Source of the DNA: Zootoca vivipara | Lineage: Eukaryota | DNA length: 64,000 nucleotides | Reading direction: 5' to 3' | Assembly (NCBI RefSeq): GCF_963506605.1 | Contig: NC_083277.1 | Coordinates: 8,742,001-8,806,000, forward strand | Translations under genes and position numbers: made by a program | Part shown: in pieces, positions 1 to 64,000 of the stretch | Layout: each line of letters begins with the position of its first letter | How positions within the stretch are numbered: the first letter of the stretch is position 1 | The notes under the pieces: model-generated | Seen by the model: the letters and a program-made list of their open reading frames with translations, nothing else | Told to the model about the DNA's origin: nothing | Databases searched by the model: none

Positions 1-545
1 GGTTTGCTAGGGAAACTGAATTACTGTGTCGCGAAATGATGCATGTCTAAAAAGTGTGTCACCAACATGAAAAGTTTGGAAAGCTCTCCTGCTTGCAGTA
101 TAAGGGGGGCGGGGGAGAGAAGTGGGGAGAGAAGGGCGACTTTCATTCCTTTACGTACTGCATGTGCAAGGTTTTGGTTTCAGCGTCACGTGGGTAGGTT
201 CTTTTTCTATTCATTTATTACTTTTCATTGGCAATGACTAATCTTTGATTTAAAAAATTGCGGTTTTTTTTACATGTTTGTAAAAAACATATATATAAAG
301 CCATGGGGTCACTAAACGACTAAACAACAACAACATAAAAGTTTGGGGTTTCCTTTTTTAAAAAAGCTCATCTATCAGGGTGTTTTGTTTTTTACTTTTG
401 CAACCCTAAGGTCGGGGGGACCCCAGCCTATGGCTGTTTCCTTGCGTTGACTACAGTGGACAAATTAGAGATAATAATAATAAAAAGGGTAAAGGCCCCC
501 TGGATGGTTAAGTCCTGAATGGATATAATATAAGGAACATTGCGA

Positions 546-897
546 GGGACGCGGATGGCACTGTGGGTTAAACCACAGAGCCTAGGGCTTGCCGATCAGA
601 AGGTCGGCGGTTCGAATCCCCGTGACGGGGTGAGCTCCCGCTGCCCGGTCCCATCTCCTGCCAACCTAGCAGTTTGAAAGCACGTCAAAGTGCAAGTAGA
701 TCAACAGGTACCGCTGCAGCGGGAAGGAAAACGGCGTTTCGGTTTGCTGCTCTCGTTCACCAGAAGCGGCTGAGTCCTGCTGGCCCCATGACGCGGAAGC
801 TATACGCCGGCTCCCTCGGCCAATAACGCGAGATGAGCGTCGCAACCCCAGAGTCATCCACGACTGAACCTAATGGTCAGGGGTCCCTTTACCTTTA
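546..897 (+). mobile_element. Sauria SINE (Squam1), full length
   Basis: Starts GGGACGCGG..., has GGTTCGAATCC B-box, ends GGGGTCCCTTTACCTTTA; further copies at 8232, 25121, 48277, 62618. Confidence 0.9.
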
Positions 898-1176
898 AGT
901 AACATTGCAGCTTTGTAAAGGAATTAAAAAAACACCATGGGAGGGTGGATGGGAAGTCAACGGATATGAGAAATTACCGTAGTTATGCGTGTATTTTAAA
1001 AGAACTTGTAATATTTGAAAATTAAATAATTCAAAAAAATATAAAACAGAGATTGGAGAGCAGCCATAGCTCACTGGCATAGCAGATATTCCAGGTCCAA
1101 TTCGTGATTTATTTAAGAGAGGCTGGGAAAAGACCCCCGTCTAATACCAGGGAGCATTGCTAGTCCAGTGGAAAAT

Positions 1177-1320
1177 TGGTGTAGTGGTTAGAGCTCTGTG
1201 CTGAGACCTGGGAGGCCGGGGTTCAAATGCCCACCTGGCTGTGAAGCCCATTGGGTGACCTTGGGCCGGTCACTGTCTCTCAGTCTAGCCTACCTCACAG
1301 GGTTGTTCTGAGGAAGAAAT
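1177..1320 (+). mobile_element. tRNA-derived Squam3/MIR-like SINE fragment
   Basis: GGTGTAGTGGTTAGAGC A-box, GGTTCAAAT B-box, GGGTGACCTTGGGC...CCTACCTCACAGGGTTGTT core. Confidence 0.6.
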
Positions 1321-4089
1321 GGGGAGATGGGGAACCATGCACACTCCCTTGAGCTCCTGGCAGGATTGGTGGAGTATGAATGCAAGGAAGTAAAATACAC
1401 GCAAGCCGTGGGATACATTCAAGCCACACAGAAACCAGAGGTCTGTTTACATGCACACAGACCTCCATCCAAGCAGGTCAGGGGAATAATCGATGGCATA
1501 TTCATTTTGGAGCATTTAAAATATTCAGGGGGATACTCTCATTGCAGACTTTTTTCTTTTTAAAAAAGGGGTTATAATGTTATCTGGTTTTTTCTTAATG
1601 TCCAGATTTTTCCATTAAAAATATACACAATCTAACAGCAAGCTTTAATTTCATTTAATTAAATTACGTTTCATGTCAATTATTTTTATAAGCTTTATAC
1701 AATTAAATACCATTTTGCTTAAATGGTTTCCTGCACTCCATTATTTGTGCATATTTATAATTACTATTACTGCGCTTCATATTCATATTTATCTCTGGTT
1801 ACCATTGCATTTTACAAAATTTTACATTTTACCATTTCATTAAAATGCTTTCAAAGAGGAATAAACAAATGAAAGAGTTCCCTTCTTCTGCTCTCGAGAA
1901 TCTCCTCTTTCTCCCCGATGCAACGTGCAAACTTATTCGTGCAATGGGAAAAGCCAAAATGGCTTGTTTCTCCCGCCACCCTTTCCTGCCCCGCCCCATC
2001 ACCGGCATTCACGTGTTGCAGGGTTCAGACGGTGCCCTCTCACCCGTGTAGAGCTGCTTCCGAAGGGCCCCTCTGCTTGCAAAGACTCCTTCAGCCTCCC
2101 CTGAAAAACCTCTTTGCACCCCAGAGACTGCGATGGCCGGACACCTCCTGCAAAAGACCCACACAAATGGGGACTGGCCAGAGGAAACAGGCAGCCTGGG
2201 ATGTCCTAGTCCTTCGCTTCTTCCCTTTTCCCAGACCTAAAGGATTCTGGGATTTGTAGTCTGTTCCTCTGTGAGGGGGGGTAGTGCCTTTCGGCTCTGG
2301 GGAAGGGTGCTCATTGATTTTTATTATTCCTTTCTATTTACTGACTTACTGGCACACCAGTAAAGGATTGGTGCCCAGCAACAAGAAGAAGAAGGTGAAG
2401 CAAACATGAATTTCAACATGGTTGGATTCTAGAGTTGGAAGGGATCCCGAGGGTCATCCAGTCCAACCTCTGGCAACGCAGGACTCACATGGGGCTCGAA
2501 CCCATGACCCCGAGATTAAGAGTCTCATGCCCCCATCTAAACCAAAAGTACTGATCAGGGAGCAACCTGTGGCTGTTGGCGGCCTCTCAAGCTGACCCAC
2601 CTCACAGGGTTGTTGTGATGGTAGCTAGGAAAGCGGAGAGCACCAGAGGCCGCCATGAGTCCCTTGGAGAAAAGGCAAGAGATGAAAAATGCAGCTGGGC
2701 TCCTAAAGTGGTGTCCTGCCTTCTGGCTAAGGCTCACCCAACACATTTTTAACAGCGGGGATAGAAATTAGAGTACTTTGGCTGCTGCAGCTAGCCAAAC
2801 GCTGCTTTCTCTGCAATCCCCTCTCAGTTTGCAAGAGAGCAGGAGGCGAAAGAGGGAGATGCTGGACAACCTCACTCACTTCCAGTGTAAAACTGCCTTC
2901 AGCCCCCATCGAGGTTGAAACCAGGAGAATTGGGCACTTTTCAAAACCAAGGGGAGCTTACTCTTTTATTTATTTACTGAAAGTTGTCTGCTGTTGGACC
3001 ATTCAAAAAACAAACAAAACTCAAAGCGGAACGGTAAAAATATCAGTAAAAGGAATACCAGGAGCAAAATGGAAAATGTACATTTACTTTATGATGCTTT
3101 GAAATTCGAACTTCAGCGTTCTTAGTATGTTTGTACTCTTACTCATTAGTTTATTAATCCTTTCCTTTAATTTTTTGTTTTGTTTTTCTTACTTAGCTTG
3201 CATAAAGTGAGATTTGTTTATACTCTGTTGAGTGCAGTGCAGTGTGGGAAGGAGTTCTAGATTTTTTTTCTAGACAACCCCATTGCTGCAGACTTACATA
3301 GTAAGTTTTTTCGCTGTTACAAACAGCAGATGTGCTCACAAGAGTTTCCACTGCCATAGTGCAAGGGTTTGCTAGCACAGTTGCTTAAAGATGGCGCTGT
3401 TTGTAGGCGGCTCGACACACAAAGGTATGTGTATGCTGAAGAGTTTGCTAACACAGATGTTTTGATTACACTGTTGTAAGTAGCTCAACACAGGTCTTAA
3501 AACCCGGAGTCCAGAGAAGGGTACAGAGTTTGTCCTCAAGAGACAGTGAACCATGCCCAAAGGCTGTATGGGTGAAGACCATTTTCCTTGGAGAAGGAAG
3601 CTGGGCCGCGTCCAAACGGGCGTGTGTACCAACAAAGCCAACTGTGCAATTTCCTGATAGTCAAAGAGCTATGACGCCATGACTTATCAGAAGTGCAAGA
3701 TGGTATGGCCAATGCCAACTCCAGTTGCAGGTAGTTCCAAAGGTGAACTGCAGCACAGGGCATAAATCGGGGGAGTTTGTTAGGATTCATTCCCCGTCTG
3801 CAGTCATAGGGTTATTGTGTATCATATGACTGTATGTGTTTTCATTCAAACAGAGTGGAAGTGACGTAGACAGGATGTTTACGTGGGACTGTTGTTTCCT
3901 TTGTTTTTTCTCTTTACTGGCTGTGATGCCAGAGAGAGGGAGCCATGATGTAGAGCTCCCAGTTTGTTTATATGTAAATAAAGCAGTTAAGCCTTATTTA
4001 CTGACTTGTGTGTTGTTCATCACGTTTGTGAGAGCAATCGCATATTTGGCCCGTGGGACCAGTCTGACAACTGGCCCCTGGGATGGCCG

Positions 4090-4560
4090 AATTACTGACA
4101 CTAACATCCCAAAGGAGCAGGAAATACTTTTTATGTATGTGACAAGAGCCACACGGATGCTACTGGAATGAAGACAAAGTCCCGACCAGAGAAGAATGGC
4201 AAATCAAGCTTTTGGACTACACCAAAATGGCAAAACTGACCGGAAAGCTCAGGAACCAAGAAGACAAAAACTTCAAGAAAGAATGGGGAACATTTATAAT
4301 TAATTTAGGAGACTACCTGTAAGCAGATGAAAACATTAGCAGGATTTTAATCTCACTTGTAATGTAACAAATTCTATGGATAATATGGATAGATATGAAA
4401 TATAGATTTGATATAATATGGAGTTGAAAACGCTGACATTAGGACCCATTGAGGGGATATGGGGGGGGTGTCTCAAGATTCAGAGAAAACAACTCTGTAT
4501 ATGGAAATGTGTTTTGTTTTGTTGTAAATCTATAACTGAAAAATCAAATAAAAACTATTT
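4090..4560 (+). mobile_element. L1-like LINE 3' fragment (degenerate ORF2 end + 3'UTR)
   Basis: Translates to LFMYVTRATRMLL...PTREEWQIKLLDY, homologous to the minus-strand fragment at 14560-15030 (AITAARMIYARKW...PTKEEWQMKWMEH). Confidence 0.6.
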
Positions 4561-5296
4561 GACAGAGAGAGAGAGAGAGAGAAGGATGAAATGGAAAATG
4601 GAATCAAAGAGGACACAGAGACTTCAGGGAGCAATTTCAATAAAGGAAAGCTCTTCCCAGAGGTGTTTAGCGGAATGAAAAAGTAGAATTGTGATGTTGG
4701 AGGAGTGGAATGAAGCCATGGATGGAGAAATGAAGAGATACCCTGAGCCGGCAGAGATAGAGTTGAGAGAGTAAGATTTCCATCTACAACCTGGAAATTC
4801 AATTAATGAATACACAATAAGGAAAGGATTGTGGAATACTATTTTAATATATAAACAGAAGAAACTCTTGTGTGGACAAAGATGGAAAGACATTTTAACA
4901 TTTAATATGGAGGAATGGTTGTTGAAGTTACCGTAATAGAGGCAAAGTTCATAGGTTTGTTTAGAGAAAAATGATTGCTGAAATTTATTAATAGCAATAA
5001 TTAGAGAACCCCTTTTGGACTTTTCGTATATAAAGGAATAGGAAAATCAGATACATTTGGGATAGAAGACAGGGAAAATATTGCCTAACAGAAAGTAGAT
5101 CTGTTGAGTGTCATTCTAGGGTGAATATTTTGAATAATTTATGTAACAGACGGGAGAATCAGAAGTCCTTTTTTCTTCTATATTGCTGTTTTCCTTTGGT
5201 ATTTTCTCTTATCCGTCTTTTTGTTTCTGTTTTTTATTTAGATTTGTTTCTTTTATCATATTGTATTATGAAAAATCTGTAACAAAATCTTATTAA

Positions 5297-5510
5297 AACA
5301 ACATTTCCCGCACTCCCAACATTTATATGCTTTCTATTCCTTATGGAGTCTCTGGTGTTTTTTAAGGTTCCTCTGTGAGAAACATTTCTCACACGCTACA
5401 CACTGGTAAGGCCTCTCTCCTGTGTGGACTCTCTTGGGTATAAGAAGCCCCGAGTTTACAGTAAAACATTTTTCACACTCCAAGCATTTGTAGGGCTTGT
5501 CTCCTGTATT
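5297..5510 (-). pseudogene. Relic zinc fingers downstream of the gene A stop codon
   Basis: Minus strand reads [68 protein letters not shown], with a lost His and a stop. Confidence 0.8.
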
Positions 5511-5540
5511 GATTGTCCTAGGGATTATGAGATATTATTT

Positions 5541-7822
5541 CTAGGGTTCCGAATTAGTATGAATTCTTTGGTGTCTACGAAGGTTCGTACTCTTGGTAAA
5601 GAATTTTCCACATTCCATGCATTTGTAGGGCTTCTTTCCTGCATGGCTCTTCTGATGCATGATAAACCGCCATTCATTAGAAAAACATTCCTCACACTCT
5701 CTGCATTTATAGGATAACTCTCCTGTGTGGCTTTTCCGATGTTTCATAAGACTGTCTCTCCTCGAAAAGAATTTCCCACACTCTAAGCATTTGTAGGGCT
5801 TCTCGCCTGTGTGGGTTCTCTGATGAAGCACAAGACGGGATTTCTTAGGAAAACATTTCCCACATTCCAAGCATTTATGACATCTATCTACTGTATGTTT
5901 TTTCTGGTGCCCCTTAAGGGTATGTGAATGAGAAAATATCATTCCACAGTCCAAACATTTATATGGCTTTCTTGGGTGGACTCTCTGATGTCTAATAAGA
6001 TTTGATGAAGCAGAAAAACGTTTCCCACAATCTTCACATTTATAAGGCCCCACTCCTATGTGCACTTTCTGGTGTTCATCAAGGTCTGCTAGGCTGGCAA
6101 AGAGTTTTCTACATTGCACACATTTGTAGGCTTCCGATTTAGTATGGGTTTTCTGGTGACCACGAAGTGTCTTTTTCTTGGGAAAGGATTTTCCACATTC
6201 CATGCATTTGTAGGATTTCTCTCCTGCATGGCTCTTCTGATGGATGTTAAACCGTGATTTGCTAGTAAAACATTCCTCACACTCTGTGCATTTATAGGAT
6301 ATCTCTCCTGTATGGACTCTCTGATGTTTCATAAGACCCTCTTTCCTTGCAAAGCATTTCCCACATTCTAAGCATTTGTAGGGCTTTTCCCCTGTGTGGA
6401 TTCTCTGATGTTTTACAAGACTCTCTCTCCTATAAAAACATTTCCCACATTCCAAGCATTCATGGCATCTATTTACTGTATGTTTTTTCTGGTGCCCCTT
6501 AAGGGTATGTGAATGAGAAAATATCATTCCACAGTCCAAACATTTATATGGCTTTTCTGGGTGGGCTTTCTTATGTCTAGTAAGATGTGATGAAGTAGAA
6601 AAACATTTCCCACAATCTCCACATTCATAAGGCCCCTCTCTTATGTGCACTCTCTGGTGTTCATCAAGGTCTGCTAGGCCGGCAAAGCATTTCCCACATT
6701 CCCCGCATTTGTAGGGTTTCTCTCCTGTGTGGATTCCCTGATGGATTTCAAGTTCTGACGGCAAAACAAACCTTTCCCCACACTCCACACATTTATGGGG
6801 CCTCTCTCCATTGTGAACCGTCTGATGGCTCAAAAGGGCAGATTTATCAGAAAAACATTTCCCACACTCTGTGCATTGATAAGGTTTCTTTCCTGGGTGG
6901 ATTATCTGGTGTTGAACAAGATCTGATTTTGTGGGGAAGCATTTCCCACACTCCAAGCACATATGAGGCTTTTCTCCTGAATGGGTTTGCTGATGAATAA
7001 CAAGTTGTAGCCAACAAGAGAAGCATGACTCACATTCACTGCATTTGTGGGATTGCTCTCCTGTGGGGATTTTCTGGTGTACAAGAAGCTGTGATCTCCA
7101 GAGAAAACGTTTTTGGCACCCAACACATTGGTGGCGTCCTGTGCCTATGTGAATTCTCTGATGTTTCACAAAAGCTGATTGGCTAGGGAAATATTTCCTA
7201 CACTGCAAGCATTTATGTAGTTTCTTTCCACAGTGGCCCTCCCGATGGATCGCAAGGGCAGTGTGCCGAGCAAACGATTTGCCACATTTCATGCACTTAC
7301 AGGGTTTCCCCCCCTTATAGACCTGCTGACGTCTCACCAGTTGCTGCCATCTAGAAAAGCTCGTCTCAGACTGCAAGTACTTGTGCCGTTTTTTTCCTGT
7401 GTGGACTCTCTGGTGTTCACAAAGCTGCGAATTCCGGGGAAAACATTTCCCACACTCCAAGCATTTGTATGGTTTTATTCTTGTGTGGGCTCTGAGATGC
7501 TTCACAAAATCCGAGAGTCGGGAATGTTTCGCTCCACACTCCCAGCAGTCATAGGAGTTGTTTCCTGCATGGAACTTCTGATGGAGCAGAAGGACGGATC
7601 GGCGAGTAAATGTTTTCCCACACTCTGCACACTTATAGGGTTTTTCTCTTTGACAGGTTCTTTGGTGGCTCAAAAGCCCTGAACTCTGATCAAAACAGTC
7701 CCCGCTCTCACTGCCCTTCTGGGGCTTCTCTCCTGTGTGGATTCTCTGGTGTCCGGCAAGAGCCAACGTGAAGGCAAAGCACTCGCCACAGATCGGACAG
7801 GTATATTTTCTCCTGGTGTCAC
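5541..7822 (-). CDS. C2H2 zinc-finger array exon (gene A): ~24 intact + 3 degenerate fingers; upstream exons not identified
   Basis: 741-aa ORF of CxxC-x12-HxxxH repeats with TGEKPY linkers; polypyrimidine acceptor TTCTCTGTCTCTATGCAG|GT GAC ACC (phase 1) at 7822; stop TAG at 5541. Confidence 0.9.
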
Positions 7823-8231
7823 CTGCATAGAGACAGAGAAGGGGGGAAAGTTATTCTGAGTCTGGACGAGAAGGAACTACACAATACAAACTGAATGATG
7901 GTTGTGCTATGATATGCAATATATGAAGCTTGGACCTGTGAAAGCTCTCGCAGCTACCCATGAACAAATTGCATTAAGTATAGCCAGGGGTGGGCCCAGA
8001 TTTGGGCAAAATGCCCACAGCCCCACAAAGTGGCCTCACTTTAGTCATCACTTTTAATTTGTATACCGTCTTTCTATCTTACAATATCCAAGGTGGTTTA
8101 CAAGCTGAAGAAACAAAGAATGTACACCTTATAACAATCTAATGCAATACAAAATTGTGATAAGAAAACATAACTTTAAAATAAGCAACCTACATCAAAT
8201 AAAGTAGCATTCAACAATCACTAGAATAGTA

Positions 8232-8572
8232 TAAAGATAAAGGGACCCCTGACCATTAGGTCCAGTCGTAACCGACTGCGGGGTTGTGGCACTCATCTTG
8301 CTCTATCGGCCGAGGGAGCTGGCGTACAGCTTCCAGGTCATGTGACCAGCATGACTAAGCCGCTTCTGGTGAACCAGAGCAGCACACGGAAACACCGTTT
8401 ACCTTCCCGCCAGAGGTAGGTACTTGCACTTGACGTGTTTTCGAACTGCTAGGTTGGCAGGAGCTGGGACAGAGCAACGGGAGCTCACCCCTTCGCGGGG
8501 ATTTGAACTGCTGACCTTCTGATCGGCAAGCCCGAGGCTCAGTGATTTAACCCACAGCGCCACCCACGTCCC
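8232..8572 (-). mobile_element. Sauria SINE
   Basis: Reverse complement of the 546-897 element. Confidence 0.9.
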
Positions 8573-9789
8573 ATAGTATAGAATAGTATAGAATAATATT
8601 AAATATCAGCATATAAAAATCAAACAGAAACCCACTCTTAACAATTACAATAACTTCCAAACTACCATCAACAACACAACAGCAAGCCACAGTGCATAAC
8701 GTAATAGAATACAAATTGAGAAGCAGAGACTGGAGGGTGGGGCAAGGCAGGTTGAAGAAGGCCTTGCCTGATGGAGTCCCTCCCTCACAGAAGTGGCTTT
8801 TCAGGATGTGCAAGTGAGTGTACAAGGCTGCCATCCTATATCACCTTATCATTGGGGTCGGGTTCCCAGCAGCTTTTTTGGTGTTCCTTGCTGACATTCC
8901 ATGAAGGTGACTAAATCTTGTCATGATGTAGTGGAAGGTTGTTACAATTCCACCACCCCCCACCTTGAAAGCTACATTGAGCCACATGTGGAAGGTGTGA
9001 GTGCATGGCGGACTTTGGGCTTTGAAATTTCAACACTGCCCTGCGAAACGCTGAAATTCGTTTCCCCCCAAACAACTCTCCCCTTCCAATGTTCCTCATT
9101 GTTGTGTTGCCCCCAGTGGCTCCCTCTTGGCTTGGTGTTCCCCTTAACCTGCCTTTGGTGAGTGTGACAGCCAGTGTGGCAGAGTGTTTGTTGTGGGGGA
9201 GGAAGGGAAAGGAGATTGTTGGCTGCTTTGGGACTCCTTAGGGTAGTGGGATATCAAATCCAAACTCTTCTCCTCTGGCACCGTCGGTGGCATAATTTGC
9301 TCCTTATTTCTCCTTTCCAGAAGATTCCCTGATGCACAAAGACCTCTGGATATTGGGATATGTCAGTCAAATCCAACATTCTAAGAGAGGACCAACTGCC
9401 ACTATGTGTCAGTTAGTTTGGTCCGTTGGTCGGTTAGGCTGCTGCTTATAGAAGTGTTAAGAAGTAAATGCTCTGGTGGAGTCTTTTCAGGACTCACTCA
9501 TATCTTATATATAGTTTATATCTATTGTAACCTAAGTATGTACTCAATGAATCTGACAGTAAACTAGTTTATATTGTTATCATTCAGATTCATGTGTATT
9601 TATTCTTTCAAGAGGGACAAAAGGGATTAACAACCAAGAAGGCAGGAAGGACTCAAACGAGTCAGCAATCCGCTTGCTGCTGTGTAAATTCAATAAGGAA
9701 AGGTTTAACCCTGCTATATTATATATAAAGCTTCCTACGTGGATTCCTCTTTAACAACAGCAGCAGCAACAACAATTTTATTACTTATA

Positions 9790-9965
9790 CCCTGCCCATC
9801 AGGCTGGGTTTCCCCAGCCACTCTGGGCAGCTCCCAACAGAGGACTAAAAGCAGAATAAAACTTCAAACATTAAAAACTTCCCTAAACAGGGCTGCCTTC
9901 AGATGTCTTCTAAAAGTCAGATAATTGCTTATTTCCTTGACATCTGATGGGAGGGCGTCCCACAG
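9790..9965 (-). mobile_element. L2 LINE 3' end fragment
   Basis: GGCTGGGTTTCCCCAGCCACTCTGGGC tail and ORF2 end FRRHLKAALFREVFNV, as in 33709-34240. Confidence 0.7.
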
Positions 9966-10503
9966 GGCATACACCTCTGAAAACCATTTAGTCACTGACC
10001 TACCTGGACTTGCTGGGAGAGCGTAGGAGTGCTCCAGCAACAACATCTCTCCCAGGGGAAAGCCATTCTGCATCGTTCTCCTTGGCTTTCAACTGATGGC
10101 TTGGCAGAGGATCACGGAGGACGTGGGGCCGCCTCTTTTTACCACCCTGTATGAAAATAAAACTTTCAGCAGTGGCCTCTCATTGGCCTATGGGATATTT
10201 ATTTATTTAGTTAGTTATCTATCTTTACCCCACCCATCTGGCTGGGTTTCCCCAGCCACTCTGGGTGGCTCCCAACAGAATTCCATTTAATTTATTCACA
10301 TAATCATTGTCATCGACTTCCCTTCCCCCCTTCCATGGTTCCATATATTTACCCATTGCAACTGCATATTCTAATAATTGCTTCATTGCAGGGGGTTGGA
10401 CTAGATTTCCCGCAGATCCCCTTCCAACTCTTAAATTCTACCTCTCCCTGCTCTTTCCCTCACACACTCAGGAAAGTACGTGTCTGAGCAGTACCCCCCT
10501 TGC

Positions 10504-10862
10504 CAGAGGCGGAGCTTCATGCTCTGCCACCGGGGCAGAGAGAAGGTGCACTGCCCCCAGGGACGTGCACGCGGTCTGGGGGCGTGTCACGGCGCACGTT
10601 TTGGGGACAGGGCATGCCGTGTGCAGGGGCGAGATGTGCGTTTTGGGGGGTGGGATGCACGTTTTGGGGCAGGAAGTGCTGCACACAGGGGCGGGGCATG
10701 CATTTTGGGGCGGGGCATGCCATGCACAGGGGCGGTGTTTTGGGGTGTGCCCGAAGGGGCGGGGTGCGCGTTTGGGGGCAGGGCGGGCACCCGCGATGGC
10801 GCCCTTGGGATCACGCCGCTCGGGCACCCCGCCCCCACTGCCCCTATCTTCCTATGCCCCTG
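10504..10862. mobile_element. Non-autonomous hAT-type element (MITE), GC-rich
   Basis: Imperfect TIRs CAGAGGCGGAG / CTATGCCCCTG; perfect 8-bp TSD CCCCTTGC (10496-10503, 10863-10870); paralogous empty site near 13200. Confidence 0.8.
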
Positions 10863-10940
10863 CCCCTTGCCCCACTCCTTTCCACGGGAAAACTTGCTCT
10901 TTAGGGATTGGTTGGATTAAAGGCCAATCTGGGGAAAATC

Positions 10941-11385
10941 TTCCCCACTGCCGCCACTCACAGCGCAAAGCCGGCATGGAGCGCAGTTTCGGAGGTCTCC
11001 GAAACTGCGCTCTATGTCGGGGGAGGCAGACGGGAAGCGGCAGCGGGAGAAACTCTTCCCCCGCCGCCTCTCGCCGCGCACAGCCGGCATGGAGTGCAAC
11101 TTCAGAGACCTCCGAAACTGCGCTCCATGTCGGGGGAGGCAGGCAAGGCGGTGGCTGGGAGCAGAGAGCTTCTCCCCCCGCCGCCTCGCACACAGCCGGC
11201 ATCGGACGGGGCTTCGGAGACCTTCTCTGAAGCCCCATCGCATGCCGCCGCCAGTCCCCCAGAGCCTATAGGAACACATTAAGTTTCAATGCATTCCTAT
11301 GGGAAACTGGGACTCGCTAGATGAAAAATTCGTTACACGAATTGATCCGTGGAACGAATTGATTTCGTCTAGTGAGGCACCACTG
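10941..11385. mobile_element. Truncated Tc1/mariner (Tigger-like) MITE with internal hairpins
   Basis: Right end GAGGCACCACTG|TA; internal palindrome GAGCGCAGTTTCGGAGGTCTCCGAAACTGCGCTC with a degenerate second copy; absent from the paralogous copy at 13280-13380. Confidence 0.6.
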
Positions 11386-13929
11386 TACCTCCCCTCCCCT
11401 GCTTCTCTTCTGTGATGAGCTCCCAAAGGGAACCCTGCAAGTGACCTCTGTCTTACTCCAGTGTGCTTTTCCTTATCACAACAATCCTGTTCTGCCTCTT
11501 CCCCTTCCTGCCAAGAGTAGTGCCTGAGGGCTGATGGGATAAAGCAAAAGCCCATTGCATTGTGGGGCATCTCAAGCCCTCTTTCTTATCCAGACCCAGA
11601 GCCTTCCTGGAGATGTTGTTTCTTCCAGAGTTTCTCAAATTTGGGTACCCACCCTACAAAGTCCCATCATTCCTGACCACTGTTCCTGCAAGCAAATGAT
11701 GATGGGTGTTGCAGTCCAACAACACCTGGGGACACAAGTTTGATTTACAGTCAGTACAATATGATATAAGGAGATTCCAACTAGACATAAGGAATAACTC
11801 TCTGATAATAAGAGCTGTTTGACAGTGGGAACGGTCTCCCTCAGGAGGTTGCAGAATCTCCTTCCTTGGAAGTTTTTAAGCAGGGTTGGATGGCAATCTG
11901 TCATGGATGCGTTGGCTGATACCTGCATTGCAGGGGGTTGGACTAGATGACCCTCTGGACCCTTTCAGTCCAGAGATTCTATGATTCTGTTAAACAAAAG
12001 AAGCATGAGAAATATAATTATCTGGCTAAAGGAAGGCAGAGTGAGGGGCTCTGGGATGCTACCAGAGCCCTTGCACCACTCATTTATTCATATATACATT
12101 ATATATAACATTACACGAGTCGGCTGCAGCTTCTCTTCCCAAAACTCCCTAAGGGCACCCTGCAAGCGACCCCCCCAATGTGCTTTTCCTTATCACAACA
12201 ATCTTGTTCTGCCTCCTCCCCTTCCCACCAATAATATTCATTGAAAAGGAGGGCATTCTGGGGTTCCCCAGTCCTTGCCTTCTTTCTTATCCAGACCCAA
12301 AGCCTTCTGGGAGATGTAATCTCTTCCAGTATTTATCAAACTTAGGTCCCCACCCAACTCATGTTAGACTACAAACTCCCATCATTCCTGACCACTGATC
12401 TTGCTAGCTAGGGATGATGGGAGTTGTAGTCCAAAAAACGCCTGGGGACTCAAGTTTGAGAAACTATGCTTGGAGCTGAGCCCCAGGTAAGCTGCCATTC
12501 ATGGGACCTGGGAGGGTGTCTTTAAAAACCACACAACACAACTTAAAACTGTAGACTGTTGAAAAACAGATGCTGTATGTTTGTTCAATTGCACTTTAAT
12601 TGCTTCTTTTATTTCTTATTTTGAATCTTATTTTTTATATTGCAATTTATTGGTATTACAGTCAGAATTCCATGGCATAATAATAATAATAATAATAAAT
12701 AATAATAAATAATATATTCTTTATACCCCGCCCATCTGGCTGGGTTTCCCCAGCCACTCTGGGCGGCTTCCAACAGAAAAATGAAATAAAATAATCTATT
12801 AAACATTAAAAGCCTCCCTAAACAGGGCTGCCTTCCCCAAACAAGGTACCGCTGTATCTGGCTTCAGGGAAGGCAGAGGAAGGGCTCTGGTATGGTGCCA
12901 GAGCCCTGACACTGCATTCTATTTGATTTTTTTTTAATATTATGCTTTTTTCCATTACAAGTTTTCATATTCTATTCAATTTACTCACACAATCATAGTC
13001 ATCAACTTCCCTCCCCCCCCTTACATTGTTAAATATATAAACTCATTACAACTGCATATTCCAATGGCTCCATTGCAGGGGTTGGACTAGATGGCCCTCA
13101 GATCCCCTTCCAACTCTACAGTTCTTTGATTCTATGATTCAGCCTCTCCCCACTCTTTCCCTCACACATCCACTTAGGAAAGCACATGTCTGGGCAGTTT
13201 CCCCCTTATCCCACTCCTTTCCAAGGGAAAAACTTGCTATTTAGGGATAGGTTGGACTAAAGGCCAAACTGGGGAAAATCTGATTTGCTGTTTGCTCATT
13301 TTACTGAGCACTAAAGAGCAAATTTGGTGGTGGGGTGGGGGATTCAAGAGTAAGTGTGGCTAAGCCTTTAGACCCGTATCTCCCCTCTACTGCTTCTCAC
13401 CTGCATTCACCCCTTACAAGAGTCAGCTGCAGCTTCTCTTCGGTGATGAGCTCCCAAAGCAACCTACACTGCGGAAAATTCTTATGCCAGAGAGCCTGTT
13501 GCATTGTGGGGCCTCCCACGCCTGGCGGTCTTTCCCAAAGCCTTCTGGGAGATGTAGTCTCTTCCTGTGTTTCTCAAACTTGCCCCTCCCTGGTTTTTTT
13601 TTTACTACAATTCCCATCATCCCTGACCACTGGACCTACTAGCTAGGGATTATGGGAGTTGTAGTCCAACAACACCTGGGGGACTCAATTTTGAGTAAAA
13701 ATGCTATGTGTTGAGACCCAGGTAAGCTGCTGTTTATGAGGATCTGGAAGTGCTTTTTTAAAAAACTACTTAGAACTGTAGTGTTGAAAAACACCCCAAA
13801 TCACCATAGCATTGGGCAACAAAAAGGAATCAAGCCACTCCAGGATAAGATAAAACACAAAAATCCATTGTGTAGACAGGTGGTGTGAGGCTCAAGTGCA
13901 AATTTTGTGTTCCGTGTTCAAATTCAGGC

Positions 13930-13994
13930 TTAAAACGGAAGGGCAAAGCTGTGACCACAACCCAGGCAGAAAAATTTGCTCCTGGCATCATCTG
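13930..13994 (-). pseudogene. Decayed paralog of the gene A ZNF-exon 5' end
   Basis: Reads (A)DDARSKFFCLGCGHSFALPF*, aligning with gene A (G)DTRRKYTCPICGECFAF. Confidence 0.6.
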
Positions 13995-14559
13995 CTCACG
14001 GAGGAAGAGAAAGGAGGAAGACAGGGTTTGCTTCTGAATCCAGCACTGTAGAAACCTCAGAACAAAGGAACATTGTGCCTTATTCAGATTCGCACAGTTG
14101 TGTCACTTGAAACCAGATCACATGAAAATTGCTGGTGGCCTTGGAAGATCACTTAATGCCTTTTTCATCTGTTGTAGCAACTGTAATGCACTGTGGTAGA
14201 TGCTGCATGTTTGTTTAATTGCATTTTTATTTCTTCTTCTATTTCTTCTATTGAATCTTATTTCTCATTTTACATTTTATTGGTATTACAATTGGAGTTC
14301 CATGGCACAAGGAAAGACAATACAGTATAAGAAACAAAAGAAGAACTAGCTTCTAGAGGATGGAGGAAGGGCTCTAGTCTAGTGCCAGAGCCCTGGCACT
14401 GCATTCTCATTCTCTCTCTCCCTTTATGCTTTCCCCCCCATTACCAAGTTTTCATATTCCATTCAATTTACTCACACAATCGTAGTCACTGACTTCCATT
14501 TCCCCTTTTAATGGTTCTAGATATTACAACTGCATATTCTAATTACTCCATAATTTCCC

Positions 14560-15030
14560 CTCTCCCTCCTCATTACATCTTCATATACTTTAAACCGCTG
14601 AATTTACTCCAACCCTGCTAACGCTTTAACCTGTTTGACATGATTTTTCAGATATTCTGCAAACATTTTTCACTCCTCCTTAAATACCATATTCCACCTT
14701 CCTGGTCTCTCCTTCTATAATTCATATTTGCTAATTCCACATGTTCCATCCATTTCATTTGCCATTCCTCCTTCGTTGGCGTTCTCCCCTCTGTCCATTT
14801 ACGAGCATATATCATTCGGGCTGCCGTGATTGCGTCAAGTAACAAATCATTTTGATCTGTGGGGACATCCTAGTATTCCTAATAATAAGATTTCTGGTCT
14901 TTTTATAAAAGTCCTTTAAAACACCCCCCCCAATTCATTATATATCATCTATATTGTTATAGGTCATTTCCCAAAAACCCTTCGCTGATTTGCATGTCCA
15001 CCACACATGGTGAAATGTACCCTCCATTTC
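14560..15030 (-). mobile_element. L1-like LINE ORF2 C-terminal fragment
   Basis: HHVWWTC motif and LLDAITAARMIYARKWTEGRTPTKEEWQMKWMEH. Confidence 0.65.
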
Positions 15031-15223
15031 TTGATACAGTACACCAGAAATACAATTAAAATCAATATTTCATACAAACCACCACAGACCACAGTTTGGG
15101 AACCCTTGTACTAAATTTTGGGGTCCCCCTCACAAATGGGCCTGTTTAAACAATATGCTCCTAAAGATCAATGGTGCTGTGATTTTCAAGTACTAATCTT
15201 GCATATGCATTATGGGCTTGAGA

Positions 15224-15282
15224 TTACAGGGCAAAGCGGTAGTCACAGTCTGGTCAGAAATGTTTCCTCCTGGCATTATCTG
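15224..15282 (-). pseudogene. Second decayed paralog of the gene A ZNF-exon 5' end
   Basis: Acceptor TCTCTTTCTCCCCCAG|CA GAT; reads (A)DNARRKHF*PDCDYRFAL*, with the first Cys codon replaced by TGA. Confidence 0.65.
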
Positions 15283-15766
15283 CTGGGGGAGAAAGAGAGA
15301 GAGAAGAGAAAGCAGGGTTTGCTCCTGAACTTGGTGCAGAAGGAACCTCAACAATACAGTCTGAACGGAGGTCAGGATTTGTTATGTGAAATAAGCTTTC
15401 TTCCTCAGGTGACAATAAAACGTTCTTGTTAAGCGGGGATGTTTTGCTTGGTGTCCGAGCATCTGGTGAAAGTACTGAGGATTATTTATTGAGGTTTAAA
15501 ATAATTTTTAATGCCTCCTTTTCCTGATTTTATTCTCTTGTGCTGTATTCCACTTGAAGATCAGTGCCTTTTCCATAATTAAATTCTGGACACTTTCTTG
15601 CTCATTTGAGATAATTTATTAAGGAACAAAATGCCATTGCACCAACCGGCTGTTAGAACAAACCAACCCAAAACTAAACATCACACACAAACACAGGGCT
15701 GAGCGGAACACATTTTCAATTCATTATGGTGTCACTCACCCAGGCTTTCCCACAGTAGGGTAGGCA

Positions 15767-15802
<36 letters not shown>

Positions 15803-15832
15803 AGAGAGAGAAAGAGAAATGATGGTGTAAGC

Positions 15833-16077
15833 CAGAGGTCGGCAACCTAAGCGCCATGGGCCGGTTCCAGCTTCCTAGAACCAGCCCACGGCCATTCCGT
15901 GGATCGGTGTGGGGATTCTGTGCTCCCCCCCCCGCGACACTATTTTTTTTCTCGCTGCGGAGAACGACTTCCGGGTTGGAAGAGCGCCGGAAATAGCTTG
16001 ACACACATGCTCCGGCCTACTGAGAGGTCTGCTGGGGAGTGGACAGGCCCAGCCTCAAAAAACGTTGCCGACTCCTG
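15833..16077. mobile_element. hAT MITE
   Basis: TIRs CAGAGGTCGGCAAC / GTTGCCGACTCCTG; perfect 8-bp TSD GTGTAAGC. Confidence 0.85.
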
Positions 16078-17673
16078 GTGTAAGCAGAGGTCACCTGATG
16101 GAACAGCTTTTAGATTTTCTAAGACTTGGAATATCTGTTCTCAGAATATCTGTTTTCTAAAAAATATATATGTATAGGGGTACTCTCATTTTGACTCAAG
16201 AAAACCACAATTTTATAGTTCAAATCGGGGAAAATAAATACAGTAAATGGACAAAAGTACAAAGATTCACAAAATGTTTAGGGGTATGCATACTCTCGCG
16301 GGCCCCCAGAAAAAAAAAATACACTGTCTATTCTTATCCAGAACCAGAGAACAACGCTGATTCAAAAGCAGAATTCAGAAGCACGGTACATCTAATGAGG
16401 AAAAACAATGGTCTGGTGACAGAAATCAGGACAACACGAATACAACAATCTGGAACAGGCTTCTCCCATCATTGAAAGAGGCAGGCCTAACCTGAGACAG
16501 TTACTGGATGCCTTTGAGAGCTTCTCCAGATGTCCTTAAAGGACCTTCATGGGTCTGCACAGCAGGCCTTTAGCTATAAAGGCTTTGTCCCTCCTCTGTT
16601 TCTGCTTGTCTAAGGAAAAGTTTGGATGAAGGCAGGAGGGAGAGGACCTCAACACCTGCAAATTACATGAAAAGGGAAGCATGGGGAATAACCGTTTTAA
16701 GCAAGCTGCTAGGGTCTGACCACAATTGTATATTTTTATGCACTGCAGTTGGAACTGTCTGCTTTGCGGCTTTTTGGGGCCCTGGTTTTGACAGCACGTA
16801 AAAACCTTTTAAAATGCCGGCTGGTTTGCTTTTGATCTGCAGGGGAGACCCTCTGCCTGACCGATCACGTCCCTCCAACATAATCACCTTCCTTCGATCA
16901 ACATGGGCTCTTGAACTTAACCCTAACCACAGTGTGGACTCATTTCCTTCTGTAAATGTATTGGGGGAGAGGGGAGCAGACACGATCCGCTTTCAGTACT
17001 GTTCACACCTGCAAAAGGGCAAACTTCTTTGCTCCCATTTTGCACTGGCACCCAGAGCTTCCTGCTGAAATCTGGTAACTGTCGGGTGAGGGGTTGCCCT
17101 GCTTTGGTTCACCGTAATGCAAAGGTCTGTGTCCCCAACCCCACACCGAGGTATCTAGTTGCCCACTGTGAGAACAGGATGCTGGACTAGATTTTGTGCA
17201 AATAAAAGTTAATGGAAGTGGGAGAGATACCTGATGCGAGGGAGGGAGATGACAACAGGAGAAATACGACTACAGTTTACACATCCAACCTGCAAATGTC
17301 TACGTCCTAAGTGACATTTTACACTTATTTTCAGCTGCTTTTCGTTTTAATGTGGAAAGGAGTTCTGTCCCATGGGGAGGAATCCAAGGCGCCATGTGGC
17401 TTGAAGGGCCAGAGGGCTGCCAAACTCAGCAGGGATGGCTCACTGTGTTTTGAAGTAAATTCATGTTCCCATCTAAGAAATGGAGGAGGGATGTCTATGA
17501 TGTTCAGAGACCAAAGTTAATTCACAGCACCACAAAGCTGCCCCTTGTTCCAAGCTGCTTCAGAAAGGGCCCTTTTCTGTGTGGATTCTCTGATGTGTAA
17601 GAATGCTCTCCCAACCAATCAAGAGGATTCGAAAGGCAACTGTCATTACCTCAATGCCTCAATTTCAGGAGTA

Positions 17674-19076
17674 CCGTGTTTCCCACATTATAAGACACCG
17701 TCTTACATTTATTTCACTCAAGAAAATAAGCCTATGGCTTATTTTCGGGGGGTGTCTTTTTTTATTGTTACTGTAAGTACGGTACCTCCTTACTGGGTCC
17801 TGCTGGCTCAGGGCTCGGGACGCGCAGCAAGCCACCTCCTGCTGCTGCCGGATCCCGGAGGCGGCCTGCTGGGTCTGGTTGGCCTGCATGGCCCAAAGCT
17901 GAGTGGCGGCAGGAGGTCCGCGGGTCCTTCCCTGCCGCCAGGGTGATGGCGGAAGCGCTGCTGGCTCCTTCCGCGCTGCCGGAGCGTTGTGGGCTGCATG
18001 GCCCGAAGCTGAGCGGTGGTGGGAGGTGCTAAGGCTGTGCTTAGCCCCTGTGCTAAGGCTGAGTGGCGGCGGGAGGCCCGTGGGTCCTTCCACACCGCCG
18101 GGGCGACGGACGCTGGCGAGAGCACTGCTGGCTCCTTCCGCGCCGCTGGAGTGTCATGGGCTGCATGGCCCAAAGCTGAGCGGTGGTGGGAGATCCGCGG
18201 GTACTTTCGCGCCGCCGAGATGACGGGCGGCGGGAGCACTGCTGGCCCCTTCCGCCGGATCAAGGAAGCGGCCTGCCGGGACGTTGCCCAGCAGTGCCGC
18301 GCAGAGCACCAGATCGAGTAAGCAGCCTGCAGAGTCAGCACCCAGCAGCGCCGCACGGAGCACCGCCTCCTCAATCCAGCACGGGGCTGCTGGGCGCTGA
18401 CTCTGCAGGCTGCTTACTCGATCTGGTGCTCTGCGCGGCGCTGCTGGGCAACGTCCCGGCAGGCCGCATCCTTGATCCGGCGGAAGGGGCCAGCAGTGCT
18501 CCCGCCGCCCGTCATCCCGGCGGCGCGAAAGGACCCGCGGACCTCCCACCACCGCTCAGCTTTGGGCCATGCAGCCCACAACACTCCGGCGGCGCAGAAG
18601 GAGTCAGCAGTGCTTTTGCCGGCGTCCGTCGCCCCGGCGGTGCGGAAGGACCCACGGGCCTCCCGTCGCCACTCAGCCTCAGGCCATGGAAACTGGCAGG
18701 GATGGGGAAGGGGGGAGTGCCTTCCCTCCTCCGCATCCCTCTGTGTAACTCTACCCTGCCCGGCGAGCGCTTGCACAATGCAGCCACCGCTTCACCCGGG
18801 CCAAGTGCTGCTCGGCTCACACACAATAGCGCTCTCCTTTTCCCGCCATGCCGGCCTGTGCAGCTGCAAAGCGGCACAAGTTGCTCCCAGCGCCGCTCGC
18901 CTGGTGACATGCTCAATTCATGCACCCCCTCCCACCTGGTCTCAAGCCTCTCCGAGGCTCTAAAGGAACGCAACAAGGTATGGCTTATTTTCAGGGGGTG
19001 TATTATATTTCACAACTGCTTAAAAATCCTGCCCTGGCTTACTTAATGACTACGTATTAAAAAGGGGGAAACACGG
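17674..19076. mobile_element. Non-autonomous pogo/Tigger-like DNA element (1.4 kb) with internal GC-rich foldback
   Basis: TA|CCGTGTTTCCC ... GGGAAACACGG|TA termini; internal inverted arms ~18057-18351 and ~18384-18679. Confidence 0.85.
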
Positions 19077-19445
19077 TATACAGCAGGTCTGGTTTGATCC
19101 AGCAAGACTCTGTTTCTCTCTTCTGTATTTATCCTTATATTTGGGAATGGCCAATTTACAGCAGAAACCTTCTCCAACATCGGTCTCGAATGATTTTTAA
19201 ACATGATGCATTTTGCTAAAAACTTATTACACTTTAGGAGCATAAGTGGCAAGTTCCAGATTGAAAAATCCGGGATCAGCAGCACCGCGGCACCCGAAGT
19301 CGCTTCTAAGCACTTCCGGACATGCGTAGAAGCGACTTCTGGCGCTGTGGACATTTCAGAAATGGGCACAGCGGCATCAGAAGGAGCTCCGTAATCCGGG
19401 GGAATACGGGGTATTTTGCCATTTGGGACACCTGCGGGAAAGGGT

Positions 19446-19697
19446 AAGAAGAAGAAGAAGAGTTTGGATTTGATATCCCGCTTTATCACTACCCGAAGGA
19501 GTTTCAAAGTGGCTAACAATCTCCTTTCCCTTCCTCCCCCACAACAAACCCTCTGTGAGGTGAGGGGGGCTGAGAGACTTCAGAGAAGTGTGACTAGCCC
19601 AAGGTCACCCAGCAGCTGCATGTGGAGGAGCGGAGACGCGAACCCGGTTCCCCAGATTACGAGTCTACTGCTCTTAACCACTACACCACACTGGCCC
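19446..19697 (-). mobile_element. Squam3-like tRNA SINE
   Basis: Reverse complement of the 48828-49070 element; (TTC)n tail. Confidence 0.8.
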
Positions 19698-19839
19698 CGT
19701 AAGAAAATACGGGGGTTTCCCGGGGAAAACGGGGTACTTGGCAGCTATGTTTGGGAGCAGGGTTTCATTTTGTTTTTTAAAAAGAGGAAACATTCATAAG
19801 GTTTCAAGCTCTGCATGGGTTTTCTGATGATGGATGAGC

Positions 19840-20882
19840 TTATCTTTCCGGGGGAAGGTTTTTTGGCCCTGAGCATTTGTGCGGTTTTGATTCCGCATGG
19901 GTTCTCTGGTGTCTTACCAGCTTCTCCTTCTGGAAGAAGCTTTTCCCGCACTCGGAACACGCAAATGCCTTCTCCCCCGTGTGGATCCGCTGGTGCCGGA
20001 TTAACTGGGCACTCTGGCAGAAGCTTTTCCCACACTCGGAGCACCTGTAAGGCTTCTCTCCTGTGTGCATCCACAGGTGAATGTCAAGGTATGACTTCCT
20101 GCTGAAGTTTTTCCCGCACTGAAGGCACTCGTAAGGCTTCTCCCCTGTGTGCATCCTCTGGTGTCTGATCAGCTGTCCTCTCTGGCAGAAGCATTTCCCA
20201 CACTGCAGGCAAGCATAGGGCTTCTCTCCAGTGTGGATTCTCTGGTGTCTGATCAGCTGCCCGCTCTGGCAGAAGCTCTTCCCGCATTGCGGACACTCGT
20301 AAGGCTTCTCCCCGGTATGGATCCTCTGGTGGGTGACGAGCGAGGACTTGTTGCTGAAGCTCTTCGCACAGTGCAGGCACTCATACGGCTTCTCCCCCGT
20401 GTGGATTCTCTGGTGGGTGATAAGATGTGACCGCGTGCTGAAGCTCTTCCCGCACTGTGGGCACTCGTAAGGCCTCTCCCCCAAGTGGATTCTCTGGTGT
20501 GCAAGAAGGTTTTCCCTTTGGCAGAAGCTCTTCCCGCACTCGAGGCACTCGTAGGGCCTCTCGGCCGTGTGGATCATCTGGTGCACGATGAGCCCCGATT
20601 GGTGCTCGAACGCCTGCCCGCATTTGCGGCACATGTGGCACTCCTCTCCTGCGCAGATCGCGCCAGCGTTATCAGATACGGCGGTTTCCACCTCCTGAAT
20701 GGAGATGCCCCACATCTTCATGGCCCGCTGCCACTGCTGCCTGTCGGACTCGTAGCCCTGATCGAAGGCTTCGGACTTCACAGAAACCTCCCTGAGGGAA
20801 CCCCCCGGGAGCCTCCCATCAGAACTGGCTGACCTAGGGCCTTCTTGATGCGTCCTGTCCACCTCACTGGCAGTGCCGTTGC
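19840..20882 (-). CDS. Gene B last exon: linker + 9 C2H2 fingers (SCAN-KRAB-ZNF)
   Basis: Acceptor TAATCTCTTCAG|GC (phase 1); nine intact fingers; a tenth finger is frameshifted ([16 protein letters not shown] lies in another frame). Confidence 0.9.
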
Positions 20883-21267
20883 CTGAAGAGATTAGAGAGA
20901 CAAGAAAACACAGGCCGTGATATCACTCCATCTGACAGGAGGGGAGGAAAACGGAAGCTACCGTGGAGGCAGAACAATGGACTCCATCCTACCACTTCAA
21001 AACAAAGGTGGCAAGGGTTTTGAGGTGATAGGATGAAGCCCAGTGCTTCCGATTGGAACATTTCTTCTCAAACTCTGAGGTTGTGAGTGTTGCTGCTTTT
21101 TAAGACAAAACAGCACCATTTACACACAAGATATTAGGCTCAGGGGAATGGCAAGGTTTAGTGAGGTGCACAGAGAGAAAAACTTTAGAAAAACAACCCA
21201 GAGGAGGCCCTAACTAACCCAACAAACACCCCCTGAGCTGTGGCACTCCTTCCTTTTGAATACTTAC

Positions 21268-21390
21268 TTTCACAGTACTCGGCTGCCAGGAAAATGTCAT
21301 CCTGAGATCCCCCTGGGAAAACTTTGGGCGTGTCTTCTAGATGAGGGATCCCTTCTCCTGGGGGAGGTTCTTCTTTCATCTCATTTGCAG
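21268..21390 (-). CDS. Gene B linker exon (123 nt)
   Basis: GTCACAG|CT ... GAA A|GTAAGT, phase 1-1, open frame AANEMKEEPPPGEG...EYCE. Confidence 0.7.
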
Positions 21391-22916
21391 CTGTGACGCA
21401 GGGAAAGAGAAAGACCAGGAGGGAAATAGGAGTCCCTCTTTCAGAAAAGGGAAGAAACTTCAGAAGATAGAGAGGGTTCTAGGCTGCGCACTACCTGTAC
21501 TGTAGTGGAAACACCGGAAAATATATTGTAACCCTGGCTGGGCCTAGAGACATCAAAGAAGCATTTCGGTTAAACGCGTTGTAAACTCATACAGGGAAAT
21601 TGGGTTGGGAAAAACAGGACTCCACAACGTCATCTGGTGTCACGATGTTATACCGCATGTACAACACATATAAAATGCTTTTTCTTTACCAATCCAGCGG
21701 AGTCCCCAGTGTTTCCCAAACGTGGATCTCCTGTTGTTTTGGACCACATCTCCCATCATCCCTAGCTAGCAGGTTCTGTGGTCAGGGGTGATGGGAATTG
21801 TAGTCCAAAAACAACAGAAGATCCACATTTGGGAAACACTGCTGTAACCTGGGGAGGTGCAAGTGGCCTGGCGCAACTGTTCGTGAAGGGAACCCAGTTT
21901 AAGGAAGTTTTTAATGTTTGATGTTTTATCGTGTTTTTAATATTCTGTTGGGAGCCGCCCAGAGTGGCTGGGGAAGCCCAGCCAGATGGGGTATAAATAA
22001 TAAATTGTGATGATGATGATGATGTCACCATTGTGTGCAGCCTTTCACAGAAGCAGGCCTTCACTGCTCTCCTAAGCCTGACAGTGGATGGACCTGTCTG
22101 CTTTCCAAGCTTCAATTCCTAATTCATGGGATTGTTCCCTGTACATGGTACATTGTTCCCTGTACTGTAGTACATTGGGAGGATCCCAATATCCTGTTTG
22201 CCTGCCGGCCCAGATCATGCGACCCCTGGTGCCCAGTGCAGGTAATTTAGCAATTACACCTCATGGATATAAGCCTTAGCATTTGACCTGAGAGTTGAGC
22301 TTTGGCACAGGCCTGAAGGCTGGCATCGGATTTTGTGCGACCCAATGGCCAGCTTGAGGTCTCTCTGTCTCTTTGCAGCTGAACGGAGGTGTCGCCATCG
22401 GCTTGCCTGGTACGCTGTTACTCTTGCGAATGATTTTGCTGCTGTTTAATAAATCTTAAGACTTCTTCACCACTTGCATCACGCGTTTACTTCCGAACCC
22501 CTGGGGGGGGAAAGAACCCCCTTGCCTTTGGCAAGACCTTCAAAGCACATTATTTCCCTCAAAAGGTGAGGGGTCAACTGCAGTACCCAGAATTCTTCAA
22601 AGGAAATAATGTGCTTCAAATATGCTTTAAAAGGTCCAGCTCCGAGGGCCTTCTGGCGGCTCCCTCACTGCAAGAAGTGAGGTTACAGGGGAACCAGGCA
22701 GAGGGCCTTCTCAGTAGTGGCGCCTGCCCTGTGGAATGCCCTCCCATCAGATGTCAAGGAAATAAGTCACTATCTTCCTTTTAAAAGACGTCTGAAGGCA
22801 GCCCTGTTTAGGGGAAGTTTTTAATGTTTAATGCTGTATTCTGTTTTTAATATTCGTTTGGAAGTCGCCCAAAGTGGGCGAGGTATTATTAATAATACAT
22901 ACATACATACATACAT

Positions 22917-22949
<33 letters not shown>

Positions 22950-23486
22950 GCCCAGGGTCAAAGTTAAAAACAATGAATCTTGAGGGGATCATCTTCCTGC
23001 ACTCTTTAGTATATGCATTTTTTTGTACACCTTACTTGGTTGGATAACTCCGCTGCAAAATTTGGGAAGGTGCAAATTTAGAAAGATATCTGTTTTTCAG
23101 TTTATGTGTTGCTTCAGAAAGTACAAGTGAATAGAATTTCTCTCTCATCCCTATCTCTGCTACTGAACTACAGCGGATCCCTCAAAGGCCTATGAACATG
23201 GAAAGATACCCTATGTGGATTAGACCATTTGGCCATCCAGTTCTGTACTGCCAACTCTGACTGGTAGCAATCCAGTGTCGCAGGCAGAGGTCTTTTTCTA
23301 GTCCTGCTCCTTGGGATACTTTAAGTGGAGATGGACCTGCGGTACTCCGTATGCTTATCGTTACAGAGCTATGTCCCACTCACAGAACCAAAAGGGTACA
23401 GTCACTCCAATCACCTGGGCAGGAGTCCCAGACAAACTCCAGTGTCTCCATATGTTGAAAGATGTGCTTGGGTTGTTTTGGTGATG

Positions 23487-23550
23487 GCAAATACAGTTCA
23501 GAGTGAGAGCAAATACAGTTCAGAGTGAGAGCAAATACAATTCAGAGTGA
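23487..23550 (+). repeat. 22-bp tandem repeat x3
   Basis: GCAAATACAGTTCAGAGTGAGA repeated three times. Confidence 0.85.
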
Positions 23551-23608
23551 GGACATGACTTCCAAAATCGGCCCAAACAATTTATGAACTCTTTGGAATT
23601 ATCAAATA

Positions 23609-24092
23609 CCGTGTTTCCCCTTTTTTAAGACGTAGTCATTATATAAGCCATAGCAGGATTTCTAAGCAATTGCGCGATACAAGCCATACCCCGAAAATAA
23701 GACATACTGATAGACCCTTCACCCACTAGCAATAACCCCCCTCCTGCCAGCCAACTCCCCCCTTAAAAATCTCTCCCCATTTTGCTGTCGCTCCACAGAC
23801 ACGTATTTCCTTTAAAAGCTTGTAAAAATGCACCGAACAGCCGTAGCTGCTGGCTGCCGAAGCCTTGTGATTTCCCTTCCCCGTTTCTGAGAGCATTTTT
23901 TTAAATAAAAAGATCCAAAAATAATTTTTTTAGCCAAGCTGTGTAAGCTCTACTTGGTGAAGGGGAGAAAAGTGGGGTGGGGAGGAGATGAAGGCACGAG
24001 GAAGAAAAGAGGGGCGATTGAAGAATGCAAAGGCTGTTTTCCCTTTTAGGGAGAGACCTCCGTGCGCGCGTCTGTCTCTCTCCCCCCCCTGC

Positions 24093-24163
<71 letters not shown>

Positions 24164-25020
24164 CCCACCTCTCGCTTCCCCCCACCTTTCCCTAAATTCC
24201 CTTCCATTCAATGCACGTTGATTTCCTCTTAACGGGAATCTCCCGTGTCTGATTGTTGTCTCATTGCTTTTACCGGGCATAAAGCAGCCTTTTAAAAATC
24301 CTGCTGCAGTTTTCTTTCTACCTTATGCTGCTTGGTTGTCTGTGGAGCTGCCCCTTTAAGGATTTGTAAGTAGTCTGGATCGCAGTCCTTGCCTTGGGGA
24401 CTTTTATTTATTTATTAAGGACTTTTTCCTTCGCTGTTTGCGAGCTGCTAAAAGGAGCTGCTAAACGCTGCTTTACACAAAAGTTAAACTGCCGGTCCTA
24501 ACACGTGCTTCCTCACCTCGCTGGCTCAATTGCTTCTCAATTGCTACCATTTACCAAGTCAGCAATCTTAATTGCTGCTTAGCTGGCTTCTTTGTTCTCA
24601 GCAGGTAGCTTCTTTGCTATCAGTGATAGCACTGCAAAGTGCTATGTTGTTGGAACTTCAGACAGTCTTGCAGTCTTGGGAAGCTGGCTGGTAGAGATCC
24701 TTACTTGCTTTAGGTATAGGCTACTGCTAGGACTGTATCACACAGATAGATTCCATTATACTGGTTTAGATTTAAGAAGCTCCAGTGTAGCAGATTGCTA
24801 TTAAGTGAGTCCCCACCTTGGAGGAGAGAGAGAGCAGCCCTTCGCGAACATCCCAGGGCCGGGGAGAGAGGGCTGCACCAGGGACGCACACACCTCCCTT
24901 CCCTCAGACTCGTAATAAAAATACCGGTACCAGTAAGACATCCCACCAAAAATAAGCCACCCTGTGGTTTTTTGAGAAAAAAAAGTAATAAGACGGTGTC
25001 TTAAAAAGGGGGAAACACGG
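23609..25020. mobile_element. Non-autonomous pogo/Tigger-like DNA element (1.4 kb), same termini family as 17674-19076
   Basis: TA|CCGTGTTTCCCC...GGGGAAACACGG|TA; contains (TC)n(CA)n at ~24094-24161; right ~335 bp recur inverted at 63666-64000. Confidence 0.85.
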
Positions 25021-25120
25021 TAACTCCTCAAATTGTTTGGGTGTGCCTTTGAAATATAAATATTATTTAGATTTATATATAGTGCACCTGAGAATAAATT
25101 TTGACAACCTCATCAGCCCT

Positions 25121-25482
25121 TAAAGGTAAAGGGACCCCTGACCATCAGGTCCAGTCGTGCCCGACTCTGGGGTTGCGGCGCTCATCTCGCTCTATAGGCC
25201 GAGGGAGCCGGCATTTGTCCGCAGACAGCTTCTGGGTCCTGTGGCCAGCATGACAAAGCTGCTTCTGGCGAACCAGAGCAGCGCATGGAAACACCGTTTA
25301 CCTTCCCGCCGGAGCGGTCCCTATGTATCTACTTGCACTTTGATGTGCTTTCAAACTGCTAGGTGGGCAGGAGCTGGGACCGAGCAACAGGAGCTCACCC
25401 CGTTGCAGGGATTCGAACCGCCGACCTTCTGATCAGCAAGCCCTAGACTCTGTTGTTTAACCCACAGTGCCACCTGGGTCCC
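25121..25482 (-). mobile_element. Sauria SINE
   Basis: Full-length reverse copy with TSD-like TCA(T/C)CAGCCCT flanks. Confidence 0.9.
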
Positions 25483-25550
25483 TTCACCAGCCCTTAGAGG
25501 GGATAATAGGTTTTTTTTAGGCATGAATGGTCACACAGGTGAGCAGTTAC

Positions 25551-25649
25551 CTGCAAAACCTCCTTTTTCTGTTTCCTCAGGGTCTTGAGTGAATAAATCT
25601 TCCTTTCCTTCCTGCCAGGGGACGGACTCTGGTTTGGGAATCAAAAGTC
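25551..25649 (-). CDS. Gene B KRAB-B-like exon (99 nt)
   Basis: GTAAAG|GA ... GCA G|GTAACT; GLLIPKPESVPWQEGKEDLFTQDPEE; phase 1-1. Confidence 0.75.
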
Positions 25650-25794
25650 CTTTACAGAAGGGAAGAAAACACAGGAAGTTAAGGAGTGATTTCTGCCATC
25701 TCAAGTCATCTAAGCTAGAAAAACGTGTCCCTCACATGCTCCTGGCAACTCTCAGAACCCTTAAGAAACTACAGTCCCCATTTGGGCAAAAACA

Positions 25795-26013
25795 TAGAAT
25801 CATAGAGTTTGACAGGACCCCAAGGGTTGACTAGTCCAACCCTTGCAATGCAGGAATCTCAGCTAAAGCATCCATGACAGATGGCCACCCAACATCTGCT
25901 TAAAAACCTCCAAGGAAGGAGAGTCCAGCACCTTCCGAGGAAGATCGTTCCACTGTCGAACAGCTCTTCCGGTCAGAAAGTTCTTCCTGTTTGGTTGGAA
26001 TCTCCTTTCTTGT
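25795..26013 (-). mobile_element. CR1 LINE 3' end
   Basis: ATAGAATCATAGAGTT tail, same 3' end as 28968-29522. Confidence 0.75.
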
Positions 26014-26260
26014 AACCAGGATAATTGGCTTCCTGCAGCCAATCAAAAGCCGTGCTTTGTTTCCAAATGTTTTGGAAGTCGGACGGACTTCTGGAATGGA
26101 TTCCGTTCGACTTCCAATGTACGACTGTACTAGGGTCAATTCTATTTTTAAAGAGGAGACTATCCCTGAGAAATAGCCATGGTTGACATACATGGGAGAT
26201 ACAAGCTGCTCTTTCCCTCCGCCTTGCTCCCTTACAGGCTACTGCAGAGGAGATTCTTAC

Positions 26261-26387
26261 CCAATGAAGCCATATTCCCATAATTCTCCAACGTGACCTC
26301 ATTGTACAGAAATCTTTCGTCCGGATCCAACAAGGCCCATTCTTCCTCTGCAAAGTAAACTGCCACCTCCTCGAAGGCCAATGGTCC
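26261..26387 (-). CDS. Gene B KRAB-A exon (127 nt)
   Basis: [42 protein letters not shown]; canonical 127-nt length; TTTCAG| acceptor and |GTAAGA donor. Confidence 0.92.
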
Positions 26388-26704
26388 CTGAAATAAGGAA
26401 AATATTGCTTCCTCAACGCTTGCTGTCTAGGCATTATTATTTATTGCCTGTATATCCCCACAGGAGCTCAAGGGGATGTAATTGGTTCACACACACCCCA
26501 GCTCATCTCCTGTTGTTATCATAGAATTATAGAGTTGGAAGGGGATCCCAAGGATCATCTAGTCCAACCCCCGGCAATAGAGGGGGCGGTTATCATCTCA
26601 ACAACCCTGTAAGGCCGGTTAGGCTAAGTGACAGGGCCAGGCCCAAGGTCGCCCAGTGAGGTTCATGGCTGGGGTTCCCTAGGTTCTAGTCCGACACTCT
26701 AACC

Positions 26705-26958
26705 CAGGGGTCAGCAAACGTTTTCAGCAGGGGGCCGGTCCACTGTCCCTCAGACCTTGTGGGAGGCCGGACTATATTTAATAAAAAATAAAAAATGAAT
26801 GAATTCCTATGCCCCACAAATAACCCAGAGATGCATTTTAAATAAAAGGGCACATTCTACTCATGTAAAAACACGCTGATTCCTGGACCATCCGTGGGCT
26901 GGATTTAGAAGGCAATTGGGCCGGATCTAGCGCCCAGGCCTTAGTTTGCCTAGCTATG
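26705..26958. mobile_element. hAT MITE
   Basis: CAGGGGTCAGCAAAC ... AGTTTGCCTAGCTATG; TSD-like (C/A)TCTAACC. Confidence 0.65.
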
Positions 26959-27402
26959 ATCTAACCACTACACCACAACAACTTTCCCAGGAAGGATGCA
27001 AGAATTCTCCTCGTTAGTTTGCAAGAGAGGTGGGGCACCTTTTTGACCCAGTGGGACAGACCCTTATTAATCTCCACCCCCCTCCATTGGCCAACTTTGA
27101 CAGGTGGTTGGGGCAACCCATCCGATGTCGTGATGTCAGGTGGTTGACAGGTGGGTTTCCCCGCCCGCCAGTCCAAGACCCTTGGCACAGCTCCTCCCAA
27201 GCTCCTGGCAGTCAGCTAGGAACTGCAGTGCCAAGGGACTTTGCCAGTCCTCTGCTGGGGGCTTCTCAGGCGCTGAGCGCAGGGTTGGCAACAGTCAGAT
27301 ACTGGGGGAACTTGGGGCCTGAGCACAGCAGCATTCTCCCCTCCTGTGCTTTCCCGGAACTGATATTTAGAAGCATTCCTTACAATGGAGTTGTCAGGAT
27401 GC

Positions 27403-27761
27403 TGTCAGTGACTCCCAGCCGGTTGCCCGGGAAAGTATAAAGACAAGGGAAAGTTTCTTACTGTCCTTTTTTATTTCAATATTACAGAGAGAGGCTATAG
27501 AACCCAGCCTCTTGGATAATGGCAATGTCCTGAGTGAATCTCCACCCGCACCCCACCCCGTCTCTCCCACGTTCTCATTCGTCATTCTCATCGTCTCCTC
27601 TACAGGTGCTGCTATGGGCCCTCTGTCTTTGAGCTTCTTGCTCTCCTACTTTTAAGGCTCACCGGGTTCTGGGAGATGGAGGTTCTGGGATCCTTTCTAA
27701 TGACACCGTGTCAGGATGGGGAGGCGGTCTCCACCATTCCTCCTCTGCCCAGTCCCTGACA
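27403..27761 (-). mobile_element. Solo LTR (probably Gypsy-type), related to 41625-42697
   Basis: TGTCAG...CTGACA termini, AATAAA near the 3' end, 5' part GGGACTGGGCAGAGGAGGAATGGTGGAGACCGCC shared with the 41625 copy; TSD imperfect. Confidence 0.6.
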
Positions 27762-28219
27762 GAAGGCAGAGCATGGGCATCAGGGTTAGTAAGACGCTTT
27801 GAGATTTGTTTTACTGCAAAGTGACAAATAAGTCCAATAGAGTCGTACCTTGGATTCCGAATGCCTTGGAACTCGGACGTTTTGGCTCCCGAAAACTACA
27901 AATCCGGAAGTGAGTGTTCCAGTTTGCGAACGTTATTTGGAAGCCGAATGTCCGAATGGGGCTTCCGTGGCTTCTGATTAGCTGCAGGAGCTTCCTGCGG
28001 CCAATCAGAAGCTGCACTTTGGTTTCCAAACGTTTTGGAAGTCAAACGGACTTCTGGAATGGATTCTGTTTGACTTCCAAGGTGCAAACCAGAAAAAAGC
28101 GTGCGCATCCAACATCCGGCAAATTCTTAACCACATGGCAAACCACCTCAACTACATCTCTATTCCCTCTTCCTCGCCTTCCCTCCCCAACCTCCGCAAC
28201 TCCCACGTTCAGGCCTCAC

Positions 28220-28284
28220 CTGAGTTGGCTCCGGAGCAGGATGAAGAGACGAACCACAGGAAATCAGAGGCCACGCCCCACTGG
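28220..28284 (-). CDS. Gene B short linker exon (65 nt) preceding KRAB-A
   Basis: CCTTGTAG|CC ... ACT CAG|GTGAGG; supplies the needed phase 1 to phase 0 conversion; ASGAWPLISCGSSLHPAPEPTQ. Confidence 0.7.
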
Positions 28285-28555
28285 CTACAAGGCAGGAAGG
28301 GATGGGAGAAGCAAAATGGGAGACAGGCCACCATTACATTCTTTTCATTTATTTAAAACATTTGTCAGGTCACCACACTTCCAATTCTACAGTTATATTA
28401 TTCTATTAATATTAAACCGCTCTGGGAATTGTGTCTCTGGGAATAGAATAGGGGTTTTCCCAGGATCCTTTGGGGGAAGCCGTGATGGTAGGAAGCAGCT
28501 TTAAATGTAGGTTGTTTATGTTTATGTTTAATGCTAGACATACAGTCACACCTCG

Positions 28556-28735
28556 GGTTACAGGTAGGTAGCCATGTTGGTCTGCCGTAGTCGAAACAAA
28601 ATAAAAAATTTCCTTCCAGTAGCACCTTAGAGACCAACTAAGTTTGTCATAGGTATGAGTGTGCATGCACACGGAAGCTCATACCTATGACAAACTTAGT
28701 TGGTCTCTAAGGTGCTACTGGAAGGAATTTTTTTA
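28556..28735. mobile_element. Penelope-like element terminal fragments fused as a palindrome
   Basis: GTTACAGGTAGGTAGCC...GTAGCACCTTAGAGACCAACTAAG, mirrored around GTGTGCATGCACAC. Confidence 0.7.
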
Positions 28736-28967
28736 TTTAGTCATACCTTGGGTTACAGACGCTTCAGGTTGTGTGTTTTCGGGTTGCGCACTGCGCCAAA
28801 CCCGGAACTACTGGAACGGGTTACTTCTGGGTTTCAGCGTTCACGCATGCGCAGAAGTGCTAAATCGCACTTTGCGCATGCACATAAGTGCTGAATTGCG
28901 ACTCGCGCATGCGCAGACGCGGCGCTGCAGGTTGCAAATGCTGCAGGTTGTGAACGTGCCTCCCACT

Positions 28968-29522
28968 TAGAATCATAGAGTTGGAAGAGACCACAAGGGC
29001 CATCCAGTCCAACCCCCTGCCAAGCAGGAAACACCATCAAAGCATTCTTGACATATGGCTGTCAAGCCTCTGCTTAAAGACCTCCAAAGAAGGAGACTCC
29101 GCCACACTCCTTGGCAGCAAATTCCACTGTCGAACAGCTCTTACTGTCAGGAAGTTCTTCCTAATGTTTAGGTGGAATCTTCTTTCTTGTAGTTTGAATC
29201 CATTGCTCCATGTCCGCTTCTCTGGAGCAGCAGAAAACAACCTTTCTCCCTCCTCTATATGACATCCTTCTATACATTTGAACATGGCTATCATATCACC
29301 CCTTAACCTTCTCTTCTCCAGGCTAAACATACCCAGCTCCCTAAGCCGTTCCTCATAAGGCATCGTTTCCAGGCCTTTGACCATTTTGGTTGCCCTCTTC
29401 TGGACACGTTCCAGCTTGTCAGTATCCTTCTTGAACTGTGGTGCCCAGAACTGGACACAGTACTCCAGGTGAGGTCCGACCAGAGCAGAATACAGTGGTA
29501 CTATTACTTCCCTTGATCTAGA
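28968..29522 (-). mobile_element. CR1 LINE 3' fragment
   Basis: ORF2 end [30 protein letters not shown]...[10 protein letters not shown]...FKQRLD plus ATGATTCTA tail. Confidence 0.92.
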
Positions 29523-29665
29523 TCACATGGATCACATTCGCGTCCTGAGCGTCCACTGTATGCACATACCTAGGTCTATGCCCCCTTGAATTAATGACTG
29601 AAGGAAACAAAACCTTTGTAAACAAGCCACTTTTGTAAAGTCTAATCCATCCCATAACTCCTTAC

Positions 29666-29780
29666 CAAGCAGACTGGCATCTTCATTCTCCTCCTCCTCC
29701 TCCTTGCATAAAGGTCCTGGCTGAATGCTCAAAGGTGAGAGGAGACCCAGAGCAGTCTCCCTTTTTTCCTCCTCAGGTAC
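29666..29780 (-). CDS. Gene B coding exon 2 (115 nt)
   Basis: GCTCCAG|GTA CCT ... CTT G|GTAAGG; VPEEEKRETALG...EDASLL; phase 0-1. Confidence 0.8.
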
Positions 29781-30123
29781 CTGGAGCAACAGAGAGGACG
29801 TAAGAGCATCAGAAGAGTATTTTGGATCAGACCAGTTGGCCCATCTAGTCCAGCATCCTGTTCGTACTAGATGCCTGTGGGGAAGGACCCCCTTGTTCAG
29901 GGCAGAGTGACGGAAGTTAGAGGGAGCACCAAAAGGAAACAGTGCTTTTCTAGCCAGGAGTGGAGAAACCTACAAGCACCTCCAGATGTTGCTGGACTAC
30001 AGCTCCCATCGTCCCAGACCATTGACCATGCTTGCTGCATGGAGTCCATCAACACCCAGAAGACACGGGGCTGGCAAAGCTTGATTTAGAGGAGTGGGGC
30101 GGGTTCTGTTGCCGTTGACAATA

Positions 30124-30484
30124 CAGGTGAAACTTGGGAAATTAGAATACCGTCGAATAGTGCATTTATTTCAGTAATGCAACTTAAAAGGTAAACCAAT
30201 ATATGAGATAGATGCATGACATGCAAAGCAAGATATGTCGAGCCTTTATTTGTTGTAATTGTAATTATTTGTCGTTAGGCGGGTCAATTATAAATGGAAT
30301 GCAATTAATGAAATGTAATAGCGATGTTTATTTTTGTTTATTTTTGTAACTATTTGTTTTATTACTGTGGAATTTCCAAAAGAAAGCATTTGTAAAAATT
30401 AAAAGAAAAAGAAAAAATGACAAGTTGCATTGCTGAAATAAAGGCACTTTTCGACGATATTCTAGTTTTCCGAGTTTCACCTGT
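30124..30484. mobile_element. Tc1/mariner MITE
   Basis: TA|CAGGTGAAACT...AGTTTCACCTG|TA; internally deleted relative at ~44140-44335. Confidence 0.8.
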
Positions 30485-30648
30485 AAATGGGCAGCCAGAA
30501 AATGACATGAGTATTGAGTAATGGGATTTGATATTTTGCTTGAATTCTTTAATTTGGGTGTTTGATGGCCTTTTGCATACTGCTTTGCTAAAATAATAAT
30601 AATAATAAAATAATGATAAGTGCCCCTTCGGATATTTGGTGGCCTCAC

Positions 30649-31410
30649 CTTCCGTTCCCATCCCTGAGGCTCATCCTCTTCCTGGCTCAGCAGGAAGTCC
30701 TCTGCCAGGGCCACCGCTTCGGCACAGCTCTCTGCGCCCCCTGCCTTGACCCAGCCCTGCATTTCCTGAGGCAGGACGGCCAAGAACTGCTCCAGGGCCA
30801 CCATCTCAACCACCTGCTCCTTGGTGTGCTTCTCCGGCTTCAGCCACTGACAGCACAGCTCCCGGAGCCGCCTGCAAATCTCTCGGGGTCCCTCCGTCTC
30901 CCGGTAGCAGAAATGTCTGAAGCGTTTACGCTGGATTTCAGCGCTAATGTCACCCGGGACAGTTGCCCTTTCCACCTTGGCGTCTCCCCTCCCTCTGACA
31001 TGCAGGCTCTTTGGGGCTTCGGCGTTGAGATCTGGCGAGATTTGGGTCAACCTCTCCGCTCTAGGACACCGGTCACTTTGGGCTTCCTCTCCGATGGAGA
31101 CCTTATCACCCCATTGAAGCTGCGGATTATCCCATCCTGCTTGGCCCCATAAAAAGTCATGCCACCGGGTTTCCCAGTGTTGGGCCAAACCTTCCTCGGG
31201 TTCCTGTTTAATCTGTAGCAGTGGCGGACCTTTGGAAAAGCTTTGGGCTGCCCCAGCTTGCACAAAATGGCGGCCTTTGTCTCCTTGTTCTTCTCCAATT
31301 GAATCATCTGGTGCTTCTGCCTCTTCCGATTTAATTCCTGCAGGCAACTCGTGAGCGAATAAAGGCTGAAATTGGAAGCCTACAGTTGCCATCCCTGATC
31401 CTCCGGACAT
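30649..31410 (-). CDS. Gene B first coding exon with SCAN domain
   Basis: [64 protein letters not shown]...EAVALAEDF; donor AAG|GTGAGG, phase 0. Confidence 0.92.
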
Positions 31411-32127
31411 CCAAGAGGCCTCTTTCTCTTTCGCCTCGACGGAGCTGGATCTACAGATTTGCTCTGTGCCTCTTAACTAGAGGGAGGCTGCTTCGGCCCT
31501 GTAAAACGCAAAATCTTTAGGAAAGGCTGCAGGGCTAGATCTTTAGATGATCTTTATAGACTATAGAGAAGGGTCACCCAGAAGGTGGATTCATTCTCAA
31601 GCCAGGGGACAGGCCTCTCCCTAAAGAAAATAAGACATAAGCATATTGAATGAAGAGTTCTGCTGGATCAGACCTGTCTTGTCCACCATCTTGGAAAATG
31701 CCACCTCCCTGGGCTGGATGTAACCAGGAAGGCAGGCAGGTTGAGTCAGACAAAGGTTGGTGGGGCAGTGCCCCATTTGCCCTAATGCCTCAAGGACCAG
31801 CCTCTATTGCTCTTTCTTCTATACAACTATTAAATGTATAGGACCCCTGCCCTCTTTTTAATCTGGCTACCCCTCTTTAGACAGACTTACCTTCCATCAA
31901 GGAGGCATCTCTCTCTCCCCCCCTTTCTTTCATTTCAGGGGATCCCTGAAAGCAAAGTTGTGCAGAATTCCCTACAAGCTGCATTTGATGTTAAAATTAG
32001 AACCCGCCTCCTCCTGGTTGTTTTAGCTGGAAGGGGCAGATGGCTAAATAAGCACGTGTAGCTTATTCCATTGTGTACACATTAGAGAAGACTCTTATTT
32101 TGCTCCTGCTGAAAGGATAAAAAACTT

Positions 32128-32260
32128 GGGATAGCTCAGTCAGTAGAGCATGAGACCTTTAATCTCAGGGTTGTGGGTTCGAGCCCCATGTTGTGCAAAA
32201 AAAATCCTGCATTGCAGGGGGATGGACAACACTTGAGGTCCCTTTTAACTCTACAATTCA
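32128..32260 (+). mobile_element. tRNA-Lys-derived SINE with CR1-type 3' tail
   Basis: ATAGCTCAGTCAGTAGAGCATGAGACCTTTAATCTCAGGGTTGTGGGTTCGAGCCCCA followed by CR1-like CCTGCATTGCAGGGGG; related copies at ~2425(-), 33540, 52925, 58030. Confidence 0.7.
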
Positions 32261-33639
32261 GCAACTCAGACTCTTACAACCATCCCTGACAACCCCCCCC
32301 CCCAAAAAAAATTTGCTACCAGAATTGTAGAAACAGCATTAGGTTGCCACCTTCCCTCCCTCTGTCATGTTCCTGTGCAGCCTGAGAGACACATAAATTA
32401 AGCAAAAGGACATTTTCCCCTGACACCCCTAAATTTTGCCTCCTAATGTGCATGAATATCATTGCTACTACCTTTTCACCCCGTCTCACTCCTGTACCTA
32501 TTACAGCAGCCAGAGACACCAAAAACAAGCAGGGGGGCATTTGCTTCCTGACACCCCTTCCCCCAATTTTCCCACCTGAACTGCAGAAACAACATTAGGT
32601 TGCCACCTTTCTGCATCTACCATGTTCCTGCGTTCATTACAGCAGCCAGAAGCACGGAAAATAAATATTTTCTCCTGACAATCACACTCCGCACAGCTGC
32701 CGCCTGTCTTGTGGGAACAACACTGAGTTGCCACATTTCCTCCCTGTGTCGAGCTCCTGTGCTTTTTTTGCAGCAGCAGCCTGAGACAACAAGAAAAAAA
32801 AACCAAGAGTCTCCCCTGTCTTTGTGGTGGTGGTTTGTGTAGTTTGCCAGCTTTTTTTTGACAAAACGACGAAAGCAAATCGTAATCATAAATCTTTGCA
32901 CCCCAGTGGAGTTTCTTCCTCTCATTCTGTTTATTGCAGACGCAACTCCCAAACGTGAGCAATTGATGCAAACAATAATATTAATAATGACTACATCCTT
33001 GCAACCTCATGCAAGGACCGGGGTGAGAGAGCATCATCCCTGCTCCTTACAGGCCCCTGTTCGGATGCCTTTTCTCCCTCTTTTTACTACTCCATCCCTT
33101 GCAGTTGAAATTCCCTTTGTCTTCTCTCCCCCCCCCCGTTTCTTTCAACTCACCCCTCCAGCACGCCCTGCAAGCGGCACCTCTGCCTCTGTCTCTGAGC
33201 AAAGGAGGCCTCTGCATCCCCAGAAGGGAGGGAGAGAAGGAGGCAGAATAAGAAGAATGGCAATAATAACACAGGAAGGTCCTTTTGGCATCCCTCCTTC
33301 TCGGGAGCCTGTCTAGGAAGCTGGGCTCCATCTTCTCCTTTTTCTTAACCCTTTCCAAAGGCAGAGTAGGAGGCAACCAGGGAACTGCCGCTGGAGGGAG
33401 AAGGAATCGCACCACATTTCACATCATGGTTCAAAACCGCACCAGGGACATTAGGAATCTGCTTTAGGACCAACCAAGTCTGACTTTTGGTCCATCTAGC
33501 TCAGGATGTCTGCACTGACTGGCAACAGCTCTCCAGGACAGGAGACTCTTTTAATCTCAGGGTTGCGGGTTCAAGCCCCAGGTTGGGCAAAATGATTCCT
33601 GCATTGCTGGGGCGGGGGGCAGGGTAGGTCTAAATAGTA

Positions 33640-33709
<70 letters not shown>
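33640..33709 (+). repeat. (ATG)n(AAT)n microsatellite at L2 tail
   Basis: Seen directly. Confidence 0.9.
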
Positions 33710-33710
<1 letters not shown>

Positions 33711-34240
33711 CCGCCCATCTGGCTGGGTTTCCCCAGCCACTCTGGGCGGCTTATAACAGAATATTAAAATACAATAATCTATTAAACATTAAAAGCTTCC
33801 CTAAACAGGGCTGCCTTCAGATGTCTTCTAAAAGTCTGGTAGTTGTTTTTCTCTTTGACATCTGATGGAAGGCCCTCAGCGCTGGACCTCCGTGTCCGGG
33901 TAGAACGATGGGGGTGGAGACGCTCCTTCAGGTATACTGGACCGAGGCCATTTAGGGCTTTAAAGGTCAGCACCAACACTTTGAATTGTGCTCGGAAACG
34001 TACTGGGAGCCAATGTAGGTCTTTCAAGACCGGTGTTACATGGTCTCGGCGGCCGCTCCCAGTCACCAGTCTAGCTGCTACATTCTGGATTAGTTGTAGT
34101 TTCCGAGTCACCTTCAAGGGTAGCCCCACATAGAGCGCATTGCAGTAGTCCAAGCGAGAGATAACTAGAGCATGCACCACTCTGGCGAGACAGTCCGTGG
34201 GCAGGTAGGGTCTCAGCCTGCGTACCAGATGGAGCTGATA
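33709..34240 (-). mobile_element. L2 LINE 3' fragment
   Basis: VHALVISRLDYCNALYVGLPLKVTRKLQLIQNVAARLVTG...LHWLPVRFRAQFKVLVLTFKALNG, typical L2 ORF2 C-terminus. Confidence 0.9.
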
Positions 34241-34375
34241 GACAGATTACCCTTGGGGTCCCTTCCAATTCTACAATTCTATTATTATTTGTTCTTACCC
34301 TCCCAGGGCTATGGTTCCCACAGATATTTAGTAAGGTGGAAGCCATGACTGTTTAAAGTGGCATCATGCTGTTTT

Positions 34376-34868
34376 CATAGAATCAGAATTGCAGAGTTGG
34401 AAGGGAGCTCAATGGTCCTGTATTCCAGCCACTTGCGATGCAGGAATCTCAACTGAATCATACATGACAGGTGGCCCGCCAACCTCTGCTTAAAAACTTC
34501 CAAGAAAGGAGAGTCCACCATCTCCAAGGGAGACTGTTCCACTGTTGAACAGCTTTTACCATCCAGTTCTGAGCGCCACAATTTAAGGAGGATATTGCCA
34601 AGCCGGAACGGGTACAGAGGAGGGCAACCAAGATGATCAAGGCTTGGAAACCAAGCCTTATGAGGCATGTTTGAAGGAGCTGGGTGTGTTTGGCCAGGAA
34701 AAGAGGAGACTGAGAGGAGATATGAGAGCCATCTTCAAAGATCTCAAGGGCTATCACATGGAAGAGGGAACAAGCTTGTTTTCTCCCGCTCTGGATGGCG
34801 GGACTCGAACCAATGGCTTCAAGTTGCAAGAAAGGGGATTCCAAATAAACTTCAGGAAGAACTTTCTG
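34376..34868. mobile_element. CR1 insertion with inverted 5' segment
   Basis: 3' tail piece on - (34376-34560) abuts the adjacent upstream CR1 segment on + (34561-34868). Confidence 0.75.
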
Positions 34869-35004
34869 GTGCAGATGACGCCTAGCATGTAGTGCAGGCT
34901 CAGAATTAATGATTTCCTAGAAACTAGTGACTTTTCATAATAAACACCATGCCTTTTAAATCAGGGACAAACTGGAAAACAGAGTAAACAAATGCATGCT
35001 TATC

Positions 35005-35290
35005 ACTGAATCACAGAGTTGGATGGGACCAATGGTCATCTAGTCCAGCCCCCTGCAATGCAGGAATCTCAGAGAAAGCATCCATGACAGAGGGCTATCC
35101 AACCTCTGCTTAAAAACCTTCAAGGAGGGAGACATTTTCACTGTCAAACAGCTCTGTCAGAAAGTTTTCCCTGATGTTTAGTCCGAATCTCCTTTTGTGT
35201 AACTTGAAGCCATTGGTTCGAGTCCTACCCTCCAGAGCAGGAGAAAACAAGCATGCGCCCTCTCCCATTGAGATATTTGAAGATGGCTAT
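35005..35290 (-). mobile_element. CR1 LINE 3' fragment
   Basis: Homologous to 28968-29290. Confidence 0.7.
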
Positions 35291-49070: not shown

Positions 49071-50100
49071 ACTTATTATTATTTTAAAAAGCAAACCAAT
49101 CATTCAAATAAGCCGTTCTAACCAAACAGCTTCAGAAAAAGAGATCGGTCCCACAAAACAAAGTTCCTTAACTGTCCACCCATCTCTTTTAACAAAACAA
49201 AACAAAAGCTGATTCAGGCCGTCCGGAGTGAATGGGTGGTTTTCAACGCTAGTGGATTGCGCAACATGTTCCTTACACAATAACAGCACATTAACGGTGG
49301 GTTTATGCTGCTTTTGTTTGCTCGGCAATGGTTCCCCGATGCTGCCACATGACTGCTGACTGGAGGGGGGCTGTAACGCCACAAAAACGGGAAGCGTGAA
49401 CATTTGTGGTATGAAAAGTGACAGCATTTCAGCAGGAAGCTACGGAATATGCATCAAATGCAAAATGGAGCGGCACAACCACCTCCAAACAACTGCAAGT
49501 GTAGGCAGTTTGGGGAGTGGGGTTGTGTGTGGCCTTGCCCAGAGCATCAGGAGGAAAATCACCACAAATGCACGATGAAAAGGGTGTCTTGCAAGAGGCC
49601 TCATACGCCAAAATAACTTGCGAAGCCCTGGATGCTATTCACTGTGACTTGTCTGAGGGGTTGCAAATTGCCTCCCCCCCCCCCAAAGCAGATAATTATA
49701 CTTTATATATGAAGCAAAATATAAAGAGTCCTTATTATATTATTTACCAGATCTCAGTGAATAAAGCAATTTCTCTCCAGGTAAGAAAAATCAAATTAAA
49801 AAAGAGGGGGGGGGAAGCAGATTTGGGCTAGAGTCTGTGAGTTAATGTGGTTTTTTCTTTTCTTACAAATGCAATAAATGAAACAATAAACCAAAATGCA
49901 TAATAAAGAATAAACATAAAGGAAAGAGGAATAACAAGTTTAAAAAGCTGAAGAAATAATGTATAGCATAAAATATATTTCATGGCAGGGTACAAAGTTT
50001 GAATTGATTGCAAAATATATCAGGAATGCATGAAACGTCACCAGATAAAATCACACTTAGCAGATATGTGCCAGCCATGAGACTGGTTGGTCCTATAAAT

Positions 50101-50238
50101 CAGTGTTTCTCAACCAGTGTGCCTCCAGATGTTTTGGGACTACAACTCCCATCATCCCTAGCTAGCAAGACCAGTGGTCAGGAATGATGGGAGTTGTAGT
50201 GCCAAAACATCTGGAGGCACACTGGTTGAGAAACACTG
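50101..50238. mobile_element. Short palindromic hAT MITE
   Basis: CAGTGTTTCTCAACC TIRs; perfect TSD CTATAAAT. Confidence 0.9.
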
Positions 50239-51290
50239 CTATAAATCACAAACAGCCCCCCAACCTGAGGCAAAATACTACCATTACTATTATGATGATT
50301 TATTAAATTTCTATACAGTACTGCCCTTCATCCAAGGATCGCAGGGCGGTTTATAATATAAAAACACAAAAATGTGTATAATAACAAGCAAAAACAATAT
50401 GCGCTGCAATTGCCCTTGGCAGCACATATTTTATAGGATCAGTTTTTCAGAAAAGGCAACGGGCACAACTTTTTAAAACCACATGCTTAAAGAGTAGCAA
50501 GATGCAGCCTTCCATTCTTGAGAGATCACTAAACAAGTGGCAAGCGGCAGGTAATTAATTAATTAATGCTGTGAATCCTGCATTGCAGGGGGTTGGGCTA
50601 GATGACCCTCAGGGTCCTCCTGCCCAACCCTAACATACTGATTCTAACTGTTAGCAAATAAGATCAGCCTTAGCACCCTCAAAGACAGATAAAAGGCGTA
50701 ACTGAGCATCGAAAGTGACCCGTTTTCCACTAACAAAGTGGTCTCCTTACCCATGGTGAAATACAGTACCACGGTAAAGAGTCTCCGAAGCCAAACGGCT
50801 TGCCTGCCCATAGGATCACAGAATTGTAGAGTCAGAAGGGACACCGAGGGTCATCTAGTCCAACCCGCTGCAGTGCAAGAATCTCAGCTAAAACATATGA
50901 TGACCATAAAGTAAAATAAAATAATAAATAAAAATAATAAATCAGCACTTGATCTTGGCTTTGCCTTAAGGGATCTCTCCCTGCTCCCCGCTCCCTTCTA
51001 CCTTGTTATCATGGATGCTTTAGCTGCAATTCCTGCATTGCAGCGGGTTGGGCTAGATGACCCCCGGGGTCCCTTTCCAACTCCACCATATGATTCCGTG
51101 ACAGGGACCCTGTCTCCTTTTAATCCAGTCAGTCCATTGAGCTTCAATGTTGCCTGCTCGGGCTGGCAGAAGCTTTTCAGGGGGTTTCAGGCAAGTGTCA
51201 CTCCAGACAGGCCAGAGATTTGGACCTTGCACCTTGTGCATGCGGAGCAGCTTCCACGACCCTCCTGCTCCCCCAAGCAAGTGGAGGCTC

Positions 51291-51291
<1 letters not shown>

Positions 51292-51330
<39 letters not shown>

Positions 51331-51580
51331 CACTGCATGTAATTTAAGGCAGATCCTGCAAGGGGGGGAGCACACCCCTCTCCCCCATTTATTCCAGGCA
51401 CTTACAGCAGGACAAGCTCCCTCTCTCCCCCCCCCCACCCACCCCAGATCTGCCCCCCCCCCCCGCTTCCCAGCACTCACAGGCTGTGCAGGATTCAAGC
51501 AGGCAAGATCCAGAGCCTGCTTCACCAATGCACCCAAAAGAAGCCCCTGCAAGCAAGGAGGGTCCTTACAGCCCCCGGGA
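51292..51580 (+). repeat. Source copy of a ~250-bp inverted duplication (partner 58582-58830); includes a putative gene C 5'UTR exon donor
   Basis: Reverse complement of 58582-58830; minus-strand donor CAGCCT|GTGAGT at ~51480. Confidence 0.85.
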
Positions 51581-52289
51581 TGTGGGGCTGCAGGGCCCCG
51601 ATTTCCCAACAAAGCTGCTTCCCCTCCGGGAAGGCATCGCCCCCCTCCCCGCCAGTGACCTCACCGCAGCAGGATCCCCTCCCCTCCTTTGAAAATGGGG
51701 GTTAAAGGCATTGTGTGCAAGGAATGCTGGGACTTGTAGTGCTTCTCCCTCCAGCACCTTTTCCTGACCCAAAGCTTTATGGGGTTTGTAGTCTTTCCTG
51801 GCTTCTGGGAGGAAATTTTGGAAGAGGCTTACAGTATATGCATTCCCTTTCAGGGCATGAACAGTCAAGGGCAGGGGTCAAGATAACAAACTTTTTTTAT
51901 ATCAAAGAATGGAAATGGTTTATTGAATATTTACGGATAAATTGCAAACAGATAAAAACATTGTAATAACCTGCAGTTTTATAATATATATTTAAAGTAG
52001 ATAAATAAATGAACAAATTAAATGAATTTGGATACGCAGAAGATATTAAAAAATAAATTTAAGGAACCACAGAAAAAGGGGGAAGGAAGTCAAGTTTTGA
52101 CATGTTAAAATGATTGTAAAATTATTGAAATGTATAAAACTGAAAAGCATTTTTGTAAAAGAAATTATTTTTTAAAATGCTGCGCCATATCCATATCCAT
52201 ATGCAATGGCAGGATTCAGGCCCCCTTCTGAGCTAAATCCTACAGCCGAGACTCTTAGAAGCAGAAGTTGAATTGCTATAAACAGCACT

Positions 52290-52600
52290 TCTTCTCTGCC
52301 AGCCAATCCCCGCCTCAGTCTCCCAATCTCAGCCAATCAGGATCCTCAATTGCAAACGGGCGCCGCCCCCGGCGGCCCAAAGCGTTGCTGGGAGTTGTGG
52401 TTTTCCTTTTCCCCGGGAACCTTTCCAGGCGCAAGGGTTGCTGGGATCCGTAGTCTTTGCCTTCGTCTTGCTCGCGGAGTCTGCTTTTCCTAGAGAGGCT
52501 CTACGGAGCGAAGAGGAGGCGGAGGAAGGAGCGTCACTTCCGGGCCTCCCAAGCCTACCGTGGGAAAGTGGCCCTCGCCTTTCCCACGGGTGCAGGATGA
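52290..52600. promoter_or_regulatory. CpG-rich promoter for gene D, probably bidirectional with gene C
   Basis: Two CCAAT boxes (AGCCAATC), GC boxes, ETS-type CACTTCCGG, high CpG; lies between divergent genes. Confidence 0.65.
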
Positions 52601-52618
52601 ACGACTCCAGCGGGGCTG
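52597..52618 (+). CDS. Gene D putative first coding exon (MNDSSGA)
   Basis: AGGATGA start context; GCT G|GTGAGT donor, phase 1, matching the ZNF exon acceptor. Confidence 0.55.
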
Positions 52619-53204
52619 GTGAGTTGAAATAGAATGGAAGTAGAATGAATGAATGAATGAATGAATGAATGGCCAGTAGCCATTGAAAATCCTCCTTCAA
52701 TTTGCCTAACACTTTTAAAGCCAGCCAAGATGGCAGCCCACCCCAACATTTTATGGTAGTAAGATGGGAAGGTGCATCACATGGGAAGGTGCAAGAGAGG
52801 CCGGATTTCCCTTCTCCAGGTAGCACCAGACCCAGCGTGGCTGGGAGGTGGTTGTCACAGACTCCTAACCCCCAACTCTCATGAGTCTCACCCAGCATAG
52901 ACAACGATCAGGTATGATGGGAGTTATAGCTCAGTTGGTAAAGCATAAGCCTCTTAACCTGTGGGTTGTAAATTCAAAACCCCACATTGGAAAAAAGATT
53001 CCTGCATTTCAGGGGGTTAGACTAGATGGCCCTCGTGGTCCCTTCCAACTCTACAATTCTATGACATCTGGAGGGTCATGGGTTTCCATGCCTTTTGTTT
53101 AAAACACACCTGTGTCTTGAATGAGTGAATTTGTGCCCTGTTTTGAAGGTCCTGTTTCTTCCTTGCTCTCTTTAAATGTCACTATCTACATGTATATTTG
53201 CCAG

Positions 53205-54286
53205 CAGATGCCATTTATTTGCCAGCAGATGCCATTTGGGAGAATGAGGAGCAGAAGGAAATAACATCCAGGGTGTCACCAGAGAGGATCATGACCGAGG
53301 AGGTGGAAATGAAGATTGGGAACCCAGATGAACCACATAGACAGGATGAAACCCTACCAGAGGACGGCAGGAAAGAATCCTCTGCTTTTCAAGGTGGAGA
53401 CCTCCCAGATGTTCAGGAGATGATAGACACTGAAGAGGACAGGAATAAATGTATCACATGTGAGAAAGTATTCAGAGATGACTCAAACCTTAAGCGGCAT
53501 CAGAGAACCCACACAGGAGAAAAACCTTATCAGTGTTTGTATTGCGGGAAGAGTTTTAGCCGGAACACGAACCTTGCTTCACATCACAGAACCCACACAG
53601 GGGAGAAACCGTATATGTGTTCCGTTTGTAGCAAGACCTTTTGTGATAAATCGAGCCTTAACCGACATCAGAGAACCCATACAGGGGAGAGACCGTATGA
53701 GTGTGACGAGTGTGGGAAGAGCTTTGATCTGAGTCAGTCTCTCATTAGCCACCAGAGAACCCACACGGGAGAGAGGCCCTATAGGTGCTCGGAATGTGGG
53801 AAGACTTTCAACCGGAGTCAGAACCTCTGTAGCCACAAGAGAATCCACACGGGAGAGAAACAGCACAAGTGCTCGGAATGCGGAAAAAGTTTCAGCCGCA
53901 GCCAGAACCTTACGAGGCATCAGAGCAGCCACACAGAGGATAAACTGTATAAGTGCCATGAGTGTGGGAAAAGCTTCCGTCTCAGCCAGTCCCTTATAAG
54001 TCACCAGAGAATTCACACGGGAGAGAAACCATATACGTGCTCCCAGTGCGGGAAAAGCTTCAACCGAAGGCAGAACCTTATCAGCCATCAGAGAATCCAC
54101 ACTGGAGAAAAACAGTACAAATGTTCGGAATGTGGGAAAAGCTTCAACTGGAGCCAAGATCTCCTCCGTCATCAGAGGATCCACACAGGAGAACAACCCT
54201 ATCGCTGCACGGAATGTGGGGAACGCTTCAATCGGCGAGAAAATCTTATCAGACACATGAGAATACATCTGGGAGACACCACTTAA
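53205..54286 (+). CDS. Gene D ZNF exon: acidic linker + 10 C2H2 fingers, no KRAB/SCAN
   Basis: Acceptor TTTGCCAG|CA GAT (duplicated at 53226); ten intact fingers; stop TAA at 54286. Confidence 0.9.
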
Positions 54287-54758
54287 GTTGTAATGGGGGG
54301 GGAGTGATCAGAAGCCAGTTCCTTATCATTCATTTGACAATCCACTTTTATTTTTAAAAGCATGCCATTAGAGAGATCTTTGGTGCGACCACATTTCGAA
54401 TAGTGTATACAGTTCTAGTTGCCTCACCTCAAAAAGGATATTGTGGAGTTGGGAAAGTTTCCGAAAAGAGCAACCCAAATGATCAAGGGAATGGATTGAC
54501 TTCTCCGCCCTGTGTCAGAATTGGGATTGTAAACTCCTGAAGGACAGAAACCTATCTTCTTAATATTACTTTGTAACAAAACATGCCCAACACCATTTGT
54601 ATTCAAATACTTTAAAAGGTTTACATCCCCTAGAAAAAATATGTTCCATCGTAAGGCAGAATGTAAGTGTGTGACAAAAAGTAGCTTCAAACATGCCTTG
54701 TTTTCCTTGTTGGGTTTTTTTTTGCTTCACTTAATATTTATTAAACTGATATCCCGCC

Positions 54759-56285
54759 TGTGAGGGACAGGGGATATCGCGAAGTCCCTCCCCTCCTGAG
54801 TTCAAGCCCATCCCCGAGCACAGGGGAAAGCAGAGAGAGTTCCGATGCCAGTGGGGAAGCAGGAAGTCGGGTCCGAGGCTCAGGCAAGGTAGAGGAGCCA
54901 GGGTCCCAGGTGGGACAGGAAGGGGCGAATAAGGGGGGGAGACCCATCCCCCCAACTCCGGAATTACGCAGAAAGAGGAGGGGAAAGAGGATGGGTCTGC
55001 CAAAGCTTTTGTGTTGGAGAAAGACGCGCCAAAAGCCATTCGGAGGTTCTGAAACCGACTGACCACATCACTCCGTGTAAATAGCAATGACTTCAGCACT
55101 GTAAATACGCAGCACCAATAAAAGAATAAAATGCAGAGCTGCGTAGCGTCGTTACTCTGAAGTAGCCCACTCCGGCCACTGTGACAGCAACCTCCGAATC
55201 CTTTTTTGGGCTACTTTGGAGTTGCCGGGATGAGCGTGTCAGAGGCGGAGAGATGGCGGCAGATCGCGGAGCAAGCCCAGCAAGAACTGCAGCAGCTGTC
55301 GCTGCAGGCGCAGGGGGAATTGAAGGCAGGGAGCAACTCAATGAGGCCACGGCCATCCTGGACTCAAGGTGGGGGGTGGGGGGCCTGGAGTACCTCATGG
55401 CATGGGAGGACGCCCCGCCATCCCAAAATGAATGGGTCCCAGCCACCCAGATACAAGAGGAATTCTTAGTGGAAGAATTCCACGCCCTCTTCCCACACAG
55501 GCCCAAGCCCTGGCACATGGAAAGGGAGGGGGAGGGGGAGGAAGCACGGGAGAGCAGTTCACCATGGCGCTGGGAAGCGGAGTTTGAGGAACCAGAGGAT
55601 GAGGTATGGGTGTCACCGAGATCCACCCAGTCAGAGGAAGGAGCAGATTGGCAGAACATTTTTACCCCTACCAGCTCTGACGCCACAGACTTTTTGGGAT
55701 TCCCGTCCTCCCAGGCGGAAGGGGGGGGCTCGCAGGACTGGGGGGAGGTGTTCACACCAACGGGCTCGGAAAGCACTGAGTTCTTAGGCTTCCAGTCGTC
55801 ACCGACACCTGGGGGGGACCTGGGGAGGGGTGAAGGAGAGCTTGGGAGGGGGGTGGATGTGAGGGACAGGGGATATCGCGAAGTCCCTCCCCTCCTGAGT
55901 TCAAGCCCATCCCCGAGCACAGGGGAAAGCAGAGAGAGTTCCGATGCCAGTGGGGAAGCAGGAAGTCGGGTCCGAGGCTCAGGCAAGGTAGAGGAGCCAG
56001 GGTCCCAGGTGGGACAGGAAGGGGCGAATAAGGGGGGGAGACCCATCCCCCCAACTCCGGAATTACGCAGAAAGAGGAGGGGAAAGAGGATGGGTCTGCC
56101 AAAGCTTTTGTGTTGGAGAAAGACGCGTCAAAAGCCATTCGGAGGTTCTGAAACCGACTGACCACATCACTCCGTGTAAATAGCAATGACTTCAGCACTG
56201 TAAATACGCAGCACCAATAAAAGAATAAAATGCAGAGCTGCGTAGCGTCGTTACTCTGAAGTAGCCCACTCCGGCCACTGTGACA
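54759..56285 (+). mobile_element. Young non-autonomous Tf1/sushi-type (chromovirus) LTR retrotransposon, 1527 bp
   Basis: LTRs 54759-55186 and 55858-56285 (428 bp, TG...CA, one mismatch seen); TSD CCGCC; PPT GGGAGGGGGGTGGA; PBS complementary to the LTR itself; chromodomain ORF. Confidence 0.93.
55253..56161 (+). CDS. Element ORF (302 aa): integrase-type chromodomain + acidic region with two FLGF motifs + basic patch, reading into the 3' LTR
   Basis: AILDSRWGVGGLEYLMAWEDAPPSQNEWVPATQIQEEFLVEEFHALFPHRPKP is a chromovirus chromodomain; a Gag-like coiled-coil start (MSVSEAERWRQIAEQAQQELQQL, ATG 55230) lies in another frame. Confidence 0.65.
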   Translation: MAADRGASPARTAAAVAAGAGGIEGREQLNEATAILDSRWGVGGLEYLMAWEDAPPSQNEWVPATQIQEEFLVEEFHALFPHRPKPWHMEREGEGEEARESSSPWRWEAEFEEPEDEVWVSPRSTQSEEGADWQNIFTPTSSDATDFLGFPSSQAEGGGSQDWGEVFTPTGSESTEFLGFQSSPTPGGDLGRGEGELGRGVDVRDRGYREVPPLLSSSPSPSTGESRESSDASGEAGSRVRGSGKVEEPGSQVGQEGANKGGRPIPPTPELRRKRRGKRMGLPKLLCWRKTRQKPFGGSETD

Positions 56286-56359
56286 CCGCCTTTATTTCTG
56301 AAGGAGTCTATATGCAATGCATTGCTAGCAACAGGAGATTTACTCAGAAAATTTTACTA

Positions 56360-56655
56360 CCCCCATCATTCAGCCCAGACACTGAGGTCCAGCACCGAGG
56401 GCCTGTGGGAAGTGAGGTTACAGGGAAACAGGCAGAGGGCCGTCTCGGTAGTGGTGCCTGCCCTGTGGAATGCCCTCCCATGAGATGTCAGGGAGATAAA
56501 TAACTATCTGACTTTTGGAATACATCTGAAGGCAGCCCTGTTTAGGGAAGTTTTTAATGTTTGATGTTTTATCATGTTTTTAATATTCTGTTGGGAGCTG
56601 CCCATAGTGGCTGGGGAAACCGAGCCAGATGGATGGGGTATAAATAATAAATTAT
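56360..56655 (+). mobile_element. L2 3' fragment
   Basis: Same L2 terminus as the other copies. Confidence 0.7.
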
Positions 56656-56806
56656 TGTTATCATTACTAAATCCCATGGTGCTTGCTTCTACACCTGTCT
56701 TTGCCAACCTGGTGGCATCCAGATGTTTCAGACTACAACTCCCATCAGCCCCAGGCAGCAGGTGAATTTGCCTGATTTTTGATATGACTTAACTCATAAA
56801 TTGCAC

Positions 56807-56967
56807 NNNNNNNNNNNNNNNNNNNNNNNNNNNNNNNNNNNNNNNNNNNNNNNNNNNNNNNNNNNNNNNNNNNNNNNNNNNNNNNNNNNNNNNNNNNNNN
56901 NNNNNNNNNNNNNNNNNNNNNNNNNNNNNNNNNNNNNNNNNNNNNNNNNNNNNNNNNNNNNNNNNNN
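56807..56967. other. Assembly gap (161 N)
   Basis: Run of N. Confidence 1.
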
Positions 56968-57991
56968 TGCTCACTAGTAATAAATCAACTAAGATTTGTT
57001 TTGCCTTTGGTATAATAACTTAGAAGCTGCATTATTCTGAGTAAAACCTCTGGTCTGTCTAGCTCTGTATTGTTGTCGTTGATTGACAGCGGCTTCTCCA
57101 GGATTTCATAGAATAAAAGAATCGTAGAGTTGGATGAAGGAGATGCCACTCCACCATAATTGATGAGTTAGGGAAACAGGCTGAGAAGCAGTTGCACACA
57201 CATATGTGTAAAACCCATTCATGGCACAAGGATCCTGGGAACTGTAGTTGACTCATTTCCCAGACTACAACTCCCATCACCTCTGGCTGTTGGCCGTGCT
57301 GGTTGGGGAGGTGGAATCCAATACCTGGTGGGGTGGGGCACAGGATCAAATCCCACTCACCCCCGGGCTAAGGGGTTGTTTCATTAAACAACATTGTACA
57401 TTAAAAGCACATGACTTCCCCCTCCGCCCAAATGATCCTGGGAATTGCAGTTCACCCCTCACAGAGCTACAATTCCCAGCCCCCTTAACAGGTAAAAAGG
57501 GTAAAGGTCCCCTCAAAGAATCTGGAAACTCGTTGGTTGTACAGTCATACCTCAAGTTGCGTTCAGGTTACGGTTTCGCCGCATGCGCAAAAGCGCTAAA
57601 TTGCGCACATGCGCAGATGCAGCACTTCAGCTTGCGCCAGTTCCGTGTTACAGACGGTCCTCCGGAACGGATCCCATCCGTAACACGAGGTTCCACTGTA
57701 TGTTGCTTTGGGTTGCCTTGAGCAACATAAATTTAATTAATAATAACAACAGTAACTACAACTGTAGAGAGCCAGTGTGGCATAATGGTTAGAGCGACCA
57801 GGGTTCAAATCCCTACTCGGCCATGAAGCTCACTGGATGACCTTGGGCCAGTCGCTGCCTCTTGGCCTAACCTACTTCACAGGTCTAGTTACAGGTAGGT
57901 AGCCGTGTTGGTCTGGTGTAGTCAAAACAAAAACAAACAAACAAAAAAATTATTCCAGTAGCACCTTAGAGACCAACTAAGTTTGTCATTG

Positions 57992-58029
57992 GTATGAGCT
58001 TTCGTGTGCATGCACACTTCCTCAGATAC
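57992..58029 (-). ncRNA. Minimal hammerhead ribozyme motif in a Penelope terminal fragment (57887-58029)
   Basis: Minus strand GTAT-CTGAGGA-A-GTGTGCATGCACAC-GAAA-GCTC-ATAC. Confidence 0.65.
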
Positions 58030-58525
58030 TCTTAATCTCAGGGTCATGAGTTCGAGCCCCGCGTTGGGTGAAAGTTTCCTGCATTGCTGGGGGCTGGACT
58101 AGATGACCTTTGGGCGTACCTTCCAAATTCAATGATCATGGTGGTGGTGGTGATAAGGATGATAAGGAGCCCTCGATCCATGCATGTCTGTCCATGCAGT
58201 CCTAAAGAAGCTAGACTATCCTCCCCAAGGGCCAGAGCCTTTTAAGTGATGGCATTGACCTGGTCTTCAATTTAGCCTGGCCTTCAATTTAGCCTGATCT
58301 GTCATCCCTTTTCCCTTTCCTTTTTTAAGGAAGAAACCCTTCTGGGTCTCCACATAAAAATTTCCCCTGGTCTCCTTGCTGGACTTAGCAGGACTAACTT
58401 GGCCAGTTGCCCTGGTGATGCTATATTGATGTGCATTTTACGATGTTTTAAAGTTGTTTTAGGTTGATGTTTTATAGTTGTTGTTAGCCGCCCTGAGCCC
58501 GGTTCCTAAACCGGGAAGGGATAAA

Positions 58526-58581
<56 letters not shown>

Positions 58582-58583
<2 letters not shown>

Positions 58584-58827
58584 CCCGGGGGCTGTAAGGA
58601 CCCTCCTTGCTTGCAGGGGCTTCCTTTGGGTGCATTGGAGAAGCAGGCTCTGGATCTTGCCTGCTTGAATCCTGCACAGCCTGTGAGTGCTGGGAAGCGG
58701 GGAGGGGGCAGATCTGGGGTGGGTGAGGGGAGAGAAAGGGAGCCTGTCCTGCTGTAAGTGCCTGGAATAAATGGGGGGAGGGGTGCGCTCCCCCCTTGCA
58801 GGAGCCTGCCTTAAATTACATGCAGTG

Positions 58828-58830
<3 letters not shown>
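58582..58830 (-). repeat. Inverted duplicate of 51329-51580 embedded in (AAT)n tracts
   Basis: Direct sequence match; flanked by AAT repeats at 58527-58582 and 58828-58906. Confidence 0.85.
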
Positions 58831-58908
<78 letters not shown>

Positions 58909-58909
58909 A

Positions 58910-59208
58910 AAGCGAGTCCCCCAATGGGCGGCGAAAGCTGCGCATCCTCAGCACCGGCCACCCTAGGAGCCAGCCCGCGCGCGAAGAGTTAAAACGATAG
59001 AGCTGCAGCAGCGCCTCCGCCGCCGCCGCCGAGGAGAGGCGGACGAAGAACACTCTCTGCCCACCTCTTACCAGTTCAGGAGAGGGAGGCTGGGGACAGA
59101 GCGGAGGCCCCTCGCTGCTCCCTCGCCCTCCCAGCCCAGCCCCCCCCCCACCCGGCCAGGGCTTCTTGCAGAGCGAGGGCATCTGCGCCCGGGAATCCGC
59201 TCCAGGAG
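58910..59208 (+). promoter_or_regulatory. CpG island promoter and probable non-coding first exon of an unidentified + strand gene
   Basis: CCAAT, GC boxes, TTAAAA, (GCC)n, dense CpG; donor CAGGAG|GTGAGT at 59208/59209. Confidence 0.6.
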
Positions 59209-60251
59209 GTGAGTTGCCAGGAGGGACCTGCTGGCTTTTCCAAGCCGCCTGGGCATCGCTCGGGGTTGTTGCATGCAAGGGAAGGGAGGGAAAGAGGGGA
59301 GGTGGGGGTGGGGGGGGGCGGAGAGGAGAGGAGCGCCCTTGACAGCTAGATCCAGGAAGGCAGATATCCCTGCCCCGCCCCGCCCCCCAAAGAGGTTTTT
59401 TTTTTTTTTTGCAGTTCTGATCCTTTTAGAAAAGAGTGGGTGGGTGGGGAGGATGTGGCCTTTGCATTCCCGCACAAAAACCCTCTGCCGATTCTTGTTC
59501 TCCCGCACAAAACCTCACTGCCGATTCTTGTCCCCCCCCCCGGCCCCGGCCCCCCCGCACAAAACCTCCTCCTGGTTTCCCTGAGCGCCGTCCATTTGCG
59601 AGGATGGGCCTGTGGCCAAGTGGCAAGAGGCTGCCGCGCAGGTCTCTGCCTCGATGAGCTTGCAGTGCGACGGGGTAGGAGAGGGCAAAGGGCAGAGGCA
59701 GGAAATGGACAAATGGACAGGAAAGCAGCCTGGAAAAATGCATTTATTTATTAGATTGCAATGCCAGCTGCCCCTCCCCGCCAATGGGTTTGAGGCGGGA
59801 GCATTTACTGTATGGTTTCCCTGCCATTTTAGTCTCTGCGGAATCGTAGAGTTGGAAGGGACCCCAAGGGTCATCTCGTCCAACCCCCTGAAACAACCCT
59901 GCGAGGTAGGTTAGGCCAACAGACTGTGACTGGCCCGAGGTCACCTGGTGAGTTTCATGGCCAGGCAAGGATTTGAACCCTGGTCTTCCAGGTTCTGGTC
60001 CAGTGCTCTAACCACAATGCCACCACTGGCTCTCTTTCAGCTACATGTGTTTAGGCTTGGTTACAGTAAGGCATAAGGACTAAGAGATGTTGTCCCCCCC
60101 CTTGCTGCTCCTCCCCCTTTCTGGAAAGAGCCTTTCTCCACTCGAAAGGTCCTACAATTTCAGAGCAGCCTTAGACTGACTTTAGTCTTGTTATTGTTTC
60201 TCTTTTCCCAAAACTGGAATCCTGTGTTATTCTGATACATAAAAGCCGAAG

Positions 60252-60410
60252 GGCCATAGCTCAGTGGTAAAAGTTCTGCTTTGTGTACAGAAGATCACAG
60301 GTTCAGTCTCCAAGTGGAGCTGGGAGACATCCCTGCCTGAAACCCTGGAGAGCTGCTGCCAGTCTGGGTTGACAATATTGAACCAGATGGAACGGCGCCC
60401 CCATTCAGTA
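60252..60410 (+). mobile_element. tRNA(Ala)-like SINE (Squam2-like)
   Basis: ATAGCTCAGTGGTA head then CCTGCCTGAAACCCTGGAGAGCTGCTGCCAGTC; related copies at ~23200(-) and ~51110(-). Confidence 0.55.
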
Positions 60411-60961
60411 GTAAGGTACAGTAGTTCCTAAGTTTCCCGGCCACATTCTCAGACCCAAAGAGGAAGCGAGCGAATATTCAGGATCTGTTTATGGTTGTTG
60501 CTGTTAATTATTATTTTTGTTATATTTATTGTTTAACATGACAACAACATAGCCTGTGGTCTAATGACCCACCTGAAAACTGGTGGGTTACGCCAGGGGG
60601 TGGCTCTCTATGACCTTGAGGGCCCTGCCCTAACCCTGCAACTTGGACTGTAAAATGACCCAGAAATAGCAAGTGTAGAAGGAACTGGTTTGGCCACATC
60701 TTTGGCCAGGACTTTTCTCCTGTGTGTGTTGATGGATGGTTATTGGCTAACCCTTCCCTTGAGAAAGATGGGGCTGTGACTCACCCTTTTGTCTTCTGCC
60801 TGGCGGGGTGGGGCGGGGTAGAGGTTGGTGGTGGTAGGAGTGGGTACCATACATTTGCAGCACATGACTTACCCCAAATAATTAATCCTGGAAACTGCAG
60901 TTTACCCCCTGCAAGACCTGCAGTTCCCAGCACTCTTAAAAACAATCATGAATTTGATATA

Positions 60962-61447
60962 GTTACAGGTACCGGTAGGTAGCCGTGTTGGTCTGAGTCG
61001 AAGCAAAATAAAAAAATTCCTTCAGTAGCACCTTAAAGACCAACTAAGTTTTTATTTTGGTATGAGCTTCCGTGTGCATGCACACTTCTTCAGATACACT
61101 TGAAACAGAAGTAACCAGACCCTTATGTATATACAGAGGGTGGTGGGGGTGGGTGGGAATGGTTGATGGGCTGATAGGATGATCATGATCTAGCTTTCTT
61201 TTGTGCCTTGCTTCCCCCCCCCCCCCGCAGGACCAATTGCAGTCATCAGCAGTCGTTAACAGCCATCAACAGGTTCACCACTCCCATCAGCCCATCACCC
61301 ATTCCCACCCACCCCCACCCTCTGAATATACATAAGGGTCTGGTTGATTCTGTTTCAGTGTATCTGACGAAGTGTGCATGCACACGAAAGCTCATACCAA
61401 AATAAAAACTTAGTTGGTCTTTAAGGTGCTACTGAAGGAATTTTTTT
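60962..61447. mobile_element. Penelope-like element remnant with inverted terminal segments
   Basis: ~61010-61175 mirrored at ~61285-61447; same terminal sequence as at 28556 and 57887. Confidence 0.75.
61360..61397 (+). ncRNA. Minimal hammerhead ribozyme motif (Penelope-associated)
   Basis: GTAT-CTGACGA-A-GTGTGCATGCACAC-GAAA-GCTC-ATAC: CUGANGA and GAAA core, stem II, CUC cleavage triplet, 4-bp stem I. Confidence 0.7.
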
Positions 61448-62617
61448 ATGAATTTGATATATTCTTTATGTTATGTCCTTTAGTGCTTACATGGTTTTGA
61501 TGCTGATTCTGTTGAACTTCTGGTGGTATACTTTTCTTTAGGCACTTTTCTTTATTATTTATTTCTTTATAATATTTATAGCCTGCCCTTCCTCTGTACG
61601 ATACCAGGGCGGGGAACGGAACATAACATGAAATAATAACAGACAACCTCGTCATGAAATGGACAACAATGTGTACTAAAATACACCAAATAAAATAAGG
61701 TTTTTTTTTTAAAAAAAACAAAACCCTTAAACTTGATATGCTGTCAATTCAACCCATTTGATTAACGTTACGCCGTAAATGCGTCAAGAGCAATTTTATA
61801 ATTAATCCACCAAGGGAAGCATTTCAGGGCTACAATGCATTTTTAAAAATGCTGGTTTTTACCTTGTAAAATTTAAGATTTAAATTTGCCCCTTTAAGAG
61901 CTACAATGCTCCAACTTCCCCAGAGAAAAGGACACTTTGAGAATTGTAGTTCTGTGAGGGGAATAGGCGTCTCCTGACAACCAGGGGTGTTGTGGTAAGC
62001 TGTGCCTTCGGATCCCAGACTCCAGCTCCCATCATCCCTGACCATTGGCTCTGTTCGCAGGGGCTGATGGGAGTTGGAGTCCGGCAACATCAAGAGGCCT
62101 CCTGGTTGGGGAAGGATGATATATAGCACAAAGTCTGCTCAACTGTTAAAAAAATTGTCTGCAGACTGTACATTTCGCTCTTCCTTTGCCTCCTCAAGTT
62201 GAGCTGTGGTGATTAAATTTCCTAACCAATTCCAGTTGCTCAGCTGATATCTCATCCGGGAGATGCACTCTGTCACGCGCCAGAAGGATTTCTAATAGAA
62301 CTGCAACCCAAATTTCCAGACATTTAACTTTTTTTATTTGTATTTACACCCAGTGCTATTTTTCTAGTCAAGGTTGGCAGGATTTGTACTTCTGTAGAAA
62401 TTGGAGTTCTTGGTGAAGTCCAGAAATAAACAGTAAATTACAAGAACTCGGGCCAGGAGGAAGATGAATTTCAAGTAAGTCTTCAAAAGGTTTTATTTAT
62501 GTAATGATGAGATGAATTCAAATAGGAATCAATTCCAGTATGATAGTGAGGCAAATAAAGATAAATTCCAGTGAAAAAAATCCCAGGACAAGGCCCTGTT
62601 TTGACAATTCTTCATCA

Positions 62618-62970
62618 GCTGTGGGTTAAACCACAGAGTCTAGGGCTTGCTGATCAGAAGGTCGGTGGTTCGAATCCCTGCAATGGGGTGAGCTCCTGTT
62701 GCTCGATCCCAGCTCCTGCCCACCTAGCAGTTCAAAAGCACATCAAAGTGCAAGTAGATAAATAGGGACCGCTCTGGCGGGAAGGTAAACGGCGTTTCCG
62801 TACGCTGCTCCGGTTCACCAGAAGCAGCTTTGTCATGCGGGCCACATGACCTGGAAGCTGTCTGCGGACAAACGCCGGCTCCCTCGGCCTAAAGAGCGAG
62901 ATGAGCGCCGCAACCCCAGAGTCGGACACGACTGGACCTGATGGTCAGGGGCCCCTTTACCTTTACCTTT
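62618..62970 (+). mobile_element. Sauria SINE, slightly 5' truncated
   Basis: Matches 546-897; ends CCTTTACCTTTACCTTT. Confidence 0.9.
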
Positions 62971-63665
62971 AGTCTTGGGCTACACCCCTTCTATGGTGTA
63001 TGTATGAGGTTTCTTGGGGTGGTCTTGGACCCCAGGGCGGGCAATTTAAAATGTCTATATAAGGGCAGGAACACCTTTGTTCTGGGTCCTCCTCTCTCCT
63101 GTGTGTGAGGGGAGCACCCTGTTGCAACAGCTTTAATAAAGATCAGGCTTACAAGCTGCTTTGCTTCTCAATATTCTCTGGTTGGTCTCTGTTATTTTCT
63201 CCTACCGATAGAGAACCTACAAAAGGACTCTATATGGGCTCTTGGGTACCCCATAAGGGAAAAGGAGCAGGTTTTTTTTTTACTTATATCAACCCTGTTC
63301 TGAAGCAAGAAGCGGGTTTTCTTTGTTTTCAAATGATTTATTTGTTGCTTTACTATCGAGGGTTCCTTGCCTTGCCCTTCACCACAAGGTCCCACAGAAA
63401 GGTTACAACAATACAATCCACGGTTATTAAAACACAATTAAAAACTGCTCCAAGCAAAACACAATACAGTTGATAGTTTCAATAAAAGAGGGTAAACTTG
63501 AGGCTTTGCAACAAAGGTGATGGTTGGAATTGCACAATCTTGGTCAATAATGTCAGAAGAAACATTCTTACTGCAAACATTCTTACGTCCTGATTCTCCA
63601 GGAAATGGGGGTTAAATCATGCCGAAAATGTATTTAAAAAGCTCCCAAACTCAAAAGTTCTTGTA

Positions 63666-64000
63666 CCGTGTTTCCCCTTTTTTAAGACACCGTCTTATTA
63701 CTTTTTTTTCTCAAAAAACCACAGGGTGGCTTATTTTTGGTGGGATGTCTTACTGGTATTTTTATTATGAGTCTGAGGGAAGGGAGGTGTGCGTCCCTGG
63801 CCCAGCCCTCTCTCCCCAGCCCTGGGATGTTCGCAAAGGGCTGCTCTCTCTCTCCTCTGATGTGGGGACTCACTTAATAGCAATCTGCTACACTGGAGCT
63901 TCTTAAATCTAAACCAGTATAATGGAATCTATCTGTGTGATACAGTCCTAGCAGTAGCCTATAGTAAAGCAAATAAGGATCTCTACTAGCCAGCTGCCCA
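63666..64000. mobile_element. End of another copy of the 23609-25020 pogo/Tigger-like element (runs off the window)
   Basis: TA|CCGTGTTTCCCC; reverse complement of ~24685-25020. Confidence 0.85.

What the first reader, a model, noticed from the sequence alone, without database searches (positions are those of the whole stretch)
55038..55222. tRNA-independent self-priming signals in the LTR element
Seen: no TGG-type tRNA PBS follows the 5' LTR. Instead AACCTCCGAAT (55189-55199) is the exact reverse complement of ATTCGGAGGTT in the LTR (55038-55048), upstream of the AATAAA signals. U5 55154-55169 can also pair with leader 55207-55222 as a 16-bp stem with two G-U pairs. Established: Tf1 primes reverse transcription with the first 11 nt of its own RNA and needs a U5-leader stem; this is also proposed for vertebrate sushi elements. 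Inference: transcription starts at ~55038 and the element self-primes.
Basis: partly seen in the sequence, partly recalled or inferred. Interest (0 to 1): 0.7.

Follow-up and report, generated by a model that had tools for sequence, protein, structure and literature searches.

The report
Self-priming sushi-type retrotransposon in a lizard
This is a young, internally deleted copy of a reptile jumping gene whose copy-start site pairs exactly with 11 letters of its own end repeat, and both sites change together across its relatives, so the family likely starts copying its RNA with its own front end rather than a host tRNA, as fission-yeast Tf1 is known to do.

Summary
Observation confirmed. 55189-55199 lies 2 nt after a TSD-defined 5' LTR (54759-55186) and is the exact reverse complement of 55038-55048 (14 of 20,000 shuffles match as well). 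There is no TGG, and the 16-bp U5-leader stem is real. The element is a single 4.3-kb internal deletion of a 5.8-kb Ty3/gypsy chromovirus with about 1,900 PBS-bearing copies in this genome. Five PBS alleles each carry the complementary R allele (88 of 90 sampled copies), primer position 4 uses all four Watson-Crick pairs, and only 15 copies genome-wide were found discordant at that position. Sister families use other self-complementary primers about 30 nt behind TATA-like boxes. The start site is not mapped, because RNA-seq was uninformative. This is a new family of the Tf1/sushi group, for which self-priming is already proposed. Extras: the pattern fits copying of the primer into the PBS, and the integrase frame runs through all of U3 and the primer under purifying selection. 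The scan earlier noted self-priming signatures in Copia and BEL/Pao elements on other DNA; neither look-up returned this group.

The parts
54754..54758 (+). left target-site duplication CCGCC
54759..55186 (+). 5' LTR, 428 bp, TG..CA; U3 about 54759-55037, R from 55038 (inferred), U5 to 55186
   Evidence: 1 mismatch to the 3' LTR
55035..55040 (+). initiator-like GCCATT with the A at 55038 (consensus recalled; degenerate); no canonical TATA at -30 in this family
   Evidence: sequence
55038..55048 (+). predicted 11-nt self-primer (5' end of R)
55117..55130 (+). two AATAAA polyadenylation hexamers (55117, 55125)
55154..55169 (+). U5 arm of the U5-leader stem
55171..55184 (+). weak short hairpin just 5' of the PBS; candidate third duplex of the Tf1-type structure
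   Evidence: helix 3: 94.2% of cells paired, no two-sided change; forms it in only some copies
55189..55199 (+). non-tRNA primer-binding site, 2 nt after the LTR's terminal CA
55207..55222 (+). leader arm of the U5-leader stem
55230..55329 (+). first 100 nt of gag (ATG at 55230), cut by the deletion
55322..55329 (+). 8-bp microhomology GAAGGCAG at the joint of a deletion of about 4.28 kb (most of gag; PR, RT, RNase H and the integrase core); the joint is unique in the genome
55346..55483 (+). integrase chromodomain remnant (Pfam Chromo, E 7.5e-7)
55484..56161 (+). integrase C-terminal tail frame, running through the PPT, all of U3 and the R copy of the primer; stop at 56159-56161
55844..55853 (+). 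polypurine tract GGGAGGGGGG
55858..56285 (+). 3' LTR (its R copy of the primer is at 56137-56147)
56286..56290 (+). right target-site duplication CCGCC

Best explanation
The stretch is the 5' leader of a deleted copy of a young lizard Ty3/gypsy chromovirus whose primer site is complementary to, and covaries with, 11 nt of its own LTR, so the family likely self-primes reverse transcription like Tf1. Shown: LTR ends, PBS position, exact complementarity, covariation across five alleles, a conserved U5-leader stem, and chromovirus gene order in full-length copies. Inferred from Tf1: transcription starts at about 55038; nt 1-11 fold onto the PBS, which sits in the loop of the U5-leader stem; RNase H cuts between nt 11 and 12; RT extends the freed 3' end at 55048 into U5. 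Inferred from the copy patterns: plus-strand synthesis copies the primer into the new PBS, so a change in R would be written into the PBS within a cycle or two. This copy has no RT and could be mobilised only in trans; its unique joint gives no sign that it ever was.
For: Geometry and chance level. Family: gag with CCHC, then pol with PR-RT-RNase H-IN-chromodomain; -1 slippery site GGGAAAC with a downstream stem; RT groups with vertebrate and chytrid chromovirus proteins. Covariation: copies picked on the PBS alone carry the exact complement in R in 30 of 30, 29 of 30 and 29 of 30. In 31 aligned copies the duplex is 100% paired; position 4 is CG 15, UA 9, AU 6, GC 1 and position 2 is UA 20, CG 11; 0 of 500 shuffles reach the score. 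The tree needs at least 5 allele changes. Discordant copies are rare: 5, 10 and 0 against 1,241, 577 and 105 PBS matches. 9 of the 15 are CpG-type G>A changes, and all 6 allele-swapped copies carry the same R allele in both LTRs. Other families: 20 of 22 elements with TSD-defined ends have a self-match of 10-12 nt at the same place, among them 7 of 8 from other families with different primer sequences. TATA-like boxes lie 31-33 nt upstream of those primers. Literature: PMC7175516, PMC11042837, PMC6317226 and bioRxiv 2022.12.06.519325 (passages).
Against: The 5' end of the RNA is not mapped, and this family has no canonical TATA at -30. Only 2 of the 11 pairs vary, so the other 9 say nothing. 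Neutral markers between R and the PBS are also in fairly tight linkage, so part of the agreement is shared descent; the weight rests on about 5 events, not on thousands of copies. The U5-leader stem shows no two-sided change (4 one-sided), and the third duplex is weak. Because U3 and the primer also code for protein, conservation of R has a second possible cause. Two of 22 TSD-defined elements lack the match (an old copy with 82% LTR identity, and one with 93%). No cleavage or priming was observed.
Confidence: 0.9

Rival explanations
1. The R-PBS pairing is real and selected, but it serves folding, dimerisation or packaging, or the primer is cut from inside a longer RNA that starts upstream of 55038.
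For: The start site is unmapped and there is no canonical TATA in this family. A few extra pairs are possible just upstream (55032-55035 with 55202-55205).
Against: No other primer source was found. The duplex ends with its 3' end pointing into U5, 2 nt from the LTR end, in several unrelated families, and it sits about 30 nt behind TATA-like boxes in those families. Unlike the neighbouring stem it tolerates no G-U.
Confidence: 0.07
2. Priming uses a tRNA half or another host small RNA, and the match to R is secondary.
For: Half-tRNA priming exists in some Copia lineages (PMC6317226, passages). Only 25 distinct tRNA genes of 10 anticodon types were tested.
Against: No TGG. The longest complement in the tRNAs tested is 6 nt. 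Five PBS alleles would need five host RNAs, and R changes with each allele.
Confidence: 0.02
3. The inverted 11-mer is chance and is kept by common descent.
For: The copies are closely related, and markers nearby are linked.
Against: p is about 7e-4 for the single copy. There are at least 5 two-sided changes, and the same geometry occurs with unrelated letters in other families.
Confidence: 0.01

Closest known systems
Tf1/Tf2 of Schizosaccharomyces pombe (self-primed Ty3/gypsy chromoviruses)
   Same: 11-nt R-PBS duplex next to the 5' LTR, no tRNA PBS, a stem between U5 and the sequence 3' of the PBS, and an integrase chromodomain. Tf1 facts are from passages of PMC7175516 (first 11 bases, RNase H cut between 11 and 12), bioRxiv 2022.12.06.519325 (three duplexes) and PMC11042837 (PBS copied into cDNA).
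   Different: Vertebrate host; CCHC gag and a -1 slippery site instead of a single ORF without CCHC; the third duplex is weak here; the pol frame runs through U3 and the primer; the mechanism is untested here.
Vertebrate Tf1/sushi elements (sushi-ichi of Takifugu; GyDB V-clade Amn-ichi/ni/san; Butler et al. 2001)
   Same: Domain order, chromodomain, -1 frameshift, DUF4939/Ty3-capsid gag and predicted self-priming. The nearest named proteins are from Podarcis muralis (65-70% over RT-IN) and Anolis (about 50%).
   Different: A lizard family with its own primer alleles and an FLDD RT motif. Sushi-ichi itself was not in the tree. Butler 2001 was seen only as a reference, so what it already shows for reptiles or for covariation is unknown to me.
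Plant CRM and some Reina chromoviruses whose gag-pol frame extends into the 3' LTR
   Same: The pol frame runs past the PPT into the LTR (PMC3605345, passages).
   Different: Those elements are tRNA-primed, and in CRM the CR motif itself lies downstream of the PPT. Here a standard chromodomain lies upstream, and an acidic then basic tail covers the whole of U3 and the self-primer.
PEG10/RTL1 (sushi-ichi-related mammalian genes)
   Same: Related gag (one hit is labelled PEG10). The GGGAAAC slippery site resembles that of PEG10 (recalled).
   Different: Those are domesticated genes without LTRs or a PBS; this is a recently amplifying element.

Membership tests
Ty3/gypsy chromovirus | LTRs with TG..CA ends, TSD and PPT | tested here: met
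   (5-bp TSD exact in 9 of 10 full-length copies)
Ty3/gypsy chromovirus | gag, then PR-RT-RNase H-IN with a C-terminal chromodomain; no env | tested here: met
   on a 5.8-kb copy; the window copy keeps only the chromodomain
Tf1/sushi group | RT falls with fungal and vertebrate chromoviruses rather than tRNA-primed ones | tested here: met
   groups with Podarcis, Anolis, Xenopus, fish and Batrachochytrium proteins. Quick tree, rooted on one TGG-PBS locus; Tf1 and sushi-ichi themselves were not included.
Tf1/sushi group | No tRNA PBS | tested here: met
   No TGG; at most 6 nt complement in 25 distinct tRNA genes, a partial set
Tf1/sushi group | PBS complementary to about 11 nt of the 5' LTR | tested here: met
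Tf1/sushi group | The complementary stretch is the 5' end of the RNA | tested here: inconclusive
   RNA-seq lays could not map a start; indirect TATA spacing in sister families
Tf1/sushi group | Duplex between U5 and the sequence 3' of the PBS | tested here: met
   98.2% of cells paired in 31 copies, one-sided changes only; forms when the PBS is held open
Tf1/sushi group | Duplex involving the sequence 5' of the PBS (third arm of the pretzel) | tested here: inconclusive
   5-pair hairpin, 94.2% paired, register shifts between subfamilies; predicted in only some copies
Tf1/sushi group | -1 frameshift between gag and pol (usual outside fission yeasts) | tested here: met
   GGGAAAC plus a stem, with pol in the -1 frame; frameshifting itself was not assayed
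Tf1/sushi group | RNase H cleavage after nt 11 and extension of the primer | not testable with these tools
   needs biochemistry or sequencing of strong-stop DNA
TRIM / amplified non-autonomous family | The deleted form occurs in several copies | tested here: not met
   The joint pattern (1 mismatch allowed) has 1 match in the genome, the window itself

The most novel reading that the evidence does not exclude
This family is a population-scale record of self-priming in a vertebrate. The PBS is rewritten from the element's own primer at each replication (all four Watson-Crick pairs, no wobble intermediates, rare swap intermediates with both LTRs alike). The same 11 nt are read three ways: as transcription start, as primer, and as codons of an integrase tail that spans all of U3 under purifying selection. 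The alleles seen are all ones that keep Phe or Leu at that codon.
Probability: 0.55. Interest if true: 0.55.

Novelty: new member of a known kind. Interest (0 to 1): 0.4.

Why it matters
Self-priming is proven only in fission-yeast Tf1. The passages I could read describe it for vertebrate sushi elements as proposed from complementarity. This family supplies comparative evidence (two-sided changes, rare swap intermediates) and natural matched and mismatched leaders, which make the question testable in a vertebrate. It also belongs to the lineage related to PEG10/RTL1. The coding U3 suggests why the promoter lacks a TATA box and points to an unstudied integrase tail. The mechanism itself is not new.

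Tried and rejected
RNA evidence: no holder of the stretch is on record as RNA. Three 2026 RNA-seq runs (about 6% of each read) and one contig set were laid. No pile-up of starts appeared at 55038 or 55049. Reads come mostly from diverged copies and from read-through into LTRs at other loci, so this is no evidence either way. A dip and rise in depth across R in one run may be mapping bias. Nested folding of 55038-55240 was not significant and cannot show the crossed structure. The TRIM reading was rejected. Mapping the strand-transfer crossover from markers in discordant copies was uninformative. In one search, 9 of 40 regions gave no LTR pair and 9 gave no TSD; they are left out of the 20-of-22 count (2 of those 9 still show a 10-11 nt match). 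In the F2 family, 13 of 16 copies with the LTR-end motif match within 1 mismatch over 11 nt, and 5 of 21 lacked the motif. Metagenome scan: 27 of 79 loci had enough flank and 15 showed a terminal repeat. Of 6 with a CA end, 3 had an 11-13 nt self-match, 1 had 9 nt, 1 had TGG and 1 had none. The gag found no solved-structure match. Primary papers not held: Levin 1995, Lin and Levin 1997 (RNA) and 1998, Atwood-Moore 2006, Esnault and Levin 2015; Butler 2001 was seen only in reference lists. Searches for a published covariation analysis or a lizard case listed none, but the library lacks most subscription papers and bioRxiv supplements were not seen.

Full report
Observation. The LTR ends do not depend on this idea: two 428-bp repeats, 54759-55186 and 55858-56285, differ at one base, begin TG, end CA and are flanked by CCGCC. 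The site begins 2 nt after the CA. The 3' end of the R stretch pairs with 55189, so extension would run straight into U5. No TGG follows the LTR, and 14 of 20,000 shuffles give as long a match. The 16-bp stem with two G-U pairs is present. The two duplexes cross, so nested folding shows only one at a time. With the PBS held open the U5-leader stem forms, and the primer duplex alone is predicted at -15.9 kcal/mol.

What the element is. The window copy is 1,527 bp. Ten copies fetched from the same genome are 5.8 kb (one is 7.4 kb), with LTRs differing by 0-4 bases and exact 5-bp TSDs in 9 of 10. They carry gag (Retrotrans_gag, Ty3_capsid, DUF4939, CCHC) and pol (protease, RT, RNase H, integrase, SH3, chromodomain), joined by a GGGAAAC slippery site and a stem. 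The window copy lost about 4.28 kb at an 8-bp microhomology, and this joint occurs once in the genome. It is therefore one broken copy and not an amplified miniature family. The nearest named proteins are from Podarcis muralis (65-70%), then Anolis, snakes, amphibians, fish and fungi. A quick RT tree of 30 rows places the family among vertebrate chromoviruses; Tf1 and sushi-ichi were not in it. The host is a lizard by these hits.

Covariation. A difference seen at both 55041 and 55196 in contigs of one run led to pattern searches on the PBS alone: 1,241, 577 and 105 matches for three patterns. I examined the first 30 listed of each. The exact complement lay in R, 140-152 nt upstream, in 30 of 30, 29 of 30 and 29 of 30. 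One miss has a single mismatch and one has no recognisable R. Five allele pairs occur. In 31 copies that I chose for diversity from these 90 plus the window, every cell of the duplex is paired, position 4 shows all four Watson-Crick types and position 2 shows two, and 0 of 500 shuffles reach the score. A tree of 89 copies built without these columns needs at least 5 changes; recombination blurs this tree. Some subfamilies are only 75% identical in the LTR and keep the pairing. Genome-wide, discordant copies number 5, 10 and 0 (these patterns need exact flanks, so the denominators are approximate). Nine are G>A at a CpG. The six true swaps have the same R allele in both LTRs, so they likely arose during reverse transcription, and none founded a subfamily. 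Against over-reading: nine of eleven pairs never vary, and neutral markers between the two sites are also linked.

Other families. A DUF4939 search gave further sushi-type families. Among 22 elements whose ends were fixed by LTR pair and TSD, 20 have a 10-12 nt self-match at the same place, including 7 of 8 outside the window's family, with unrelated primer letters. In those families and in three metagenome relatives a TATA-like box lies 31-33 nt upstream of the match, the spacing expected if the match is the start of the RNA. The window's family has no such box, only an initiator-like context (consensus recalled).

Mechanism. From passages of PMC7175516: the first 11 bases of Tf1 RNA pair with the PBS and RNase H cuts between bases 11 and 12. 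From bioRxiv 2022.12.06.519325: a three-duplex structure is needed, and self-priming is a common feature of the Tf1/sushi group. From PMC11042837: about half of Tf1 cDNA carries a reverse-transcribed PBS at its 3' end. I infer the same for this family. Copying of the primer into the PBS would explain why this duplex shows only exact pairs while the neighbouring stem varies through G-U pairs; a strict demand of RNase H for perfect pairing would explain it too. The U5-leader stem is conserved but shows no two-sided change, and the third duplex is weak. The start site is not shown: RNA-seq lays were uninformative. A tRNA fragment is unlikely but was tested only on 25 distinct tRNA genes.

A side result. 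The pol frame continues past the chromodomain, through the PPT, all of U3 and the R copy of the primer, and stops about 10 nt after it. This holds in several subfamilies and in a sister family about 61% identical in RT, while other copies examined are broken by frameshifts. U3 is 279 nt in 91 of 104 copies. The frame is open in 57 of 69 distinct copies, against 2 and 2 in the other forward frames, although two reverse frames are also mostly open (53 and 63). Pairwise pN/pS over 12 representatives is 0.31 in the pol frame against 1.24 and 1.18 in the others (pairs are not independent). All five primer alleles encode Phe or Leu, which may also be a by-product of the genetic code. Frames extending into the 3' LTR are known for plant CRM and some Reina elements (PMC3605345, passages).

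Novelty and verdict. Self-priming is the expected state of this group (PMC6317226, PMC4600332; passages). My searches listed no lizard case or covariation analysis, but the primary papers, including Butler 2001, were not held. PMC11011659, PMC3601003 and PMC5006619 were seen as passages and add only context. Earlier scan notes concern Copia and BEL/Pao elements or unrelated loci of this genome and did not change my reading. Verdict: real, a new family of a known kind, with unusually good comparative support; interest 0.4.

Noticed in passing
window 55484-56161 and family copies: The integrase frame runs through the PPT, all of U3 and the primer copy in R, with an acidic/Ser-rich stretch and a basic RRKRRGKR motif; U3 shows pN/pS 0.31 in that frame. 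A Podarcis muralis protein (P0005) ends similarly.
   Followed up: partly
full-length copies of the family: The RT catalytic motif reads FLDD in all 7 copies checked, whereas sister families have YLDD; the family amplified recently all the same.
   Followed up: partly
window 53147-54286 and 54759: A C2H2 zinc-finger exon (about 10 fingers) ends about 470 bp upstream of the insertion on the same strand; the LTR's AATAAA signals could end that transcript.
   Followed up: no
window 55253-56161: After the deletion, an ATG at 55253 is in frame with the chromodomain and tail (about 300 aa); probably chance.
   Followed up: no
G000: At least five further sushi-type gag families occur in the genome; one has many near-identical copies with 100% identical LTRs.
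   Followed up: partly
L113, L135 and related loci: One sister family has LTRs of variable length with internal tandem repeats between primer and PBS (about 165-494 nt apart), and a 10-nt rather than 11-nt perfect match in most copies.
   Followed up: partly
window 51292-51581 and 58526-58913: Long inverted repeats next to (ATT)n microsatellites, 7 kb apart, likely two copies of another repeat family.
   Followed up: no
window 61008-61449; 46864-46999; 50086-50253: Short elements with long terminal inverted repeats (MITE-like), several copies.
   Followed up: no
window 2480-2551: tRNA-Lys(CTT)-like gene on the minus strand.
   Followed up: no

What the first reader, a model, noticed from the sequence alone, without database searches (positions are those of the whole stretch)
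55343..55792. Retrotransposon chromodomain followed by two tandem LEDGF-IBM/TIM-like FLGF motifs: possible host-mimicking integration-targeting module
Seen: after the chromodomain (55343-55513) the ORF carries WQNIFTPTSSDATDFLGF (55649-55702) and WGEVFTPTGSESTEFLGF (55739-55792), and later a basic RRKRRGKR patch. Established (recalled, not looked up): proteins that bind TFIIS N-terminal/LEDGF integrase-binding domains (JPO2/CDCA7L, IWS1, MLL1, POGZ) use a short helix, often ending in IF, an acidic Ser/Thr-rich phospho-linker and FxGF. Both repeats here fit that architecture. Inference: this chromovirus lineage may tether its integrase to LEDGF/HRP2 or other TND elongation factors by motif mimicry, in addition to the chromodomain. 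I am not aware of this being described for sushi-type elements. The chromodomain appears to lack the first and third aromatic cage residues, which would make a second targeting device plausible.
Basis: partly seen in the sequence, partly recalled or inferred. Interest (0 to 1): 0.9.

Follow-up and report, generated by a model that had tools for sequence, protein, structure and literature searches.

The report
Lizard retrotransposon tail mimics LEDGF-binding motif
A young, internally deleted lizard LTR retrotransposon keeps the end of its integrase gene, where a chromodomain with a broken methyl-lysine cage is followed by two conserved copies of a short motif shaped like the host peptides that dock onto LEDGF/HRP2; this suggests, without any binding test, a new way of aiming integration.

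Summary
Window 54759-56285 is a 1.5-kb LTR element with 428-bp LTRs that differ at one base, TG..CA ends and a CCGCC target duplication. Its 671-bp interior keeps only a probable gag start and the pol 3' end. That end has a chromodomain, then two motif copies, W-x-x-[IV]-F-TPT-(S/T/D/E)-FLGF, and the reading frame continues about 300 nt into the 3' LTR. This copy has no integrase.

In full-length lacertid relatives (Podarcis), the motif lies in frame after RT, RNase H, integrase and the chromodomain. It marks a single deep clade with integrase identity of about 50% between subclades. The spacing between the hydrophobic-F anchor and FxGF is always 8-9 residues. The G and final F are invariant, and the rest of the tail does not align. 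Within the window, 11 of 18 residues are identical between the two copies, yet 9 of those 11 use different codons (pS 0.83, pN 0.25). That points to selection on the protein.

Every clade member has a degenerate aromatic cage. Canonical-cage chromoviruses, including others from Podarcis, lack the motif.

All sequence features of a LEDGF/HRP2-type TND-interacting motif are present. No publication describing this was found.

The parts
54754..54758 (+). 5' target-site duplication CCGCC
   Evidence: The same 5 bp occur at 56286-56290, directly flanking the LTRs.
54759..55186 (+). 5' LTR, 428 bp, TG...CA ends; AATAAA at 55117 and 55125
   Evidence: The 5' LTR, taken as 54760-55187, matches 55859-56285 over 427 bp with one mismatch.
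55189..55199 (+). Primer-binding-site-like 11-mer AACCTCCGAAT, complementary to LTR 55038-55048; suggests Tf1/sushi-type self-priming
   Evidence: This is the longest complement between the LTR and the first 40 nt after it. Self-priming itself is an inference.
55230..55300 (+). Probable gag start (MSVSEAERWRQIAEQAQQEL...), in a different frame from the chromodomain ORF; the internal deletion joint lies near 55300
   Evidence: There is a weak resemblance in style to the gag start of Podarcis P0192. Homology to pol resumes at about GGIEGREQLNEAT. This reading is an inference.
55346..55522 (+). Chromodomain with a degenerate aromatic cage (N / W / A)
   Evidence: Pfam Chromo E 7e-7; AlphaFold2 pLDDT about 95 with strand-strand-strand-helix; cage table.
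55568..55615 (+). Possible decayed extra motif copy, RWEAEFEEPEDEVWVS, with FxGF replaced by VWVS
   Evidence: Read from the sequence; it occupies roughly the place of the relatives' first motif. Inference.
55649..55702 (+). TIM-like motif 1: WQNIF-TPTSSDATD-FLGF
   Evidence: In the 17-sequence alignment, G123 is invariant and F124, F111 and T114 are conserved in at least 90% of sequences. AlphaFold2 shows a helical turn at W107-N109, at low confidence.
55739..55792 (+). TIM-like motif 2: WGEVF-TPTGSESTE-FLGF
   Evidence: Against motif 1, 11 of 18 residues are identical and 9 of those 11 use different codons; pS 0.83, pN 0.25.
55844..55853 (+). Polypurine tract GGGAGGGGGG, 4 nt upstream of the 3' LTR
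   Evidence: Sequence; assigned by position.
55858..56285 (+). 3' LTR. Its first ~300 nt continue the pol reading frame to the TGA at 56159-56161. It encodes a Ser/Gly/Glu-rich stretch, the basic patch RRKRRGKR (56066-56089) and LLCW (56105-56116).
   Evidence: The same basic patch plus LLCWKR ending occurs in P0001, P0005, P0136 and P0165.
56286..56290 (+). 3' target-site duplication CCGCC

Best explanation
Window 54759-56285 is a recently inserted, internally deleted copy of a chromovirus (Ty3/gypsy LTR retrotransposon). The family belongs to a clade found so far only in lacertid lizards. In autonomous members, the Pol polyprotein ends with integrase, then a chromodomain, then a disordered tail. 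The chromodomain still folds but has lost its methyl-lysine aromatic cage. The tail carries one or two copies of a short linear motif: W-x-x-[ILVM]-F, then an 8-9 residue Ser/Thr/Asp/Glu linker, then F-x-G-F. I propose that this motif imitates the host TND-interacting motifs that dock onto the integrase-binding domain (a TFIIS-N-terminal-type domain) of the H3K36me3 readers LEDGF/PSIP1 and HRP2/HDGFL2. IWS1, JPO2 and MLL1 carry motifs of this type. On this model, the hydrophobic-F anchor enters pocket 1, the acidic or phosphorylated linker lies on the basic patch, and FxGF enters pocket 2. The intasome would then be tethered to transcribed chromatin rather than to H3K9me heterochromatin. Two tandem copies would add avidity, for example on a LEDGF dimer or a multimeric integrase. 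Shown here: the anatomy, the in-frame position after integrase in relatives, the conservation and codon-level selection, and the co-occurrence with a degenerate cage. Inferred: the binding partner and the effect on targeting. The copy in this window has no integrase and its gag ATG is in another frame, so it merely preserves the motif.
For: Anatomy: LTRs, target duplication, polypurine tract and deletion. Chromodomain. In frame with RT, RNase H and integrase in 1191-1498 aa Podarcis Pol proteins. The motif regex hits 17 of 247 fetched proteins, against 0.13 expected by shuffling. Every hit lies just after the chromodomain of this clade, and there is none in the roughly 110 other long chromoviral Pol proteins fetched with the integrase query, or in the other chromodomain proteins fetched, from fungi, algae, amphibians, fish or other Podarcis families. 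The motif bearers form one clade (SH-aLRT 100) with two subclades more than 1 substitution per site apart. In alignment A2, the columns conserved in at least 90% of sequences lie only in the chromodomain and the motif (F111, T114, G123, F124). The anchor-to-FxGF spacing is always 8-9 residues. Between the window's two copies pS is 0.83 and pN is 0.25. The tail is disordered, with a helical turn at the W-x-x of motif 1. The cage is degenerate in all clade members and intact in all non-members examined. The TIM definition (helix, acidic or phosphorylatable linker of 8-16 aa, FxGF) and the statement that FxGF is required by all known LEDGF/HRP2 partners come from PMC9987994. The FxGF-LEDGF-domain docking is conserved as far as Drosophila (PMC6877644). 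Precedents for integrase C-terminal tethering peptides: Ty5 TD5-Sir4 (phospho-dependent), MLV-BET and HIV-LEDGF (PMC7459421).
Against: No binding test of any kind was possible, because no LEDGF, HRP2 or other TND sequence could be obtained under its rules. In the window's lineage the linker has only 2 acidic residues, and in the P0130 subclade it has none (TPTLSAST); binding there would depend on phosphorylation, and not at clean CK2 sites. In the first motif of the P0136, P0137 and P0165 group, the first F of FxGF is L or M. Sequence searches of the motif against PDB chains found only chance matches. My comparison with the IWS1 TIM3 sequence rests on memory; the primary papers were not held. 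The single insertion seen here says nothing statistically about targeting.
Confidence: 0.5

Rival explanations
1. The motif is a real, selected docking peptide, but for a different host partner. Candidates are another TND (TFIIS, ELOA, PNUTS, MED26, IWS1), the PP2A-B56 pocket (LxxIxE followed by acidic residues, as used by delta-retroviral integrase), or histones directly (acidic-aromatic chaperone-like motifs).
For: The evidence for conservation and selection is the same as above. Some copies read LQEIFEE or LQEVFET, which fit LxxIxE. Delta-retroviral integrase binds B56 through a short motif (abstract listed). Acidic stretches ending in aromatic residues are typical histone binders (my recollection).
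Against: The LxxIxE pattern holds in only 2-4 of about 14 motif instances, and fails in the window and in the whole P0130 subclade. The best-conserved element is FxGF at a fixed distance. The review names FxGF as the specificity element for LEDGF/HRP2 and as optional or absent for other TNDs. Neither B56 nor histone binding explains an invariant G.
Confidence: 0.3
2. The motif serves the element internally rather than tethering it to a host factor. It might fold back on the cage-less chromodomain or on integrase (auto-regulation or multimerisation), or act in Pol processing or nuclear import.
For: It always lies next to the chromodomain and co-occurs with the loss of the cage. Tandem copies could match integrase multimers.
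Against: The AlphaFold2 model of the chromodomain plus tail shows no docking of the tail: tail pLDDT is about 50 and pTM is 0.42. The distance from chromodomain to motif varies from 7 to about 50 residues. The motif architecture matches a known trans-acting host motif class in detail.
Confidence: 0.12
3. There is no protein function. The post-chromodomain reading frame is fortuitous, or conserved for a nucleic-acid role near the polypurine tract, and the FxGF resemblance is chance.
For: The tail is low-complexity and GC-rich. A long shadow ORF runs on the opposite strand (55093-56046). This copy cannot express the tail from its gag ATG.
Against: Synonymous sites between the two copies are saturated while 11 of 18 residues are kept. 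The motif persists across subclades whose integrases are only about 50% identical, while the flanking tail is unalignable. Chance expectation is 0.13 against 17 observed.
Confidence: 0.04

Closest known systems
Host TND-interacting motifs / LEDGF integrase-binding-domain binding motifs (IWS1 TIM3, JPO2, MLL1, POGZ, MED1, ASK; Drosophila JIL-1)
   Same: A disordered peptide with a short hydrophobic helix anchor ending in F, a Ser/Thr/Asp/Glu linker, then FxGF, often in tandem within one protein (PMC9987994; PMC6877644). The more acidic relatives, for example IFEETDSEEEEFIGF in P0109, closely resemble what I recall of IWS1 TIM3. That recollection was not verified.
   Different: The motif is encoded by a retrotransposon Pol tail, not a host transcription factor. 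The linker is fixed at 8-9 residues. The window's lineage and the P0130 subclade have replaced most acidic residues with Ser/Thr and a TP dipeptide. Binding is untested.
HIV-1 / lentiviral integrase-LEDGF/p75 tethering
   Same: The proposed outcome is the same: an integrase tethered through the LEDGF IBD to H3K36me3-marked transcribed chromatin.
   Different: My recollection is that lentiviral integrase binds the IBD through its folded catalytic-core dimer interface rather than through an FxGF peptide. The mechanism proposed here would instead be true mimicry of the cellular ligands.
Ty5 integrase targeting domain (TD5)-Sir4, and the MLV integrase C-terminal tail-BET ET domain
   Same: A short peptide at the integrase C-terminus acts as a portable tether to a host chromatin protein. 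Ty5 TD5 requires phosphorylation (PMC7459421).
   Different: The partners and chromatin states differ: Sir4 heterochromatin for Ty5 and BET at promoters for MLV. Neither involves a TND.
Chromoviral group II chromodomains and the CRM-clade CR motif of plants
   Same: The first and third cage aromatics are lost, which defines group II. In CRM elements the Pol C-terminus reads into the 3' LTR (PMC3605345).
   Different: As of 2013, group II chromodomains were reported only from plants, whereas this is a vertebrate clade. One subclade has also lost the central W. The plant elements are not reported to carry an FxGF motif.

Membership tests
TND-interacting motif (TIM) / LEDGF-HRP2 IBD-binding motif | FxGF element, required by all known LEDGF/HRP2 partners | tested here: met
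   FLGF occurs twice in the window. F/L/M-x-G-F is present in every clade member. G is invariant and the last F is conserved in at least 90% of sequences. Definition.
TND-interacting motif (TIM) / LEDGF-HRP2 IBD-binding motif | Flexible acidic and/or phosphorylatable linker (8-16 aa, rich in D/E/G/S/T) between helix and FxGF | tested here: met
   The linker is 8-9 aa in all instances, with at least 5 D/E/S/T residues. Caveat: the window's copies have only 2 acidic residues each, and the P0130 subclade has none.
TND-interacting motif (TIM) / LEDGF-HRP2 IBD-binding motif | Obligate short alpha-helix presenting F/V/L/I side chains to pocket 1 | tested here: inconclusive
   W-x-x-[ILVM]-F is conserved. 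AlphaFold2 gives a 3-residue helical turn at W107-N109 of motif 1 only, at pLDDT about 55.
TND-interacting motif (TIM) / LEDGF-HRP2 IBD-binding motif | Lies in an intrinsically disordered region | tested here: met
   Tail pLDDT is 47-57 with no regular structure.
TND-interacting motif (TIM) / LEDGF-HRP2 IBD-binding motif | Direct, FxGF-dependent binding to a TND/IBD | not testable with these tools
Chromovirus (Ty3/gypsy LTR retrotransposon with a chromodomain at the integrase C-terminus) | LTRs with TG..CA ends, target-site duplication and polypurine tract | tested here: met
Chromovirus (Ty3/gypsy LTR retrotransposon with a chromodomain at the integrase C-terminus) | Chromodomain fused to the integrase C-terminus in Pol | tested here: met
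   Met in relatives: P0130, P0004, P0136 and others carry RT, RNase H, rve, the SH3-like Tf2-1 domain and the chromodomain in one protein. In the window copy the integrase has been deleted.
Group I (HP1-like) chromodomain | Aromatic cage Y/F-W-Y | tested here: not met
   The window has N-W-A. Clade members have N/H/Y at position 1, W/K/R at position 2 and A/E/T/F at position 3. Non-members have Y/F-W-Y. The clade therefore resembles group II as defined.
Tf1/sushi group (self-priming chromoviruses) | Sequence just after the 5' LTR complementary to the 5' end of the transcript, rather than to a tRNA | tested here: inconclusive
   An 11-nt complement links 55189-55199 and LTR 55038-55048. The transcription start is unknown. 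In the integrase tree the clade is not nested among the fish and amphibian elements.

The most novel reading that the evidence does not exclude
A lizard chromovirus clade gave up methyl-lysine reading by its chromodomain. It evolved, in one to three tandem copies, a faithful imitation of the cellular FxGF-type TND-interacting motif, and so hijacks the H3K36me3 readers LEDGF/HRP2. This would be a second, independent invention of LEDGF-directed integration, outside retroviruses and through ligand mimicry rather than the lentiviral core-domain interface.
Probability: 0.45. Interest if true: 0.85.

Novelty: new variant of a known kind. Interest (0 to 1): 0.72.

Why it matters
Integration-site choice is known mechanistically for only a handful of retroelements (Ty1, Ty3, Ty5, Tf1, MLV, HIV), and for no vertebrate LTR retrotransposon. 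If this tail binds LEDGF/HRP2, it would show convergent capture of the same host tether by a retrotransposon and by lentiviruses. It would also provide a natural, minimal, portable LEDGF-docking peptide, and it would explain how a chromovirus can dispense with its aromatic cage. The prediction is sharp and cheap to test, using peptides with F-to-A mutants and the insertion profiles of young copies. A negative result would still leave a strongly selected, unexplained motif at the business end of an integrase.

Tried and rejected
- **PDB sequence searches:** phmmer of the two-motif segment found no hits. A two-copy motif profile found only chance matches, RexA and an FN3 protein, at E 0.4-0.8. 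HMMER does not see motif-level similarity of this kind.
- **ESM Atlas:** a feature search of the motif region gave no usable hit.
- **The search for homologous proteins:** the window ORF as query returned nothing at E <= 0.001 within its length window.
- **Complex prediction:** not run. It needs a TND/IBD chain, and none could be obtained within the rules.
- **Primary papers:** Tesina 2015, Sharma 2018 and Cermakova 2021 were not held. A search for the IWS1 peptide string found nothing.
- **Alternative motif readings rejected from the sequences:**
  - LC3-interacting region (D-W-x-x-[IV]): fits the window's two copies but not relatives such as P0109, P0007 or the first motifs, and it ignores FxGF.
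  - PIP-box, AP2 WxxF and HP1 PxVxL: the patterns do not fit.
  - PP2A-B56 LxxIxE: fits only 2-4 of about 14 instances.
- **Other copies in the window:** none of the LTR or the interior were found.

Full report
**What is in the sequence**

The region lies in an ORF at 55181-56161.

Repeat finding and alignment show two 428-bp direct repeats, 54759-55186 and 55858-56285. They differ at one base, begin with TG and end with CA, and are flanked by CCGCC on both sides. A purine run, GGGAGGGGGG, sits just before the second repeat.

This is therefore an LTR retrotransposon of only 1.5 kb with a 671-bp interior. The near-identical LTRs indicate a recent insertion.

The interior starts with an 11-mer complementary to LTR positions 55038-55048, which resembles Tf1/sushi-type self-priming. 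A probable gag start follows at 55230, in a different frame. From about 55300 the sequence is homologous to the extreme 3' end of relatives' pol.

**The chromodomain**

Pfam Chromo matches at E 7e-7. AlphaFold2, given a 17-sequence alignment, folds residues 6-64 of the 55331-55858 translation as three strands and a helix at pLDDT about 95. Everything after that is disordered, at pLDDT about 50.

I aligned the domain on the ILDSR and YL.xW anchors. Canonical chromoviruses in the fetched set have the cage Y/F-W-Y. That set includes other Podarcis families, amphibian and fish elements, and metagenomic elements. The window has N-W-A.

All its close relatives have a non-aromatic residue at one or more cage positions. 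One subclade has even replaced the central W with K or R. This matches the 'group II' definition, loss of the first and third aromatics, which a 2013 paper reported only from plants (PMC3605345).

**The motifs**

The two copies, 55649-55702 and 55739-55792, are paralogues with 14 of 24 aligned residues identical.

Over the 18-codon core, 11 residues are identical and 9 of those 11 use different codons. The proportion of synonymous differences is 0.83, which is saturated; the non-synonymous proportion is 0.25. The duplication is therefore old, and W, F, T, P, T, S, T, F, L, G and F have been held by selection on the protein, not on the DNA.

A possible third, decayed copy lies at 55568-55615 (RWEAEFEEPEDEVWVS).

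**Relatives**

A full HMMER scan of 1.84 billion representative proteins, using the chromodomain plus tail as query, gave 120 hits. The best are from lacertid lizards: Podarcis muralis, P. lilfordi and Zootoca vivipara. Some are unnamed Logan or ENA contigs.

Further searches seeded with the Podarcis proteins retrieved full Pol proteins of 1191-1498 aa. These carry RT, RNase H, the integrase zinc finger, rve and the SH3-like Tf2-1 domain.

In all of them the chromodomain is followed by the same device, 7-50 residues downstream. Examples:

| Protein | Motif sequence |
|---|---|
| P0130 | DWLFTPTLSASTFQGF |
| P0001 | WEEQFATTDEEEEDFVGF and WEAVFESTDDDSSSFRGF |
| P0005 | WKTVFESDENEDTDFLGF |
| P0007 | LQEVFETTEDGEEFEGF |
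| P0109 | LQEIFEETDSEEEEFIGF |
| P0136 | YFATTDEEEELEGF and WREMFETSEDEEDSFRGF |

I wrote a regex for the architecture: a hydrophobic residue plus F, then 7-10 residues of which at least 5 are D/E/S/T, then [FLM]xGF. It hits 17 of 247 fetched proteins, always in this position and only in this group. None of the other chromoviral Pol proteins fetched is hit, and 0.13 hits are expected from shuffling.

The anchor-to-FxGF spacing is always 8 or 9 residues.

In the 17-sequence alignment, columns conserved in at least 90% of sequences occur only in the chromodomain and at F111, T114, G123 and F124 of the motif.

An integrase tree puts all motif bearers in one clade (SH-aLRT 100). The clade has two subclades more than one substitution per site apart. 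Its sister is an element from the amphisbaenian Rhineura floridana, which is truncated before the tail.

**Comparison with the known motif class**

The review of the TFIIS N-terminal domain family defines a TND-interacting motif by three parts (PMC9987994):

- an obligate short helix that presents F/V/L/I to pocket 1;
- an 8-16 residue linker rich in D, E, G, S and T, whose phosphorylation (by CK2, for example) raises affinity;
- an FxGF that fills pocket 2.

FxGF is present in every known partner of LEDGF and HRP2 and essential for their binding. The same review notes that proteins often carry two or three such motifs. FxGF-LEDGF-domain docking is conserved as far as Drosophila JIL-1 and JASPer (PMC6877644).

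All the sequence-level features are present here. The helix is only weakly indicated, by a 3-residue turn at low confidence.

The acidic variants look very like what I remember of IWS1 TIM3. I could not verify that sequence, because the primary papers are not held.

The window's lineage differs from the textbook motif. Its linker is mostly Ser/Thr with a TP dipeptide and only two acidic residues. The P0130 subclade has no acidic residue in the linker at all.

**Mechanism proposed**

In autonomous members of the clade, the integrase tail docks onto the IBD/TND of LEDGF/PSIP1 or HRP2/HDGFL2 and tethers the intasome to H3K36me3-marked, transcribed chromatin. This substitutes for the lost H3K9me-reading cage.

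Integrase C-terminal peptides that tether to host chromatin proteins are established for Ty5 (a phospho-dependent hexapeptide binding Sir4) and MLV (BET). LEDGF tethering is established for HIV (PMC7459421).

I found no paper describing an FxGF or TIM motif in any transposon.

The binding step is inference. I could not run a complex prediction, because no TND sequence could be obtained under its rules.

**Rivals**

- **Another partner.** PP2A-B56 LxxIxE fits only a few copies. Histone binding or other TNDs do not explain the invariant FxGF at a fixed spacing.
- **An intramolecular role.** The model shows no docking, and the chromodomain-to-motif distance varies.
- **No function.** This is contradicted.

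**Context and limits**

The element lies 472 bp downstream of the stop codon of a C2H2 zinc-finger exon (53198-54286), in the same orientation. The window is a SCAN/C2H2 ZNF cluster. One insertion is an anecdote, not targeting evidence.

There is therefore no DNA of relatives, and no read or expression data.

Other first-reader notes from the same genome report the same two-motif tail on integrase-bearing copies elsewhere. They suggest the family is multi-copy there. They are unchecked, come from the same kind of reader, and are not independent support.

**Verdict**

The sequence-level predictions of the interpretation are confirmed. The function is plausible and specific but untested. If it holds, this is a new variant of a known principle, integrase tethering by a short C-terminal peptide, with a new partner class for retrotransposons.

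Noticed in passing
window 55858-56161 (3' LTR); equivalent stretch 54759-55062 in the 5' LTR: The pol reading frame runs about 300 nt into the 3' LTR, so almost all of U3 is coding. The last ~35 residues are a basic patch plus LLCW[RK][KR] and an acidic Ser-rich end. They are conserved at the protein level in P0001, P0005, P0136 and P0165, and as R-rich plus ILSWC in P0130 and P0131. This may be a second selected motif, perhaps a nuclear localisation signal or a nucleosome- or DNA-binding element. A pol ORF reading into the LTR is known from plant CRM elements.
   Followed up: partly
window 55189-55199 and 55038-55048 (also 56137-56147): An 11-nt perfect complementarity links the sequence 2 nt after the 5' LTR with an LTR-internal site just upstream of the pol stop. 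No tRNA-type TGG primer-binding site is present. This suggests Tf1/sushi-like self-priming, with transcription starting near 55038.
   Followed up: partly
window 55568-55615: RWEAEFEEPEDEVWVS looks like a decayed copy of the motif. The anchor and acidic linker are kept, but FxGF is replaced by VWVS. It lies roughly where relatives carry their first motif.
   Followed up: no
window 5541-7766(-), 19840-20862(-), 30328-31410(-), 42711-44063(-), 53198-54286(+): The window is a cluster of C2H2 zinc-finger exons plus a SCAN-domain exon. The retrotransposon sits 472 bp 3' of one zinc-finger exon, in the same orientation, possibly in its 3' UTR.
   Followed up: partly
window 50568-50617, 51023-51072, 52992-53041, 58069-58118; (ATT)n runs near 51300 and 58520-58900: Several copies of a short interspersed repeat share the core GGGTTGGACTAGATGACC. 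Long ATT/AAT microsatellites are also present. This is ordinary squamate repeat content.
   Followed up: no
window about 56789-56974: A run of N, which shows as X in the ORF listing.
   Followed up: no
P0025 and P0030 (Podarcis muralis): A different Podarcis chromovirus family has an intact Y-W-Y cage and an acidic Ser-rich tail (WESDSESEPEES) but no FxGF. It would be a useful within-genome contrast for insertion-site comparisons.
   Followed up: no
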